Origin: Polyangiales bacterium
GTDB lineage: Bacteria > Myxococcota_A > Polyangia > Polyangiales > Ga0077539
Length of the DNA: 64,000 bases
Assembly (NCBI GenBank): GCA_044229975.1
Contig: JBGARZ010000002.1
Coordinates: 480,001 to 544,000 of the forward strand
Reading direction: 5' to 3'
Numbering within the stretch: the first letter of the stretch is position 1; each line of letters begins with the position of its first letter. Below, in pieces: positions 1-64,000 of the stretch. Position numbers and translations under genes: made by a program. Under the pieces are notes generated by a model. It was given only the letters and a program-made list of their open reading frames with translations, ran no database searches and was not told the DNA's origin.

Positions 1-3000
1 GAGGCGGATGCGGGCGTCCACGGCGGCCGACCAGTCCTCCGCCGCGTCGCTCAGGCGAACGAGCGCGCGCAGCGCGGCGACGTGGTCGGGGTCGAGGGCG
101 TTGACCGCGCGGAGGAAGGTTCGGGCGCGGTCGATGTCGCCCGCCTGCTCGGCCACGAGCGCCCCGCGAACGTAGATCGTCACCGCATCGGCAGGCGGCA
201 GCGCGTCGGCGCGGGCGGAGAGGAAGCCCGCGATGAGCTCCAGCTCCAGCTCGGGCTGCGGCGCCGTCGCGAGGAGACCGGAGGCCACGCCGAAGGCTGC
301 CTCGTGCCCGGGGTCGCGACGCAGTGCTTCGACGGCGACAGCGAGCGCGCGCTGGGGGTTCTTCGCGACGTCACGCCAGAGGGTCGCGGCGTTGGCGAGC
401 GCGTCCGCGGCGAGGCCCACGTTGTGGAGGCTGAGCGCGGCGGCCTCGGTGAAGGCGACCGACGACTGCGCCTCGCCACGGGCGCTCGCGATGCGCGCTG
501 CCCCCAGGAGCGTGGCCACGTTGGGGGCCGCCTCGGTCGCGGACGCGTAGGCGTCGGCCGCGCGGGTGAGCTCGCCCGTGGCCTCAGCCGCGAGGGCCAC
601 GCGAAGCCAGTGGGCCGATCGCTCGGCCGGGTCGGGCGCGTTGGCCGCGAGGGCGCGCGCCACACGCTCGACCGTCGGCCAGGTGCGCTCGGTGCGGACG
701 TCGGTGTCGAGCGCCAGCAACAGGCGACGGTCGTGCAGCCCGCGGTCGAAGGTCTCCCAGCGCAACAGACCCGCCGCGGCGCGGGCGTCGTCCCCTGCCC
801 GATCGGCCACCCGACCCGCCGCGTGTACCAGTGGCAGCGCGTCGGAGCCGTCGCGAACGCCGCTCGCAATCTGACGCAACACGAGGAAGAGCTCGTCCCA
901 GCGCTCACGCTCGGCGTAGTGGCGCTCCAGCGCGCGCAGCCCCTCGGCGTGGGTGGGGTCGACCTCCAAGATCGCCGCGTACGACAGCACCGCCGACGCG
1001 AGGTCGCCGCGCTCGAAGAGGTCGATGCGCGCGAGGCGCTCGAAGACCTCCACCTGCTCGCGCGGTTCGCTCACCGTCTTGAGCTGCTCGAAGGCCCGCT
1101 CGGACACCTCGACGTCGCGACCCGACGCCAGCAGGAGCGCCTGCTCGGCCGCCGCCAGCAGCGGGTCGGCCGGCGCGAGGGCGCGCGTTCGTGCGAGCAC
1201 CTGGAGGGCGTCGCTGCGTCGATCGGAGAACTCCAGCATCTCCGCCGCGAGCTCACCCAGCGCGACGGCCAGCGGGCCCGCGTCGCGCGTCTCGGCCGCG
1301 CGCTCGAACAGCGAACGCACCACCGTCGAGGCGTGCGACCCCTCGTGGCCCGGCGTTCGGAGCACCAGCGTAGCCAGGCACGCGTCACCGCGCGCTACGG
1401 ACCAACGGTCCCAGAGGCTCTGCGCCGCGAGCTCGGGGTCGAGGTCGGACCGGCGAAGCGCGCTGCGGATGGCCGCCGACTGCACGATGGCGGGGTCGCC
1501 CTGCGCCTCGGCGAGCACCGCCGCCACCTCACCCATGGAGGCGAGGCCCCGCAAGCCAAGCTGCGCGGCGAGCTCGGCCACCACGATGTCGCCCGGCAGG
1601 AGCCGACGGAGCTCGGGCAGGTCGACGTCCTCCGCGTCGGTCGCCGTCGCCGCCGCCAGCAGCAGGAGCGAGGCCGCGCGCCGCGGGTCTTCGGCGCCCA
1701 CCGCCTCGACGTGGAGCGCCGAGGCGAGCGAGGCATGGTCGGCGAGAGAGATCAGGGCGCGCGCCGCGAAGGCCGCCACCGCGCGATCGTCGGAGCCGTG
1801 GAGCAGCGTCGCGAAGGAGGCGCTGGCGTCACCGTGGGTCCGCCGCGCCGACTCGGCGCGCACGAGGCGCGACCACTCGGTCTCGCCCACCGCCATGTCG
1901 TCGAGCGTCACCTCGCCGTCCGAGGAGGCGCGCAACGCCAGCGCCAGCGCACCGCCCGAACCGTCGGTCGAGAAGGCCATCGCCTCGGACGGGTCGACCG
2001 CTCCGCCGCGCGCGAGCAGGCCAGCCTCGACCTCGGAGCGCCGAGAAGAGAAGAGAGCGCCCGCCGCGTAGGCCAGGGGGCCCTCACGCCGCTGCTGCAC
2101 CGCCTTGAGGAGCCGACGCACCGCCGCGCCGTCGTCGACCACGCTGTCGGGCGCGCCGGGCCGCTCGGAGACGGAGCCCGTCGTGGACTCCGGCGCGTCG
2201 ATGCGAGCGAGCTCCCTCGCGTGGGCGATGAGTCGACCGGAGACCCCCGACGCGACGAAGGATGTACTCGCGACGGCCTCGCCCACGAGCGATGCCAGGG
2301 ACTGCGCGAGCGCCGCCGACGACGGCGCGACGTCGCCGCGCTCGGACAGCCGACCGATGCCCGCGAAGGCATCGAGCAACCATCGGGACGATCCGCGCGC
2401 GGTCGCGAGGCGCGCGAGGGTGAGCCAGGCGCCGAGGTCCGTCGGGTCGGCCGCCGTCGCCGCGCGCACCGCCTCCAGCGAGGCGTCGGCGTCGTGGCCC
2501 TCGGACATGCGCGCGCGCGCCACCCGGATGCTGCCTGCGATCGCACCGCCCGCGTGTCTGGCCCACGCGTCGAGGGCTTCTTCGATCGCGCCGGGATCGC
2601 GACGAGCGCCGCCCTGGAGCAGGGCAGCGATCGCCGACTCCAGCGTCCCATCGGGCGACGCGAGCTCACGCCACGCCGTCTTCGCTCCCTCCGCCTCGTC
2701 GGCCTGACCCGTGAACGCGCGCAGCCAGCGAAGCACGTCCCGCTCGTCCGCCGAAGGGGACGACGCGATCTCCTCCGCCGTCAGTCGTGAGGCTTCGGAG
2801 GCCCGGCCCGACGCGAGCATCAACCGCCGCTGCACCCGCAGCGCCAGCGGAACCTCTGGCGCCAGCGCCCTCGCCCTCTCGGCGACCTGCTCCGCGCGGG
2901 CCGCCTCGCCGAGCGCACCGTCGAGGAGGTCGGCCGCGTGGGCGTACCACTCGGCCGCGTCGACGAAGCTCTCGGCCACCGCCGCCTCACCAATCAGCAG

Positions 3001-3822
3001 TTCGACCCGCGCACGAACCTCGGCCGCGGGCTCGACCGCGAACCCGGCGTCGAGGTCGACCTCATCGCGTCGCCGACTCGTCACGGCGGCCGCGAGCGCC
3101 GCCCCGCGGTCGAGGGCAACGGGAGCCGGAGCGTCGACCTCGACGTAGTCGTCATCGCCACCGAGGATGACGTCGGCTTCGTCAGCGTCGTCGTCCCCGC
3201 CCTCCAACACAACCTCGTCGTCGTCGTCGTCGCTGGCGGAAGGCGCCTCGACCTCGATCGCCAGATCGGGTTCGGGTTCGACCTCGACGGACAGCTCGGG
3301 CTCGACCGCGGGTTGGGGCGTCGGCTCGGGCAGAGGAGGCGGCGCGACGAACTCGAAATCACCGACGGCGGGCTCTGCCTCCAGCGCCGGCGCGGCCTCG
3401 CCGGGAGGCGCTTCGTCGAGCGCACCAAAGAGGCCGTCGATCTCGTCGTCGCCCAAGGCCAGGTCGCCGAAGAGCGAGTGGCGATCGCCCGTGGCGGGTG
3501 ACGCGAAGAGGTCCAAGGGCGCGGCGGAGGACGAGGAGGGGTCGGCGAAGGGATCGACGAAGGGCGCAGGCGCTTCTTGCGCGACGGTGCGCTCCTCGAC
3601 GAACACGGGCGCCTCGGCGGGCGACGCCGCAGGCGGGGGTGGATCGCTCAGCGAAAGATCGAAGGTGTCGCCCAGCGAGAAGGTCGCGTCGTCGACCTCG
3701 ATGGCCGGCTCGACGGGGGCTACTGGCAGGGGTGTCGGCGTCCGCGCTCCCCCGGCCCTCGGAACCGCTCCCGCCCGCGGTACGCGCGGCCCCTTCACGC
3801 TGCTCTCGTCGCGGTCAGACAT
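1..3822 (-). CDS. Giant TPR-repeat protein with an acidic, Pro-rich N-terminal region (partial, runs off the left edge)
   Basis: Absent from the ORF track because no stop lies in the window. The ATG at 3822 overlaps the upstream stop (ATGTCTGA). It starts MSDRDESSVKGPRVP with an acidic tract (SDDDDDEVVLEGGDDDADEAD). The same frame at the left edge reads TPR-like ...RARTFLRAVNALDPDHVAALRALVRLSDAAEDW. Confidence 0.85.
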   Translation of the reverse strand, partial: MSDRDESSVKGPRVPRAGAVPRAGGARTPTPLPVAPVEPAIEVDDATFSLGDTFDLSLSDPPPPAASPAEAPVFVEERTVAQEAPAPFVDPFADPSSSSAAPLDLFASPATGDRHSLFGDLALGDDEIDGLFGALDEAPPGEAAPALEAEPAVGDFEFVAPPPLPEPTPQPAVEPELSVEVEPEPDLAIEVEAPSASDDDDDEVVLEGGDDDADEADVILGGDDDYVEVDAPAPVALDRGAALAAAVTSRRRDEVDLDAGFAVEPAAEVRARVELLIGEAAVAESFVDAAEWYAHAADLLDGALGEAARAEQVAERARALAPEVPLALRVQRRLMLASGRASEASRLTAEEIASSPSADERDVLRWLRAFTGQADEAEGAKTAWRELASPDGTLESAIAALLQGGARRDPGAIEEALDAWARHAGGAIAGSIRVARARMSEGHDADASLEAVRAATAADPTDLGAWLTLARLATARGSSRWLLDAFAGIGRLSERGDVAPSSAALAQSLASLVGEAVASTSFVASGVSGRLIAHARELARIDAPESTTGSVSERPGAPDSVVDDGAAVRRLLKAVQQRREGPLAYAAGALFSSRRSEVEAGLLARGGAVDPSEAMAFSTDGSGGALALALRASSDGEVTLDDMAVGETEWSRLVRAESARRTHGDASASFATLLHGSDDRAVAAFAARALISLADHASLASALHVEAVGAEDPRRAASLLLLAAATATDAEDVDLPELRRLLPGDIVVAELAAQLGLRGLASMGEVAAVLAEAQGDPAIVQSAAIRSALRRSDLDPELAAQSLWDRWSVARGDACLATLVLRTPGHEGSHASTVVRSLFERAAETRDAGPLAVALGELAAEMLEFSDRRSDALQVLARTRALAPADPLLAAAEQALLLASGRDVEVSERAFEQLKTVSEPREQVEVFERLARIDLFERGDLASAVLSYAAILEVDPTHAEGLRALERHYAERERWDELFLVLRQIASGVRDGSDALPLVHAAGRVADRAGDDARAAAGLLRWETFDRGLHDRRLLLALDTDVRTERTWPTVERVARALAANAPDPAERSAHWLRVALAAEATGELTRAADAYASATEAAPNVATLLGAARIASARGEAQSSVAFTEAAALSLHNVGLAADALANAATLWRDVAKNPQRALAVAVEALRRDPGHEAAFGVASGLLATAPQPELELELIAGFLSARADALPPADAVTIYVRGALVAEQAGDIDRARTFLRAVNALDPDHVAALRALVRLSDAAEDWSAAVDARIRL

Positions 3823-6800
3823 GGTCCGTCCCAAGGTCGATGGCCAGCGCCGCGGCTGCGTCGCTCACCGAAAACGCGATCAGGTCCATCACGGCGGGGC
3901 CACGCGCGGCGCCCGCGTCCTCGCGACGCGCATCGGTCATCGCGGCCGCCACCGCCCCGCTCACGGCGAGCGCGCCGCGCCGCGCCGTCGCCCGGATGCC
4001 CGCGCAGGCGCCGCGCAGGTCACGCAGCAGCTCCACCGACGGAAGGCTCTTGCCGTACTCCGCGACGGCCTTGCGAACCTTCCGCGACTGGAGCTTGCCC
4101 ACCGCCTTCACCATGGCGGCGTCTGCGGCCTCGGGCAGCTCCACGCCCGCCGCCATCAGCGACGCGATGAGGCGCAGCTCGCACTGCCGAACGTCGTCCG
4201 CGCTCCAGCCGCCGAGCGACCTCGTGGCGAGCAGCACCTCCTGCACGAGGCGATAGCGAGCCGTGAGGTCACTGGCGAGGTCGACCCGCGGGCCCACCAC
4301 GATCGTCATCGTGTCGGCCGGGAGCGCCAACACCCGATCGTCGCCACCGCCGACGTAGAGCTCGAACTCCGTCACCCCGCACGCCGCTGCGAAGGGCGCG
4401 ACCGCGGCGTAGGCGGGCGTCCCGGCGCGGGCGCGCTCGTTGCGACCGAGGCGTAGTGCGTCGAGGGTCAAGCCTCGCAGCGGGAGGAGCTCGGGCTCGA
4501 CCATCTCCACGATCTCCACCGCGCGACCGCGGTCGGCGGCGCTTCGCACCCGGAGCTGCTTGGCCGGCTCACGCAGGCTGCCCTTCGTCGGAACCGATGG
4601 TGCCGCAGCCGCGATCGAAGCCCCGGCCCACGACGCGAGTCGGTCGGCCGAGCGGGAGAGCGCGCCGTCCCCAACCAGAAGCGCCGCCGCCGAGAGGTCG
4701 ACCGCCACGGCGGCGAGATCCGTCGCGCCCGCGAGGCCGCCGCGGAGCGCCTCGATGGTCGCGCGTCCCAGCGGCGTCACCTGACCGGGCGCGCCGTACG
4801 CCGCCGCCGCACGGAGCACGTCCACCGACCCGACGTAGCGTTCGTGGGCGAGCGAGGCGGCCTTCCACGCCGCGACGCGATCACGCGCGCCCTCACCATG
4901 GATCGCGACCACGCGCAGGTGCGCCTCGATGCGCTCCGCGTCGGTCGTGGCGAGCCGAAGCGAGGCGTCCGCGAAGCGCAGCGACGCGGGGAAATCGCCA
5001 GCGCCGCGCGCGGTGTCGACCCCCCGCAGTGCGAGGGCCGCGTCGAGCCAGCCGAACTCGTCCATCTTCGTCAGGATGGCGAGCGCTCCGGCCGCATCAC
5101 CCAGCCGCGTGTGCACGATTTCCAGCGCGCCCAGCAGCGCCGCGCGACGCTGGCCCTCCGGCGCCGAGGGCGCCGACCCGAGGGCTACCAACGCTTCGGC
5201 CGCCGCGCTCAAGCGACCCGAGGTCGCGTGGATCTCCGCCATCAGCGCGAGCGCCGCGACGTGGTGCGGTTCGATCGCCACCACCGCCCCGGCGCTCTCC
5301 AGGGCGCCCTCCCTCTGGCCCAGCGCTCGGCGCAGACGGGCCTGCTCCCACAGCAGCGCCGCTCGCGTCGACGGGTCGGACTCGGCCGGGAGGCGTCGCG
5401 ACACGAGCGACTCCAGACCCGACACGTCCTTGCGCGCCTCCAACTGCCGCCGAAGGAGCTGATACGACGCCGAGCGCCCAGGCGATCGCTGGAGCGCCTC
5501 GCGCAACGCCCGCTCGCCCCGGGGCGCCTGCTGGAGCCGTTCGAGCGCGACCACGCCCGCCTCTTCCCAGAAGCGGGCCGCGCGCTCGACGTCACGCACC
5601 ACGCGACCGAGCACCTCACACGCCTCGACGACGCCCTCCCAGCGACCAAGCCGCCGCGACGCCACGCGCTGCACGTCGCGGGCGAGCACGTCGTTGGGCC
5701 GCGCCGCCAGCACCGCTTCAGCCTCCGCCAGCGCCGACGATGGATCGCCGCCCACCGAGTGCCAGTTCGCCGCCGCCGCCCGCCACGCCCGCTGCGCGTC
5801 ACCGCCCGCGAGCCGCGCCCGCTCGGACAGCGCCCGCGCGAACACCCCCGCGCCCTCGACCCCGCCCGGCGGCAGCTCGCTTCGCACCAGCGCGGAGGCC
5901 ACCTGCCCCGGGATGACGTCGGCCAGCGCCCTCGCCTCCCGCGCCCGACCGCGGGCCCACAAGCCCACCAGCGCGAGCGATCGCAGGCGCTCCCGCGCGT
6001 CGCCCTCTTCGAGGTCGGCGATGCGGAGGAGCGCCGAGGGGACGAGCTCGAAGGTTCCTCGCTGGACGGCGTCGAGCAGGCTGAGCAGGCGGGTCGAACC
6101 TGCCGCCGGACCATCGGTCTCGATGAGCTCACGCGCCGCCGCGGCCTCGTCGAGCGTCGCGGCCGAACCGCCCAGCACCCGGGCGAGTTCGAGCTCCAGA
6201 CCGGAGCGCAGCGGGTCGTCGGTGCCCACGATGGCCAGCATCGCGCGCAGCGCCTCGGCCGACGCCGCGCTGTCGGGACCCGACGCCGCGCCGCGCACCA
6301 CCAGCTCGACGAGCGTCGCCGCCACCGAGTCACGCCCGCCGCGCGCCGCGAGCCGGTCGACGGACGCGTCGGCCGAGAGCGGGTCGCGGTCGACGAAGAG
6401 GCGCAGCAGCACCTCCTCCACCCGCAGCGCCACCAGGTCGTCGTCGCCCTCGGTGGGCAGCTCGTCGCGCTCGAGGATCGCCTGCCGCAGCTCCGGGTCG
6501 TCGAGCCAGGTCGAGGACCCGAACACCACCGCCTGCACCGCCCGATCAGCCGGCGCCCGCTCGGCCGCCGCAGAGAGTGCCCGACGAGCGAGGTCGCGCG
6601 CACCGAGGCTCCGCAGCCACGCCGCGGCCAGCACCAGCCAGCGCACGCCGTCGACTTCATCGGCGTCGGCCGCGCGCTCGGCAGCCTCCAGCAGCAGAGC
6701 GCCCTCGCGCGACGAGGCGGTGAGGCGCAGCACGAGGGCCGTGAGGTACCGATCAGACGGATCGTTGCGGTGGGCCGCCAGCGCGAGCTCGCGAGCCCTC

Positions 6801-8623
6801 GACTCGTCGCCCGCCGCCCAGGCCCAGCGCGCCGCGAGCGACGCCCATGGTCCGCCGTTGCCATCCGCCAGCGACTCGGCCCAGCGCGAGGCGAAGCCCA
6901 TGGAGCCGACGGACGACCACAGCAGCGCCGCGACCTCCTTCGTCCACGGCGCGTCGCCCGTCGCCTCGACGAGCTGCTCGGCGGTGATGGCCGCGGCCTT
7001 GGCGTCCTGCAGGTCGACGAGCTCGTCGAAGAGGCGCTCCATCAACAGCGCCGCGCGCTCGTCGGCGTCGGTCACGTGAGGCAGCAGGGAGTCTACCGCG
7101 GCGACCCGCTCGCGCGTCAGGTCTCGCGCGTCGGCGAACCCCACCGCCAGGTCTCGACGGCGCAGCAAGAACAACTGCACCCGCCGACCGACCACGTCGC
7201 CCGGCAGGATCTCCAGCGCCTCCCGGATGCGCCGCAGCGCCTCGCGCCCGTCGCGTCGCAGGAGCAACACCACGAGCGCGCCCGCCCGCCACATCGCCGC
7301 GCGGTCGGCCGGATCTGCGGCCTGCGCCCCGAGGCGGTCGAGCTGCGAGAGCAGCGTCTCCAGGTCACCGGACACCGACGACTGCTCGATGAGCGCCGCG
7401 CGCACCGCACCGCTCGCCGGATCGCCGCGCAGCGCCGCCCGCAGCGCCTCGCCCGCGTCGGCTCCGCGGCCCTCCATCGCCGCGCGTTCGGCGCAGCGGA
7501 AGTGCAGCGACGCCCGCATGGAGTCGTCGCCGTAGCCCTGCGCCAGCAGCCACTCGGCGTGGCGCGCCGACTCTTCGATGTCGCCCGCGAGGTCCGCCAG
7601 GATCATCGAACCGAGCCGCGATCGGAGGTCGTCGCCGAGCGCGATGACCTGCTCGATGCGACGCGGCACCGACGCAAGCTCCGGGGCGAAGGAGAGGTGG
7701 ACCCGCGCCGCCGAGAGGTGCAGCCCGACCGCGAGTCGGCGCGCGAGCTCGGGGTCGCCCAGCTCCTGCGACGAGGCGCCGACCTGGGCGCTGGCGATGC
7801 GCCCGATGGACACCGCGGCGGCGATGGAAGCGCGCGCATCCATCGCGGCGGAGGCCGTGTCGAGGCGACCGAGGCGCAGCGCCATGCGCTCCACGCCGAT
7901 GAGCGCCCGCCATCGCACCGAGGCGATGGTCGAGGCCTCCTGGAGGCACCGCATCGCGTCGATGAGCGCCTCCGGGGTGGCCTTGGAGGTGTGCAGCTCG
8001 ACGAGCTCGAAGAGCAGCGCCGCGCGACGGGACGGGTCGTTGGTGAGCCGGGCGAGGTGCGTCAGCGCCGTTGTGCGCAGGACGGCGTCGCCGCGCACGA
8101 GGGCCACGCGATCGAGGTTGGCCCACCCGAGCGCGTGCGTGGGGTCGGCGGCGACGGCGGACTGGTACGACGCGACGGCGGCGTCCCGATCGCCGAGGGC
8201 GTCTTCGGAGAGCTCGCCGCGGAGGATGAGCGCGTCGGCCCGGTCGCGCGCCAGCACCGCCGAGCGCGCCTGCGCATCGAGGAGCTTGCCGAGGTTGGCG
8301 AAGCTGGAGCGGCGACGGTAGAGCCGGATGAGCGCGTCGAGCGGCGGCCGCAGGGCCGCGCGGGCGTTGTAGGCCGCGAGGTAGCTGCGCGCCGCGGCGG
8401 GCTGATCGCCCAGCATCGACTCTTCGAACTCGGCCACGGCGTGGAGGAGCGCGGCGCGGTCATCGCGCTCGGGCGTCGCCTCGGCCTCGGCGCGCAGCAC
8501 GCGCAGCACCTCGGCCCACGCGGTCGCCGTCGCAGGCTCCACCGGGAACGGCAACCGCTCCGGCGGTGGCTGCGAACGCGTCGCCGTACTCTCCACACCC
8601 TCGGCCTTCAGATCAGACGACAT
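3815..8623 (-). CDS. Giant TPR-repeat protein (1602 aa)
   Basis: Long Ala/Leu/Arg-rich helical ORF with repeated TPR-like segments (AVASYQSAVAADPTHALGW; ALESAGAVVAIEPHHVAALALMAEIH). Confidence 0.85.
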   Translation of the reverse strand: MSSDLKAEGVESTATRSQPPPERLPFPVEPATATAWAEVLRVLRAEAEATPERDDRAALLHAVAEFEESMLGDQPAAARSYLAAYNARAALRPPLDALIRLYRRRSSFANLGKLLDAQARSAVLARDRADALILRGELSEDALGDRDAAVASYQSAVAADPTHALGWANLDRVALVRGDAVLRTTALTHLARLTNDPSRRAALLFELVELHTSKATPEALIDAMRCLQEASTIASVRWRALIGVERMALRLGRLDTASAAMDARASIAAAVSIGRIASAQVGASSQELGDPELARRLAVGLHLSAARVHLSFAPELASVPRRIEQVIALGDDLRSRLGSMILADLAGDIEESARHAEWLLAQGYGDDSMRASLHFRCAERAAMEGRGADAGEALRAALRGDPASGAVRAALIEQSSVSGDLETLLSQLDRLGAQAADPADRAAMWRAGALVVLLLRRDGREALRRIREALEILPGDVVGRRVQLFLLRRRDLAVGFADARDLTRERVAAVDSLLPHVTDADERAALLMERLFDELVDLQDAKAAAITAEQLVEATGDAPWTKEVAALLWSSVGSMGFASRWAESLADGNGGPWASLAARWAWAAGDESRARELALAAHRNDPSDRYLTALVLRLTASSREGALLLEAAERAADADEVDGVRWLVLAAAWLRSLGARDLARRALSAAAERAPADRAVQAVVFGSSTWLDDPELRQAILERDELPTEGDDDLVALRVEEVLLRLFVDRDPLSADASVDRLAARGGRDSVAATLVELVVRGAASGPDSAASAEALRAMLAIVGTDDPLRSGLELELARVLGGSAATLDEAAAARELIETDGPAAGSTRLLSLLDAVQRGTFELVPSALLRIADLEEGDARERLRSLALVGLWARGRAREARALADVIPGQVASALVRSELPPGGVEGAGVFARALSERARLAGGDAQRAWRAAAANWHSVGGDPSSALAEAEAVLAARPNDVLARDVQRVASRRLGRWEGVVEACEVLGRVVRDVERAARFWEEAGVVALERLQQAPRGERALREALQRSPGRSASYQLLRRQLEARKDVSGLESLVSRRLPAESDPSTRAALLWEQARLRRALGQREGALESAGAVVAIEPHHVAALALMAEIHATSGRLSAAAEALVALGSAPSAPEGQRRAALLGALEIVHTRLGDAAGALAILTKMDEFGWLDAALALRGVDTARGAGDFPASLRFADASLRLATTDAERIEAHLRVVAIHGEGARDRVAAWKAASLAHERYVGSVDVLRAAAAYGAPGQVTPLGRATIEALRGGLAGATDLAAVAVDLSAAALLVGDGALSRSADRLASWAGASIAAAAPSVPTKGSLREPAKQLRVRSAADRGRAVEIVEMVEPELLPLRGLTLDALRLGRNERARAGTPAYAAVAPFAAACGVTEFELYVGGGDDRVLALPADTMTIVVGPRVDLASDLTARYRLVQEVLLATRSLGGWSADDVRQCELRLIASLMAAGVELPEAADAAMVKAVGKLQSRKVRKAVAEYGKSLPSVELLRDLRGACAGIRATARRGALAVSGAVAAAMTDARREDAGAARGPAVMDLIAFSVSDAAAALAIDLGTDHV

Positions 8624-8685
8624 CCGCGGTGGGCCGGGATACTAGTCCCACGCCCTCCGCGACGGCTACAAACCTGTCACGACCG

Positions 8686-10083
8686 TCACGAGTTCGCGGA
8701 CATCGGGGGGATCACCGAGATCGCCCTCGCGCGCAGCAGCCCGACGAGCACGCGCCCCACCACCATCGGGCTCAGCTCCAGCTCGCGGGCGATTTCGCGC
8801 ACGCTCCGCTCGCCGTCCACCGCCGCGAGCACCCGCCGCGCGTCCACGTCGTGGGCCACCGCCACGCCCGACTCCCGCAGCACCACGGCGTGCTCCATCG
8901 GAACCATCGACTCGATGGTCTCCCACTCCGCCGCGCGGCGAGCGGCGTCCGCGAGACACTCGTCGAGGGCGACGCCGAGCGCCGCGTCGCCGACCGAGAG
9001 CGACTCGCCCGGCGCGAAGCGAAACCTTCCCCCGGTCCACCGTGACGCCTCGCCGAACAGTTCCAGCGTCTGCGCCCGGAGGGCCGCGCGCACCTGGTCG
9101 TCGGACACCCGGCGCGCGCTCACGAGGGCCCGCCCGAGCGGCACCCCTCGCGCCACACCCGACGCGATGAAGGCATCGAGCACCGTGCGCGGCAGCGCCC
9201 CTGCCCCGACGAGGTGACGCCCGAGGCGGTGCTCGACCCCCACGCCTGACCCCACCACCTGATCGACGAACCCGGGGCGCAGCGACATCTCCACCGAGGC
9301 GGCGCCGACGCGCGCCGAGAACTCCACGCGCAGCACCCCGCGCAGCCCCGCCGCCTCCACGAGCTGAACGATCTGCGCCAGCGACACCACCCCGAGCACG
9401 CCCTCGAAGCCAGCCGATCCGCGCAGGGACGGGTCGAGCGAGCGCGCCTCGCGGGCGATTTCCACCGCCGCGGCGAGGCTCACGTGATGGCGAAACGCCT
9501 GCGACAGCAGGTCGTCGTGGGCGTCGACCCCGGCCTCGACGATCTCTCGCACGACGGGCCCGACGTGCCGCACGAGCAGGTCGAGGAGCCGGTCGCGCGC
9601 GGCCTCCGGGCCTGTCACCCAGTGCGCCAGCTTCGTCGCCCGAACGCCCGCCGTCGAACCCGCGCCCGGGCGGTCGGTGCGTCCATGCGACGCCGCGGCG
9701 TTGAACTCCGCCGCCGCGCGATCGAGCGTCTCGCGCACGATGTCGAGCAGTCGCGCCGGGGTGAAGGGCTTGGCCAGCGTGGCGAGCGCGCCCGTCTGTT
9801 GACCGAAGCGCGTCCCGATGGCCTCGGCCCGCGCCGACATCAACACCAGCGGGAGGCTTTGACCACCGGGCGTTCCGCGCAGCGCCTGCGCGAACTGGTA
9901 GCCGTTGAGGCGCGGCATCACGAAGTCCACGAGGGCGAGGTCGAAGGCGCCGCGGTGGATGCGCTCCAGCCCATCGACACCATCGACGGCCGTCTCCACC
10001 GAGTAGCCGGCGCCGCGCAACACCGCCTCGACGAGGTGTCGCACCGTGGCGCTGTCTTCGACCACTAGGATCCGGGCGGTCAT
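8686..10083 (-). CDS. Response regulator: receiver + DUF4388 (PatA-N-like) + C-terminal HTH-like segment
   Basis: Receiver motifs are ILVVEDS, LALVDFVMP, LMSA and LAKPF. DUF4388-like segments are FEGVLGVVSLAQIVQLV...GVLRV and WTGGRFRF. The C-terminus reads VDGERSVREIARELELS. Confidence 0.85.
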   Translation of the reverse strand: MTARILVVEDSATVRHLVEAVLRGAGYSVETAVDGVDGLERIHRGAFDLALVDFVMPRLNGYQFAQALRGTPGGQSLPLVLMSARAEAIGTRFGQQTGALATLAKPFTPARLLDIVRETLDRAAAEFNAAASHGRTDRPGAGSTAGVRATKLAHWVTGPEAARDRLLDLLVRHVGPVVREIVEAGVDAHDDLLSQAFRHHVSLAAAVEIAREARSLDPSLRGSAGFEGVLGVVSLAQIVQLVEAAGLRGVLRVEFSARVGAASVEMSLRPGFVDQVVGSGVGVEHRLGRHLVGAGALPRTVLDAFIASGVARGVPLGRALVSARRVSDDQVRAALRAQTLELFGEASRWTGGRFRFAPGESLSVGDAALGVALDECLADAARRAAEWETIESMVPMEHAVVLRESGVAVAHDVDARRVLAAVDGERSVREIARELELSPMVVGRVLVGLLRARAISVIPPMSANS

Positions 10084-10212
10084 TCGGCGGCTCTGTTCGG
10101 GGCGGCGGAGGGATGGATGAGGGGGACGGCGAGCGATAACAACCGATGCGGCCGCCGCGGGTCAAGACAAGCCGTTGCCGCGCCGCGCGGAGGGCGACTA
10201 TCGTCTCGCGCC

Positions 10213-10794
10213 ATGACCACCACACCGACCCAACCGACCCGCGTCGTGATGGACGCACCCGCGATCGGGGAGGCGCTGGAGCGCATGGCGGGTGACATCG
10301 CCGCGCGCCACCCGGACAACGCTCCCGTAGCCCTCGTCGGGGTGCGCCGCGGAGGCATCCCCCTCGCGATCAGGTTGCAGGCGCTGCTCAAGGCGCGCGG
10401 TCGGGCGGCGGTGCAGGTCGGCACCGTGGACATCACCCTCTACCGCGACGACGCCGCGACGGCGCTGCCCAACCCGCAGATCGGGCGCAGCGAGATTCCC
10501 TTCGAGATCGAAGGGCTCGTGGTGATCCTCGTCGACGACGTGCTGTACACGGGGCGCACCACCCGCGCGGCCATCGACGCGGTGATGGACTACGGCCGTC
10601 CCCGCGCCATCGAGCTCGCCGTGCTCGTTGACCGTGGCCACCGCGAGCTGCCCATCCAGGCGGAGTACGTCGGGCTGCGGGTCGAGACCGCGCGCTCGCA
10701 GCGCGTGGAGGTGCGCGTCGACCCCTCGGACAGCCTCGCCGCAGTCGTCGAGGTGCTCGGCCCCGCCGAAAACACCCCCGGCGCGACGGGTTGA
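10213..10794 (+). CDS. pyrR: Bifunctional pyr operon regulator / uracil phosphoribosyltransferase
   Basis: Motifs [25 protein letters not shown] and [13 protein letters not shown]. Start placed at ATG 10213. Confidence 0.95.
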
Positions 10795-10813
10795 GCATAT
10801 CCTCCGCGCCGCG

Positions 10814-11752
<939 letters not shown>

Positions 11753-11844
11753 CGCGCCACCGCCCCTACGCGGGCGCGTACCCCGCGCACCACATCGGGC
11801 CTCGCTTGCTGGACCCCATACGCCCTGTGTAGATACGCGTCGCC

Positions 11845-12876
11845 GTGACCACCGCGAACGCCTCCAACACCGACCTCGTCCCCGCCCCGGAGCCGCGCAC
11901 CGCGCTCGACAAGCGCCTCGCGGCGATGATCCTCGACCCGCGCGACCTGCCCTTCCTCTACCTTATGGCGCAGTGCCTCGTGCTCGCGGCCTTCGGCGTC
12001 GGCCTCTTCTTCGCGGGACCGTGGGTCTGGTACCTCGCGCCTGTCTACTGGCTCGCGGTGTTTGTCGGCCTCGAAGACCGCTTCATCCTGATGCTGCACT
12101 GCACGTCGCACCGGCAGCTCTTCCGCCCCGAGCACCGGCGTCTCAACTTCGTCATCCCGTGGGTCATCGGGCCCTTCTACGGCGAGACCCCGGAGACCTA
12201 TTTCGTCCACCACATGGGGATGCACCACCCGGAGAACAACCTCCCGGACGACCTCTCCACGACCATGCGCTACCGCCGTGATCGGCTGTCGCACTGGCTC
12301 CACTACCTCTTCAGCTTCCTCTCGGTGGGCCCCGCCCTGCTCGCGCTCTATCACCACCGCAAGAACAACAAGAAGATGCTCCAGCGGATGCTCACCGGGG
12401 AGCTCAGCTTCTACGCGCTGATGGTGCTGCTCGCGGCGCTCAACTGGCGCGCGACCCTGGTGGTGTTCGTCATCCCGGTGCTTCTCGTCCGCACGCTGAT
12501 GATGGCGGGCAACTGGGCGCAGCACGCGTTCATCGACGCGAGCGACCCGGCCAACCCCTACAAGAACAGCATCACCTGCATCAACACCCGCTACAACCGC
12601 CGGTGCTTCAACGACGGCTATCACATCCATCACCACGTGAAGCCGCGCTGCCACTGGAGCGAGTACCCCGACGAGTTCGAGCGCAACAAGGACGAGTACG
12701 CCCGCCAGGACGCCATCGTCTTCGACGGAGTCGACTTCTTCCAGGTGTGGGCGATGCTCATGACCCGCCAGTGGAAGTCGCTCGCGAAGCGCTTCGTGCA
12801 ACTGCCCGGCGCGCCGGTGCGCGACGAGGCCGCGGTGATCGCGTTCCTCCAGTCGCGGGTGCAGGCGATCAGGTAG
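11845..12876 (+). CDS. Membrane fatty acid desaturase family protein
   Basis: Three His boxes (HCTSH, HHMGMHH, NDGYHIHHH) and hydrophobic segments. Confidence 0.88.
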   Translation: MTTANASNTDLVPAPEPRTALDKRLAAMILDPRDLPFLYLMAQCLVLAAFGVGLFFAGPWVWYLAPVYWLAVFVGLEDRFILMLHCTSHRQLFRPEHRRLNFVIPWVIGPFYGETPETYFVHHMGMHHPENNLPDDLSTTMRYRRDRLSHWLHYLFSFLSVGPALLALYHHRKNNKKMLQRMLTGELSFYALMVLLAALNWRATLVVFVIPVLLVRTLMMAGNWAQHAFIDASDPANPYKNSITCINTRYNRRCFNDGYHIHHHVKPRCHWSEYPDEFERNKDEYARQDAIVFDGVDFFQVWAMLMTRQWKSLAKRFVQLPGAPVRDEAAVIAFLQSRVQAIR

Positions 12877-12897
12877 CGCGGGGCCTGCGGCCGGCCG

Positions 12898-13458
12898 TCA
12901 GCCGTCGCCCAGTAGGCGGTCGAGGATGATCGCGACGGCGCAGCGCACCGGCAGGTGGTTGTAGCCGTTGGGCCGCACCGGAGCGAGGTGCACGTCGGCC
13001 TTCTCCAGCACGCGATCGGCGAGCCCGTAGCCCGTCCCGAACATCAACAGGTACGGCCCCTCCGCCGTCGCCATCTCGTCGCGGAGCGCGTCGAAGCTCG
13101 TCGCCATCGCGCGCGCCTTGGCGGCCGTCGTGACGACCCTCGGCGCGACGCCCTCCTTCGCGGTGATGGCTGCGATGGCCTCTTCGATGGACCCGATGTC
13201 CTGCACGATGGAGAGCGCCTCGGTGCGCTCCGGAACGCGGTCGCCGCCCTTCCCCTCGCGCCAGTAGCCGAGGATGTGGTGGATGAGCTCGCGCTGCGCC
13301 GTGATGGGCGTCACCACATAGTACCCGGCCGCGCCGTAGGTGCGGGCCGTGCGCGCGATGTCATGCACATCGAGGTTGGTCACCGACGTGGTGATCTCGT
13401 CGCCGCCGCGGCCGCGCACCGGGTGGTGCACCAGGGCCAGATACACGTTGCCCTTCAT
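12898..13458 (-). CDS. TrmD-associated SPOUT RNA methyltransferase (Methyltrn_RNA_4-like)
   Basis: Motifs [29 protein letters not shown] and [17 protein letters not shown]. The ATG at 13458 overlaps the trmD stop. Confidence 0.88.
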
Positions 13459-14198
13459 GGCTCCTCCCCGTCGATGATCTTCTGGTCGGCGCGGTCGAGG
13501 GTCATCCGCGCGAAGAGGTCGGGCCGACGCTCCCTCGTGCGCCGCAGCGAGTGCCACCGCCGCCACTTCGCGATGCGCGCGTGGTCGCCGCAGCGCAGCA
13601 CCTCAGGCACCGAAACACCACGGAACTCCAGCGGTCGCGTGTACTGCGGGTACTCGAGCGTTCCGTCGTCGCCGTGAGACTCCGTGGTCGCGCTCTCGGC
13701 GTTGCCCAACGCACCTGGCAGCAGCCTCACCACCGCGTCGATGATGGCGAGCGCCGCGGGTTCACCACCCGTCAACACGAAGTCACCGAGGGAGATCTCG
13801 TCGTCGACGTACGCGCGCACCCGCTCGTCGATGCCCTCGTAGCGACCACACACAAACGCCAGCGCGGGCAGCTTGCTCAGCTCGCGCGCTACGGCCTGCG
13901 TGAAGGGCCGACCCGTCGGGCTCATCAAGATGCGGTGCGGCGGCCCGCCCGTCGCCTCCACCGGCGGAACCGACTCGATGGCTCCCACCACCGCGGGCGC
14001 CATCATCACCATGCCGTTGCCGCCGCCGTACGGCGCGTCGTCGACGGTGTGGTGCTTGTTGGTGGAGAAATCCCTGATCTGCACGCCGTGGAAGCGCACC
14101 AGCCCCTGCGTGACGGCGCGACCCACGATGCTCGACCGCGTGAACCCGTCGAGCACCTCGGGGAAGAGCGCCACCAGGTAGACGTCGAGCGCGGCCAT
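13455..14198 (-). CDS. trmD: tRNA (guanine37-N1)-methyltransferase
   Basis: Motifs [31 protein letters not shown] and LEYPQYTRP. Confidence 0.97.
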
Positions 14199-14726
14199 TC
14201 AGCCCTCTTCGTCGAGGGCGCCCTCGGCGAGCACCACGACACCCGCCTCGGCGTCGATGGACTCGACGTGGCCGTCGGCGATGGGCACCTCGCGGTCGCC
14301 CTTGGGGCCACGCACCAGCAGCGCGTCGACGGAGGGGTACGCGATGACCTCGACCACCTCACCGACGACGGCGCCCGAGGCGTCGTGCACGGCGCTGCCC
14401 GGGAGGTCGCAGTGGTAGAACTCCCCCTCGCCCAGCGGCGCGAGCTCGCCCCGGCGCACGGACAGCTCAGCGAGCACCAGCGCCTCGGCCGCGTCGCGGT
14501 TGAGCGCGCCGACGAAGGACACGCTCATGCCCTTGCCGGCCTCGTGAATGGCCGCGATGGTGAGCGTCTTCTCGCCGAGTCCGTCGCGCTTGACGCGTAC
14601 GGTGAGGCCCACGCGGAGCGCGGCGATGTCGTCGTTGAAGGGCCGGAGCCAGAGCATGCCCTGGAGCCCCTTGGGGCGGCCGATGACGCCGACCGGGATC
14701 CAGCGCGCGGGATCGATGCGCGACAT
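14199..14726 (-). CDS. rimM: Ribosome maturation factor RimM
   Basis: Motifs VGVIGRPKGLQG and GEFYHCDLPG; position in the rpsP-trmD operon. Confidence 0.92.
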   Translation of the reverse strand: MSRIDPARWIPVGVIGRPKGLQGMLWLRPFNDDIAALRVGLTVRVKRDGLGEKTLTIAAIHEAGKGMSVSFVGALNRDAAEALVLAELSVRRGELAPLGEGEFYHCDLPGSAVHDASGAVVGEVVEVIAYPSVDALLVRGPKGDREVPIADGHVESIDAEAGVVVLAEGALDEEG

Positions 14727-14756
14727 CGCTGGGCCTCGCAGGGTCTTAGGAGAGAG

Positions 14757-14999
14757 TCAGTTTTCGACGATGTTGAGGAGCACGCGCTGGCCGGAGGCGG
14801 CGGTCGCGGCGGAGAGCACGGTGCGCAGGGCGCGGGCGGTCTGCCCCCGGCGGCCGATGATCTTCCCCAGGTCGTCGGGGGCGACGCGCAGCTCGATGAC
14901 CACGGCGCCGTCGCGGGACGACTCGGACACCACCACCGACTCGGGCCGATCGACCAGCGAGCGGGCGAGGTGACGAACGATCAGGAAAGGGTCGACCAT
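14757..14999 (-). CDS. khpA: KH-domain RNA-binding protein (KhpA/YlqC family)
   Basis: Motif ELRVAPDDLGKIIGRRGQTARALR; lies between rpsP and rimM. Confidence 0.92.
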   Translation of the reverse strand: MVDPFLIVRHLARSLVDRPESVVVSESSRDGAVVIELRVAPDDLGKIIGRRGQTARALRTVLSAATAASGQRVLLNIVEN

Positions 15000-15024
15000 C
15001 GTAGGTTGTCGGGGGAGCGGGCGA

Positions 15025-15285
15025 TCAGGCCGCGGGAGCGGCGACGGCCGGGTTGCGCTTCACGAGGTTGGTGATCTCCTCGGAGAGAAGCGCACCGACG
15101 CTCTGCCAGTAGGCGAGGCGGGCGTGGTCGATCGAGAAGGCCTTGCCCGCGTCCTTGGCGCGCGGATCGTAGAGCCCGATGAGCTCGATGTGCTTGCCGT
15201 CCCGGGGGGAGCGCGAATCCGTCACCGCCACGCGGTAGATCGGGGTCTTCTTGGTACCAACGCGCGCCAGACGAATCTTCACCAT
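15025..15285 (-). CDS. rpsP: 30S ribosomal protein S16
   Basis: MVKIRLARVGTKKTPIYRVAVTDSRSPRDGKHIELIGLYDP. Confidence 0.97.
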   Translation of the reverse strand: MVKIRLARVGTKKTPIYRVAVTDSRSPRDGKHIELIGLYDPRAKDAGKAFSIDHARLAYWQSVGALLSEEITNLVKRNPAVAAPAA

Positions 15286-15359
15286 GATGACGAAACCTTC
15301 CTCAACACTCGACACTGCCAACCAGCAAACGCCCACTCAGGGGCGTGTCAGGGGCGCGG

Positions 15360-15389
15360 AAACTACCGTCGCATCTTTGCCTTCGTCAA
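15360..15389 (-). promoter_or_regulatory. Putative sigma70 promoter of the rpsP operon
   Basis: TTGACG-N18-TAGTTT on the minus strand, about 75 nt upstream of rpsP. Confidence 0.6.
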
Positions 15390-15472
15390 GCGCCTCCCCC
15401 GTATCCACACGAAGGTCGCCACCGGATGCACGCTTGACTCGCTCGCCGCGTCGGCATCAATCCCACCCCGCG

Positions 15473-17143
15473 ATGCTCCTGTCCACGCTCCGCTCGTCCC
15501 GCGTGTACGCGCTGCTGGTGCTGTCCCTCAGCGCGTCGTTTGGCCTCGGCGCCTCGTGCCGTCGACCGCCTCCCCCAGCGCGCCCGACGCCCGCCGCGCG
15601 GCCTCCCATCCGCCTCTATTTCCTCTCCGACCTCGACGGCTACCTCGAACCCTGCGGCTGCCAGTCGCGCCCCCTCGGCGGCATCGACCGCGTCGCGGCG
15701 CTCATCGGTCAGGAGCGCGCGGCCCACCCCCACAGCCTCCTCGTCGCCACCGGCAACCTCTTCTTCGAGCACCCCACCCTCGAAGCGCAGATGGTCTTCC
15801 AGGAGCGCGCCAAGGCCGAGTCGCTCGGGCCCATCCTCGACGGGCTCGGACTCGCCGCCTACGCGCCGGGCCCGTCGGACTACGCCCTCGGCGCCGACGT
15901 ATTGCAAGCACTCGCGCGCACCACCCGCGCCGTCCCGCTGGTGGCCAACCGCGCAGGCGCCGAGTCGACCCTGGTGCGCGAGGTGGCGGGCGTTCGCATT
16001 GGCCTCGTTGGCGTGAGCGATTTCGCCACCGCGGAGGGTTCGCGCCCGGCAGGAGCTCCCGAGACGAGCGACGCGGTCGAGGCGGCGCGTCGGGCCGTGG
16101 CGTCGCTGCGCGGGAGGGCCGACGTGGTGGTGGTGCTCGCGTCGGTTCCGCGGAGGGTGGCGCGCACCATCGCGGGCGAGGTCGCGGGCGTGGACTTCGT
16201 CATCGCCGCGCGGGAGTCGTCGGCCACTCCGCCGCCGCCCGAGCGCATCGGCCAGGCGCACCTCCTCACGGCCGTCGACCAGGGCAAGGGCCTCGGCGCC
16301 GTCGACCTCTACCTCCGCGGCGACGGAGCTTTTCAAGACACCTCCAACGCCAGCGCCACGGCCGAGCGCGCGCGCCTCGACGAACGCATCCACAACCTCG
16401 CGGGTCGCCTCGCCGCCTGGGAGCAGGACCCGGCCACCGACCGCGCCGCCATCGCCGCGCAGCGCACCCGCCTCGCCGAGATGAACGCCCAGCGCGCTGC
16501 GCTCGACCACCGTCCCGCCCCCACCACGGGTCGCTCCTTCGAGGCGCGTTCGTTCGAGATCGCGCCCGACGTGCCGCGCGCGCCCGCCGTGCAGGCGCAG
16601 ATCGCGACCTACTTCCGCGCCATCAACGACCGCAACCACACCGAGTACGCCTCGCTGCGCGCACCCGCGGCGCCGCCCGGGACGCCCCACTACGTCGGCA
16701 TCGAGGCGTGCCGCGACTGCCACGAGGAGGCCTACAACGTCTGGGCGCGAACGCCTCACAGCCACGCCTACCGCACGCTGGAAGACATCTCGAAGAACTA
16801 CAACCTCGCGTGCGTCGGCTGCCACGTCACCGGCTATCGCCAGCCCGGCGGCAGCGAGGTCGTGCAGAACGACGGCCTGCGTGACGTGCAGTGCGAGACC
16901 TGCCACGGCCCGGGCAGCGCCCACGTCGACGCGCGCAACGACGTGGCCCGCCGCGCGACCATCCGCCGCGACGCGCCCGCCGATCTCTGCGCGGGGCAAT
17001 GCCACACGGCCGAGCACTCCGACCACTTCAACTACGCCACGTACCGACCGCGCATCCTCGGCCCCGGCCACGGGCTGCCCATGACCGCGGGCGACGCGGG
17101 TGCCTCCGCGCCGGTCGACGGCTCTTCTCCAGCAGGCCACTGA
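15473..17143 (+). CDS. Lipoprotein with a UshA/5'-nucleotidase-like domain and a C-terminal tetraheme cytochrome c554-like domain
   Basis: Signal peptide ending GASC; FLSDLDGYLEPCGC...GGIDR; heme motifs CRDCH, CVGCH, CETCH and CAGQCH. Confidence 0.85.
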   Translation: MLLSTLRSSRVYALLVLSLSASFGLGASCRRPPPPARPTPAARPPIRLYFLSDLDGYLEPCGCQSRPLGGIDRVAALIGQERAAHPHSLLVATGNLFFEHPTLEAQMVFQERAKAESLGPILDGLGLAAYAPGPSDYALGADVLQALARTTRAVPLVANRAGAESTLVREVAGVRIGLVGVSDFATAEGSRPAGAPETSDAVEAARRAVASLRGRADVVVVLASVPRRVARTIAGEVAGVDFVIAARESSATPPPPERIGQAHLLTAVDQGKGLGAVDLYLRGDGAFQDTSNASATAERARLDERIHNLAGRLAAWEQDPATDRAAIAAQRTRLAEMNAQRAALDHRPAPTTGRSFEARSFEIAPDVPRAPAVQAQIATYFRAINDRNHTEYASLRAPAAPPGTPHYVGIEACRDCHEEAYNVWARTPHSHAYRTLEDISKNYNLACVGCHVTGYRQPGGSEVVQNDGLRDVQCETCHGPGSAHVDARNDVARRATIRRDAPADLCAGQCHTAEHSDHFNYATYRPRILGPGHGLPMTAGDAGASAPVDGSSPAGH

Positions 17144-18469
17144 ATGCTGAGCCCCTCGATCTGGCTGCTGGCCGCGAGCACCTGCGTGCTCCCCTTCGTC
17201 GCGGGGCGCCGGCTCGGCGGCTTCGTGCACGCCCGCCCCTGGAGCCCGTGGCGCCGCGCGCTCGGCATCGTCGTCCCCGCGTCGCTCGCCCTGGCGTCGC
17301 TCGCCCTGCCGGCCCCGCGTGTCTGGTTCAGCGTCTACGACCACGCGCTCATGGCTGCGCTCTTCGCCCTCGGGCTGCTGCTCGCCGAGCGCCCCGGACG
17401 ACCCCGCCTCATCGGCCGCCAGGCCATCCTCCCGACCCTGGTGGTGCTCGTGATCGGCGGCTCCCTCGTCGAGTGGCAGGCGCGACGCATGCCCGGCGCG
17501 CCGCAGGACCCGGGCGACCCCGCGGAGATGCACCTCGTCTTTCGCCGCGAAGGCAGGGACATCCGCTGCCGCGCCATCTTCCCCGGCGCCTACGACTACG
17601 ACCTCCTGCAAGATCGCTGGCGCAACCTCGGGCCGACGCCGGGTCGGCGACGCGTGCTGCACGTCGGCGACTCGATGCTCACCAGCTTCCGGGGTGACCC
17701 CTTCACCGCGGTGCTCGACGGACTACGCCCCGGCGAGGTGCACATGAACCTCGGCATGGGCGGCGCGGCCCCCGACGCCTACCGGCTGATGCTCCGCCAC
17801 TGGCTCGACCGGACGCACCCCGACGAGGTGGTCGTGCACATCTTCCTGGGCAACGACCTCAACGAGTACCCCGAGTACCAATGCTGCGAGGGCGGCCCAC
17901 TCGTCGCTTTCACGCCCGCCGGGACGATGACGCCCCGATGCGACTCCCCCCGTTGGAACGTCGACTCCGAATCCCGCTGGCGCCTCGGCCCTTCGCCCTA
18001 TGCGTTGCGGTTGCTCGGCCACTACTCCAACGCCGCGGCCCGCGTGGTGGAGCGCATGGAACGCTCGATGCGCGCGGGCGTCGCGCCTACGACGGTCTCG
18101 GGCTCCTTCGGCTGGGGCCCGATGCGCACGCGCCTGCGCACCGAGCTGTTCTTCCGGGCGATCCGTGACGAGGTCGCCGCGCGCCGTGTGCCGCTCACCC
18201 TCTCCCTGCTCCCCGCGCGGTGGACGCTGGAGTCCGACGACGCCAACGACCCGGTGAACCTCATGCACGCCGAGGCCCTCGAGGCCGCGCACGCGCTCGA
18301 CATTCGCATCGTGGACCCGTGGGACGTCTTCCTTCCCGCGGCCCGAAACCCGGCCCCGGACCTGTGGTTTTCCCCTGAGAACCACCGCGATCCCCACCTC
18401 GGCAACGCCGGCCATCGGCTCTACGCGCGATGGCTCAACGAGCACGCCTTCACGCCCCGCGCTCCGTGA
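17144..18469 (+). CDS. Membrane-anchored SGNH/GDSL-like hydrolase
   Basis: N-terminal TM segments; VLHVGDSM, NLGMGG, IFLGNDL and DPHLGNAGH (DxH). Confidence 0.75.
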   Translation: MLSPSIWLLAASTCVLPFVAGRRLGGFVHARPWSPWRRALGIVVPASLALASLALPAPRVWFSVYDHALMAALFALGLLLAERPGRPRLIGRQAILPTLVVLVIGGSLVEWQARRMPGAPQDPGDPAEMHLVFRREGRDIRCRAIFPGAYDYDLLQDRWRNLGPTPGRRRVLHVGDSMLTSFRGDPFTAVLDGLRPGEVHMNLGMGGAAPDAYRLMLRHWLDRTHPDEVVVHIFLGNDLNEYPEYQCCEGGPLVAFTPAGTMTPRCDSPRWNVDSESRWRLGPSPYALRLLGHYSNAAARVVERMERSMRAGVAPTTVSGSFGWGPMRTRLRTELFFRAIRDEVAARRVPLTLSLLPARWTLESDDANDPVNLMHAEALEAAHALDIRIVDPWDVFLPAARNPAPDLWFSPENHRDPHLGNAGHRLYARWLNEHAFTPRAP

Positions 18470-18515
18470 TCGGGGCGGTGGTTCTTCTATTCACCGTGAG
18501 CCGCCGCCAGGGCGT

Positions 18516-19091
18516 ATGGTCGCGGTCGTCATGACGCCCAGGCTCCCCTCTGCGCGAACGTTCGTGGCGGTCCTGGTGGCCGCGCTGGCTCCTTCGGTGG
18601 TCGCGACCCTCGCGGCGAGGCAGACGCTGCCCGAGCGACGCGTGACCGAAGAGCACGAGCGGCGAGCGCTCCGCTGGCTGGCCGACCGCTCCCGGCTCTC
18701 GCAGGAGCTCAGGGCGTCCGTGGCGGTGGCGCGGTTGGCCGCCGTGGCGGAGCTCACCGACGACACGGCGACCGCGGCGGCGGCCGGCGCGGGCGTGCGG
18801 CGCATCGAGCTCATCAGCGACAGCGGTCGGGTGCTGGCGCGCGGAGTGCCGGCGTCGCAACGCGAGCCCCAGTGCCCGCCGGTGATGCTCTCCCAGCCGG
18901 TGCGCGAGGGCGTGCGGGCGACGATCACCGTGGACAGCGACTGCGTGACGTTGGCGAACCTCGCAGCACCGCGGGCGCGGCCGACCATCAAGGGAGCCAT
19001 CGTCGCGACGAGTGTCGCGGCGCTCGTCGCCATGCTGGTGGCGTTGTTCATCTTGCGCCCGGCAGCGTCGAGCTCTCCGTCGGAGGAGTAG
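18516..19091 (+). CDS. Hypothetical membrane protein (two TMs flanking an extracytoplasmic domain; possibly a truncated sensor)
   Basis: Hydrophobic segments at both ends and only about 10 residues after the second TM. Confidence 0.6.
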   Translation: MVAVVMTPRLPSARTFVAVLVAALAPSVVATLAARQTLPERRVTEEHERRALRWLADRSRLSQELRASVAVARLAAVAELTDDTATAAAAGAGVRRIELISDSGRVLARGVPASQREPQCPPVMLSQPVREGVRATITVDSDCVTLANLAAPRARPTIKGAIVATSVAALVAMLVALFILRPAASSSPSEE

Positions 19092-19092
19092 C

Positions 19093-19218
19093 TGCGGCGC
19101 CTGCGAACCCGAGTGCCCGGTGAGCGCCATCTTCGACGAGGACATGGTTCCGTCGTGGGACCCCGACGCGCTCGCCCGCAACATTGCCTTCTCCGTCGCC
19201 CGGCGCGCGAAGCCCTGA
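19093..19218 (+). pseudogene. C-terminal remnant of a 7Fe/2x[4Fe-4S] ferredoxin
   Basis: CGACEPECPVSAIFDEDMVPSWDPDALARNIAF begins 1 nt after the upstream stop. There is no start codon and no N-terminal Cys cluster. Confidence 0.75.
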
Positions 19219-19260
19219 AACTTCCCCTCCCCTCGCCTTTCGCGTGACCCTCCATCGGTC

Positions 19261-19668
<408 letters not shown>

Positions 19669-21071
19669 ACCGCAGCACCGCGACGCCCAGCAGCGCGCTC
19701 ACCGTCGACCCCACCAGCACGCCCACCTTCGCGCCGTCGGCGAGCGAGCGCTGCCCCGCAAACGCCAGCTCCCCGATGAAGAGCGACATCGTGAACCCGA
19801 TGCCCGCGAGCAACGACACGCCGAACACCTGACCCCACGACGCGTCCGTCGGGCGCGGGGCGAGCCCGGCGCGCACGGCGATCCAGGTGACGCCGAAGAC
19901 CCCCAGCGGCTTGCCCAGCACGAGGCCCAGCGCGGCACCGACCGCCGCGGGCGAGGCCATCGCGCCGCCGCCCGCGCCAACCACCCGCACCCCCGCGTTG
20001 ACCAGCGCAAACAGCGGAACGATCGCAAACGCCACCACGCCGTGGAGCACGACCAGCACCCGGTCGAGCGGCGACTGCATCTCCTCCAGGTGCCGCTCGA
20101 TGGAGGCCAGCACCCCGGAGTCGGGCGCGTCGGCGTCCTGGTGTTCGCGCAGCGAGTCGAGCGCCTCGTCGAGCTCGGCCAGCACTTCACCGACCGGCCG
20201 CGGCGCGCGCGCGGGAATCGCCAGCCCCAGCACCACGCCCGCCAGCGTCGAGTGCAGACCCGAGCGCAGCATCGCCACCCAGAGCGCGAAGCCCAGCGCG
20301 GCGTACGGCCACACCGTCCGAACGCCCGCGCGCCCGAGCCCGACGAGCGCGAGGGTGACCAGCACCGCGGCGCCGAGCCACGCCCACGCGATGCCGTGCC
20401 CGTAGAAGAGCCCGATCACCACGATGGCGCCGAGGTCGTCGAAGATCGCGAGCGACATCACGAAGACGAAGAGCGACGACGGTACCCGCGCGCGCATCAG
20501 CGACAGGCACCCCAGCGCGAAGGCGATGTCCGTCGCCATGGGGACGCCCCACCCGGCGCGGGCGGGCGTGCCCTCGGCCACGCCGACGTACGCGAGCGCG
20601 GGCACCACCATGCCCCCGAAGGCCGCGGCGAGCGGGAGCAGCGCGCGGCCCAGGGTGCGCAGCTCACCGCGCAGGAGCTCTCGCTTGATCTCCAGGCCCA
20701 CGACGAGGAAGAAGAGGGTCATCAGGCCCTCGTTGACCCAGTGCTGCACCGACCAGCGGAGCACGAAGCGGCCGACGCCGAGCGTCACCGGCGCGTGCAC
20801 CAGGTGGTCGAGCCCGGCGCTCCAGCGGGTGTTGGCCCACGCTACGGCCGTCACCGCCGCGGCGAGCAGCAGGAGCCCGCTCGCGGCCTCCAGTCGGAAG
20901 AAGGCCTGCAGTGGCCGCACGAGCGCAAACAGCACCCGCGGAACCGCCCTGCTCCCCTTCGTCGTGATCGCCGTCGCCATGGTCCGCCACAGTCCCTACC
21001 GCACGGCCGCGCGGTGTTCACCCCAGATCGGCCGCAGCGGGACGGCGGCGATGCTGATAGCTTCCGCCGCG

Positions 21072-21635
21072 ATGAGCGGCGTCGACGATCGCGCGATGGT
21101 GAAGGGCTTCGCGCTGCTCTCCTACCTCGACGCGCTGCGGGCGAGGCCCACGCTCGCAGGCCGCGTGATGCGCGAGCTCGAGGCGCGCCGCCCCGCGAGC
21201 CACCGCTTCTTCGCGGGCGAGGTCTACGCCAACCAGTGGTACCCGCGCTCGGAGATGCACGCGCTCTTCGACGCCCTCGCCGCGGTGGCGGGCGACGGCG
21301 ACGAGGAGTTTCGCGGCCTCGGCGCGCGGGCCGCGGAGTTTCAGATCGGCCGCATCTACCGGGTGTTTCTGGCCTTCGCGACGCCCGCGCTGGTCTTCCA
21401 GCGGGCCGAGTCCATCTGGGACAAGCAGAGCACAGGCGGGCGCTTTCGCGTGGTGCACGCCGCGGACGACCACCTCATCGGCGAGCTCGACGACCCGACG
21501 GCCCCCGTGAAGCTCCCCGTCGTGATGGCCGGCTGGAGCGATCGCGTCGTGATGATGCTACGCAGGCGCCCGACCCCGACGGAGGTCACCGCGCTCGGCG
21601 CCGGCCGCCACCGCTTCCGCGTCGCCTGGACGTAG
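21072..21635 (+). CDS. Myxobacterial hypothetical protein (DUF2378/H-NOX-like small family)
   Basis: The pattern VKGF...QWYP...LGARAAE...IYRVFL...TPALV...IW is typical of this myxobacterial family. Start uncertain (21072 or 21096). Confidence 0.6.
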   Translation: MSGVDDRAMVKGFALLSYLDALRARPTLAGRVMRELEARRPASHRFFAGEVYANQWYPRSEMHALFDALAAVAGDGDEEFRGLGARAAEFQIGRIYRVFLAFATPALVFQRAESIWDKQSTGGRFRVVHAADDHLIGELDDPTAPVKLPVVMAGWSDRVVMMLRRRPTPTEVTALGAGRHRFRVAWT

Positions 21636-21662
21636 ACCCTCCCTCCCCGATCACACCCTCCC

Positions 21663-22850
21663 ATGGCTGTCCCCGAATCCTTCTCCCCTCGCGCCGCGTG
21701 CGCGCGCTGCCTGCGACCGATCGCGCTGTGCTGGTGCGCCCACCTCACGCGCCTCGACACCCGCACCCGCGTGGTGCTGCTCCAGCACCCGCGCGAGCGC
21801 ACCGTCGCCATCGGCACCGCTCGCATGGCGAGCCTGTGCCTCCCCAACTCCGAGCTCCACGTCGGCGTCGAGTGGGACCAGTCCGCCGCCCTCGCCCGCG
21901 CGCTCTCCGACCCCGCCCGCCCCGCGGCACTACTGTACCCCGGCGAGGGTGCCGTCGACGTCGTCGCGCACCCGCCGTCGGGTCCCATCACGCTCGTCGT
22001 CGTCGATGGGACGTGGAGCCACACGCGCAAGCTCGTGCGCCTCAACCCCGCGCTCGCGGCGTTGCCGAGGTACTCGTTTACGCCGCCCGCGCCGAGCGAG
22101 TACCGCATCCGCCGCGAGCCGAAGGAGACCTTCGTGTCGACGCTCGAAGCGCTGGTGCATGTGCTCGGCGCCATCGAGGGGGAGCCCGAACGGTTCCGCG
22201 CGATGCTCGCCCCCTTCCGCGCGATGATCGACGCGCAGATCGCCTGCGAGGCCGAGCGACAGCACCACCGGGGGCGTGGTCCGCGACCGCCGAAGCCGCC
22301 GCGACCGCGGTTGCCGTCACCGCTCGCGGGGCGCGCGGCCGACGTGGTGTGCGTCATCGGCGAGGCCAACGCGTGGCCCCGCGGCGCCGACCGATCGCCC
22401 GCCCCCTTCGCGCAGGAGCTCGTGCAGTGGATCGCACACCGACCGGCGACGGGCGAGACCTTCGAGGCGATCGTCAGGCCGCAGCGCCCGGTGTCGCCCG
22501 CCATCGAGTCGCAGACGGGCCTTCGCGCCGACGAGGTGATGTCGGGCGAGAGCGTCGCGGAGGCGATGGCGCGTTGGCGCGAGTTCATCCGCGAGACCGA
22601 CCTCGTGTGCGCGTGGGGTGACTACGGGACGCAGCTCTTCGACGCCGTCGGCGGCTACATCCCCGGCGCGCTCATCGACCTGCGACGGCACGCGCGCATC
22701 GAGGCCAACGACAAGGTAGGCGGGCCGCTCGAATACCTCGCGAGCCTCGGTGGAGCGGAGGACGAGACGACGCCCGTCGGACGAGCGCGATCGGGAGTGC
22801 GACTGGGTCAGATCGTGGCGGTGGCACGCAGGCTCGCCGCGACGGGGTGA
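21663..22850 (+). CDS. tRNA-uridine aminocarboxypropyltransferase (DTW domain, TapT-like) fused to a degenerate DnaQ-like domain
   Basis: Zn-knuckle CARC...CWC; LLQHPRE, LLYPGEGA, VVDGTW, YRIRREP and STLEA; extra C-terminal ~170 aa. Confidence 0.85.
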   Translation: MAVPESFSPRAACARCLRPIALCWCAHLTRLDTRTRVVLLQHPRERTVAIGTARMASLCLPNSELHVGVEWDQSAALARALSDPARPAALLYPGEGAVDVVAHPPSGPITLVVVDGTWSHTRKLVRLNPALAALPRYSFTPPAPSEYRIRREPKETFVSTLEALVHVLGAIEGEPERFRAMLAPFRAMIDAQIACEAERQHHRGRGPRPPKPPRPRLPSPLAGRAADVVCVIGEANAWPRGADRSPAPFAQELVQWIAHRPATGETFEAIVRPQRPVSPAIESQTGLRADEVMSGESVAEAMARWREFIRETDLVCAWGDYGTQLFDAVGGYIPGALIDLRRHARIEANDKVGGPLEYLASLGGAEDETTPVGRARSGVRLGQIVAVARRLAATG

Positions 22851-22858
22851 TGGCGGGT

Positions 22859-22892
22859 CCGCCCGAAGGAGAGAGGTCCCTCCTCCGGGCGG
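22859..22892. terminator. GC-rich hairpin between the convergent DTW gene and tuf
   Basis: ccgcccgaaggag...ctcctccgggcgg. Fully paired with one G-U on the minus-strand transcript; no U tract. Confidence 0.5.
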
Positions 22893-22905
22893 TTCCCTGG
22901 TGGGG

Positions 22906-24081
<1,176 letters not shown>

Positions 24082-24146
24082 TGGATATTACCTCCTGTGC
24101 ATCGGACCAAATAGGCGTTGGTCCGAAGGTGTGATGCGCCAGAACG

Positions 24147-24185
24147 CGAAAACCCCCTCCTGCGGTGTCGCGGGAGGGGGTTTCG
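24147..24185 (-). terminator. Intrinsic terminator (attenuator) in the tuf leader
   Basis: Minus strand AAACCCCCUCC-CGCG-ACAC-CGCA-GGAGGGGG followed by UUUUCGCGUUCU, about 65 nt upstream of the tuf ATG. Confidence 0.85.
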
Positions 24186-24212
24186 ATGGAAGCGTCGGTA
24201 GCGGTTGTCGGC

Positions 24213-24317
24213 TTACCTGTGTGACGCTCGTTCGTGGCCCTCTCGCGCGCAGCGATCCGCTGACAGCGCTGAAGCGCTGGCTGAGCGGACTGATGCGTTG
24301 AGGGCTGAGAGGCGCAT
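24213..24317 (-). CDS. Putative 34-aa leader peptide MRLSALNASVRSASASALSADRCAREGHERASHR
   Basis: ATG at 24317, TAA at 24215-24213. Contains six TCA, two CGA and one AGG codons. Lies between the promoter and the terminator. Confidence 0.7.
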   Translation of the reverse strand: MRLSALNASVRSASASALSADRCAREGHERASHR

Positions 24318-24327
24318 TGCGGGTGCG

Positions 24328-24356
24328 ACCATGAACCCATGCCGAGAGAGTGTCAA
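24328..24356 (-). promoter_or_regulatory. Putative sigma70 promoter of the tuf leader
   Basis: TTGACA (24356-24351) - N17 - CATGGT (24333-24328). The predicted TSS is only a few nt before the uORF ATG. Confidence 0.6.
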
Positions 24357-25942
24357 GAACCCTCTGCAACAAGCGTCGTCGCCGCCGTCACCCCCGCTCG
24401 GACGGCCGCCTCGGTGCTCGGCGTCGGTTGCGACGACTTCACCCAGTCACCGGCGAAGAGGAGGTTGTCGTATCCCGATACACGCGCGCCCAACCGATAC
24501 TTCCAGTGCCCTGGCTCGGCGAGCAGGTATCGCATGTGGTGCGCCGTGTTGCGGCGAAACTCCCAGCGGTGTCCGTCCTCGCGCGCGAAGACCTTGGCGG
24601 CGTCGAAGCGCGTGCCATCAACGAACGGAAGACCGCCAAGGTTCTTCAACATCCGCCGCACGAGCTCGTTGTCGGTGAGCTCGCCGTCGAGGCCCTCCTG
24701 GCCGAGCATCTCCACCACGCTGCCTCGCCCCGGTCGCAGCGCGGCGACCCGGTTGGCGTAGTCGATCACCGTCGCCGCGGGCTGCGGCGTGCCCAGCACC
24801 ACCGTGTCGTAGTCCGACGGAAACACCCGCTCCGACAGCCACGCGCGCAGGCTGATGGACGCCACCGTCCGCAGCTTCCACAGCCCGCGCAGCTCGCGGT
24901 GGTCGAGCACCGACGCGTCGAAGTCCGGCGTCGTCCGCAGGAGCGCGCGCAGGCTGTCCACGGGCAGCGCGGAGATGACCACGTCGAAGTCCTCGCCGAC
25001 CTTCAGCACGCGCTCGACGCTGCCCGCGGGCGGCGCCGGGTCGCCCTTCGGATACGGCGCCTCGGCCAGCGGGTCGCCACCCTCGAAGGGCTCGACGCGC
25101 ACGTGCTCGAAGACGCCGCTGATGGGGACGGCGTTCGCCATGGAGCGCAGCACCACCTCGCGGACCCGCTGCCCCTTCGGGTCGAGCGTGAGGCGCGTCG
25201 CCTTCGTACAGAACTCGATGGTGCCGCCCGACTCACGGAAGGCGCGGGCGATGGGTTCGATGAGCACCTCGCCCACCGGACCATTGAAGTAGAGAACGGT
25301 CGGCTTCTTGAAACCGGCCATGTCGCGAAAGCCCTTCACGCCGACGTACGCTGACCCCTCGCTGGGATAGTTGTAGGTCAGGTCGAACAGGTACCTGAAC
25401 CACGGGAGTCGGGTGAGGTCAGCGTCGAGCCCGTGCGCCACACACCAGGGCGTGAAGCCGTCCTCGTCCATCGACGGCGGTGGATCGCCCTTCCAGAACT
25501 CCACCGCCATCCGCGCGAAGAAGAGCCCGAGCCGAAGTTTCTGCGAGGGGTTCATCCCGCGGTAGGTGAAGAAGTCGGACTCCAGCAGCGCACGCACGTC
25601 GAGCGGCCCCGACGGTAGGCGCAGCGTGTTGACCGCGTTGGCGCCCGAGTCGTAGATGCGATGAACGCCACCGTTGTCGGTAAACCACCGTTCATCGGAC
25701 ACCGAGCGGCCGCAGCGCGCGAGGAGCTTCGGCACCGCCGTGTAATATCCGAAGAGGGAGTGAAACCCCGTCTCCATGTAGCGCCCGTCGGGCAGGCGCC
25801 AGCTCGCGGCCTTGCCTCCGAGTCGGCCCTCCATGCAGACCAGCGTCACGTCGTAGCGCTCGCGCGCCTGGTCGAGAATCTCCAGACCCGCCGCGAGGCC
25901 CGCGAGGCCCCCGCCCAGGATCAACACCCGCTTCTTGGTCAC
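24353..25942 (-). CDS. FAD-dependent oxidoreductase, phytoene desaturase/HpnE-like flavin amine-oxidase family
   Basis: GTG start VTKKRVLILGGGLAGL; LGGKAASW...ETGFHSLFGYY; NLLFAGDWV...STEAAVRAG. Confidence 0.85.
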   Translation of the reverse strand: MTKKRVLILGGGLAGLAAGLEILDQARERYDVTLVCMEGRLGGKAASWRLPDGRYMETGFHSLFGYYTAVPKLLARCGRSVSDERWFTDNGGVHRIYDSGANAVNTLRLPSGPLDVRALLESDFFTYRGMNPSQKLRLGLFFARMAVEFWKGDPPPSMDEDGFTPWCVAHGLDADLTRLPWFRYLFDLTYNYPSEGSAYVGVKGFRDMAGFKKPTVLYFNGPVGEVLIEPIARAFRESGGTIEFCTKATRLTLDPKGQRVREVVLRSMANAVPISGVFEHVRVEPFEGGDPLAEAPYPKGDPAPPAGSVERVLKVGEDFDVVISALPVDSLRALLRTTPDFDASVLDHRELRGLWKLRTVASISLRAWLSERVFPSDYDTVVLGTPQPAATVIDYANRVAALRPGRGSVVEMLGQEGLDGELTDNELVRRMLKNLGGLPFVDGTRFDAAKVFAREDGHRWEFRRNTAHHMRYLLAEPGHWKYRLGARVSGYDNLLFAGDWVKSSQPTPSTEAAVRAGVTAATTLVAEGS

Positions 25943-25952
25943 GCCGTCACCC

Positions 25953-27380
25953 TCAGATCTTCTTGAGCACCACGTCGCGCCGCGCCTCGCCACGGAGCGT
26001 TCCGTCGACGCTGGTCGCGATCACCCGCGCCCGCAGCCGCTCGCCCCGGGGCATCGCCCCTTCGTCCACCACCATCACGCTCACGTCGAGCCCGTCGCGG
26101 CGCATCAGCACCTCGCCCGACTGCCGCTCCAACAGAAACCGGTACCGCAGCGGCACCTGCGGATCTCGCCGCTTCACCCTCCACGAAAACACCGCCAGCC
26201 CCACGTCGTTTCGGCTCACGTCCATGGTGAGCTTCGGGTCGTCGTATCGCTTGATGAGCTCGGCGAAGGCCACTCCCTTCACGGCCTTCCCCCGACACAA
26301 TCCGCTCACCCGACACGAGCCCTCCCAGAACGACCCCGCGCGATTGACCACTCCCCCGGTGAGCGCCGCCGCCAACGCGACCCACGGTCGGCCGTCGTCG
26401 TCGACGATGGGTGTGAGCTGGTCGTGGTGGCGCGGCGTGATCTCCAGGTCGGTGTCCCACTCCGCGGCCCGAAAGCGCCAGCCCGCCGAGTACACGGCGC
26501 CCTGTTTGGGCGAGCGCCAGAAGCGCGTGCGGGTGAAGTCGTGGTTGCCGATGATGCGCTTGAACTCACCATCGGCCGTGATGAGCCCGGCGCCCCCGAA
26601 GGCTTCCACGGAGGGGGAGGTCTCATCGGGGTTCCAGACCGTGGTGAGCATGATCTCGTCCCGCGAGTCGAGCTGGATGCTCATCCACTCGTACTCTTCC
26701 AACATGCGATTGCGGAACGGGGTGACGAAGAAATCTCCCCATTGGTGATCGAACCAACCGATACCCGCCACGGAGACCGTCTCGGCGCCGAGGCGCAGCG
26801 TACCCTTTGCCGCCAGGCGGGTCAGTGAGTAGTAGGAGAACCACCCGCTATCGGCGAAGGGCAGATATCCGATACCGCCTGCCTCGTAGGGGACCTTTTC
26901 GTTCTTGAGGTTGAGCTCGACCGCGAACTTCCCTGCGTCGTCGATGGCGCTCAGCTTCGACGAGAAGTCGGTGTCCACCGAGACCCAGCGGTCTTCCCCG
27001 CCGGGGTGCTTGAAGAGCGTGTCGAGGCGCCCCGACGCGGCGCGCAGCGTCCCCAGCGTGGTGCCCGTCCAGGCGCCCAGGTAGCGGTCTTCGCTGTCCC
27101 AGGCCCGCACCACGAGGAAGCGCAGGTGCTGGGTGAAGTACGCGGCGAAGACCACAAAGGTCCTCCCCTGGCCGCCCTTCTCCTCCTCAACATGGGCGTT
27201 GAGGTAGATCCACTCCATGTGACAAGGGCCGGGCGACGTGATCGATCGCTCTGCGGACCCTGAAATCCCCAACCGGTGATGCCAGCCCTCGTCGAGGGGA
27301 AAGGTCAGCGCGCTGCTCTTGCGGTGATACGGCTTGTTCCGCCAGGGCGCGTCGGGCACCACGGGTCCGTCGCCGGGCAT
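25953..27380 (-). CDS. AttH/CrtC-like (lipocalin-like) protein with an extra C-terminal domain
   Basis: Motifs FPLDEGWH, EWIYLNAH, SYYSLTRL, GIGWFDHQWG, EWMSIQLD and FWEGSC. Start overlaps the xdh stop (TGATG). Confidence 0.8.
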   Translation of the reverse strand: MPGDGPVVPDAPWRNKPYHRKSSALTFPLDEGWHHRLGISGSAERSITSPGPCHMEWIYLNAHVEEEKGGQGRTFVVFAAYFTQHLRFLVVRAWDSEDRYLGAWTGTTLGTLRAASGRLDTLFKHPGGEDRWVSVDTDFSSKLSAIDDAGKFAVELNLKNEKVPYEAGGIGYLPFADSGWFSYYSLTRLAAKGTLRLGAETVSVAGIGWFDHQWGDFFVTPFRNRMLEEYEWMSIQLDSRDEIMLTTVWNPDETSPSVEAFGGAGLITADGEFKRIIGNHDFTRTRFWRSPKQGAVYSAGWRFRAAEWDTDLEITPRHHDQLTPIVDDDGRPWVALAAALTGGVVNRAGSFWEGSCRVSGLCRGKAVKGVAFAELIKRYDDPKLTMDVSRNDVGLAVFSWRVKRRDPQVPLRYRFLLERQSGEVLMRRDGLDVSVMVVDEGAMPRGERLRARVIATSVDGTLRGEARRDVVLKKI

Positions 27381-30300
27381 CAGACCGACGCCGCGCGAAT
27401 CGCCGTCAGGATGGCCTCGTGCGTCGCGGGAGACGCGAGCGGCACCACGCCGGGCTTCGTCGCGAAGGCCGCCACCGCCTCGCGAATCGCCTCGCGCGCG
27501 CTGATCGCCAGCATCAAGGGCGGCTCGCCCACGGCCTTGCTGCCGTGCACCGTGTTGGACTGCGCCGCGTCGGGCAGCAGGGCGACCCGGAAGTCCCTCG
27601 GCGCGTCGCTGAACGCGGGGATCTGATAGGTGCTCGCCGAGTGCGTGAGGAGGCGCCCCTTGGCGTCCCAGAGGAGTTCTTCGCCGGTGAGCCAGCCGAC
27701 ACCCTGGACGTAGCCGCCTTCCACCTGTCCGCGGTCGACGCCGGGGTTCAGCGAGTCGCCGACATCGTGGAGGATGTCCGTCCGCAGGATGCGCTTCATC
27801 CCGGTATAACCGTCGACCTCGACCTCGGTGACGGCCGCGCCGAAGGCGAAGTAGTGGAAGGGCTTTCCCCGACCCGCGGCCTTGTCGTAATGGACGCCGG
27901 GCGTTCGGTAGAAGCCCGTCGCCGACATCGGGGTCTGCTTGAGGTACGCGCACTCGGTCAGCTTGTGGTCAATGGCCTGCGATCGCCCATTGGCCACAAA
28001 CGCCTGGCCGTCCCATTGCACATCGTCGAGCGGCGCTTCGAGGAGGTACGCCGCGATGGGTCGCAGCCGGTCGCGCAGCGTCAGGCACGCGTCGCGCACC
28101 GCCGCGCCGTTGAGGTCTGCGCCCGCGCTCGCCGCCGTCGCCGACGTGTTGGGAACCTTGTCCGTCGCGGTCTTCATCACGCGGACGTGGTCGCGGTCGA
28201 GACCCAGCTCGCGCATCGCGATACCAAGGATCTTGGTGTTGAGCCCCTGGCCCATCTCGGTTCCGCCGTGGTTCACCTGGAGCGAGCCGTCACGGTAGAG
28301 GTGCAGGAGCGCGCCCGCCTGGTTGAGGAACGTCGCCGTAAACGAGATGCCGAACTTCACCGGGGTGATGGCGATGCCCCGCTTGATGCGGGCGCTCTGT
28401 CCGTTGAAGCGAGCGACCTCCGCGCGGCGGGCGACGAAGTCCGATGACGCCATGACGCCCGACCAGATGCGGTCGAGGCGATTGTCTTCAATCAACTCGC
28501 CGTAGTGGGTGGTGTTGGACTCGCCCTCACCGCGGTAGAGGTTGCGCTCGCGCACCGCGTGCGCTTCGAGTCCGAGCGTGCGCGCGACGCGGTCGACGAT
28601 GTCCTCCATCACCACCATGCCCTGCGGGCCGCCGAAGCCGCGGAAGGCCGTGTGCGAGCAGACGTTGGTCTTCGCCACGCGGCCGAAGAAGTCGACCGCG
28701 GGGATGTAGTAGGCGTTGTCGAGGTGGAAGAGCGCGCGGTCGCAGATGGACTCCGACAGGTCCAACGCCCAGCCGCCGTCGGCGGTGAGGTCGACCTTCG
28801 CGGCGAGGAGCGTTCCGTCGTCGTCGAAGCCGACTTCCCAGGTCGCGAAGAAGGGGTGCCGCTTGCCTGTGAGCGCGAGGTCGAGGTCGCGCTCAACCTG
28901 CACCCTGACGGCGCGACCCGTCTTCATCGCCGCGAGCGCGACGAGCGCCGCCCAGGTGTTGCCCTGGGTCTCCTTGCCACCGAATCCGCCGCCCATGCGC
29001 GGGGCCTGCACGACGACCTTGTTTCGCGGGAGGTGCAGCACGTGCGAGACGACCGCCTGCACCTCGGACGGGTGCTGCGTCGACGAGCGAACCACCACGT
29101 CGCCGTCGTCGCCGGGCTCGGCCGACGCGGCGTGCGTCTCCAGATAGAAGTGCTCCTGACCGCCGATGTGCATGGTTCCGCGGAGGCGGTGCGGGGCACG
29201 GGAGAGGGCGTCGGTGACGTCGCCGCGCGCGATGCGATGACCGTTGGTGTGGAAGCTGTCGGCCGCGATGGCGGCCTCGGCGCCGAGGACGATGGGCAGC
29301 GGCTCGTACTCGACGACGACCGCGGCGGCGGCGCGGCGGGCGAGGGTCTCGTCGTCGGCGATGACAACCGCGACGAGGTGCCCGTGGAAGCAGACCTCGG
29401 TGGCCGCGAGCAGGGTCTCGTCCTGGCGCACGGCGCCGACGTCGTTGGCGCCGGGGATGTCCTCGGCGAGCAGCACCGCCACGACCCCGGGCATGGCGCG
29501 GGCGGCCGTCGCGTCGCGGCGAAGGATGCGGGCGTGGGCGTGCGGCGACGTGACGGGCCAGAGCGTGAGCATGTCCTGGCGCTGGGCGTCGTCGTCGACG
29601 TAGCGGGCGACGCCGGTAGCGTGACCGAGGCCGCTCTCGTGGCGCAGCGCGCGGGAGGCGTCGTCGGTCTCGTCGGCGGGCGTGGGGACGTAGTCGAGGG
29701 GAAGGTCCTGCGAGAGCGATCGATCGCCGGAGACGAACTTCTCGAAGAGATTGGGGATGAGCTGACGACGGTAGTCGGCGCCGCCGCGCGCGTCGGTGAT
29801 GGGCGTGAACTCGTCGGCCAGCATCGGGAGCAGGTCGCGAATACCATCGACGGTAAACGGCCGACCGATGAGCGCTGCCTCGGTGCGCTTCGCGCGGACC
29901 GGCGTGGCCGCGACACCGCCGAAGGCGAGGCGGGCGTGGGTGATGATGTTGCTGGCGTCGACGTCGACGACGAAGGCACCTGCGACGATGGAGATGTCCA
30001 TCTCGCGGCGCTTACTGACCTTGAAGCTGTCGGTGTGGCGGTACGGCAGCTCGGGGATCGGATCGAGCGGGACCGCCACCGAGACCATCACCTCGTCGCG
30101 CTCCATCGCGGTCTTGCGGTAGCCAAGGAAGAAGTCTGCGAGCGGCACGGCGCGCCGTCCGCGCACGGAGGCGAGCTCCACGGTCGCGTCGTGGGCCATC
30201 AACACCGGCGCGAGATCGCCGATGGGCGACGCCGTCACAAGGTTGCCCGCCAGGGTCGCGCGGTTGCGGATCTGCCGCGACGCGAACACCGCCAGCATCT

Positions 30301-31129
30301 TGCCGAGAGCCGGGATCGGCCCGCCCAGCTTCTCCTCGATCTCCGTCAACGTCGCCGCACCTCCGATGCGACTCGCCGCGTCGCCGACTTCGATCGCGTG
30401 CAACTCGCGCACGGCCTCCGTCGAGATGAGGTGCGGAAACGCCCGCGGCTTCTTGTTGAGCTCGACGCCCACCTCGGTCGCGCCCGCGACGAGTACGGCG
30501 TCGGGAAACTCCACCCGCAGCGCGAGAAGCTCGGCGAGGCTCTCCGGTCGGTCGAAGCGCTCGCCCTTGTGGCCGTCGACGCGCAGCGAAGATCGCTCAG
30601 GCACCGGCTGGTGCAACCGCAGGTGGAAGCGGTCGCTCGTGTCGCGGTGCTTGAGCGCGTCGCCCATCGCGTCGCGGATGGGACGGTATCCCGTGCAGCG
30701 GCAGAGGTTGCCGTGGAGCTGGTCGGCGACGCGGTGAGCCTCGTCGTGGTCGTCGCGATGGAAGCCCTCGAACATCGACATCACGAAGCCCGGCGTGCAG
30801 TAGCCGCACTGTGATCCGTAGCGGTCGGCCATCGCGCACTGCACCGGGTGGGGACCGCCCTCGGCGAGGCCCTCGACGGAGAGCAGCTCGCGCCCGTCGA
30901 TCATCGGCAACAGCGTGATGCAGCTACAAAACGCCCGCCACGAGGCGCCGCCAGAGGCGTCGCGATCGAGCATCGCGAGCGAGCAGGCGCCGCAGTCGCC
31001 CTCGGCACAGCCCTCCTTGGGGCCGGTGGTTCCGTTGGCGCGGAGCCAGTCGAGGAGCGTGGTTTGAGTGGACTCGCCGGTCACCGTCACCGATCGACCG
31101 TTGAGCGAGAAGCGGATCGCGTCACCCAT
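27380..31129 (-). CDS. xdhAB: Xanthine dehydrogenase, fused XdhA (2Fe-2S + FAD) and XdhB (molybdopterin) subunits
   Basis: KEGCAEGDCGAC, SQCGYCTPGF, NLCRCTGY, QIRNRATLAGN, STQHP, GGGFGGKE, AFRGFGGPQG and SKAVGEPPL all in one ORF. Confidence 0.95.
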   Translation of the reverse strand: MGDAIRFSLNGRSVTVTGESTQTTLLDWLRANGTTGPKEGCAEGDCGACSLAMLDRDASGGASWRAFCSCITLLPMIDGRELLSVEGLAEGGPHPVQCAMADRYGSQCGYCTPGFVMSMFEGFHRDDHDEAHRVADQLHGNLCRCTGYRPIRDAMGDALKHRDTSDRFHLRLHQPVPERSSLRVDGHKGERFDRPESLAELLALRVEFPDAVLVAGATEVGVELNKKPRAFPHLISTEAVRELHAIEVGDAASRIGGAATLTEIEEKLGGPIPALGKMLAVFASRQIRNRATLAGNLVTASPIGDLAPVLMAHDATVELASVRGRRAVPLADFFLGYRKTAMERDEVMVSVAVPLDPIPELPYRHTDSFKVSKRREMDISIVAGAFVVDVDASNIITHARLAFGGVAATPVRAKRTEAALIGRPFTVDGIRDLLPMLADEFTPITDARGGADYRRQLIPNLFEKFVSGDRSLSQDLPLDYVPTPADETDDASRALRHESGLGHATGVARYVDDDAQRQDMLTLWPVTSPHAHARILRRDATAARAMPGVVAVLLAEDIPGANDVGAVRQDETLLAATEVCFHGHLVAVVIADDETLARRAAAAVVVEYEPLPIVLGAEAAIAADSFHTNGHRIARGDVTDALSRAPHRLRGTMHIGGQEHFYLETHAASAEPGDDGDVVVRSSTQHPSEVQAVVSHVLHLPRNKVVVQAPRMGGGFGGKETQGNTWAALVALAAMKTGRAVRVQVERDLDLALTGKRHPFFATWEVGFDDDGTLLAAKVDLTADGGWALDLSESICDRALFHLDNAYYIPAVDFFGRVAKTNVCSHTAFRGFGGPQGMVVMEDIVDRVARTLGLEAHAVRERNLYRGEGESNTTHYGELIEDNRLDRIWSGVMASSDFVARRAEVARFNGQSARIKRGIAITPVKFGISFTATFLNQAGALLHLYRDGSLQVNHGGTEMGQGLNTKILGIAMRELGLDRDHVRVMKTATDKVPNTSATAASAGADLNGAAVRDACLTLRDRLRPIAAYLLEAPLDDVQWDGQAFVANGRSQAIDHKLTECAYLKQTPMSATGFYRTPGVHYDKAAGRGKPFHYFAFGAAVTEVEVDGYTGMKRILRTDILHDVGDSLNPGVDRGQVEGGYVQGVGWLTGEELLWDAKGRLLTHSASTYQIPAFSDAPRDFRVALLPDAAQSNTVHGSKAVGEPPLMLAISAREAIREAVAAFATKPGVVPLASPATHEAILTAIRAASV

Positions 31130-31161
31130 GGGAGATGCCGCGGAGACTACACCAGCGCCCC

Positions 31162-31680
31162 TTACCGGGGGACGCAGCGAGAGAGCGCGAGGTCGCAGCG
31201 CGAGGCCACCGCCTCCCGCATGCACTCGCGATCGTTGAGGCAGGGGGTCCCGGGGCGCTCCTCCATGGGCCCGGCGTCGATGCCCTTCGCCGCGTCGGCC
31301 GGGGCGATGTCGATGCCCACGAGCGCAGCCTCGGCCCGCGGGATGTCGAGCGGCCGCGCCTCGGAGTCATCGGTCATGCGGGCGTCCATCGCCGGAACAC
31401 CCGCGTCTCCGTCGACGACGACATCGACCGTGGGCAGCACATCGGGCACCGGACGCACGTCGGGCGCAGCACCGACGTCCGTCGGAGTGAACACATCGGT
31501 CGGAGTGAAGACCTCCTCGACCGCGGCGGCGTCATCGCTCGCATCGCGGTTGATACCCACCAGCGCGGTCAACGAACACCCGCCCGCAGCCCAGACGCTC
31601 AACGCCACCGCGACCCATCGTGCTCGTGGTCTTGTGCTGCGTGCTCCGCCCACGACGGAGGCCGTAGCCCGGCCCGACAT
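31162..31680 (-). CDS. Hypothetical lipoprotein with an Asp/Pro-rich linker and a small C-terminal 4-Cys domain
   Basis: Lipobox AGGC; VFTPTD repeat; PCLNDREC...RCDLALSRCVP. Confidence 0.65.
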   Translation of the reverse strand: MSGRATASVVGGARSTRPRARWVAVALSVWAAGGCSLTALVGINRDASDDAAAVEEVFTPTDVFTPTDVGAAPDVRPVPDVLPTVDVVVDGDAGVPAMDARMTDDSEARPLDIPRAEAALVGIDIAPADAAKGIDAGPMEERPGTPCLNDRECMREAVASRCDLALSRCVPR

Positions 31681-31699
31681 CGATGTCCACCGACACGCG

Positions 31700-32404
31700 T
31701 CAGGGCCCGCGCAGCGCCGCCTCGACCGAGTCTCGCAGGGACGAGCCGGGGTACCGACGAAGGAAGCGCTCGGCCGTGCGCCGCGCCTCGTCTTCGCGGT
31801 GCAGCGCCATCAGGCAGCGCACCTTCAACGCCTCGCGCTCGGGCACGAGCTGACCGTGCGGGTGACGGCGCGCATGGCGGTGCAGGGCCTCCAATGCAGC
31901 CTCGGGCTGACCCGCGCGGAGTGAGCTGCGAGCGAGCTCCAGGGTCGCCTGCTCGGACGCCAGGTCGTCCTCGTCGGGCTCCTCGGCGCGCTCTCGCGGC
32001 GGTGGCCCAGCGTCGACGACGACCGCGGGGGTGACGATCGGCGCGGGCGTCGGGGGTGGCGCGGGCGTCGCCGACGCGACCGGCGGAGCAGGACGATCGA
32101 CGTACACCACGCGGGGTGGTGCGATGACCGGGACCACGACGGAGTGACGGAGGCGTTCGAGGGCTGTCCCCGCGAGGGCGCCGAGCGCAAAGGACACCAC
32201 CGTCAGCAATGCGCGATGGCTCAGCGCACGCCGCCACGGACCAGGCTTCGCGGGCGCGTGTCCACCGCCGAGGGCGGCGCGACGATCGACGCCGCGCAAC
32301 AGGCGCTCGGCCGCGGCGGGCGGCAGCGGATCGAGCTCGCGGCTCGCATCGAGCAGCGCGCGCAGGTCGTCGGAGAGGGGGGCGTCTCTCTCGTCGCCGC
32401 TCAT
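31700..32404 (-). CDS. Putative anti-sigma factor (single TM, Pro-rich linker, C-terminal TPR-like helices)
   Basis: Overlaps the ECF stop (ATGA). C-terminus LASEQATLELARSSL...HPHGQLVPEREAL...FLRRYPGS. Confidence 0.75.
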   Translation of the reverse strand: MSGDERDAPLSDDLRALLDASRELDPLPPAAAERLLRGVDRRAALGGGHAPAKPGPWRRALSHRALLTVVSFALGALAGTALERLRHSVVVPVIAPPRVVYVDRPAPPVASATPAPPPTPAPIVTPAVVVDAGPPPRERAEEPDEDDLASEQATLELARSSLRAGQPEAALEALHRHARRHPHGQLVPEREALKVRCLMALHREDEARRTAERFLRRYPGSSLRDSVEAALRGP

Positions 32405-32970
32405 GGCAGCACCCCCTGGTGACGCAGGCGCGTGACGGCGCCGCGGAAGTCTTCGCGCGCGAGGCGCAGCCGCGAGTACGCCGTGTTGAGGGCGATGCCC
32501 AGCGCGGTCGCGACCTCGGGGATCGCTACGCCGTCGAGCTCATGCAGGATGAAGACGGCGCGACGGTCTTCTTCGAGCGCGTCGAGGGCCCGGAGGACGG
32601 CCGTTCGCGCCTGGTGGGCGGCGACGGTCTCGTCTGCTCCTGGGGTGGTGTCGACGGCTTCAGGCACGGAGTCCTCGGGGCGTTCGGGGTGACGTCGACG
32701 GTAGCGCCGCCACTCGCTGGCGACCCGGTGGGCGATGCCGAAGAGCCACGGCCGCAGCGGCCGGGCGGCGTCGTACTGATCGAGCTGCCGGTACACCCGG
32801 AGCAGCACCTCCTGGGTGACATCGTCGAGGTCCGCGGGGCTTACGCCAAGGCGGCGGAGGGTGGTCCAGACGTAGCGGGCCTCGGCGTCGAAGATCGCGC
32901 GAAACTGCGGATCTTGCGACGGAGGTGGAGATCCCAGAGGCGGATCACCCGGCAGCATCAGGGACCACAT
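32401..32970 (-). CDS. ECF RNA polymerase sigma factor
   Basis: Region 2 DLDDVTQEVLL...LRPWLFGIA; region 4 RRAVFILHELDG...EVATALGIALNTAYSRLRLAR. Start is 32970 or 32958. Confidence 0.93.
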   Translation of the reverse strand: MWSLMLPGDPPLGSPPPSQDPQFRAIFDAEARYVWTTLRRLGVSPADLDDVTQEVLLRVYRQLDQYDAARPLRPWLFGIAHRVASEWRRYRRRHPERPEDSVPEAVDTTPGADETVAAHQARTAVLRALDALEEDRRAVFILHELDGVAIPEVATALGIALNTAYSRLRLAREDFRGAVTRLRHQGVLP

Positions 32971-32977
32971 CCGGTAC

Positions 32978-33005
32978 TTGGCCGCGACCGTCTCATTCCG
33001 TCACG
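32978..33005 (-). promoter_or_regulatory. Putative ECF promoter, copy 1 (CGTGACGGA-N13-GGCCAA)
   Basis: Immediately upstream of the ECF gene; the same motif and spacing recur at 36183-36210. Confidence 0.65.
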
Positions 33006-33026
33006 ACATGTCAACGACTCGTGAGC

Positions 33027-33158
33027 CGTCGCAGGAGTTCTGACGGGCTGAAGAGGGCGCAAGGACGAGATGAGTTGAGGGTGAGTCGCTCGAGTCGTTC
33101 CTCCCTCGCGACCCTTGCGCCCTCGCGCCCTCTTCAAGCCGCTAGAACTCCTGCGACG
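33027..33158. repeat. 132-bp palindromic element with 34-bp imperfect terminal inverted repeats (REP/MITE-like)
   Basis: 33027-33060 is cgtcgcaggagttctgacgggctgaagagggcgc; the reverse complement of 33125-33158 is cgtcgcaggagttctagcggcttgaagagggcgc. An internal pair gagggcgcaagg/ccttgcgccctc is also present. Confidence 0.8.
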
Positions 33159-33163
33159 AGGTG

Positions 33164-34174
33164 CTAGGGCGCGAGCTCGACGCCCAGCGCGAGCGTCGCG
33201 GCGACGAGCGGTGTCTCCCACGCCGTCTGGTCGTCGATGAGCAGCGTCGTCGGCGTCAGGGCAAAGTGCACCTCCGCCGCGACACGCCAGCGCAGCGGCC
33301 CCGCGAGCGGCGCGCTCCACGCCACCCTCGCCCCGGCGCGGACGTGTGGCGTCGGCTCACGGTAGGCGATGGAAACCTCGTCGCCCTCCGACACGAGCGC
33401 TCCTGCGAGCACGAGCGCGCCGACCGAGAGGTCGCCGAAGCGATACGCGACCGTAAGACCGACCAGCAGCGGAAGGACATCCACCGTCCCGAAGTTCTGG
33501 CGCTCGCTCGTTGGGAGAAACGCGCGCACATCGAGACCCAGCGCGTAGCGACGGCGCACGAGCGACGCCCCCAGCGAGAGTCCCCACGCCGCGTCGGGCG
33601 AGAGGTTGATCGCGAGCATGGCATCGAGTCCCACGCGCGCCGACCACCTGTCTGGGGCAGGTCCGCGCGGCCGCGAAGGCGGAGTTGGCACTGGCTGCGG
33701 GGGCGGCGGCGCGACGGGTGGTGCGACGACGGCGATCGGGGTGGGCGGCGGCTCGGGCGGCACAACGGGTGGTGACGGCTCGACGGCGCGCGGCGGTGGC
33801 GCGGCCGTGAGGGTGTCGAGGGCGAGGACGAGGGAGAGCACCACGGAGGTCGAGAGCGCGGCGCAGTCGCGTTGCCGAGAGCGCAGCGTGCGTGGTCGGA
33901 GCGAGGCGCCGGTGCCCTCGGAGCGGACCTCCGCGGTGAGCTCGCGTCGATGGCGCGCGAAGGACACGCGGACGTGCAGCGGTGCGTCGGTGCGGAAGGG
34001 ATCGAAGCCGAGGCGCGTGCGCACCGCGTCGGCGATGGCGTCGGTGCTGGGGCAGGAGGTGGCGCCGTCGGCGCGGTCGACGGCGAGGCTCACGGCGGGG
34101 CGCTCCTGCGCGCGGAGGGACGGCGCCCAGGCGAGCAGCAGGAGCGTGACGGAGAGCGTGCGAGGCGAGGCCAT
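33164..34174 (-). CDS. Exported hypothetical protein (two-Cys N-domain, Pro-rich linker, predicted beta-barrel-like C-terminus)
   Basis: Signal peptide ...LRAQ; SCP...RLGFDPF...RDC; alternating beta-strand pattern ending LALGVELAP. Confidence 0.7.
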   Translation of the reverse strand: MASPRTLSVTLLLLAWAPSLRAQERPAVSLAVDRADGATSCPSTDAIADAVRTRLGFDPFRTDAPLHVRVSFARHRRELTAEVRSEGTGASLRPRTLRSRQRDCAALSTSVVLSLVLALDTLTAAPPPRAVEPSPPVVPPEPPPTPIAVVAPPVAPPPPQPVPTPPSRPRGPAPDRWSARVGLDAMLAINLSPDAAWGLSLGASLVRRRYALGLDVRAFLPTSERQNFGTVDVLPLLVGLTVAYRFGDLSVGALVLAGALVSEGDEVSIAYREPTPHVRAGARVAWSAPLAGPLRWRVAAEVHFALTPTTLLIDDQTAWETPLVAATLALGVELAP

Positions 34175-34242
34175 CGGAGGGAGGAGGACGCTGTGTACCT
34201 CACAGCGGCGCGAGACACTCTACGGACGATCGCCGCGGCGCT

Positions 34243-36003
34243 TCACGACGCGTACGGGCGCGGCGCGACGTCGACCTGGACCTCCGTGAGGATGAAGTTG
34301 CCCGGGCTCCCCGAGCTCGACGCGGTGCCGGGCCCGTTGGACGGGAGCCGCGTGTCCTCCATGGCCTCGATGCGCAGCCCGGTGATGCGATGGAGCGGCG
34401 TGTCGAGCGTGACCGTATACGTCGAGGTGGCCGAGGCGCCCGAGGCGTAGAGCGATCCGTCGCTCTGGGCCGTGAGCGTGACGCCGTCCGAGGCGACGGC
34501 GGAGAGGATGGCGGGCACCACCCAGATCGCGGGGAGACCGACGTTGCCGCCCGTGGCGAGGCCGTCGGCGAAGTCGTCGCGCGACGCAGTGGTTACCGCG
34601 AGACGGAAGCGGCCGAGGCGATGCGGGGTGGAGTTGGCCTGGATGAGGCGAACCACCAGGCGGGTGCCGTTGGGGTAGGCCACCGTGTCGGTGGAGAGCT
34701 CGAAGGCAGCGGTCTCGGCGCTGGTGGCGCCGCTGGCGCGCGCGATGGCCCAGCCGCCGTTGGCGACGCCGGTGTCGACCGCGCGGCTCACGGCGTAGCC
34801 GTCCTGCGAGAAGGTCGCGGCGGCGGTGGCGAAGGTGATGGGCGTGGCGCCCGCGAAGAGCGTCGGCCCCTGGGTGAAGACGATCTCGGAGAGGACGAAG
34901 TTGCCGTCGCCCGCGCGGCCAGGACCGTTGGTGGGCAGCGACGGGTCGCCGATGGCGTCGAGGCGGAAGCCCGTGATCCCCACGAGCGAGGTGCCGAGGA
35001 TGACGCGGAAGTGCGCGAGCCCCGCCGCCGAGCCGCTCGCGATGATCGCGCCGTCGGGGCGGATGGTGAGCGCGCCGACGTCGGTGGTCGCGAGGACAGG
35101 GGTGAGCTGGGTCCAGATGGCGTTGGGCCCGATCTGGCCACCGCTGGCGAGGCCGTCGGCGAACATCGAGCGGTCGGCGGTGGTCGCATACAGACGGAAG
35201 GCGCCGAGGTGGTAGCCGTCGATGGTGGTGAAGTTCAGGTCGACGTTGACCTGCGTTCCGTTGGGGTAGATCGGGGTGTTGGTGACGGTCTCGAACACCG
35301 CCGACTGAGGGCTCGTGGCGCCGTCGCCGCTGATGGCCCAGCCGTCGTTGCCCGAGCCCGCGGGGATGATCCCGTTGGCGGCCTCGCTCACGGGATAGAG
35401 GGCCTGCGAGAAGGTGGCGGCGGAGGGTCCGAGTGGTACGGGCGCGAGCATCGGGAGCGACGCGTCGGGCGCGTCGGGCGCAACGTCGCGCGGGACGTCC
35501 ACGCCCGCGTCGAAGCCGGCGTCCGTGCCGGTGTCGGTGCGAACGTCCATCCCGACATCGAAGCCAACATCGAACCCGGCATCGAAGCCAGCGTCGAAGC
35601 CCGCATCGAAGCCCGCATCGGTGGGCGCAGTACCCGCGTCGGTCGCGGGCGATCCGGCGTCGCTGCCGACGTCCTCGGGCGCGGGGACATCGGGCGCGGG
35701 GACGTCCTCGCCCACGTCGACCGCGAGCACATCGACGACGTCGACCGCCGGGACGTCGGGCGTCACGACGGGCACATCCACCGCGTTGCCACGATCATCC
35801 GATGCGCCGCGATCATCCGATGCGCCGCGATCATCGAAGGTGCCGCGGTCTTCGGCGGTCCCGCGATCGTCGACCAACGCCGCATCGGCGTCCGGTACAT
35901 CGGGAAGCGGAGGGACGATGGACTCTGGATCACCGCACCCTTCCAGCGCGAGGAGCGCGAGCGCGAGCAGTCCGACGTGACGACCCTTGGCGAATCTCTT
36001 CAT
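34243..36003 (-). CDS. Lipoprotein with an Asp-rich repeat linker and two tandem ~190-aa beta-rich domains
   Basis: MKRFAKGRHVGLLALALLALEGC; both repeats run AATFSQ...GWAI...YPNGT...LG.FRL..TT..R..FADGLA.GG...ITG.R..A..D..LP.NGPG...GNF.L.E. Confidence 0.8.
   Translation of the reverse strand: MKRFAKGRHVGLLALALLALEGCGDPESIVPPLPDVPDADAALVDDRGTAEDRGTFDDRGASDDRGASDDRGNAVDVPVVTPDVPAVDVVDVLAVDVGEDVPAPDVPAPEDVGSDAGSPATDAGTAPTDAGFDAGFDAGFDAGFDVGFDVGMDVRTDTGTDAGFDAGVDVPRDVAPDAPDASLPMLAPVPLGPSAATFSQALYPVSEAANGIIPAGSGNDGWAISGDGATSPQSAVFETVTNTPIYPNGTQVNVDLNFTTIDGYHLGAFRLYATTADRSMFADGLASGGQIGPNAIWTQLTPVLATTDVGALTIRPDGAIIASGSAAGLAHFRVILGTSLVGITGFRLDAIGDPSLPTNGPGRAGDGNFVLSEIVFTQGPTLFAGATPITFATAAATFSQDGYAVSRAVDTGVANGGWAIARASGATSAETAAFELSTDTVAYPNGTRLVVRLIQANSTPHRLGRFRLAVTTASRDDFADGLATGGNVGLPAIWVVPAILSAVASDGVTLTAQSDGSLYASGASATSTYTVTLDTPLHRITGLRIEAMEDTRLPSNGPGTASSSGSPGNFILTEVQVDVAPRPYAS
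35551..35619 (-). repeat. 12-bp coding tandem repeat (DAGF/DVGF)
   Basis: Units like gcatcgaagccc encode DAGFDAGFDAGFDVGFDVG. Confidence 0.8.
35788..35871 (-). repeat. 18-bp coding tandem repeat (DDRGAS-like, about 5 units)
   Basis: Units gccgcgatcatccgatgc encode DDRGTAEDRGTFDDRGASDDRGASDDRG. Confidence 0.8.
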
Positions 36004-36182
36004 CCATCTCTCCTGACGTTGAGGTCCTTGCGGGCGTGAGGAGGCGATCGCGCGCGAGCACCTCCGCTCGACGCACCGTCGGTCCCTCAGCACGCGACGA
36101 TCGCGACGGCGCCTCGTGGGCACCGCGCGACCGTCCACTCCCCCGCCGCGCTCACACGAGCGTGGTGGGTCTCTCCGGGGGA

Positions 36183-36210
36183 TTGGCCTCCCGTCCGAAG
36201 GTCCGTCACG
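36183..36210 (-). promoter_or_regulatory. Putative ECF promoter, copy 2 (CGTGACGGA-N13-GGCCAA)
   Basis: In the intergenic region about 180 nt upstream of the lipoprotein at 36003; matches copy 1. Confidence 0.6.
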
Positions 36211-36232
36211 GAATCGTACGGGCGGACGACGA

Positions 36233-36877
36233 TCACACGCCGTCGAGCGAAACCGCCGTGACGTTGCCCGGGTCGGCGAAGCGTTGGTCGTCGGCGAGCG
36301 CGCGAGCGAGCGCCTCGTCGGTCGCACCGTCGGCGAGTTCGACGGGGTAACCGCGCACCCCGGCGTCGCCCATCCACAGGTGTTCGTAGAGCGCGTGGCC
36401 GAAGAGGACGCGGCGGTCGGGACCGCACAGCACGCCGCCCTCGTCGATCATGGCGAGGGTGTCCTGCTCGCGCGAGCGGGCGTTGGGCAGGCGGACGAGC
36501 TCGACCCCGAGGCGACGGACGTGGGCGTCGTGCTGCCGCCGCGCGAGGGCTCTCTTGGCCAGCGGAAAGGACGCCCAGACGAGCGCGTTGAAGAGGTCGT
36601 GCGGGTTGCCGAGGCGGGTCGCCACGAGGCCCTCGCGGTGGATGCGAACGTCGTACAGCGCCGAGACGTCGCGCCGCTTCGCCCGCCGACTACGCGGCGC
36701 GGACGGGGCAAACTCCACGCGAGACAGCCCCGACGGGTTGACGTGGACATCGAGGCGACGATTGAGTTCGTCGAGCGAGGGCCAATCGGAGAGATCGCGG
36801 AGGGAGGAGGCGGCGGGGCGGAGGTCGCGGCACCAGGGCGCGTCGACGAAGGCCGTCGACCAGGGCGGAGGCGCCAC
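36233..36877 (-). CDS. DUF3025 family protein
   Basis: VATRLGNPHDLFNALVWASFPLAK, DTLAMIDEGG and FGHALYE. Confidence 0.8.
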   Translation of the reverse strand: MAPPPWSTAFVDAPWCRDLRPAASSLRDLSDWPSLDELNRRLDVHVNPSGLSRVEFAPSAPRSRRAKRRDVSALYDVRIHREGLVATRLGNPHDLFNALVWASFPLAKRALARRQHDAHVRRLGVELVRLPNARSREQDTLAMIDEGGVLCGPDRRVLFGHALYEHLWMGDAGVRGYPVELADGATDEALARALADDQRFADPGNVTAVSLDGV

Positions 36878-36889
36878 CGCGCGATCCTG

Positions 36890-37606
36890 TCAGGTGAGGC
36901 TCTCGGCGACGAAGATCACGTCGTCGGGGAGGAGGTCGAAGTCGGCCACGCGCCCTTCGGCGATGTCCTCGGCGCGCAGCACGAAGGTGCGACGGTGGGC
37001 CACGCCGCTGTCGGCGTCGCGGTCGAGGCGGGTGACGCGCACGGTGTTCTTGTCCGCGACTGCCGTGAAGCCGCCCGCGAGCGCGATGGCCTGCGAGAGC
37101 GTGAGGCACTGCTGGTGGGGAAACACACCCGGGTGCTGCACCTGGCCGAAGATCGAGATGCGGCGGCTGTTGATCTCGCGCACCTCGACGCGCACCGTCG
37201 GGTCGCGGAGGATGTTCTGCCCTCGAAAGCTGTCGGGTGAGCTCGCACCGACGCGCGGACCCAGGCGCTCGACCAGTTGCGTCGCCTGAGCACGGACCTC
37301 CGGGGTGTCTTCACCGAGGCGAAGCCGAAGCATGTCAGCCAGCTCGCTGGACTGGAGGTTGGTCACACGCACCCGACCCAGGTACGGGTAGGTGATGGTT
37401 CCGTCTTCCCCGACGCGGTAATCGCCCGTGAAGTTGGCCTCGTTGAAGACCGTGACCGTGAGCACGTCGCGCGGGCCGATGCCGATCGCGATGTTGTTGC
37501 ACGCCGAGCGCGGCGGAAGCGTCGCGCCGATGGGACGACGACAGCCCCCCATCATCGCGACGACGAGGAGGGAGGTGATCACGAGGGGGCGGTGCTGGGG
37601 GATCAT
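36890..37606 (-). CDS. Polysaccharide export (Wza-like Poly_export + SLBB) lipoprotein
   Basis: Lipobox MGGC; IGPRDVLTVTVF...DGTITYPYLG; IFGQVQHPG, AIALAGGFT and LLPDDVIFVAES. Confidence 0.88.
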   Translation of the reverse strand: MIPQHRPLVITSLLVVAMMGGCRRPIGATLPPRSACNNIAIGIGPRDVLTVTVFNEANFTGDYRVGEDGTITYPYLGRVRVTNLQSSELADMLRLRLGEDTPEVRAQATQLVERLGPRVGASSPDSFRGQNILRDPTVRVEVREINSRRISIFGQVQHPGVFPHQQCLTLSQAIALAGGFTAVADKNTVRVTRLDRDADSGVAHRRTFVLRAEDIAEGRVADFDLLPDDVIFVAESLT

Positions 37607-37749
37607 GGGGCGGCAGGTCAGTGGGTGCGTCGGGTCGTCGCGAAGTTCACCGCAACGCCCCGGGGAGTATCCCCTCCGAGGTCGCCGTGGCAACGGGATT
37701 GGGCCGGGAAGTTGCTCCCCACGCGGTCGGGCGTGCTAGCGCGACCGTC

Positions 37750-38982
37750 GTGCGTCGCTGGTCCCACATCGCGCTCTCGGTCGTGGCCTCCATCGCCGCT
37801 CCAGGGTGCCGCTCCCGCTCCAACTCGCCCGCCGACGCGGCCGTGGTCTCGTCGGCCCGCACGCCCCGCGAGGCACCTCCGACGGCCCCGATTCCGCTGC
37901 GCGCTCCGACCGCCGACACGGGCGCCTCGGCCGCGGTGACTACCCGACCGCTCCCCTCGGCGGGCGCCGTTGTCTCCGTCCCCGCGGGGTCCTTCGCGCT
38001 CGGCAGCACGCCGGGTGATCCCGGTCGCGACCCGGCCGTCGAGGCCGACCTCCCGCGGGTGCAGCTCCCGGCGTTTACCATCGACGCGCTCCCGTATCCC
38101 AACGACCCGGCGACGGCGCCCACCACCGGGCTCACCCGCGAGGCCGCCGAGCGCGCGTGCGGCGAGCGTGGCCGTCGGCTCTGCTCGGAGCTCGAATGGG
38201 AGCGCGCCTGCAAGGGCCCCGGCAACACGATGTACCCGGGCGGCGCGGCCTGGGGCGGCGCGCAGTGCACCGCGGGCGACCTCGGGCGCTGCGCCTCCTC
38301 CGAGGGAACCCTCGCGATGGGAACGCGCCTCGCCGAGTGGACCCGCGACGACATCGACACCCGCGCCATCATCCGCGGCGCCGGCGCGACCGCCGCCGGA
38401 CCGCAGCACCGCTGCGCCGCGAGGCGAACGGCGCTCGCCAGCCAGGCCGGGCTCGACGTGACCTTTCGCTGCTGCGGCGGCGCGGCGCCGCCCGCCGTGA
38501 CGTACCCGCGGGAAGTCTCGCGGCGTCCGTTTCGCGAAGAGCCGATGACGGCACAGCAGGTGTCGGCCATCGTCGCTTCGGTGCCCGAGCTGGAGCGACT
38601 GCACCTCCGCGACGGCCTCGCGATGTTTCTCCCGGGCGCCATCAACGAGGTGATGAACCACGGCGCGACGACCGTCGAGATGCACCCGGAGTTCACCATC
38701 ACGGTCAACCCGGTGCGCTGGAGCCCGACCTTCGGCGAGGAGATCGTGGTGCTCGCAGCGCGGTCGCGCGTCGGGAGCTGGGTCGCGGCGCTGTGGGTGC
38801 TGCCCGACGGTCGCTACCGCCACGCGTCGAGCTTCCTGCTCCAGAACGACGCCGTCGCCATCGCGCTCGCCTACGGCGACGCCCGCCGCGAGGTGGTCTG
38901 GTCGTCGTGCTGGAACTGCGGCGGCGAACACGGCGCCGTCTCGTACACGGACGAGAACCGCGTGCTCATCGTGCAGCGCTGA
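37750..38982 (+). CDS. Lipoprotein with an FGE/SUMF1-like domain and an unknown C-terminal domain
   Basis: GTG start MRRWSHIALSVVASIAAPGC; VPAGSFALGS, RRLCSELEWERACKG, LAEWT and FRCC. Confidence 0.78.
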   Translation: MRRWSHIALSVVASIAAPGCRSRSNSPADAAVVSSARTPREAPPTAPIPLRAPTADTGASAAVTTRPLPSAGAVVSVPAGSFALGSTPGDPGRDPAVEADLPRVQLPAFTIDALPYPNDPATAPTTGLTREAAERACGERGRRLCSELEWERACKGPGNTMYPGGAAWGGAQCTAGDLGRCASSEGTLAMGTRLAEWTRDDIDTRAIIRGAGATAAGPQHRCAARRTALASQAGLDVTFRCCGGAAPPAVTYPREVSRRPFREEPMTAQQVSAIVASVPELERLHLRDGLAMFLPGAINEVMNHGATTVEMHPEFTITVNPVRWSPTFGEEIVVLAARSRVGSWVAALWVLPDGRYRHASSFLLQNDAVAIALAYGDARREVVWSSCWNCGGEHGAVSYTDENRVLIVQR

Positions 38983-39028
38983 GCTTCGCCCTCCCACCCG
39001 TCGGCCCGGTCGGGCGATACTCCGCCGG

Positions 39029-40780
39029 GTGACCGCCACCGCGACACCGCCCGAGGGGAAGACCGACGACCCGCTACCCCTCACCGCCGAGCGGCCGCCC
39101 GAGGACCGCACGCCGACCCCGAGCACGCGGTCTCGCCCCGAGCGCAAGGTGCCGCTGCGCGTGTGGCTCTATCCCTTCTTGTTTCTGCTGGGAGCGTCGG
39201 CGCTGATCTTCCTCGGCGCCTACGCCCTCGACGCGCGCCGTCTCCCGAAGGCCCCGTCCTTCTTCTGGACGCTGACCCACTACGACGGCGCGTCCGTCGC
39301 CGACCTCCTGCGCGACGTGAGCCAGCTCGTGACGGCCCTCCTCGGCGTGGCCATCTCGGTGGTGGCCATCATCGTCGAGCTCGCGGCCAACCGGTACACC
39401 CACAAGATCACCGAGCTCTTCTTCCGCTCCGCCGTGAACTTCTCGGTGATGGGCTTCTTCGTCGTCGCAGCCATCAACTCCATCTGGGTGTCGTTCACCT
39501 TCCGCGAGGGCTTCACGCCCGTCTGGGGCACACTCATCTCGATGGTGCTGATGACCCTCAGCATGCTGCTGCTCTTGCCCTACTTCGCCTTCGTCTTCGA
39601 CTTCCTCAACCCCCTCAACATCGTCGCCCGCATCCGCGCCGAGACCCTCGGCATCATCCGCGACGCGCCCGCCTCCATCGCCACGGCGCGCCGCAGCGCC
39701 GAGACCACCCAGGAGGGCGCCGCCGACGGCACCGAGCAGCTCTGCGACGTCGTGCTCAACGCCATGGCCAACCACGACGGCGCCATCGCCGTGGCCAGCG
39801 TCAACGCCCTCGGCGACCTCGGCCAGGACTACCTCGACGTGAAGGGCGCCCTCCCCCTCGACTGGTTCGTCATCACCGAGGCCGTCGCGCAAAACCCGGA
39901 CTTCGTCTCCATGTCACCGGAGGTGCTGGAGTCCGTCGGCCGCGAGCGCGACTGGTTCGAGTTCAAGCTGCTGCGGCAGTTTCAGACCATCTACCAGGGC
40001 GGCCTCGGGGGCAGCCGCGAGCTCTGCTACGTGGTCGCCATCAAGACCCGCGAGCTCGCCGAGAGCGCCATGGAGCGCGACGAGCCCCGCGTCGTCTCTC
40101 TCTGCATCAAGTTCTTCAACACCTTCCTTCGCAGCACGGTCAACAGCCGCGACGTGCGCACGGCCTACAACGTCCTGCACCAGTACCGCCTGCTCGGCGA
40201 CGCCGCCCTCCAGCGCAACCAGGGGCGCTTCGCCGTCGAGGTCGCGCGCTACTTCAAGTACTACGGGCAGCTCGCCTTCAACGTCGACCTCGGGTTCATC
40301 CTCGAGACCTCGGCGTACGACCTCTGCACCCTCAACGAGATCGCCTTCAACCTGAAGTCCCCCGAGCGCGCCGAGCTCCTCCGCATCTTCCTCCAGGTCG
40401 ACAAGGAGGGCGACGGCGGCACCCGCGAGGCGTCGCTCAAGGGCGTCCGCAAGGCGCAGGTGAAGCTCGCCACCTGGTACCTCCTCCACGGCGACGAGAC
40501 CTCCGCACGGGAGGTGTTCCGCGACATGCGCTACGAGAGCCCGGCGCGGCTCGCCTCCATCCGCGACGAGATCCTCTCCGTCACCTCGCCCGAGTTCTGG
40601 GAGATCACCGACCGCGGAACCAACTTCGACTACATCCCCGCCGCGCGAAAGCGTCGGCTGGTGGAGTTCTTCGCGTGGTTCGGCGACACCATTCCCCCGC
40701 CGCGCGTGGGGCTCCTCCCCGACGAAGACCCGAGCGAACGACCCGCCCCCGCCAACGTCCCCAACCCCGCTCACACCTGA
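39029..40780 (+). CDS. DUF2254-like membrane protein
   Basis: Four N-terminal TMs with VELAANRYTHK; FDFLNPLNIVARI; QLCDVVLNAMANHD followed by a helical cytoplasmic part. Confidence 0.7.
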   Translation: MTATATPPEGKTDDPLPLTAERPPEDRTPTPSTRSRPERKVPLRVWLYPFLFLLGASALIFLGAYALDARRLPKAPSFFWTLTHYDGASVADLLRDVSQLVTALLGVAISVVAIIVELAANRYTHKITELFFRSAVNFSVMGFFVVAAINSIWVSFTFREGFTPVWGTLISMVLMTLSMLLLLPYFAFVFDFLNPLNIVARIRAETLGIIRDAPASIATARRSAETTQEGAADGTEQLCDVVLNAMANHDGAIAVASVNALGDLGQDYLDVKGALPLDWFVITEAVAQNPDFVSMSPEVLESVGRERDWFEFKLLRQFQTIYQGGLGGSRELCYVVAIKTRELAESAMERDEPRVVSLCIKFFNTFLRSTVNSRDVRTAYNVLHQYRLLGDAALQRNQGRFAVEVARYFKYYGQLAFNVDLGFILETSAYDLCTLNEIAFNLKSPERAELLRIFLQVDKEGDGGTREASLKGVRKAQVKLATWYLLHGDETSAREVFRDMRYESPARLASIRDEILSVTSPEFWEITDRGTNFDYIPAARKRRLVEFFAWFGDTIPPPRVGLLPDEDPSERPAPANVPNPAHT

Positions 40781-41031
40781 CCGCGCACTGTACGGGCCTT
40801 GCACATCGGGGGCGCGCAAGGAGCGGACATCGCCTCCGCGCCCGGTGATCACACTCCAGTAATTGTCCGTAATCGTGCGTCATTCGCACCGCGGAACGAT
40901 GACTGCATTGACCCCGTTTCAACAGGAGACGGCGACGTGACGATCACGACAGGAGTGCACAGTGACGGCGGTCGGAGGGTGGGCGTGGCGGCAGCGTGCC
41001 GTCGGTTTGCACACGCACAAGGGAGGTCGAC

Positions 41032-41307
41032 ATGGGCGCTCGCTTCACGGTGACCAGCGGGGCTGAGCTGCTCAAGGGCATGACCAGCGGGCGCGTTCAG
41101 CTCCCGAAGGGTGAGACGGCCATCGACTCGGTGGTGCGTCGCATCCAGCGCGAGACGGGCCTCCGCTTCGTCACGCTGCGGCAGGACTCCTGCGAGCGCG
41201 ACGACGGCGGCGAGGTGGTCGCCTGGCACTACGAGATCCTGCTCGGTCGCGGTCGGGCCAAGGCCATCGCCGGCGCCGTCCACGTCACCATCACCAGCAG
41301 CGCGTAG
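41032..41307 (+). CDS. Small hypothetical protein (91 aa)
   Basis: GGGAGG SD before ATG 41032; GC3-biased codons. Confidence 0.7.
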   Translation: MGARFTVTSGAELLKGMTSGRVQLPKGETAIDSVVRRIQRETGLRFVTLRQDSCERDDGGEVVAWHYEILLGRGRAKAIAGAVHVTITSSA

Positions 41308-41325
41308 CGCGCCGCTCCGCTGCCG

Positions 41326-42048
41326 CTACAGACGCCCGCGCAGGGCGTCGTAGCGGAGCTTCCACACCATCACGATGGCCTCGGCGAAGATCTTCCGGGA
41401 CATCTTCGAGGCCCCCGCGCGCCGGTCGACGAAGAGGATCGGCACCTCCGCGACGCGCATCCCCCGCAGCACCGCGCGGTACGTCAGCTCGATCTGAAAC
41501 GAGTACCCGTTGCTCTTCACGCCGCCCAGATCGATGCGCTCCAGCGCGTCGCGGGTGAAGGCCTTGTAGCCCGTCGTGAGGTCGTGGACGTCGAGCCCGA
41601 GGATGGTGCGCGAGTACACGCTGCCGCCCTTCGACAAGATGTGCCGGCCGATGCCCCACCCATCCACGCCGCCGCCCGGAACGTTGCGCGACCCGATCAC
41701 CACGTCGGCCCCCGCCTCGATGGCGCGGATGAACTCGGGCACGTACCGCGGGTCGTGCGAGAGGTCGGTGTCCATCTCGAAGACCACGTCGTAGCCCTGC
41801 CCGAGCGCCCACTGGAAGCCTTCGAGGTAGGCGGTGCCGAGCCCGAGCTTGCCCGCCCGATGGCGGACCTTCACGCGCTTGTCCTGCGCGGCGATGTCGT
41901 CGGCCATGGCGCCGGTGCCATCGGGCGAGTTGTCGTCGACCACCAGCACGTCGACCTCGGGGGCGACGGCGAAGAGCTGATCGAGGAAGGTCTGGAGGTT
42001 GTCCCGCTCGTTGTACGTCGGGGTGATGACGAGGACGCGACGCTTCAT
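41326..42048 (-). CDS. Polyprenol monophosphomannose synthase (GT2, DPM1-like)
   Basis: ITPTYNERDN, VVDDNSPDGTG, KLGLGTAY, MDTDLSHDP and GYSFQIE. Confidence 0.92.
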   Translation of the reverse strand: MKRRVLVITPTYNERDNLQTFLDQLFAVAPEVDVLVVDDNSPDGTGAMADDIAAQDKRVKVRHRAGKLGLGTAYLEGFQWALGQGYDVVFEMDTDLSHDPRYVPEFIRAIEAGADVVIGSRNVPGGGVDGWGIGRHILSKGGSVYSRTILGLDVHDLTTGYKAFTRDALERIDLGGVKSNGYSFQIELTYRAVLRGMRVAEVPILFVDRRAGASKMSRKIFAEAIVMVWKLRYDALRGRL

Positions 42049-42136
42049 GGGGGACGCCGCGCACGCTACGAGCAACCCTTCGCCCGGCGCAAGCCGAGAT
42101 TCCCGACCGACACCGCCGCGGTGTAGCGTCGCCGCG

Positions 42137-43354
42137 GTGTTCCGCCCCGCAGCCCTCGCAGCGATCCTGGCCGTGACCTTCGCGTCTGTCCGCGCCGAAG
42201 CCTCGCCGCAAGACCTCTTCGGCTACGGCGCACGCCTCGTCGCCATGGCCGGCACCGGCGCCTCCTTCGCCGACGACTACGCCGCCGTCCACGCCAACCC
42301 CGCGGGCCTCTCTCGCCTCCGCGAGCGCTCGCTCATGCTCGGCTACGCGGGCACCGGCTTCTGGCTCGACCGGGGCGGGCAACCCTTCGCCGCCGACACG
42401 GGCTCGGCCACCGTCATCGGCCTCGGTCTCCCCATCCCCTTCGGCGGCGTGCTGCGCGATCGGGTCGCGATCGGCCTCGGCTTCTTCACGCCGACCAACG
42501 TCGTCGTGCGCGGTCGCATCATCCGCCCGGAGACCCCGCAGTTCATCCTGCTGCCCGATCGCGTGCAGACCGTCGCGCTCCAGATCGGCCTCGGCGTCGC
42601 GCTCCCGTGGGGCTTCCGCATCGGCGGCGGCGTGATGGCCGCGGCGGGCCTCACCGGCACCGTGCTCGTCGCGGCCGACGCGTCGGGGCGCGCGAGCTCG
42701 CGCATCGACACGCAGCTCGTCGCCACCTACGCCCCCGTCGTCGGCATCCAGTGGGAGCGCGGCGCGTGGCGCGTCGGAGCCACCTACCGCGGCGAGCTCA
42801 TCGCGCGTTTCCTGGTGAGCATCGAGGCGCGCGACCTCGGCATCAACCTCCCCATCTTCAACATCTCCGGCGTCGCCCAGTACGACCCCGCGCAGCTCCA
42901 GGTCGAAGCGTCGTGGCAACGCGCTGGCTGGACCATCGCCGCAGGCGTCACCGCCAAGCGCTGGAGCGACTACCCCGGCCCCGCCGCCGCCACGACCGAG
43001 AACAGCCCGGCCCCGCCCCCACCGGAGTTCAGCGACACGCTGGTTCCGCGGGCGGGCGTCGAGCGCCGCTGGAGCTGGCCCGACGGCACCCACGTCGCCG
43101 TGCGCGGCGGCTACTTCTACGAACCAACACCCGCGCCCGTCGCCACCACGGCGAGGGCCTTCCTCGACAACGACCGCCACGTCTTCGCCGCGGGCCTGAG
43201 CATCGGCGCCACCGCTGCCGGGACCCGCTACACCGTCGACGTCTTCTCGCAGGCCCACTGGCTCGCGCCCCGCGACTCCGTCACCCCGACGGGCGTGGCC
43301 TCCTACGGCGGTGCGCTGCTCCACCTCGGCACCACGGTCACGGTGACCTTCTGA
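42137..43354 (+). CDS. FadL/OmpP1 family outer-membrane transporter
   Basis: Signal peptide; FGYGARLVAMAG...AVHANPAGL; FSDTLVPRAGVE; RGGYFYEPTP; terminal F. Confidence 0.8.
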   Translation: MFRPAALAAILAVTFASVRAEASPQDLFGYGARLVAMAGTGASFADDYAAVHANPAGLSRLRERSLMLGYAGTGFWLDRGGQPFAADTGSATVIGLGLPIPFGGVLRDRVAIGLGFFTPTNVVVRGRIIRPETPQFILLPDRVQTVALQIGLGVALPWGFRIGGGVMAAAGLTGTVLVAADASGRASSRIDTQLVATYAPVVGIQWERGAWRVGATYRGELIARFLVSIEARDLGINLPIFNISGVAQYDPAQLQVEASWQRAGWTIAAGVTAKRWSDYPGPAAATTENSPAPPPPEFSDTLVPRAGVERRWSWPDGTHVAVRGGYFYEPTPAPVATTARAFLDNDRHVFAAGLSIGATAAGTRYTVDVFSQAHWLAPRDSVTPTGVASYGGALLHLGTTVTVTF

Positions 43355-44709
43355 TGCGCTCGCTGCACCGCTGCCTCGTCGCGCTCGCCCTCACCGCGCC
43401 TCCCTCTGTCGCGTCGGCCAACCCGCTCGACATGTACGGCTTCCTCTCGCGCTCGACCTCGCTCGGCGGCGCGGTCACGGCCGACGTCGGCGACGTCTCT
43501 GCCGGGTACTACAACCCCGCGGGCCTCGCCCGCATGCGCGCCTTCCGCGCCGAGCTCGGCTACGTGTACGCCGCGCCCTCGCTCACCACCGACGGCCGCG
43601 ACAACCAGGTCGACGCCACGCGCGGCATGTCCGGCGGCCTCGCGGCACCCGGCCGCATCTTCCGCCTGCCCTTCACCTTCGGCCTCGCGGTGCACGTCCC
43701 CGACGAACGCCTCTCGCAGGTGCGCGCCCTCCCGCAGCCACAACCCCGCTGGGAGCTCTACTCCGTTCGTCTCCAGCGGCTCTACATCGCCGCGAGCCTC
43801 GCCATCTCGCCGAGGCCGTGGCTGCGCATCGGCGCGGGCCTCGTCTTCATGGCGTCCACCCGCGGAGGCTTCGACATCAGCGGGCGCCTCTCGGCCACGC
43901 AGCCCTCCAACAGCGCCCTCACCCACAGCGTCGACGCCGACCTCACCGCGGTGCGCTACCTCCAGGCCGGCGTGCAGGTCGACCTCCCGGCCAACATCAC
44001 GGTGGGCGCCGCCTTCCGCGACGAGTTCAAGCTCGACACGCAGCTCGACGCCAACCTCCGCGGCAACATCTACGTCGGCGGCATCAACGACCCGCGCGCG
44101 CTGGTCATCCCCGGCTACTACGGCCTCCGCTCGCACGTGCTGACGGCCTTCCAGCCGAGGCAGGTGGCACTCGGCGCCGTCTGGCGGCTGACCCCTCGGC
44201 TGCGCGTGATGGCCGACGTCGCGTGGGTGCAGTGGTCCCGCTACGAGAACCCCACGGCCTCGCTGGAGGTCGCGCTCGACCTCACCATCCCGTCCAACAT
44301 CCCGGGCCTGCGGCAGCCCTCGGTGCCCGCCGCGCCGGTGCGCGAGCTCATGCGCTTCCGCGACACCTTCGTGCCCCGCGTCGGCGCGGAGATCACCACC
44401 CCCATCGGCCGTCACGACCTCGCGTTTCGCCTCGGGTACCACTTCGACCCGACGCCCGTTCCGCCGCAGCCGGGGCTCACCAACTTCATCGACAGCTCGC
44501 GCCACGTCGCCGCCTTCGGCATGGGCGTCACCCTCCGCCGCCTCAGCGCCGTCCTCCCCGGAACCGTCTCCCTCGACGTCCACGCCGCCTTCCAGGTGCT
44601 CACCGAGCGCACCATCGTGAAGACCGACCCCAACGACCCGGTGGGCAGCTACGCCGCCGCGGGCACCGTCCTCAACCTGGGCACCACCCTCTCCATGGGC
44701 TTCGAATGA
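43354..44709 (+). CDS. Second FadL/OmpP1 family outer-membrane transporter
   Basis: TGATG coupling; ANPLDMYGF...YYNPAGL; FRDTFVPRVGAE; RLGYHFDPTP. Confidence 0.8.
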   Translation: MRSLHRCLVALALTAPPSVASANPLDMYGFLSRSTSLGGAVTADVGDVSAGYYNPAGLARMRAFRAELGYVYAAPSLTTDGRDNQVDATRGMSGGLAAPGRIFRLPFTFGLAVHVPDERLSQVRALPQPQPRWELYSVRLQRLYIAASLAISPRPWLRIGAGLVFMASTRGGFDISGRLSATQPSNSALTHSVDADLTAVRYLQAGVQVDLPANITVGAAFRDEFKLDTQLDANLRGNIYVGGINDPRALVIPGYYGLRSHVLTAFQPRQVALGAVWRLTPRLRVMADVAWVQWSRYENPTASLEVALDLTIPSNIPGLRQPSVPAAPVRELMRFRDTFVPRVGAEITTPIGRHDLAFRLGYHFDPTPVPPQPGLTNFIDSSRHVAAFGMGVTLRRLSAVLPGTVSLDVHAAFQVLTERTIVKTDPNDPVGSYAAAGTVLNLGTTLSMGFE

Positions 44710-45764
44710 GCGCGCGCACCGCCCTCACCTGCTGCCTCGCGCTCACCCTCGGCTGCGGCACCGCGGCGTCTCCCGGCGGCGGCGACAGCAACCTCCCGTC
44801 AGGTCGCGGCGGCCCCTACCGCCTGCTCGACGGCGACGAGGTGCCCGAGGGGACGTGCCTCTTCCGCGAGCAGGGCGTGACCCTCGAAGACCCCTCGGCC
44901 CTCACCCTCGACGCCCACCGCGTCGCGCTCTACTTCACCCGCCGCGAGGGCACTCGCCGCAGCGTTCGCCGCGCCGTCGTCGTCGATGGTCACCGCGTCG
45001 AGGGGACACCCACCGAAGCGCTCGCTCCGACCCTCACCTGGCACGGTGAAGGCGTCGGCGCGCCCGACGTGAGCGCCACCCGCGACGGCTTCGCGATGGC
45101 CTTCGACACGACCGACGGACTCGGCATCGCCACCAGCAGCGACGGGCTCACGTGGCGCTCGGACGATCAGCCCGCCCTCTCCGCCGACGCGACCGCGGGC
45201 GAGGCCACCGCGCTGCGATCGCCTGCGTTGCTCGTGCACCGCGACGGCACCGCGATGCTCGCCTACGAGAGCGCCGGGGCCATCTGGCTGGCCACCGCGC
45301 CGACCGTCGCCGGGCCGTGGCAGCGCGTCGACCCGACGCCCGAGACGCCCCGCCGTGACCCGATGGTCGCTCCCGGCAACGATGCACGCGATGCGGGTGT
45401 CGTCGGCTTCGCCTCTGGGGCCGTCGGAGACCCGTCGCTACGCCTCGAAGAGGTTGGTGTCGGCCGGAGGCTCTACCGGGTGTTCTTCTCGGCCCGCAGC
45501 GCGCCCGTGGCGATGGACGGCGGCAGCGTCTTCACGCGGGCCATCGGAACCGCGGCGTCGTTCGATGGCGTCCACTTCCCGCGCGCCGAGACGCCCGCCC
45601 TCACGGGTCGCCTCGACCCTTTGGTACGCGCGCCCTCGACGTGGTCCAACGGACCGCTGCTCACCTGGCTCTTCGTCACCGGACGCTGCGACAGCGCGGG
45701 GCGCACCGAGGGCATCCGCGTCGGCGTGGCCCCCGGCACTCGTCGCTACGAGCTCACGCCCTAA
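44706..45764 (+). CDS. Lipoprotein with glycoside-hydrolase-like beta-propeller motifs
   Basis: ATGA coupling; lipobox TLGC; EDPSA, GAPDV, ATSSDGLTW, RSPAL, GDPSL and ASFDGVHF. Confidence 0.7.
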   Translation: MSARTALTCCLALTLGCGTAASPGGGDSNLPSGRGGPYRLLDGDEVPEGTCLFREQGVTLEDPSALTLDAHRVALYFTRREGTRRSVRRAVVVDGHRVEGTPTEALAPTLTWHGEGVGAPDVSATRDGFAMAFDTTDGLGIATSSDGLTWRSDDQPALSADATAGEATALRSPALLVHRDGTAMLAYESAGAIWLATAPTVAGPWQRVDPTPETPRRDPMVAPGNDARDAGVVGFASGAVGDPSLRLEEVGVGRRLYRVFFSARSAPVAMDGGSVFTRAIGTAASFDGVHFPRAETPALTGRLDPLVRAPSTWSNGPLLTWLFVTGRCDSAGRTEGIRVGVAPGTRRYELTP

Positions 45765-45771
45765 CGGAGCG

Positions 45772-47169
45772 TCAGTGGATGGCGCGGCACTCCGTCGCCC
45801 AGGTTCCGCCGAGGGCGATGCAGCGGGTGCGGGCCTCGGCGGCGCCCTCACGGTTGCGAAGCTGCGAGCGCGAATACGCCAGGACGAACCACGCCTGCCC
45901 GCTGCGCGGGTTGGCCGTCACCGCGCGGTTGGCGATGGTCTCGGCTTCGGCATGGTGCGAGCCCTCGGCGAGGCTCATCGCGTAGGTGGTCATGGTGCGA
46001 TCGTCGGTGGGCGCCGCGTCGAAGTAGGCGTTGTAGGCCGCGACCTTCGCCGCGAGCGGACCGCGCGTCGCACGCGCCGCCGCGAGGAGCTGCTGCGGTG
46101 TCTGGCCGCCTGGGACGGCGACCGGAGCGGGCGGCGGCGTCGGCGCAACGGGCGCCGCCGGAGGGGGCGTCACGGCCGGAGCTGCGGCAGCGACATCGGG
46201 CGTCGCGGCGGCGACCACGGGCTCGGTCGGCGCGGGGGCCACGGCGCTGTCCACCTCGGCAACCGGAGTTGTCGCAGGAGCAGGTACGGGAGCAGGCGGG
46301 GGTTCTGCGGCAGGCGCAACCGGCGGGGTCGCAGCGGGCGGCGGGGTCGGCTCCACCACGGGCGCGTGCGCGACGTCGAGGCGCGTCTCCGGGACCGAGT
46401 ACTTCGCCTGGACGGCAAACGCGACGACCACGCCGATGACGGCGACGAGCAGCACGCCCGTGATGGTCATCCAGCGCTTGCTGCGCGCGACCTCGGAGGC
46501 GTGATCTTCGGCGGCGGGCGCGAGGTCTTCGAAGGTGTCGTGGGTCTGCTTGTAGGCGGCCGTCGCGGCGACGTCGGAGAAGAACGCCTTGGCCTCGTCG
46601 CTCAGATGCGTCGAGAGCGACTCCTTGTGGCCGCGGCCCCCGCCTTCCTTCTTGCCGACGACCTCGCCGCGCAGGGTCTTGTTGCGGGCTTCATCCTCGC
46701 TCACCTTCGCGGCGGGCTTCTCGGCCGCCTTCTCGGGCTCCTTCGCGACCGCCTCGACGGGGCTCACCTTGCGCTCGCCGGTCGCCTCTTCTGGAGGGAT
46801 GGTGGTGCGCTCCTGCTCGCCCGCCGCGGGGCGCAGCGCGGAGTCTTCCTTGGCCTTCGCGGGCTCCTCCGCGGCGGGCGCCTTCGTCACACCGAACGAC
46901 CCCGTGCCCGCGATGAGAGTGGCCTTGGAGTCGCGCGGCTCGGTCGGAACCTGCGACGCCCGCGGAAACGGGATCACGTTGTCGGTGCTGGGTGTCGGCT
47001 CGATGGAGAGCGTCGACTCACGACCACCCGGCGACGACTCACGGTCGCCCGGCGAGGAGTCGCGCAGATCGGCGTCGTGCTCACCAGGAACCCCCGCAGC
47101 CCCAGCGAGGGTCGAGGACGGTGCCGAGTTGCGTTGCGTACGGTTGCGCTTGCTCTTGTTCTTCGACAC
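45772..47169 (-). CDS. Single-TM protein with a disordered N-terminus, Pro/Ala-rich linker and C-terminal TPR
   Basis: TM WMTITGVLLVAVIGVVVAFAV; TPR AETIANRAVTANPRSGQAWFVLAY. Confidence 0.75.
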   Translation of the reverse strand: MSKNKSKRNRTQRNSAPSSTLAGAAGVPGEHDADLRDSSPGDRESSPGGRESTLSIEPTPSTDNVIPFPRASQVPTEPRDSKATLIAGTGSFGVTKAPAAEEPAKAKEDSALRPAAGEQERTTIPPEEATGERKVSPVEAVAKEPEKAAEKPAAKVSEDEARNKTLRGEVVGKKEGGGRGHKESLSTHLSDEAKAFFSDVAATAAYKQTHDTFEDLAPAAEDHASEVARSKRWMTITGVLLVAVIGVVVAFAVQAKYSVPETRLDVAHAPVVEPTPPPAATPPVAPAAEPPPAPVPAPATTPVAEVDSAVAPAPTEPVVAAATPDVAAAAPAVTPPPAAPVAPTPPPAPVAVPGGQTPQQLLAAARATRGPLAAKVAAYNAYFDAAPTDDRTMTTYAMSLAEGSHHAEAETIANRAVTANPRSGQAWFVLAYSRSQLRNREGAAEARTRCIALGGTWATECRAIH

Positions 47170-47390
47170 AGCCGCTCTACCTCGCTTCGGACGACGGAGG
47201 TCGCCTCACCGTTTTACAAACGCAGTGACCATGCCACGCCGCGCGAGCCCTTGTCTCATCGAAATCGGTGCGACGTCTGCGCCGCGCGCAGCGCTCATCG
47301 AAGCCTCGCCATCGGCGTCAGCGCGGTCGCGCCCGCCCTCGTCGGTGGCACACGTCGACGCACGAACGAGCGCTCGCCTTCCGTCGATGC

Positions 47391-47420
47391 TTGACCCTGC
47401 GAACGCCCCTCGACTAGCGT
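47391..47420 (+). promoter_or_regulatory. Putative sigma70 promoter
   Basis: TTGACC-N18-TAGCGT, followed by a GAGGAGG SD before ATG 47453. Confidence 0.5.
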
Positions 47421-47452
47421 CCGCGCGGTCTGATCGAGGAGGCATTTCAACG

Positions 47453-47848
47453 ATGGTTCGTGCGCTGCGCACTGCGCTGATGGCTTCGCTTCTCGTGGCT
47501 GCGACGGGGGCGACGGGCTGCAAGAAGGAAGGCGTGTTCTTCCAGAGCATCAACCCCACGGCCGGGAGGCCGAGCGGTGGCGAGGAGGTTCGCATCCGCG
47601 GCCACGGGTTTCGCGCCCTCGGCGGCCTCGACGTCCGCATCGGCCCGAAGGCCGCGGTCAACGTGGGCATCGCCGACGATGAGACCATCGTGCTGACCAC
47701 GCCCGACGCGCGTGAGGCCGACCAGGGTCACCCCATCGACGTGTACATCCTCACCAACGAGGGCCGCAGCATCGTGCTCCGCGGCGCCTTCACCTATCGC
47801 CGCGCAGCCGGCGGCGAAGGCACCAACCAGCTCCAGCGCCGTCTGTAG
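47453..47848 (+). CDS. Small IPT/TIG-domain lipoprotein
   Basis: Lipobox ATGC; SINPTAGRPSGGEEVRIRGHGF...GAFTY. Confidence 0.8.
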   Translation: MVRALRTALMASLLVAATGATGCKKEGVFFQSINPTAGRPSGGEEVRIRGHGFRALGGLDVRIGPKAAVNVGIADDETIVLTTPDAREADQGHPIDVYILTNEGRSIVLRGAFTYRRAAGGEGTNQLQRRL

Positions 47849-47914
47849 TCCCATCGGGCGCCGCGCCCCCGCGCGACGCCCCGTTGGGTCCCCTTCGTTC
47901 CCCCCCCAAAAGCC

Positions 47915-49657
47915 TCAGCCCAGCGCAGCCTTCACACGGGTCGCGATGTCGTCCGCCGCCGTCGCGAGGTCGATCATCTCCACGTCCTTGCTGGTGCGCG
48001 CCTTCACCTCGGCCTTGCCCTGTTCGAGGCTCTTCTTGCCGAGCGTCACGCGCAGCGGAATGCCCAGCAGGTCGGCGTCCTTGAACTTCACGCCGGGTCG
48101 CTCGTCGCGGTCGTCGTAGAGCACCTCGATGCCCCGCGCGGTGAGCGCATCGTAGAGCCCGTCGGCGGCGCTCACGGCCTCCGGCGTGTTCACCAGCGCC
48201 GAGAGCATCACCTGGTACGGCGCGATGGACATCGGCCACGTGAGCCCGTCGTTGTCGTGGCACTGCTCCGCCGTCGCGGCCACGAGGCGCGACACGCCGA
48301 TGCCGTAGCAGCCCATCACGATGAGCTTCTCGGCGCCCGTCTCGTCGAGAAACTTCGCGCCCATCTTCCCGGTGTAGTGCGTGCCCAGCACGAAGATGTG
48401 CCCGCCTTCGATGCCCTTGTACTCCTGCAACCCGGCGCCGCAGTTGGGGCACGGATCGCCGCTGCCGACCGCACGCACGTCCGTCACCCGCGCGCGCTCG
48501 CCCAGCGACGCCGTGGCGTCGGCCATCGCCACGTGCTGCCGGTGGAAGCCGCTCTTGTTCGCCCCCACGACCATGCCCGTCGACTCGGCGATCTCGCGGT
48601 CGACCAGCACCTCGATGTTCGCGGGCAGACCGCGCGGGCCGATGTAGCCCGCGTTGAGCCCCGCGGCCTGGAGCTCCTCGTCCTCGGCCGGGCGAAGCCA
48701 CGCGGCACCGAGCTCGCGGTTGAGCGCGACTTCATTCACGCGACGGTCGCCGCGGATGAAGGTCACGACGACCTTGGAGTCGGTGCCCTTCCCGTAGACG
48801 AACACGCCCGCCTTCACGGTCTGCGTGGTCGGCACCTTCAAGAACTCCGCGACCTCCTCGATGGTCTTCTTGTTGGGCGTGGCGATGTCCGCCTCGGGCT
48901 TCCCCGACCCGGCGGTCGCAGCCGTCACGGCCGCGCGCTGTGCCACGGCGGCCTCGACGTTGGCGGCGTACTCGCACGACGGGCACACCACGATGGCGTC
49001 CTCGCCCGTCTCCGCGAGGATCTGGAACTCCGCGCTCGTGTTGCCGCCCATCGCGCCAGAGTCGGCCGCGACCATGCGGTACTTCACGCCGACGCGCGTG
49101 AAGACGCGGTCGTACGCGGCGCGCATCGTGGCGTAGCTGGCGAGCGCGCCCTCCTCGGTGGTGTCGAAGCTGTAGGCGTCCTTCATCAAGAACTCGCGAC
49201 AGCGCAGCAGGCCCGCGCGCGGCCGTGCCTCGTCGCGGTACTTCCACTGGATCTGGTAGAGGTTGACCGGGAGCTGGCGGTACGACTTCACGACGCCGCG
49301 CACGAGGTCGGTGATGACCTCTTCGTGCGTCGGGCCGAGGTGGTAGTCGTTCTTCTTCTGGTCCTTGAGGCGGAAGAGGGTCGAGCCGAAGAGGTCCCAC
49401 CGGCCGGTCTCCTTGAAGAGCTCGGCGGGGACGAGCGCGGGGAGCATCACCTCTTGAGCGCCCGCGCGGTCCATCTCCTGGCGCACGATGCCTTCGACCT
49501 TCCGCAGCACCTTCAGGCCCAGCGGGAGAAACTCGTAGATCCCAGCGCCCACCTGCCGGATGTACCCGCCGCGCAGCAGCAGCCGGTGCGACGGGTTCTT
49601 CCGCGCCTCGGCCGGGTCTTCGCGCAACGTGGGAATGAACGACTTGGAATACCGCAT
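47915..49657 (-). CDS. proS: Proline--tRNA ligase (bacterial type with editing insertion)
   Basis: LGPTHEE, KYRDEARPRAGLLRCREF, EGGHIFVLG, MGCYGIGVSR and DADLLGIP. Confidence 0.97.
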   Translation of the reverse strand: MRYSKSFIPTLREDPAEARKNPSHRLLLRGGYIRQVGAGIYEFLPLGLKVLRKVEGIVRQEMDRAGAQEVMLPALVPAELFKETGRWDLFGSTLFRLKDQKKNDYHLGPTHEEVITDLVRGVVKSYRQLPVNLYQIQWKYRDEARPRAGLLRCREFLMKDAYSFDTTEEGALASYATMRAAYDRVFTRVGVKYRMVAADSGAMGGNTSAEFQILAETGEDAIVVCPSCEYAANVEAAVAQRAAVTAATAGSGKPEADIATPNKKTIEEVAEFLKVPTTQTVKAGVFVYGKGTDSKVVVTFIRGDRRVNEVALNRELGAAWLRPAEDEELQAAGLNAGYIGPRGLPANIEVLVDREIAESTGMVVGANKSGFHRQHVAMADATASLGERARVTDVRAVGSGDPCPNCGAGLQEYKGIEGGHIFVLGTHYTGKMGAKFLDETGAEKLIVMGCYGIGVSRLVAATAEQCHDNDGLTWPMSIAPYQVMLSALVNTPEAVSAADGLYDALTARGIEVLYDDRDERPGVKFKDADLLGIPLRVTLGKKSLEQGKAEVKARTSKDVEMIDLATAADDIATRVKAALG

Positions 49658-49687
49658 AGATCTTCAGAGCCTCCGAGAGAGCGCGGG

Positions 49688-49715
49688 ACCCTACGGAAGC
49701 GCCGCATCAAGTCAA
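49688..49715 (-). promoter_or_regulatory. Putative sigma70 promoter of proS
   Basis: TTGACT-N16-TAGGGT on the minus strand. Confidence 0.5.
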
Positions 49716-49765
49716 GACATCGCCGCGCCGCGCGCTCGCGCGGATCTGTATAGTCCGCGCCCGCT

Positions 49766-50755
49766 ATGAAGCCCTCGCTCGTCCCGCTGCTCCGCTGTCC
49801 GCGCTCCCACGACACACTTCACGTCGGCACCAACGCCAACGCCGACCCCGACGACGACATCGCCACGGGCACGCTGGAGACCGACCGCGGCGTGCGCTGG
49901 CCCATCGTCCGCGGCGTTCCACGCTTCGTCCCCTCCGACGAATACGCCGGCAGCTTCGGCTTCCAATGGAACCGCTTTCCCGCCACGCAGCTCGACTCGC
50001 GCTCGGGCCTCACCATCTCGCGCGACCGCTTCCTCGCGCAGTGGTCTCTTCCCCCCGAGTGGTTCGCCGGTCGTCGCATCCTCGACGTCGGCTGCGGCGC
50101 CGGGCGCTTCGCCGAGATCGCCGCGTCCCTCGGCGCCGAGGTCGTCGCGGTCGACCTCTCGTCCGCCGTCGATGCGTGCTGGTCCAACCTCGGACACCTC
50201 CCGTCGGTGCACGTCGTCCAGGCCAGCGTCTACGACCTCCCCTTCGCGGCGCAGTCCTTCGACGCCGTCTACTGCTTCGGCGTCATCCAGCACACGCCCG
50301 ACGTGAAGCGATCGTTCATGTCGCTCGCGCGCATGGTGCGTCCCGGCGGAGAGTTCGCCGTCGACGTCTACCGCAGCGACTGGAAGGGCTGGCTGCACCC
50401 CAAGCCCTGGCTCCGCCCGGTCACGTCACGGCTCGCGCAGAGCACCCTCTTCGGCGCCATCGAGCGCGCCGCACCGACGCTCCTCAAGGCCAGCCACGCC
50501 GCCGGGAGCGTGCCCGTCGTGGGGCGTGCGCTGCGCCGGGCGATCCCCATCGCCGACTACGAAGGAACCTTCCCCCTCGACGAGCAGCAGCGCCTGGAGT
50601 GGGCCGTGCTCGACACCTTCGACTGGCTCTCGCCGCGCTACGACCAACCGCAGAGCGGCGACACGCTGACGAACTGGGCCCGCGAGGCCGGACTCACCGA
50701 CCCCGTCGTGCACCAGCCCGCCCACCTCACGCTGCGGGCCCGCGCGCCCGGCTGA
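49766..50755 (+). CDS. Class I SAM-dependent methyltransferase with a Trm112-like N-terminus
   Basis: LLRCP...WPIVRGVPRF; SFGFQW; ILDVGCGAGRF; FDAVYCFGVIQHTPD. Confidence 0.88.
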   Translation: MKPSLVPLLRCPRSHDTLHVGTNANADPDDDIATGTLETDRGVRWPIVRGVPRFVPSDEYAGSFGFQWNRFPATQLDSRSGLTISRDRFLAQWSLPPEWFAGRRILDVGCGAGRFAEIAASLGAEVVAVDLSSAVDACWSNLGHLPSVHVVQASVYDLPFAAQSFDAVYCFGVIQHTPDVKRSFMSLARMVRPGGEFAVDVYRSDWKGWLHPKPWLRPVTSRLAQSTLFGAIERAAPTLLKASHAAGSVPVVGRALRRAIPIADYEGTFPLDEQQRLEWAVLDTFDWLSPRYDQPQSGDTLTNWAREAGLTDPVVHQPAHLTLRARAPG

Positions 50756-50759
50756 TCGC

Positions 50760-51359
50760 TCAGCCGCCGTCGAAGCCCGCGTCGCGCGCCCCGACGCCCC
50801 CATCGTACGCCGCGGCGTCGCTCACCCCGCCGTCCGTCGGGCGCTCGCGCACCGTCACGCAGCGCCCCTCGGTCGAGCACGACACCGCCACGGCCGCTCC
50901 GCACGTCCCCACGCCGACGCAGCGGCCCATGGTCGCGCAGCCCAGCATTCCCCAGCGCTCGCGCAGCAGCACCAGCCGCGCGAACTCGGGCGCTGTTGCG
51001 TTGACGAACACCTCGCACGCGCAGCAAAGCGTCTCGCACACGCGGGCGCCGCACTCGCCATCGACGCGGCACGACTGCACCGCGCGCACGGCGGCGGCGT
51101 AGTCCTCCGAGACGGCCTGGCAGGGCCCGTCGCCGTCGGCCGACGCACCCGAGTCCGAGCGCTGCGAGACATCGGCCAGCGGGATGACGTCCACCGACGG
51201 CACCACGTCGAAGCGTCCGGGGATGTCGGTCACCGTCGCGTCGGAGACGTCTTCCACGATGGCGTCGCGCGCGTCGAAGCGAGGAACGTCCTCCGCCAAC
51301 AGGTCGCCCCCGCACCCCGCGAGCGCGCAAGACAACAGCACCACGGAGAGTGCGCGCAT
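50760..51359 (-). CDS. Cys-rich hypothetical lipoprotein
   Basis: Lipobox LAGC; Asp-rich linker; CRVDGECGARVCETLCCAC; TGATG-coupled to purS. Confidence 0.75.
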   Translation of the reverse strand: MRALSVVLLSCALAGCGGDLLAEDVPRFDARDAIVEDVSDATVTDIPGRFDVVPSVDVIPLADVSQRSDSGASADGDGPCQAVSEDYAAAVRAVQSCRVDGECGARVCETLCCACEVFVNATAPEFARLVLLRERWGMLGCATMGRCVGVGTCGAAVAVSCSTEGRCVTVRERPTDGGVSDAAAYDGGVGARDAGFDGG

Positions 51360-51619
51360 CAGGTCGTGGTCTTCTCCCCGCCCCCGATGACCTCCACGAC
51401 GAAGTCCTCCATCACGGGGTTGGCCAGCAGCTTGTCGGCCGCCTCGCGCAGGAGCGCCGACGGGTCGGCCACGCCCTCGGCGAGCTCCACCTCGATCACC
51501 TTGCCCACGCGCACCTCGCGCACGCCCTTCAACCCCAGCGCGTCGAACCCGCGCCGGATGGCCTCGCCCTGCGGGTCGAGCACCTCTCGCTTCAGCGTCA
51601 CCGTCACCCTGGCTCTCAT
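51359..51619 (-). CDS. purS: Phosphoribosylformylglycinamidine synthase subunit PurS
   Basis: VTVTLKREVLDPQG...VRVGKVIE...KLLANPVMEDF. Confidence 0.95.
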   Translation of the reverse strand: MRARVTVTLKREVLDPQGEAIRRGFDALGLKGVREVRVGKVIEVELAEGVADPSALLREAADKLLANPVMEDFVVEVIGGGEKTTT

Positions 51620-51635
51620 GGTCATCGCTCCGGTT

Positions 51636-52616
51636 CTACAATCCTGCGGCCGCGAGCGCCGCCTCAATGCGTGCCTGCGGGGGGCGCAGGTCAGCCACGA
51701 AGGGTCGCCCCGTGATGCGCTCGAAGGCCGCCACGTACCGCCGCGCCGCCTCGACCCGCACGTCGTCGGGGAGCGTCGGAATCTCCCCGTCGCCGGTGAA
51801 ACCTTCGGCCGCCAGCCAACGCCGCACGTACTCCTTGTCGAAGCTCTCGGGCTCCTCGCCCTTGGCGTGACGCTCGCGGTAGCTCTCGGCGAACCAGTAC
51901 CGCGACGAGTCCGGCGTGTGCACCTCGTCGATGACGACGATGCCGCCGCCGCGCGACGCGGGCAGCCGACCAAACTCGTACTTGGTGTCGACGAGGATGA
52001 GCCCCTGCTTGGCGCTCCACTCCTGGCCGCGCGCGAAGAGGGCGAGCGCGACGCGCGACACGTGGTCCATGTCGGCCTGCGTGATGACGCCCGACGCGAC
52101 GAGCTCGGCCGCCGACACCGACACGTCGTGGCCACCCTTCGGGGCCTTGGTGCTCGGGGTCACGATGGCGTGGGGGAGCGGGTCGTTCTTGTGCAATCCG
52201 TCGGGTAGCGCGTGACCGCAGAAGGTGCGCTCGCCGCGCGCATACGCCGTCCACACCGAGGTGCTGGTGACGCCGGTGAGGTACGAGCGCACGACGACTT
52301 CGACGGGCAGCGGGTCGCACTCCCACGCAAGCGCCACGTTGGGGTCGGGCGACGCGATGAGGTGATGCGGCGCCACGTCGGCCGCGAGGTCGAACCAGAA
52401 CGCACTCATCTGCGACAGCACCTGCCCCTTGAGGGGGATGGTGCCCAGCACGCGGTCGAAGGCCGAGATGCGGTCGGTGGTGACGAGCACCCGGCGGCCG
52501 TCGGGCAGCGACCAGTTGTCGCGCACCTTGCCGCGGTAACACTCGCCGAGGCGCGGCAGCTCGACCGATTCGAGCGGGTGCGCGAGCGCGGCGCGGAGCG
52601 TGGCGTCGTCGATCAT
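51636..52616 (-). CDS. purC: SAICAR synthetase
   Basis: [41 protein letters not shown] and SFDKEYVR. Confidence 0.96.
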
Positions 52617-53917
52617 CGGGAGGCCTCCACCGCGCGGGTGATGACGGCGTCGACGTGTCGCAGGGCGTGCGTCAGGTCGAAGCAGGCGTCGAGCGTCGAC
52701 GGCGGCAGTCGGGCGCTCACATCGGCATCTTCGCCCAGCAGCGTGCGGAAGTCGCCTTCCCGCCGCCACGCGCGCATCGCGTTGCGCTGGACCATCACGT
52801 AGCCCTCCTGTCGGCCGGTACCAGAGGCCACGAGCGCGAGCAGCACGGCCTCGCTCGCCCACAACCCGCGGGCCTCGGAGAGGTTCTCCTTGAGGTGATC
52901 GGGGTACACGACGAGGCCGCGCACCAGCGTCGTCGCGCGCTCCAGCATGAAGCCCAGCGTGGTTGTCGCGTCAGGGGCGAGCATGCGCTCGGCCGACGAG
53001 TGCGAGATGTCGCGCTCGTGCCAGAGGGGGGTGTTCTCCAGGGCGGCGCCCGCGAAGGCGCGCATCATCCGCGCGAGCCCGCAGAGGTTCTCCGAGAGGA
53101 TCGGGTTGCGCTTGTGGGGCATCGCGCTCGACCCCTTCTGCCCGACGGTAAACGCCTCTTCGGCCTCGCCGAGCTCCGTGCGCTGCCAGTGGCGCACCTG
53201 CACCGCGAGGCGCTCGATGGCGCCCGCGACCACGGCGAAGGCCGAGAAGTACGCCGCGTGACGATCGCGCGGCACGACCTGCGTGGCGACGGTCTCGACG
53301 CCGAGCCCGAGCGCCGCGAGCGCGCGGGCCTCGAACGCGGGCGAGAGGTGGGCGTAGGTTCCGACGGCGCCCGAGAGGCTGCCGACGGCGATCTCGTCGC
53401 GGGCGACGCGGAGGCGGGCGCGGGCGCGGGTGAGCTCGGCGAGGTGGCCGGCGAGCGCGAGGCCGAAGGTGATGGGCTCGGCGTGGATGCCGTGCGAGCG
53501 GCCGATCATGGGCGTGGCGCGGTGGGCCTCGGTCTTCTCGCGCAGCGCGGCGAGCAGCGCTTCGAGGCGGTCGAGGCACATCGTCGCGGCGTCGCGCAGG
53601 AGCATCGCAAACGACGTGTCGAGCACGTCGCTGGAGGTCATGCCCCGGTGCAACCATCGCGCGGGCTCACCCGCGAGCTCCTCGACGTGCGTGAGAAACG
53701 CGATGACGTCGTGGCGCGTGGTGCGCTCGATCTCGTCGATGCGCGCGGCGTCGAGGGTGAGGGCCAGGGCCTCGATGCGCGCGGCCGTTCCGACGGGGAC
53801 GAGCCCCTCGGTCTCCATCGAGGCGCACGCGGCGAGCTCGACGTCGAGCCAGGCCTGGAAGCGGCGCTCGGGCGACCAGAGCGCGGCGAAATCAGCGGGT
53901 GTGTAGCGGGGGATCAT
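52613..53917 (-). CDS. purB: Adenylosuccinate lyase
   Basis: [22 protein letters not shown] and [11 protein letters not shown]. Confidence 0.97.
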
Positions 53918-54026
53918 CGGCGGGCGATGCTATTGCCACAGGCGCCGGGCGGAGGGCAAAGGCGAGGCGGACATGCCGCGCAGACGAGGTCGATGACGGT
54001 CTCGCGTTGACACCACGCCGCGCGGG

Positions 54027-55046
54027 GTGATGCCATCCGACGCCGCCATGCAGAGACCTCCCTGGAAGATCGTCAGGGATCGCTTCCAGATCGTGCTGAC
54101 CACGTGGGCCGATGCTCGCGTCGCGGGCGCGGTGCGCCTCGACCGCGGCGAGGCCCAACGTCGGCTGCGCTGGGCCCTCGGACTCGGCGACTGGAGTGTG
54201 TTTCCGCAGGCCGTCGCCGAGGCCGCGCGGTACGTCGTGTCGCGGCGACCGGTGCGGGTGCCATTGCGCGAGGCCGACGCGCGGCGGGTGGTGTTCGACG
54301 CGCTCGCGCGGGGAGTGCTCGTCGCGTGGCTCATCGAGTCCAATGGTGTCGCGCTCATGGAGGGCGGCGGCGGTGGCGCGGGCGAGGACCAGTCCATCGA
54401 GAGCGAAGCGCTCGTCACGCAGAAGACGTGGATCGAGGTCGAGCTCCTCGACATGGACGGCAACCCGATGCGGGGCGAACCCTATTGGGTGAAGCTGCCC
54501 GACGGCACCATCCGCGAGGGCTCCCTCGATGAGCACGGGCGCGTGTACTTCGGCGACCTCGACCCGGGGTCGGCGGAGATCCACTGGCCCAACCGCGACG
54601 GCGACGCGACCGAGCCGTCGATGCCGCTGGGGCAGCGTGAGCTCGCGCCCGAGCCGGGCGCTGGCGTGTCGGCGGGCAACCGCGTCGAGCGCACCTGGGT
54701 GGAGATCGAGTTGCTGGACATGGAGGGCCGACCGGTCCCCTACGAGCGCTACTGGATCAAGCTCCCCGATGGCACCGTGCGCGAGGGCGTGCTCGACACG
54801 ATGGGCTGCGCCTACTTCGACGACCTCGACCCGGGCCAGTGCACCATCCGATGGCTGGGCCGCGACGAGGAGGCGGCCTTCCTGGAGCCCGACGCGACGA
54901 CGCCGGGAGCCACCGACCGGATCGCGGCGCAGGTCGAGGCGCTGGAGTCGGCGGCGCGCGACGGCGTGCCCTTCTGCGAGGAGTGCGAGCGCGCGCGTCA
55001 ACAGCAGGAGGCCGAGGCCAACGAGTCGCAGTCGGTCGAGGCCTGA
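54027..55046 (+). CDS. T6SS-associated hypothetical protein: two tandem transthyretin-like repeats and a C-terminal GVPFCEEC motif
   Basis: Repeats TWIEVELLDMDGNP...VKLPDGTIREGSLD...DLDPG at ~54426-54600 and TWVEIELLDMEGRP...IKLPDGTVREGVLD...DLDPG at ~54693-54866. Start may be 54048. Confidence 0.75.
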   Translation: MMPSDAAMQRPPWKIVRDRFQIVLTTWADARVAGAVRLDRGEAQRRLRWALGLGDWSVFPQAVAEAARYVVSRRPVRVPLREADARRVVFDALARGVLVAWLIESNGVALMEGGGGGAGEDQSIESEALVTQKTWIEVELLDMDGNPMRGEPYWVKLPDGTIREGSLDEHGRVYFGDLDPGSAEIHWPNRDGDATEPSMPLGQRELAPEPGAGVSAGNRVERTWVEIELLDMEGRPVPYERYWIKLPDGTVREGVLDTMGCAYFDDLDPGQCTIRWLGRDEEAAFLEPDATTPGATDRIAAQVEALESAARDGVPFCEECERARQQQEAEANESQSVEA

Positions 55047-55068
55047 AGGGACGGAGCGGTAGAAGGCC

Positions 55069-55665
55069 ATGGCGGATTTACCGATCGAGCAACTGACGCC
55101 GCGCCTCTGGCCGCGGGGCGACGACGAGCGCACCTACGCCCTCCTCGACGGGGCGCGCACGCCCAATGTGCAGGCATGGATCAACGCCTCGCGGTTGGAG
55201 TCGCGGTGCCTCTACATCGGCGAACTCGCCCCGGCGCTGGCGCGGGTCGCGCCGTACATCGTGCGCCTGCCGCGGTCGGCGCCCGCTTCGCGCACGTTGC
55301 TGGAGCAGGGTTGGGGCGATGCCTGGGGGGTGTTCCTGCGGTCGACCGCGTCGATGGACGCGCTGCACCGTCACTTCCGGCGGCTCTTGCGAGTGCAGGA
55401 CGAGCGCGGCGTGCGGATGCTCTTCCGCTTCTATGACCCGCGGGTGCTGCGGATGTACCTGCCGACGTGCGTGCCGGGCGAGCTCAACCAGGTGTTCGGG
55501 CCGGTGGAGTACTTCGTCACGGAGGCGGAGGACAGCGCGACGGTGCTGGAATTTCGCAACAACCGTGGCGTGCTGGCGCGCGGTGAGGTGCGCGCCGAGA
55601 AGCGCCTGCACTGGCTGGGCGAGTACCTCCGCAAGAGCCGCGACGAGGACACCACCAAGCGGTAG
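55069..55665 (+). CDS. DUF4123 T6SS effector chaperone (Tap-1/TEC family)
   Basis: YALLDGAR, CLYIGEL...APYIV, WGDAWGVFL, HFRRLL and LFRFYDPRVL. Confidence 0.9.
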   Translation: MADLPIEQLTPRLWPRGDDERTYALLDGARTPNVQAWINASRLESRCLYIGELAPALARVAPYIVRLPRSAPASRTLLEQGWGDAWGVFLRSTASMDALHRHFRRLLRVQDERGVRMLFRFYDPRVLRMYLPTCVPGELNQVFGPVEYFVTEAEDSATVLEFRNNRGVLARGEVRAEKRLHWLGEYLRKSRDEDTTKR

Positions 55666-55674
55666 CGCGACGGG

Positions 55675-56952
55675 TCAGCGCACGAGGGTAGGCTCGCCCA
55701 TCTCGATGGCGGGGTCATAGCGCAGGCAGATGAGCGAGCGCTCGGTGGCGAGGAGGATCTCGCCCTCCGGGGTGAGCACCGGCGCCGCCTGGAACACCTC
55801 CCCCGGAGCGGAGAAGAGGGAGGTGCCGAGACCCTCCCCGTCCAGCACCCCGAGCGTCTGGTCGACGGCCACGAGCAGCCAGCCGTCGGCGGTCACCGAG
55901 GCGTAGGGTCGGCCCTGCGGAGGGGCGAACTCCCATTGGCGATCGCCGGTCGCAGAGAACGCGACGATGCGGCTTGCCGACGCGACGAACACCCGATGGT
56001 CGGGGGCCACGACGGGCGGCGTGCGCGTCTCGGCTGCGTCGTCCGGGAGCGTCGCGGAGAACACCTGCTCTCCATCGGCGTTGAGCATCCAGAGGCGCGG
56101 CCCGTCCGGGGTACGCACGACGAGGTACACGCGGCCCGCGTCGCCGAGCGACACCGAGCGCGGCTCGAAGGTCCCCGTGAGTACGCGGCGGACCGTGAGG
56201 TCGAGGCCCAGCGTCAGCACGCGGTCACGCCAGACCACCACCACGGTGTCATCGCCCACCGCGCAGAGGACCTCCCCGTCGCGGGGCGCAACCAGCGCCC
56301 CAGGGGCAGTCACCGACTCCAGGATGCCACCCTCGGCGATGGCCAGCGGTTGGGTGACCGTGATCGCTTCGACGGAGAGCGTGGGCTCGGGTCGAAGCAG
56401 CGCCTCCGGATCGACGAAGCGGTCTTCCCCGATCACGACGGTCACGTCTCCGCGCACGGCCAGGAAGGGGTAGGTCCCCCCGTCGCCGTGGAAGACCCCG
56501 TGCGTCCAGATCGGCTCACCGGTGTCCAACGACGCCGCGGTGAGGCGTCCGTCTCCGTCCACCCAGCGGAGTGTGCGGTCAGCGAGCGAGAGCGCGATCG
56601 GTCCTGCCCCGGCTCGCCCCACGCCGCGGGGGCTCCCGTCGGCGCCGAAGAGCTGCCAGACCGGCGCCTGCACCGCGACGACGTCGCCACTCTGGAGCAC
56701 GCTGTGCGCCCGGGTGCCCGGTCGAAGGGGCGTGACGTAGCGGGGTGACCACACCACGGCGCGGGGGTCGCCGAGCGCCGCGTCGAGACGTGCGTTCTGC
56801 CGCGGGCCACCGAAGGGCTGGGTCGGGCCGGTTGCGGGGGCACCGGGGGCCGGCGGCGCGAAGCGCTCGGGGAGCGACGCCGCCCTGATCGGCTGCTCCG
56901 AAACCTCCGTGTCCACCGTGGGCTCAAGGAACGCGATGCGGGAGAACTTCAT
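55675..56952 (-). CDS. PQQ-like beta-propeller protein without a signal peptide
   Basis: Blades AASLDTGEPIW, PPVVAPDHRVFV...AFSATGDRQWEF and APVLTPEGEILL. Confidence 0.75.
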   Translation of the reverse strand: MKFSRIAFLEPTVDTEVSEQPIRAASLPERFAPPAPGAPATGPTQPFGGPRQNARLDAALGDPRAVVWSPRYVTPLRPGTRAHSVLQSGDVVAVQAPVWQLFGADGSPRGVGRAGAGPIALSLADRTLRWVDGDGRLTAASLDTGEPIWTHGVFHGDGGTYPFLAVRGDVTVVIGEDRFVDPEALLRPEPTLSVEAITVTQPLAIAEGGILESVTAPGALVAPRDGEVLCAVGDDTVVVVWRDRVLTLGLDLTVRRVLTGTFEPRSVSLGDAGRVYLVVRTPDGPRLWMLNADGEQVFSATLPDDAAETRTPPVVAPDHRVFVASASRIVAFSATGDRQWEFAPPQGRPYASVTADGWLLVAVDQTLGVLDGEGLGTSLFSAPGEVFQAAPVLTPEGEILLATERSLICLRYDPAIEMGEPTLVR

Positions 56953-56970
56953 CGGCTACCGTTCCTCTGG

Positions 56971-59900
56971 TCAGATCGCATGGATGTCGGCGCCGGTGAG
57001 CCCGAGGGGCACGAGCAGGGGCTTGAGGTCGTCGGCGGTGATGCTGGCGGCGGACTTGTACACGCCGACCATGGATGGGAACGCCTTGAGCAGCTCCGAT
57101 TCGAAGGCGCCGAGGCTGTTCGCGGTGATGGTGAGCGTCCTGCTGGTGACGACCCTCTCCAGGTGCTCACGCATCGTCTTCGCGTGGATCTCCAGCAACC
57201 GCACCAAGTGCATGCCGAGGAGCGTCGGCATGTCCGCCAGCAAGCGGGTCTTGAGCTGGGTCGCGACCGTCTTGAAGTCCACGTCGATGCTCGTCGCGTT
57301 CTCGACCACCTCCGCCTGTCGCAAGGCGCCGAGGTAGGCGTTGAATCGGGCGCCGAAGTTCGTGGCATCTGCGGCCTCCACCACGCCTAGCAGCCCGTCG
57401 ATCGATGCCACGCGGCCCGGTCGGCGCTTGCCGACGATGACGCTGGCGACATCCCAGTCGCCGCGCGGGGAGGCGATCACCGGCGCCGCCTCCGGGCCCT
57501 CCAGAGCCTTGAGGGCCGTGATCCTTGCCGCGAGGTCGAGCTCAGCCGCCCCTTTGTACGTCGAGAGTTTGGTGTGAGCACCGGTCACGCACGGCAGCCC
57601 GCGCGAACCAGCATGCACGCTGTTGAGCCACGCACCCGCCGCGGGGAGGTCACCGTCCACCGGCAGCGTGTCCCACGAGGCGCTCGCGGGCGTGCCCTTT
57701 ATGCAGTTCACCGTGAAGTGCACGCCGTGTTCGGTGGTGAGGTTGTTGACCACCTGTTCGTGCTTGGTGCGATTGGACGCCAGCGCCGTCGCCTGGGCCT
57801 CCAGCTGGCGCACATAGAACATCGCCGCGCACTCGTCGCGCCGGGTACCGGCCCGCGCGGCCAGCCCCTGCGCCGCTCCCAGGTATGGCGACGATACGTT
57901 GGCGACGTCGGTCGCCCAGGCGCGGGCGGCGTCGGCGACGGCGCGGGCGGCGTTGTAGTGGTCAAGCCACTTCTCCGCGCCCGCCGCCTCGTAGTCGCCG
58001 ATGGCGGTGTCGAGGTTTCCAAACGCGGGCGGGCGGGCCTCGCCGGTGATGACACTGTCAGCGTCCCAGGTGCCCCGCACGACGGACGTAGGCGCCGCCA
58101 ACGCTGCCTTCACCGTGTTGATCTGCGTGTTCTTGCCGGAGGCGTTCGACCACGGAACTGCGTGGTAGTTGTCGAGCTGCCCCAGCTTGGTCACGGCGAC
58201 ACCCTGGGTCTTGAACGAGCCCAGCACGGCCCCCCACTCGACCCGCGTGGGAAGCTCCGGCGCGGTTGACACCACGAAGCGCGGGGAAAAGATCATCGCG
58301 CAGCGTCGGAAGGTCCACTCCTGGGCCGAGCCCCCACCGTGGGCGCCGGTCAGGTACCACTTGTGGCTCAGCTTGCGACCGATGCCTGCCTTGCCGACCC
58401 GCGCCATCGCCTGCACGAGCAGCTTCATGTCGCTGTCGACCATGGACCAGGCGTTGATCCGAAGCTGAACGGTCAGCATCAGGACGCCATCGTTGGCCGT
58501 CGTCCCAGCGGGGTCTTCCTTCTCGGGAAGGGTCTTCATCGCGAAGTCGTCCGCGCCGATCGCATAGAGGAACAGGTTGGTCTTCCCGTGGTTGGCGGTG
58601 AGCGGCGCGACCGCCGGCAGCGCGTAGTCGTTGGTCGCCGTGAGCGGCCAGAACGCGAAGGTGCGGTCGGGGTTGGCGTGCGGGGGGACCTTGTACGCGT
58701 CGCGGGTGTTGAGCTTGACGTGGACCGGGAAGGCGACCGCCCGCCGCACCCACTCCGCCGAGGGCCAGAAGTAGCGGTTATGCAGCGAGGAGTTGCCGTT
58801 CATCATCGGCGAGTTGGCCTCCTGGAACTCCACCGAGCGGCCGTCGAGCTCGTACGGATCACCCGGCAGGTGCTGCTTGAAGCTGAGCTGCCCGTACGAG
58901 GCGCCGTCCCAGCGCTCGTTGTACTCGTCGGGCAGTCCGCTCTCGTGCCCGTGCTCGTGCGCCGAGGCGAAGCCGTTGGTGCCGCCCGCGTCGGCCTTCC
59001 CCTTCCCCGACGTCATCCCGAGTCCGTGGGGGTTGCGCCAATCGCGGGCGTCGTCGCCGTTCTTGACCGTGATCTTGAAGTGGGCCTGCTCGACCGGGAC
59101 CACCTGCATGAAGTCCACGACGGTCACCTGGAGCCGCTTCGTGGTCTCCTGCGGGACGAGCTTCGCGCGCTTGATGTCCGGGCTGATGCCGTTCCAGCGG
59201 TCGAGGATGTTGCGCTGGTAGTCGCGGGCGAAGTCCTCGGCGCCGCCGGGGGGCGCGTCGGCGAAGTCGAAGGACGTGCGGAGGAAGTGCAGGTTGACCG
59301 CGGCTTCCGTGGGATTGCCACTCACCGTCTCGACGCCGCAGCTCCGCAACAGGATCATGTCGAAGCGCCCGATCAGCCCGCTCTTGTCCGTCGCGTCGGT
59401 GAACTTGCCGCCGCGCGGCGTGTAGTGCTGCCCGTAGTACGGCTGGATCACCATGCTCCCGTGGTCGCTCATCGCGGGGACGCCCGCGCCGCGGAAGAAG
59501 CGGCCCGGGGCGGGCTTGTGGTCCGTCGTCTTCGAGATGTGCGTCGTCGGACGGAGGGGGTCGGGCTCCCACATCTCCGTCGTCCCGAGGCGGTCCGTCG
59601 TGTCGACCCAGCGCACCGCGGCGCGCGCCCCCACGACGTCGTAGTCGGGGTCTTCCGGATCGCTCAGGACGGTACGCTGATCGAAGACGTCGAAGAGGCT
59701 GCCGTGCGCCGCGATGGCGCGCGTCCACAGCGGCTGGCGGATGACGTAGTTCTCATTGGCCTCGACGGCGCCCGAGGCGGGCAGCTTGGTGTACCAGGCC
59801 TTCTTGTCGGCGGTGTCGGGGTCGAACACGCCCTCGCGCGTGCAGCCGTCGGTCTCGTCGAAGGTGTTGGCGAAGATCGCGAGCCGGTCGTCCTGCGACC

Positions 59901-61440
59901 AGTCGTCGAGGCGCCGACGGTCCTTGTCCGTGAGGATGGTGTCGTCGAGGCAGAACACCAACGGTTTGTCCTTCGCCGTCGGCTTCTCGCAGACGTCCTC
60001 GTACCAGCCAAACTCGCCGGTGGCGTCCGAGAGCTTCGCGAAGTAGTTGCGCGACTGCCAGTCCGTCGGAAGGTCGTAGAACTTCAGCCGATCGGGGCCG
60101 TGCTTGAGCTCCTCGGTGGTCGCGATCACCCGCGTCCGCACCGTCGCCGACTCGGACTTGATGTGCGTCTTCGCGGGGAACTTGAACCGCAGCAGCGAGG
60201 CGCGGCTCGGTCGCTTGTCCGCGACGCCCAGCTTGGTCTTCTGGAGGATCCACGGGACGCACTGAACGTTCTCGCCGCCCTCCACCAGCCACCAGTTGCT
60301 CTCGACGTCGTACGAGCCCTCGGTCGTCGTTGCGGTCTTCACCCGTCGCCCGAGGATGACCATCGGCGGAACGGACTTGCGCTTCTTCGCGTGGTCGCTG
60401 CGGCCGTACACGCGGTCGAAGAACTCGAAGCGAAGAAACTGCCAGTGCGGGTCGAGCACCATCTTCACGGGCGACGAGGCCGTCCCCAGGCTCGCCGGCC
60501 GCCCGCCACGGAGCATCTTGAACTGACCGTTGTCGGCGACCCAGCGGTCGTCGTCGTTGGTCACCGTCCAGTCCGTCTCACGGAGCGTCCAGCGGCGAGG
60601 CAGCGTGAAGAAGCGCTTGTCGCGGGTGCCCGTCGGGTCGGTCTCCGCCGGCTCGGGGCCGCGCGTCTGTGTCCGCGTCGCGCCCGGCGCCTCGCAGATG
60701 ATCCGGTTGTCGGTGCTGGACCCGAAGCGCAGCGTAAGCACCTTGCCCGCCTGCACGTCGGTGTACCCGATGGCGTCGAGGGCGAGCCGCCCGCCTGCCT
60801 CCAACGTCGCCTCGACGGCGCCCGCCGGCGTGTCGCCGAGGAGCACCTTCACCGGCGTGTTCTCCGGCATCGGCCGCTCGTTGCCCTCCGGGTCCTTGAA
60901 GAAGAACTGCACGTAGAGCCGCACCGGCGCCTGCACGGTGTTTCCGATGCGCGCGGTCGGGCCCGTGGCCCCGCCCCGCGTCACCAGAAGCGGCGCCGTC
61001 GGGCGCGTCCACCGTGGCACCACGATCTTCGCCCGCTCGAGCTCTTCCCGCGTCGCGTATCCCCGCAGCTTCACCGCCGCGTTGGCCACGGTCTGGCAGT
61101 TGGTCACCGCCTCCAGGGTGAACGGCTCCTGCGCGTCGCAGCCGCGCGCGAGCGGCACCTCGCACTCGATCATCTCCGGGCGCGAGAGGTCTTCGGGCTT
61201 CGCACGGCGCTTTCGCTTGATACCCGCGCGCGAGCCCGTGCCCTTGCGCTTGGGCACCTTGAACTCGTGCCCGGCCGGGTCGAGGGCGGCGTGCTTCACC
61301 CGGAACTTCCCACCGTCCAGGTTCGCGTAGTTCCACAGCTCCACCACGAGCCGGACGCGATCACCGACCGCCCCGATGTTCTCCCCTTGCCAATCGGTGT
61401 TGGGGTTGGCGATCGAACTCAGCTTCACGTGTGCGGTCAT
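56971..61440 (-). CDS. 1489-aa zinc metallopeptidase-motif protein, putative secreted effector
   Basis: ASAHEHGHESGLPDEY (HExxHxxGxxD) followed by SPMM; no signal peptide. Confidence 0.78.
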   Translation of the reverse strand: MTAHVKLSSIANPNTDWQGENIGAVGDRVRLVVELWNYANLDGGKFRVKHAALDPAGHEFKVPKRKGTGSRAGIKRKRRAKPEDLSRPEMIECEVPLARGCDAQEPFTLEAVTNCQTVANAAVKLRGYATREELERAKIVVPRWTRPTAPLLVTRGGATGPTARIGNTVQAPVRLYVQFFFKDPEGNERPMPENTPVKVLLGDTPAGAVEATLEAGGRLALDAIGYTDVQAGKVLTLRFGSSTDNRIICEAPGATRTQTRGPEPAETDPTGTRDKRFFTLPRRWTLRETDWTVTNDDDRWVADNGQFKMLRGGRPASLGTASSPVKMVLDPHWQFLRFEFFDRVYGRSDHAKKRKSVPPMVILGRRVKTATTTEGSYDVESNWWLVEGGENVQCVPWILQKTKLGVADKRPSRASLLRFKFPAKTHIKSESATVRTRVIATTEELKHGPDRLKFYDLPTDWQSRNYFAKLSDATGEFGWYEDVCEKPTAKDKPLVFCLDDTILTDKDRRRLDDWSQDDRLAIFANTFDETDGCTREGVFDPDTADKKAWYTKLPASGAVEANENYVIRQPLWTRAIAAHGSLFDVFDQRTVLSDPEDPDYDVVGARAAVRWVDTTDRLGTTEMWEPDPLRPTTHISKTTDHKPAPGRFFRGAGVPAMSDHGSMVIQPYYGQHYTPRGGKFTDATDKSGLIGRFDMILLRSCGVETVSGNPTEAAVNLHFLRTSFDFADAPPGGAEDFARDYQRNILDRWNGISPDIKRAKLVPQETTKRLQVTVVDFMQVVPVEQAHFKITVKNGDDARDWRNPHGLGMTSGKGKADAGGTNGFASAHEHGHESGLPDEYNERWDGASYGQLSFKQHLPGDPYELDGRSVEFQEANSPMMNGNSSLHNRYFWPSAEWVRRAVAFPVHVKLNTRDAYKVPPHANPDRTFAFWPLTATNDYALPAVAPLTANHGKTNLFLYAIGADDFAMKTLPEKEDPAGTTANDGVLMLTVQLRINAWSMVDSDMKLLVQAMARVGKAGIGRKLSHKWYLTGAHGGGSAQEWTFRRCAMIFSPRFVVSTAPELPTRVEWGAVLGSFKTQGVAVTKLGQLDNYHAVPWSNASGKNTQINTVKAALAAPTSVVRGTWDADSVITGEARPPAFGNLDTAIGDYEAAGAEKWLDHYNAARAVADAARAWATDVANVSSPYLGAAQGLAARAGTRRDECAAMFYVRQLEAQATALASNRTKHEQVVNNLTTEHGVHFTVNCIKGTPASASWDTLPVDGDLPAAGAWLNSVHAGSRGLPCVTGAHTKLSTYKGAAELDLAARITALKALEGPEAAPVIASPRGDWDVASVIVGKRRPGRVASIDGLLGVVEAADATNFGARFNAYLGALRQAEVVENATSIDVDFKTVATQLKTRLLADMPTLLGMHLVRLLEIHAKTMREHLERVVTSRTLTITANSLGAFESELLKAFPSMVGVYKSAASITADDLKPLLVPLGLTGADIHAI

Positions 61441-61473
61441 GGTCCGGTACCTCGCGTCGCCCCGCTCATCGCC

Positions 61474-62118
61474 TCAGCCCGCATGGCTCTCCCGTATCGC
61501 GGCCTGCGTCGACGCATCGAGCTCGCCCGTCACCTGGAGCCCGCGGCTCTGCTGGAAGGCCTTCAGCGCCATCACGAACGGCAGGCTCATGGTGCCTGTG
61601 ACCCGGCCGAAGTAGGCGCCCATCTGGCACATGCGAGTCTGGGCGCCCTCGATGGTGTCCACCGGGTCGAGGTGCCCGAGCTGCACCTCGTAGCTCTCCT
61701 CCTCACCGCTCTCCTCCCCCGTCACGCTCAGCGTGCCGCGGCGGGCGGTCGGCGCGATGGACGCCCGCACCCACCCCTCGCCGTCGGTGCTCCCGCGGGT
61801 CTCGACGCCGTCCACCGTGAGCACGAACGCGACCCCCGACCGCGCCTCGCCGCTCTCCTTCAAGAGCCGCAGGTTGAACTTCGCGGGGATGTTCTTGACC
61901 CGGAAGGTGTGCCGCGCGCCGGTGGGGCGGACGTACTCCTTCACGGTCTTCTCGGGGATCGTCACCACGTCCCCCGGCAGCAGCACCGTCGGGTCTCTCC
62001 GGGTGTCGCGGATGACCTTGTTCGCCGGGAGATTCCAGAGCGTCTCCCAGAAGAACCCGTAGCTTTCGGCGATGCTCACGAGGCACTCGCCCTGCTGCAC
62101 TTGATGGGTGATCGGCAT
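61474..62118 (-). CDS. LysM + transthyretin-like + peptidoglycan-binding domain protein
   Basis: THQVQQGECLVSIAESYG...PTVLLPGDVVTIP; GSTDGEG; GHLDP...AFQQSRGLQVTGELDAST. Start is ATG 62118. Confidence 0.85.
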   Translation of the reverse strand: MPITHQVQQGECLVSIAESYGFFWETLWNLPANKVIRDTRRDPTVLLPGDVVTIPEKTVKEYVRPTGARHTFRVKNIPAKFNLRLLKESGEARSGVAFVLTVDGVETRGSTDGEGWVRASIAPTARRGTLSVTGEESGEEESYEVQLGHLDPVDTIEGAQTRMCQMGAYFGRVTGTMSLPFVMALKAFQQSRGLQVTGELDASTQAAIRESHAG

Positions 62119-62254
62119 CGACTTCTCCGGCCCGCCACGCCTTGGCGAGCGTGCATGACACTGCAACGCCGCGCCTCGGGTCAAGGTGCGACTTCACGTG
62201 TCGGGGAGAATCGGGAGCGGGTCGGGGCGCGGCGTGGGCGCCCCGCGAGGAGAG

Positions 62255-63649
62255 TCACATGTGCGCGATGACGGCGTCGCCGAACTCGGAGCACTTCACC
62301 TTCGTCGCGCCCTCCATCTGGCGGGCGAAGTCGTAGGTGACGCGCTTGGCGCCGATGGCGCCGTCCATGCCCTTGATGACCAGGTCGGCGGCCTCCTTCC
62401 ACCCGAGGTGACGGAGCATCATCTCGCCGGAGAGAATCACCGAACCGGGGTTTACCTGATCGAGGTTGGCGTACTTCGGCGCGGTGCCGTGGGTCGCCTC
62501 GAAGATCGCGTGGCCGGTCTTGTAGTTGATGTTGCCGCCGGGGGCGATGCCGATGCCGCCGACCTGCGCCGCGAGCGCGTCGGAGAGGTAGTCGCCGTTG
62601 AGGTTGAGCGTCGCGATGACGTCGAAGTCCTCAGCGCGCGTGAGCACCTGCTGGAGCGTGATGTCGGCGATGGAGTCCTTGATCATCAGCTTGGACTTCC
62701 ACTTGCCCGCGCCGTGCGTCTCCCAGAGCTTCATCGCCTCGTCGACCTCGGCCACGAGCTCGGCCTGGAAGTCCTCCGGCGCCATGTCGAAGCCCGGCTC
62801 CACCATGATGGCGTTGTCGCGGTTGGAGAGGTTGGGGTTCGCTTCCTTGTTGCCGAAGATCCAGCTCTCGCGCTGCGTCACGACCTCAGCGCGAAACTCC
62901 TTCATCGCGACGCCGTAGCCCCAGTCGCGGAAGGCGCCTTCGGTGAACTTCATGATGTTGCCCTTGTGGACGAAGGTGACGCTCTTGCGCTTCTCGTCGA
63001 GGGCGTAGCGGATGGCGGCGCGCACGAGGCGCTCGGAGCCTTCGCGGGACACCGGCTTGATGCCGATGCCCGAGGTCTCCGGGAAGCGGATCTTCTTCAC
63101 CTTCATCTCGTTCTGGAGGAACGCGATGACCTTCTTCACGTCGGCCGACTCGGCCTCGTATTCGATGCCTGCGTAGATGTCCTCGCAGTTCTCGCGGAAG
63201 ATGATCATGTCGACCTTGTGCGGGGCCTTCACGGGCGACGGGACGCCCTGAAACCACCGCACCGGGCGCAGGCAGACGTACAGGTCGAGCATCTGGCGGA
63301 GCGCCACGTTGAGCGAGCGGATGCCCTTGCCGACGGGCGTGGTGAGCGGCCCCTTGATGCCGACGAGGTAGTCGCGGAAGTCGTCGACGGTCTCGTCGGG
63401 CAGCCAGGTGTTGAAGAGCTTCTTGCTCTTCTCGCCCGCGTACACCTCGTGCCAGACGATCTTCTTCTTGCCGCCGTACGCCTTGGCGACGGCCGCGTCG
63501 AGCACGCGAACGCTGGAGCGCCAGATGTCCGGCCCGGTGCCGTCGCCTTCGATGAAGGGGAGGATGGGGTTGTTCGGGACGTTCAGTTCGCCGTCGGCGC
63601 CGCGCGTGATGGCCTCGCCCTCGGTGGGCCTCGGAAATGCTCTCGCCAT
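62255..63649 (-). CDS. icd: Isocitrate dehydrogenase (NADP)
   Basis: [45 protein letters not shown] and NLNGDYLSD. Confidence 0.97.
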
Positions 63650-63795
63650 GGTTCGGTGGTCTCCCTCGTTCGTGTCCGTGGGCCGCGCGCCGCCCCGACA
63701 TACGATCGCCGGGACAAAGAACCGCGAGACCCGATTCGGTGCGCGGGTGTATAGCCCAACCCCTCGGAGGGCGTCTAACCCTCCCGAAGCACCCC

Positions 63796-64000
63796 GTGAG
63801 CGCCGAAGACACGCAGCTCGAACGTCAGACCTGGGCGGCCCGCTTCGGCTGGATCACCGGCGGCACCGTCGGCCTCCTCGGGGGGTTCGCGCTCACCTGG
63901 CTGGTGGAGTCGCGCGGGCTCGTGGGTCGTGGCCGGGCGGGCATCGAGCTGGCGGCGAAGCTGTCGGGGGTGGTGGTTCCGGTGTGCTTCGTGGTGGGCG
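63796..64000 (+). CDS. Hypothetical membrane protein (partial)
   Basis: GTG start [34 protein letters not shown]; open to the window end. Confidence 0.55.

Follow-up and report, generated by a model that had tools for sequence, protein, structure and literature searches.

A rare-codon upstream reading frame and a putative transcription attenuator ahead of a divergent EF-Tu gene in Polyangiales

The locus

The window, as the whole 64,000-nt stretch of Polyangiales DNA analysed here is called, contains on its minus strand a monocistronic gene for a divergent EF-Tu of 391 amino acids, in which the Pfam domains GTP_EFTU (E = 3e-57), domain 2 (1e-15) and domain 3 (3e-25) are recognised (Table 1). 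The protein is 54% identical to the EF-Tu of the str operon and forms a clade separate from the canonical EF-Tu of the family. Alignment to a solved EF-Tu (487 bits) showed that the P-loop, DCPGH and NKxD motifs are kept, the last as NKTD, as are H66, E215, D216, F218, T228 and N273, which we take, in E. coli numbering, to be residues of the aminoacyl pocket. Clade-wide changes are E259Q, R262H and R333G (same numbering), at what are presumably drug-contact or resistance positions of EF-Tu. A role as the self-resistance gene of a biosynthetic cluster was considered and rejected, because the genes around it are unrelated and differ between loci.

Upstream of the gene, a promoter, a short upstream open reading frame (uORF), a hairpin, two complementary segments and a terminator had been predicted, and all of them are present on the minus strand at the predicted positions. 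The TGA stop codon of the preceding amine-oxidase gene (24355-24353) lies inside the -35 hexamer TTGACA (24356-24351) of the predicted leader promoter. A simple consensus promoter scan left this promoter unflagged, its -10 hexamer having three of six matches to TATAAT. Read by eye, TTGAC stands 36-44 nt 5' of the uORF ATG in about two-thirds of 30 leaders, and the -10-like hexamers of the orthologues (CATGGT, TACGGT, CATAGT, CATATT or CAAGGT) keep A2 and T6. No Shine-Dalgarno sequence precedes the uORF, and the -10-like hexamer is found 8-12 nt before the ATG in the window as well as in the orthologues; the leader mRNA is predicted to be leaderless or nearly so.

The leader folds at -109.3 kcal/mol, compared with -81.6 +/- 4.2 kcal/mol for 200 shuffled sequences (z = -6.6). 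An Rfam search of positions 20000-28000 gave no match except a chance-level asX4 elsewhere (E = 0.81). Besides the elements discussed below, the fold contains a hairpin that encloses the uORF stop codon, the homologous helix of which is 80.6% paired in orthologues with four of four pairs changing on both sides. Another hairpin lies between the terminator and the ribosome-binding site of tuf; by eye, a hairpin with different letters occupies the same place in leaders L007, L008, L035-L038 and L041.

Table 1. Features of the divergent EF-Tu locus, in window coordinates and in the order of transcription of the minus strand
Feature	Position	Strand	Basis or remark
-35 hexamer TTGACA of the predicted leader promoter	24351..24356	-	sequence; overlaps the TGA of the upstream gene
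-10-like hexamer CATGGT	24328..24333	-	17-nt spacer after the -35; 10 nt to the ATG at 24317
uORF, 34 codons + TAA	24213..24317	-	ATG at 24317
Region 1, GCCCUC (codons 5-6)	24300..24305	-	MFE fold; 5' strand at the hairpin base
Upper uORF hairpin, codons 10-21	24255..24290	-	GUCCGCU..CAGCGC-UUCA-GCGCUG..AGCGGAU; sequence and fold
Region 2, CGCGAGAGGGC (codons 24-28)	24237..24247	-	3' strand at the hairpin base; predicted antiterminator
Spacer hairpin enclosing the uORF stop codon	24189..24233	-	MFE fold
Predicted intrinsic terminator	24143..24183	-	stem CCCCCUCC/GGAGGGGG, inner GCG/CGC, then UUUUCGCGUU
Hairpin UUCGGACCAA-CGCCUAU-UUGGUCCGA, between terminator and tuf ribosome-binding site	24102..24127	-	fold
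Shine-Dalgarno GGAGG of the EF-Tu gene	24091..24095	-	sequence
Divergent EF-Tu gene, 391 aa, monocistronic	22906..24081	-	Pfam GTP_EFTU, D2, D3
Hairpin just past the tuf stop codon	22859..22892	-	sequence reading
Convergent DTW-domain gene	21663-22850	+	faces the hairpin 3' of tuf

Association of the leader with the gene

Orthologues of the divergent EF-Tu gene occur in 53 of the 401 genomes of the order. Pendulispora brunnea and Archangium violaceum possess relatives with 81% and 71% identity. A covariance model (R1) built from nine leaders matched over its full length, upstream of the gene, in about 30 loci, at the same coordinates as the uORF starts that had been picked by hand. Within the family, a match lies directly upstream of the gene in six of the seven carrier genomes, and the window's own 10-Mb genome contains one true match, namely that upstream of the divergent EF-Tu gene. 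None of 23 canonical tuf loci matched R1, and the 24 family genomes devoid of the gene returned one further match, in genome G012. It was rejected as false, since it covers the terminator and 3' end of a helix-turn-helix gene with no relation to EF-Tu.

The genes upstream of the leader vary by locus, while promoter, uORF and terminator stay. Because the neighbours vary between loci, leader and gene form a self-contained cassette. Four RNA runs covered only conserved parts of tuf, with 90-95% likeness and from other organisms, and nothing at 24111-24500, and have no bearing on the leader.

Rare codons of the uORF

The uORF (translation MRLSALNASVRSASASALSADRCAREGHERASHR, followed by the TAA stop codon) holds six in-frame TCA codons, at codons 4, 9, 12, 16, 19 and 32, as well as two CGA codons and one AGG. 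TCA thus accounts for 6 of its 34 codons and for six of its seven serine codons, compared with 1.9 per 1000 codons and 3.15% of serine codons in the window genome, where ACA stands at 1.4 per 1000. Among 24,644 short ATG ORFs genome-wide, the window uORF contains the most TCA codons (six, the runners-up having five), in a set lying mostly outside a rough coding-region mask and made noisy by the TCA-rich off-frame ORFs within genes. The genome scan for TCA-rich short ORFs yielded no second convincing leader. A serine-rich 42-codon ORF before a tRNA cluster (G000:C32) was examined as a second serine leader and dropped, as it is not conserved in the family.

The bias is specific to the reading frame, both for TCA in 23 leaders of the window's clade (718 codons; 69 in frame, three at +1, none at +2) and for ACA in 22 leaders of a sister clade (735 codons; 37, three and one, respectively), although the leaders are related and all counts therefore overstate independence, and the uORFs were hand-picked from a list that displayed TCA counts, with no nameable leader ORF at 8 of the 53 loci. 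The first 60% of the uORF holds 81% of the TCA codons in the window's clade and 89% of the ACA codons in the sister clade. Further, the covariance model aligns the uORF ATG across orthologues, and the orthologous stop codon always lies 5' of the terminator. Since the TCA and ACA counts are frame-specific, the uORF is predicted to be translated. The codon bias that formed part of the original prediction is confirmed, and the sequence comparison supports the uORF being under codon-level selection and read as codons. The codons TTA, ATA and AAA, which are rarer, are not used as leader codons, which argues for some specificity for serine and threonine or for NCA codons. Slow decoding of UCA is an assumption here, given that the window genome has two gene copies of tRNA-Ser(UGA).

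The controlled gene avoids the codons sensed in its leader. In the window, the divergent EF-Tu gene has no TCA and no ACA codon, with a GC3 of 0.96, and the 53 controlled EF-Tu genes together contain two TCA and ten ACA in 20,712 codons.

Hairpin, predicted terminator and possible alternative pairing

In the MFE fold, region 1 pairs with GAGGGC at 24242-24237. The helices at the hairpin base (1-2) are 90-92% paired in orthologues, with GC, CG, UA, AU and UG pairs, and in the upper hairpin (helices 3-5), which may be a pause hairpin, 12 of 12 pairs change on both sides. Folded alone, and hence free of any alignment, the uORF is one long hairpin in almost all of the 30 leaders (mean z = -2.35, with z below 0 in 29 and below -2 in 17). 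For the whole leader, 91.9% of cells are paired as opposed to 70.9% after shuffling (reached by 0 of 500 shuffles) and 49-55% when slid, and two-sided changes occur in 34 of the 36 pairs across orthologues, in an alignment that was fitted to the covariance model, which favours pairing.

The terminator stem CCCCCTCC/GGAGGGGG at 24180-24153 (-22.2 kcal/mol) is followed by TTTTCGCGTT, and its homologue in the orthologues has CCCCUCCGG..GAGGGG, with a tail resembling UUUUCGCAUUU. This helix is 95.6% paired in orthologues and its lower stem covaries, so that both uORF hairpin and terminator show covariation. A simple consensus terminator scan did not flag the window terminator, which has four T in the 8-base tail window. 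A terminator detector found the element in 25 of 30 leaders; in L009, L012, L037, L055 and L058 homologous hairpins were placed by hand. The expectation that orthologous divergent tuf genes would have an equivalent leader, with a conserved uORF and covarying stems, was therefore borne out. In its layout the leader corresponds to a ribosome-mediated attenuator, and this layout has been conserved along with the gene.

An alternative pairing is predicted. In the window, CGCGAGAGGG (24247-24238) is complementary to CCCTCCCGCG (24178-24169) at nine of ten positions, and the best duplex between region 2 and the terminator arm has an energy of -15.8 kcal/mol versus -9.4 +/- 2.0 kcal/mol for shuffled sequences (p = 0.013). 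In a register-free duplex test the mean z was -1.05, and no more than 9 of the 30 leaders individually reached p <= 0.05. In the register of the window, the antiterminator columns of the orthologues do not covary and are 57.1% paired, compared with 57.0% when shuffled; the terminator arm is almost invariant across the orthologues.

A nascent-transcript model, in which the RNA is folded before the 3' arm of the terminator exists and with a ribosome in place, gave the terminator 5' arm a pairing probability of 0.76 when the ribosome stood at codon 8. For a ribosome at the stop codon the value was 0.42, and for none at all 0.43; the corresponding values in shuffled leaders were 0.46, 0.47 and 0.48. 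Arm pairing was higher for the early ribosome than for that at the stop codon in 29 of 30 leaders, with the partner in the last part of the uORF; in the window, the modelled partner is codons 23-28, and with the ribosome early only. With the A site on TCA or ACA, arm pairing was 0.67. Other codons gave 0.55 and the stop codon 0.42; the rare codons stood above these in 24 and 26 of the 29 leaders, respectively. However, equilibrium folding with a sliding ribosome mask kept the terminator dominant in most leaders, including that of the window, whatever the position of the ribosome. As the terminator wins at equilibrium, the switch model depends on kinetics. The original prediction that an early stall would free the antiterminator, while translation to the stop codon would favour termination, agrees with nascent folding with and without a ribosome, but finds no counterpart in covariation or in masked equilibrium folding.

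Proposed mechanism

We consider it fairly probable that transcription passes the leader into the divergent EF-Tu gene only if a ribosome is delayed on the UCA codons. The mRNA would begin with the AUG itself or a few bases 5' of it, and a 70S ribosome would load once the 5' end emerges. In the long uORF hairpin, the 5' strand would carry the rare codons and the 3' strand (region 2) would be complementary to the terminator arm. With fast decoding, the ribosome would pass region 2 and reach the stop codon 32 nt before the terminator, whereupon the hairpin would re-form behind it, the terminator would fold and transcription would end at about 24149. A ribosome held up on one of the UCA codons of the 5' strand would instead leave the 3' strand free to pair with the terminator arm before the partner of that arm is made, and RNA polymerase would read into tuf. 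One TCA codon lies 3' of region 2 (codon 32 in the window, codon 28 in L007-L010); a stall at this codon is expected to favour termination, which speaks against the switch model.

The quantity sensed would be the supply of the Ser-tRNA(UGA)-EF-Tu-GTP complex at a rare codon, with the threonine codon ACA taking this part in the sister clade. The sensor would thus report slow decoding of UCA (or ACA), which could equally mean a shortage of the serine or threonine tRNA. Since one and the same gene is served by codons for two different amino acids, the leader is read as gauging decoding capacity. Aminoacyl-tRNA delivery would then be restored by the spare EF-Tu upon failure of the housekeeping factor or of its substrates.

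More tentatively, leader and gene may form an inducible target-replacement module, in which the uORF would be a canary for EF-Tu ternary complexes and would fire when the housekeeping EF-Tu is blocked by a drug; we hold this to be possible but doubtful. The triggers would be compounds of soil competitors that keep aminoacyl-tRNA from binding (pulvomycin-type or thiopeptide-type inhibitors), and the induced EF-Tu would be one with remodelled drug-contact residues, the clade-wide substitutions described above. The canary codon would have been swapped between UCA and ACA in evolution with the logic kept.

Alternative explanations

The same attenuator could be amino-acid-specific, a sensor of serine starvation (threonine in the sister clade) that employs the spare EF-Tu as a starvation-phase factor, as reported for Streptomyces tuf3, rather than in answer to EF-Tu failure. 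This is how the classical leaders of his, leu, thr and phe operate, and the leader peptides are rich in serine (19% of codons in 23 leaders), with runs of four to six consecutive serine codons in L035, L046, L052 and L070. However, the controlled gene has no link to serine or threonine supply and no conserved neighbour with such a link; further, the same gene family stands under serine codons in one clade and threonine codons in the other, and selection appears to act on the rare A-ending codon (TCA being 69 of 137 serine codons versus 3% genome-wide) and not on serine generally. Starvation sensing of this kind seems unlikely to us. A drug-dependent arrest by the nascent peptide, of the erm and cat type, would rely on the C-terminal motif A/T-D-x-C-A-R-E-G, which recurs in L001, L007-L010, L035 and L037, and uORFs that sense ribosome-targeting drugs are known (PMC12121999). 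The motif is nevertheless encoded by region 2, which accounts for the only conserved stretch of the leader peptide; its bases covary with region 1, and AREG is replaced by ARGG, ARAG, CPEE or VCRE. Moreover, a ribosome held at the motif would cover region 2, for which the model predicts termination, and the frame-specific signal is the rare codon rather than the peptide, so that such an arrest must be judged very improbable.

It is also conceivable that nothing is regulated, and that the hairpin terminates the upstream gene or a small independent transcript while tuf has a promoter of its own. The spacing in the window would permit this, the terminator lying 170 nt past the amine-oxidase stop codon with 71 nt left before the tuf ATG. 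In six loci (L044, L048, L049, L052, L042 and L045), however, only 21-45 nt separate the end of the terminator from the ATG, leaving no room for a separate promoter, which means that tuf would be expressed by read-through. A consensus scan of 22500-26500 found no promoter-like site. The persistence of promoter, uORF and terminator behind upstream genes that differ by locus, and the lack of any other true match to the leader model in the window genome, likewise speak against an unregulated gene, to which we assign very little weight. Finally, the strong and covarying structure would suit an untranslated element, a structured RNA with a protein or ligand as its binding partner. This is the account of a non-coding uORF, and it fits poorly with codon counts that depend on the reading frame (69:3:0 and 37:3:1), with the constant spacing between promoter and ATG, with a stop codon that always precedes the terminator and with the lack of an Rfam family match; its probability appears minimal.

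Relation to known systems

The trp, his, leu, thr and pheST leaders of enterobacteria are the classical leader-peptide attenuators, and the leu leader has rare CUA codons. The leader described here resembles them in its short ORF, clustered control codons, 1:2 hairpin, predicted 2:3 alternative and predicted 3:4 intrinsic terminator, and resembles the leu leader in the rare synonymous codon that would serve for sensing. It differs in that the controlled gene is an EF-Tu paralogue and not a gene for biosynthesis or charging of the sensed amino acid, in that the uORF is predicted to be leaderless, in that UCA and ACA alternate by clade for the same gene, and in its myxobacterial host.

The vmlR, bmrCD and erm leaders are uORF sensors of ribosome-targeting antibiotics. 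Another such sensor is toiL of E. coli (PMC12121999). In all of these, as in the model proposed here, stalling on a uORF relieves premature termination of a translation-stress gene; there, however, the stalled ribosomes are drug-bound and often require a specific nascent peptide, whereas here it is a rare codon that is conserved in frame. Mycobacterial polycysteine short ORFs are leaderless attenuators of cysteine-related operons that act through the codons of one amino acid (bioRxiv 10.1101/834739). They share with the present uORF the position, predicted here, at the 5' end of the transcript and the proposed reliance on codons for a single amino acid, but differ from it in their target, which here is a translation factor, and in the codon, which here is a rare synonymous one.

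With regard to the gene, one study places Streptomyces tuf3 in the WblC/WhiB7 regulon, switched by a transcription factor at the tuf3 promoter (PMC7157823). That gene, too, encodes a divergent, dispensable EF-Tu, and is described there as induced under translation stress together with other spare translation factors; in contrast, a cis-acting uORF and terminator stand directly before the gene in Polyangiales. EF-Tu3 and actEF-Tu2 of Streptomyces are similar cases, and EF-Tu3 is reported to be resistant to three classes of EF-Tu inhibitors (work cited in PMC4342817). The likeness is that of an additional EF-Tu, remote from the housekeeping one, sporadic in distribution and, as predicted for the present gene, conditionally expressed.

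Leader-peptide attenuation is textbook knowledge for amino-acid operons, whereas a cis-acting rare-codon gauge set directly before a spare EF-Tu did not appear in the papers searched. In agreement with the original prediction, which knew of no such description, literature searches found no published account of a rare-codon uORF attenuator before a spare EF-Tu in the searchable literature.

Implications

If the proposed mechanism is true, the cell gauges its own decoding capacity and answers by changing the factor that delivers aminoacyl-tRNA. If the more tentative target-replacement reading also holds, this would be the first resistance switch to sense the activity of a translation factor and not the occupancy of the ribosome by a drug. 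The exchange of one sensing codon for the other (UCA to ACA) while the fold was kept amounts to a clean natural experiment in sensor evolution. Given the mechanism, the cassette, with about 270 nt and one gene, would further offer a compact system for the function of divergent EF-Tu paralogues, a question that has stood since Streptomyces tuf3, and could be used in myxobacteria as a natural reporter of tRNA stress or of antibiotics that target EF-Tu.

The leader of the spare EF-Tu gene

The element in front of the spare EF-Tu gene (tuf) of this Polyangiales bacterium is probably a leader-peptide attenuator. Promoter, upstream open reading frame (uORF), hairpin, complementary segment and terminator could all be read in the sequence where the original prediction had placed them, and the unusual codons it named (TCA six times, CGA twice and AGG once, with a TAA stop) were confirmed in the uORF. 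The predicted folding energy of the 249-nt leader is -109.3 kcal/mol, while shuffled sequences reach -81.6 +/- 4.2 (z = -6.6; none of 200 as low). An Rfam search of the leader region gave no family match, and a simple consensus scan flagged neither the promoter nor the terminator of the window.

Features of the spare tuf locus in the window
Feature	Position	Strand	Remarks
-35 TTGACA	24356-24351	-	read from sequence
-10-like CATGGT	24333-24328	-	read from sequence; 17-nt spacer after -35
uORF	24317-24213	-	34 codons; ATG 10 nt past CATGGT; TAA end; product MRLSALNASVRSASASALSADRCAREGHERASHR
Hairpin inside uORF	codons 10-21	-	read from sequence
CGCGAGAGGG	24247-24238	-	complementary at 9/10 positions to CCCTCCCGCG (24178-24169)
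Predicted terminator	stem 24180-24153	-	-22.2 kcal/mol; then TTTTCGCGTT
Additional hairpin	24127-24102	-	between terminator and tuf GGAGG
Spare tuf	24081-22906	-	GGAGG, then ATG; 391 residues; Pfam GTP_EFTU, D2 and D3
DTW-domain gene	21663-22850	+	E = 2e-46; converges on spare tuf

The additional hairpin has counterparts at the same place in seven orthologous loci (L007, L008, L035-L038 and L041), 6-15 nt ahead of the tuf Shine-Dalgarno sequence and with varying letters (UCGGGYC..GCCCGA in relatives); it may serve RNA stability or act as a further point of control. RNAalifold also pairs the uORF start AUGCG (24313-24317) with CGCGU/CGCAU (24144-24148) just 3' of the terminator U-tract, a pairing that could form only in read-through transcripts. 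The conservation of the terminator tail UUUUCGCAUUU is odd for the tail of a terminator.

Spread of the gene and its leader

The spare EF-Tu shares 54% identity with the copy adjoining an EF-G gene on contig C28 of the same genome; short tuf matches at two contig ends may be parts of a second housekeeping copy. The spare gene is monocistronic, with a hairpin after its stop codon and the convergent DTW-domain gene next to it, which belongs to a family linked to tRNA modification. Within the family, 6 of 30 other genomes have orthologues (74-85% identity); in a sample of 401 genomes from the order, 53 have one at E <= 1e-140 (34 of 136 genera). A quick maximum-likelihood tree set these 53 sequences on one side of a branch with SH-aLRT 100 against 23 canonical sequences, a test limited by the latter all coming from one family. 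The paralogues divide into two larger clades, one of 23 rows with support 90, to which the window belongs, and one of 26 rows with support 99; four rows stand apart. The small separate clade comprises L051, L054, L059 and L061; in L051 and L054 tRNA genes lie directly upstream in place of the leader, resembling a tRNA-tufB operon.

Database names for the relatives (Pendulispora, Polyangiaceae, Labilithrix, Archangium) read only 'elongation factor Tu'. The original prediction knew of no description in myxobacteria, and full-text literature outside subscription journals likewise yielded no description of a leader before an EF-Tu gene or of this myxobacterial paralogue. The genes around spare tuf vary between loci, and the window's neighbourhood is not kept elsewhere. 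Some loci (L008:2649-3902, L009:2724-4163, L035:3-1508 and L044:886-1491) have RNA- or translation-related neighbours that are not conserved across loci: an exoribonuclease with an RNB domain, a sigma-54 activator of the RtcR type and a YqeY-like protein.

The leader, by contrast with these neighbours, is conserved with spare tuf and specific to it. DNA upstream of orthologous divergent tuf genes holds the parts in the window's order: TTGAC 36-44 nt ahead of the ATG in most leaders read, a uORF of ~15-40 codons mostly beginning MR, a hairpin CCCCUCCGG..GAGGGG, a UUUUCGCAUUU-like tail and the tuf ribosome-binding site; uORF, hairpin and terminator recur, and their helices covary. A covariance model with nine leaders as input gave full-length matches upstream of spare tuf in ~30 loci, at the same coordinates as those picked by hand, and a single true match in the 10-Mb genome of the window. 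At E <= 0.001 it matched 7 of 31 family genomes, six directly upstream of spare tuf; the seventh was rejected as a leader, being the terminator of an unrelated gene. Six of the seven family genomes carrying spare tuf were therefore matched (G004 was missed), and the 23 canonical tuf loci, 88 kb together, gave no match. In six loci no more than 21-45 nt separate the end of the terminator from the tuf ATG, so a promoter of the gene's own is hardly possible there.

Rare codons in the uORF

A translated uORF loaded with rare codons is well supported by the reading frame of these codons across the loci. The background frequency of TCA in the genome is 1.9 per 1000 codons (3.15% of serine codons), compared with 6 of 34 codons in the window's uORF, the highest TCA count among 24,644 short ATG ORFs, mostly outside a rough coding mask. 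One uORF per locus was taken in 45 of the 53 loci, hand-picked from the list that also gave the TCA counts, and for rows matched by the covariance model its later placement fell on the same ATGs. Left out were L051, L054 and L059, with upstream tRNA genes or no ORF, and L065, L066, L067, L074 and L080, where no uORF could be named.

With groups defined from the tree and not from the codon, the window's clade (23 leaders, 718 codons) has TCA 69 times in frame, 3 times in the +1 frame and never in +2, making up 69 of 137 serine codons. The other group, the 26-row clade with L061 (22 leaders, 735 codons), has ACA instead (37 in frame, 3 in +1, 1 in +2), its TCA counts being 9, 11 and 3. The first 60% of the uORF contains 81% of the rare codons for TCA in the window's clade and 89% for ACA in the other group, whereas the 53 controlled tuf genes (20,712 codons) use TCA twice and ACA 10 times. 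Relatedness among the leaders, several of which are almost identical (L008/L009, L055/L058, L069/L071 and L072/L078/L079), means that these counts are not independent events.

A C-terminal motif, A/T-D-x-C-A-R-E-G, is common to the leader peptides (24237-24262, minus strand, codons 19-27 in the window, plus orthologues). Constraint on RNA and on peptide is inseparable here because the strand encoding the motif pairs with the 5' base strand of the uORF hairpin and, by prediction, with the terminator arm.

RNA structure and the predicted switch

The terminated fold is well supported. The uORF alone forms one long imperfect hairpin in nearly all leaders (mean z -2.35; of 30 leaders, 29 have a negative z and 17 a z under -2). 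In an alignment of 66 matches, which is fitted to the model and includes short reverse-strand matches on the terminator, 91.9% of cells of this fold are paired, a level attained by none of 500 shuffles (70.9%), and sliding the partners gives 49-55%; 34 of 36 pairs have changes in both partners. At the base of the uORF hairpin the helix, GCCCUC/GAGGGC in the window, is 90-92% paired through GC, CG, UA, AU and UG types, with variants such as GCGCUC/GAGCGC, UCGCUC/GAGCGA, GCGUCC/GGACGC, GCAUCC/GGAUGC, UCGGAC/GUCCGG and CUCCAC/GUGGAG, among others. A structure-fitted alignment is biased toward its structure; in favour of a real fold are the effect size and the z-scores that need no alignment.

The switch would follow the logic of a trp-type attenuator. 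A ribosome stuck on the 5' strand of the uORF hairpin would release the 3' strand, which would capture the terminator arm; once a ribosome has reached the stop codon, the hairpin would form again and the terminator could fold. Between the stop codon and the terminator hairpin lie ~15-50 nt, in most leaders 23-41 and in the window 32, so a terminating ribosome cannot cover the hairpin. The model is weakest at the antiterminator. Layout, translated rare-codon uORF and terminated fold support in part the attenuation switch originally proposed. The antiterminator in the window's register is without covariation (57.1% of cells paired versus 57.0% in shuffles), which it cannot show because the terminator arm hardly varies. 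A register-free duplex test gave a mean z of -1.05, with p <= 0.05 in 9 of 30 leaders.

Folding with the ribosome masked was the check attached to the original prediction. At equilibrium the terminator is favoured at any ribosome position in most leaders, the window's included; the nascent transcript was therefore modelled, with RNA up to the terminator loop and a ribosome mask of 27 nt. In this model an early ribosome leaves the core of the terminator's 5' arm mostly paired: with the A site at codon 8 the pairing probability is 0.76 in real leaders and 0.46 with shuffled uORFs, compared with 0.42 and 0.47 at the stop codon and 0.43 and 0.48 with no ribosome. In 29 of 30 leaders the early value is above the one at the stop, and in most the arm's partner falls within codons 23-28. 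Placing the A site on TCA/ACA codons gives a value of 0.67, versus 0.55 for other codons and 0.42 for the stop, being higher than other codons in 24 of 29 leaders and than the stop in 26 of 29. The modelling thus suggests an antiterminator and a switch direction in which early stalling would favour read-through.

Possible signal and role

Such a ribosome would report only slow filling of a UCA (or ACA) codon. As the two clades use different amino acids for the same gene, and a rare A-ending codon is preferred to common synonyms and avoided in the controlled gene, we infer that the leader gauges decoding capacity rather than one amino acid. However, codons rarer still are not used in the uORFs, the genome has two tRNA-Ser(UGA) genes, and many leaders have serine runs resembling classical starvation leaders. 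Elsewhere in this genome (C32:448592-449441, locus L081) a tRNA-Cys gene is followed by all four tRNA-Ser isoacceptors consecutively (UGA, CGA, GCU, GGA); ~270 nt upstream, a 42-codon ORF with 15 Ser codons (five of the six types) precedes a hairpin. A second Ser leader there is unsupported, a DNA search of other family genomes giving no match.

Compared with solved gamma-proteobacterial EF-Tu (E. coli numbering), the housekeeping copy is much closer overall (654 bits) than the spare (487 bits). The housekeeping EF-Tu of the str operon (L002:1477-2673 on contig C28; 22 family genomes) has an unusual switch I loop, four residues longer (…YKDIAKGGIDRDATKTVTI…), also present in the L051 EF-Tu; that of the spare is of the widespread form. 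The spare EF-Tu retains the P-loop, DCPGH, NKxD and the aminoacyl pocket (H66, E215, D216, F218, T228, N273), with the substitutions Y160 to H, E259 to Q, R262 to H and R333 to G. Among 49 paralogues the last three positions are Q in 90%, H in 94% and G in 100%, against E, R and R in the 23 canonical sequences. R333 is a pulvomycin-resistance position, and E259 and R262 belong to the pocket that receives the tRNA 3' end, the site of GE2270A binding. Both inhibitors block aminoacyl-tRNA binding (PMC4307249). The divergent tuf3 of Streptomyces belongs to the WblC/WhiB7 translation-stress regulon (PMC7157823) and is described as starvation-induced (PMC4342817). On residue comparison, the changes fit, without proving, an inhibitor-insensitive replacement EF-Tu, which may be the role of the spare factor, with slow decoding as the putative physiological signal.
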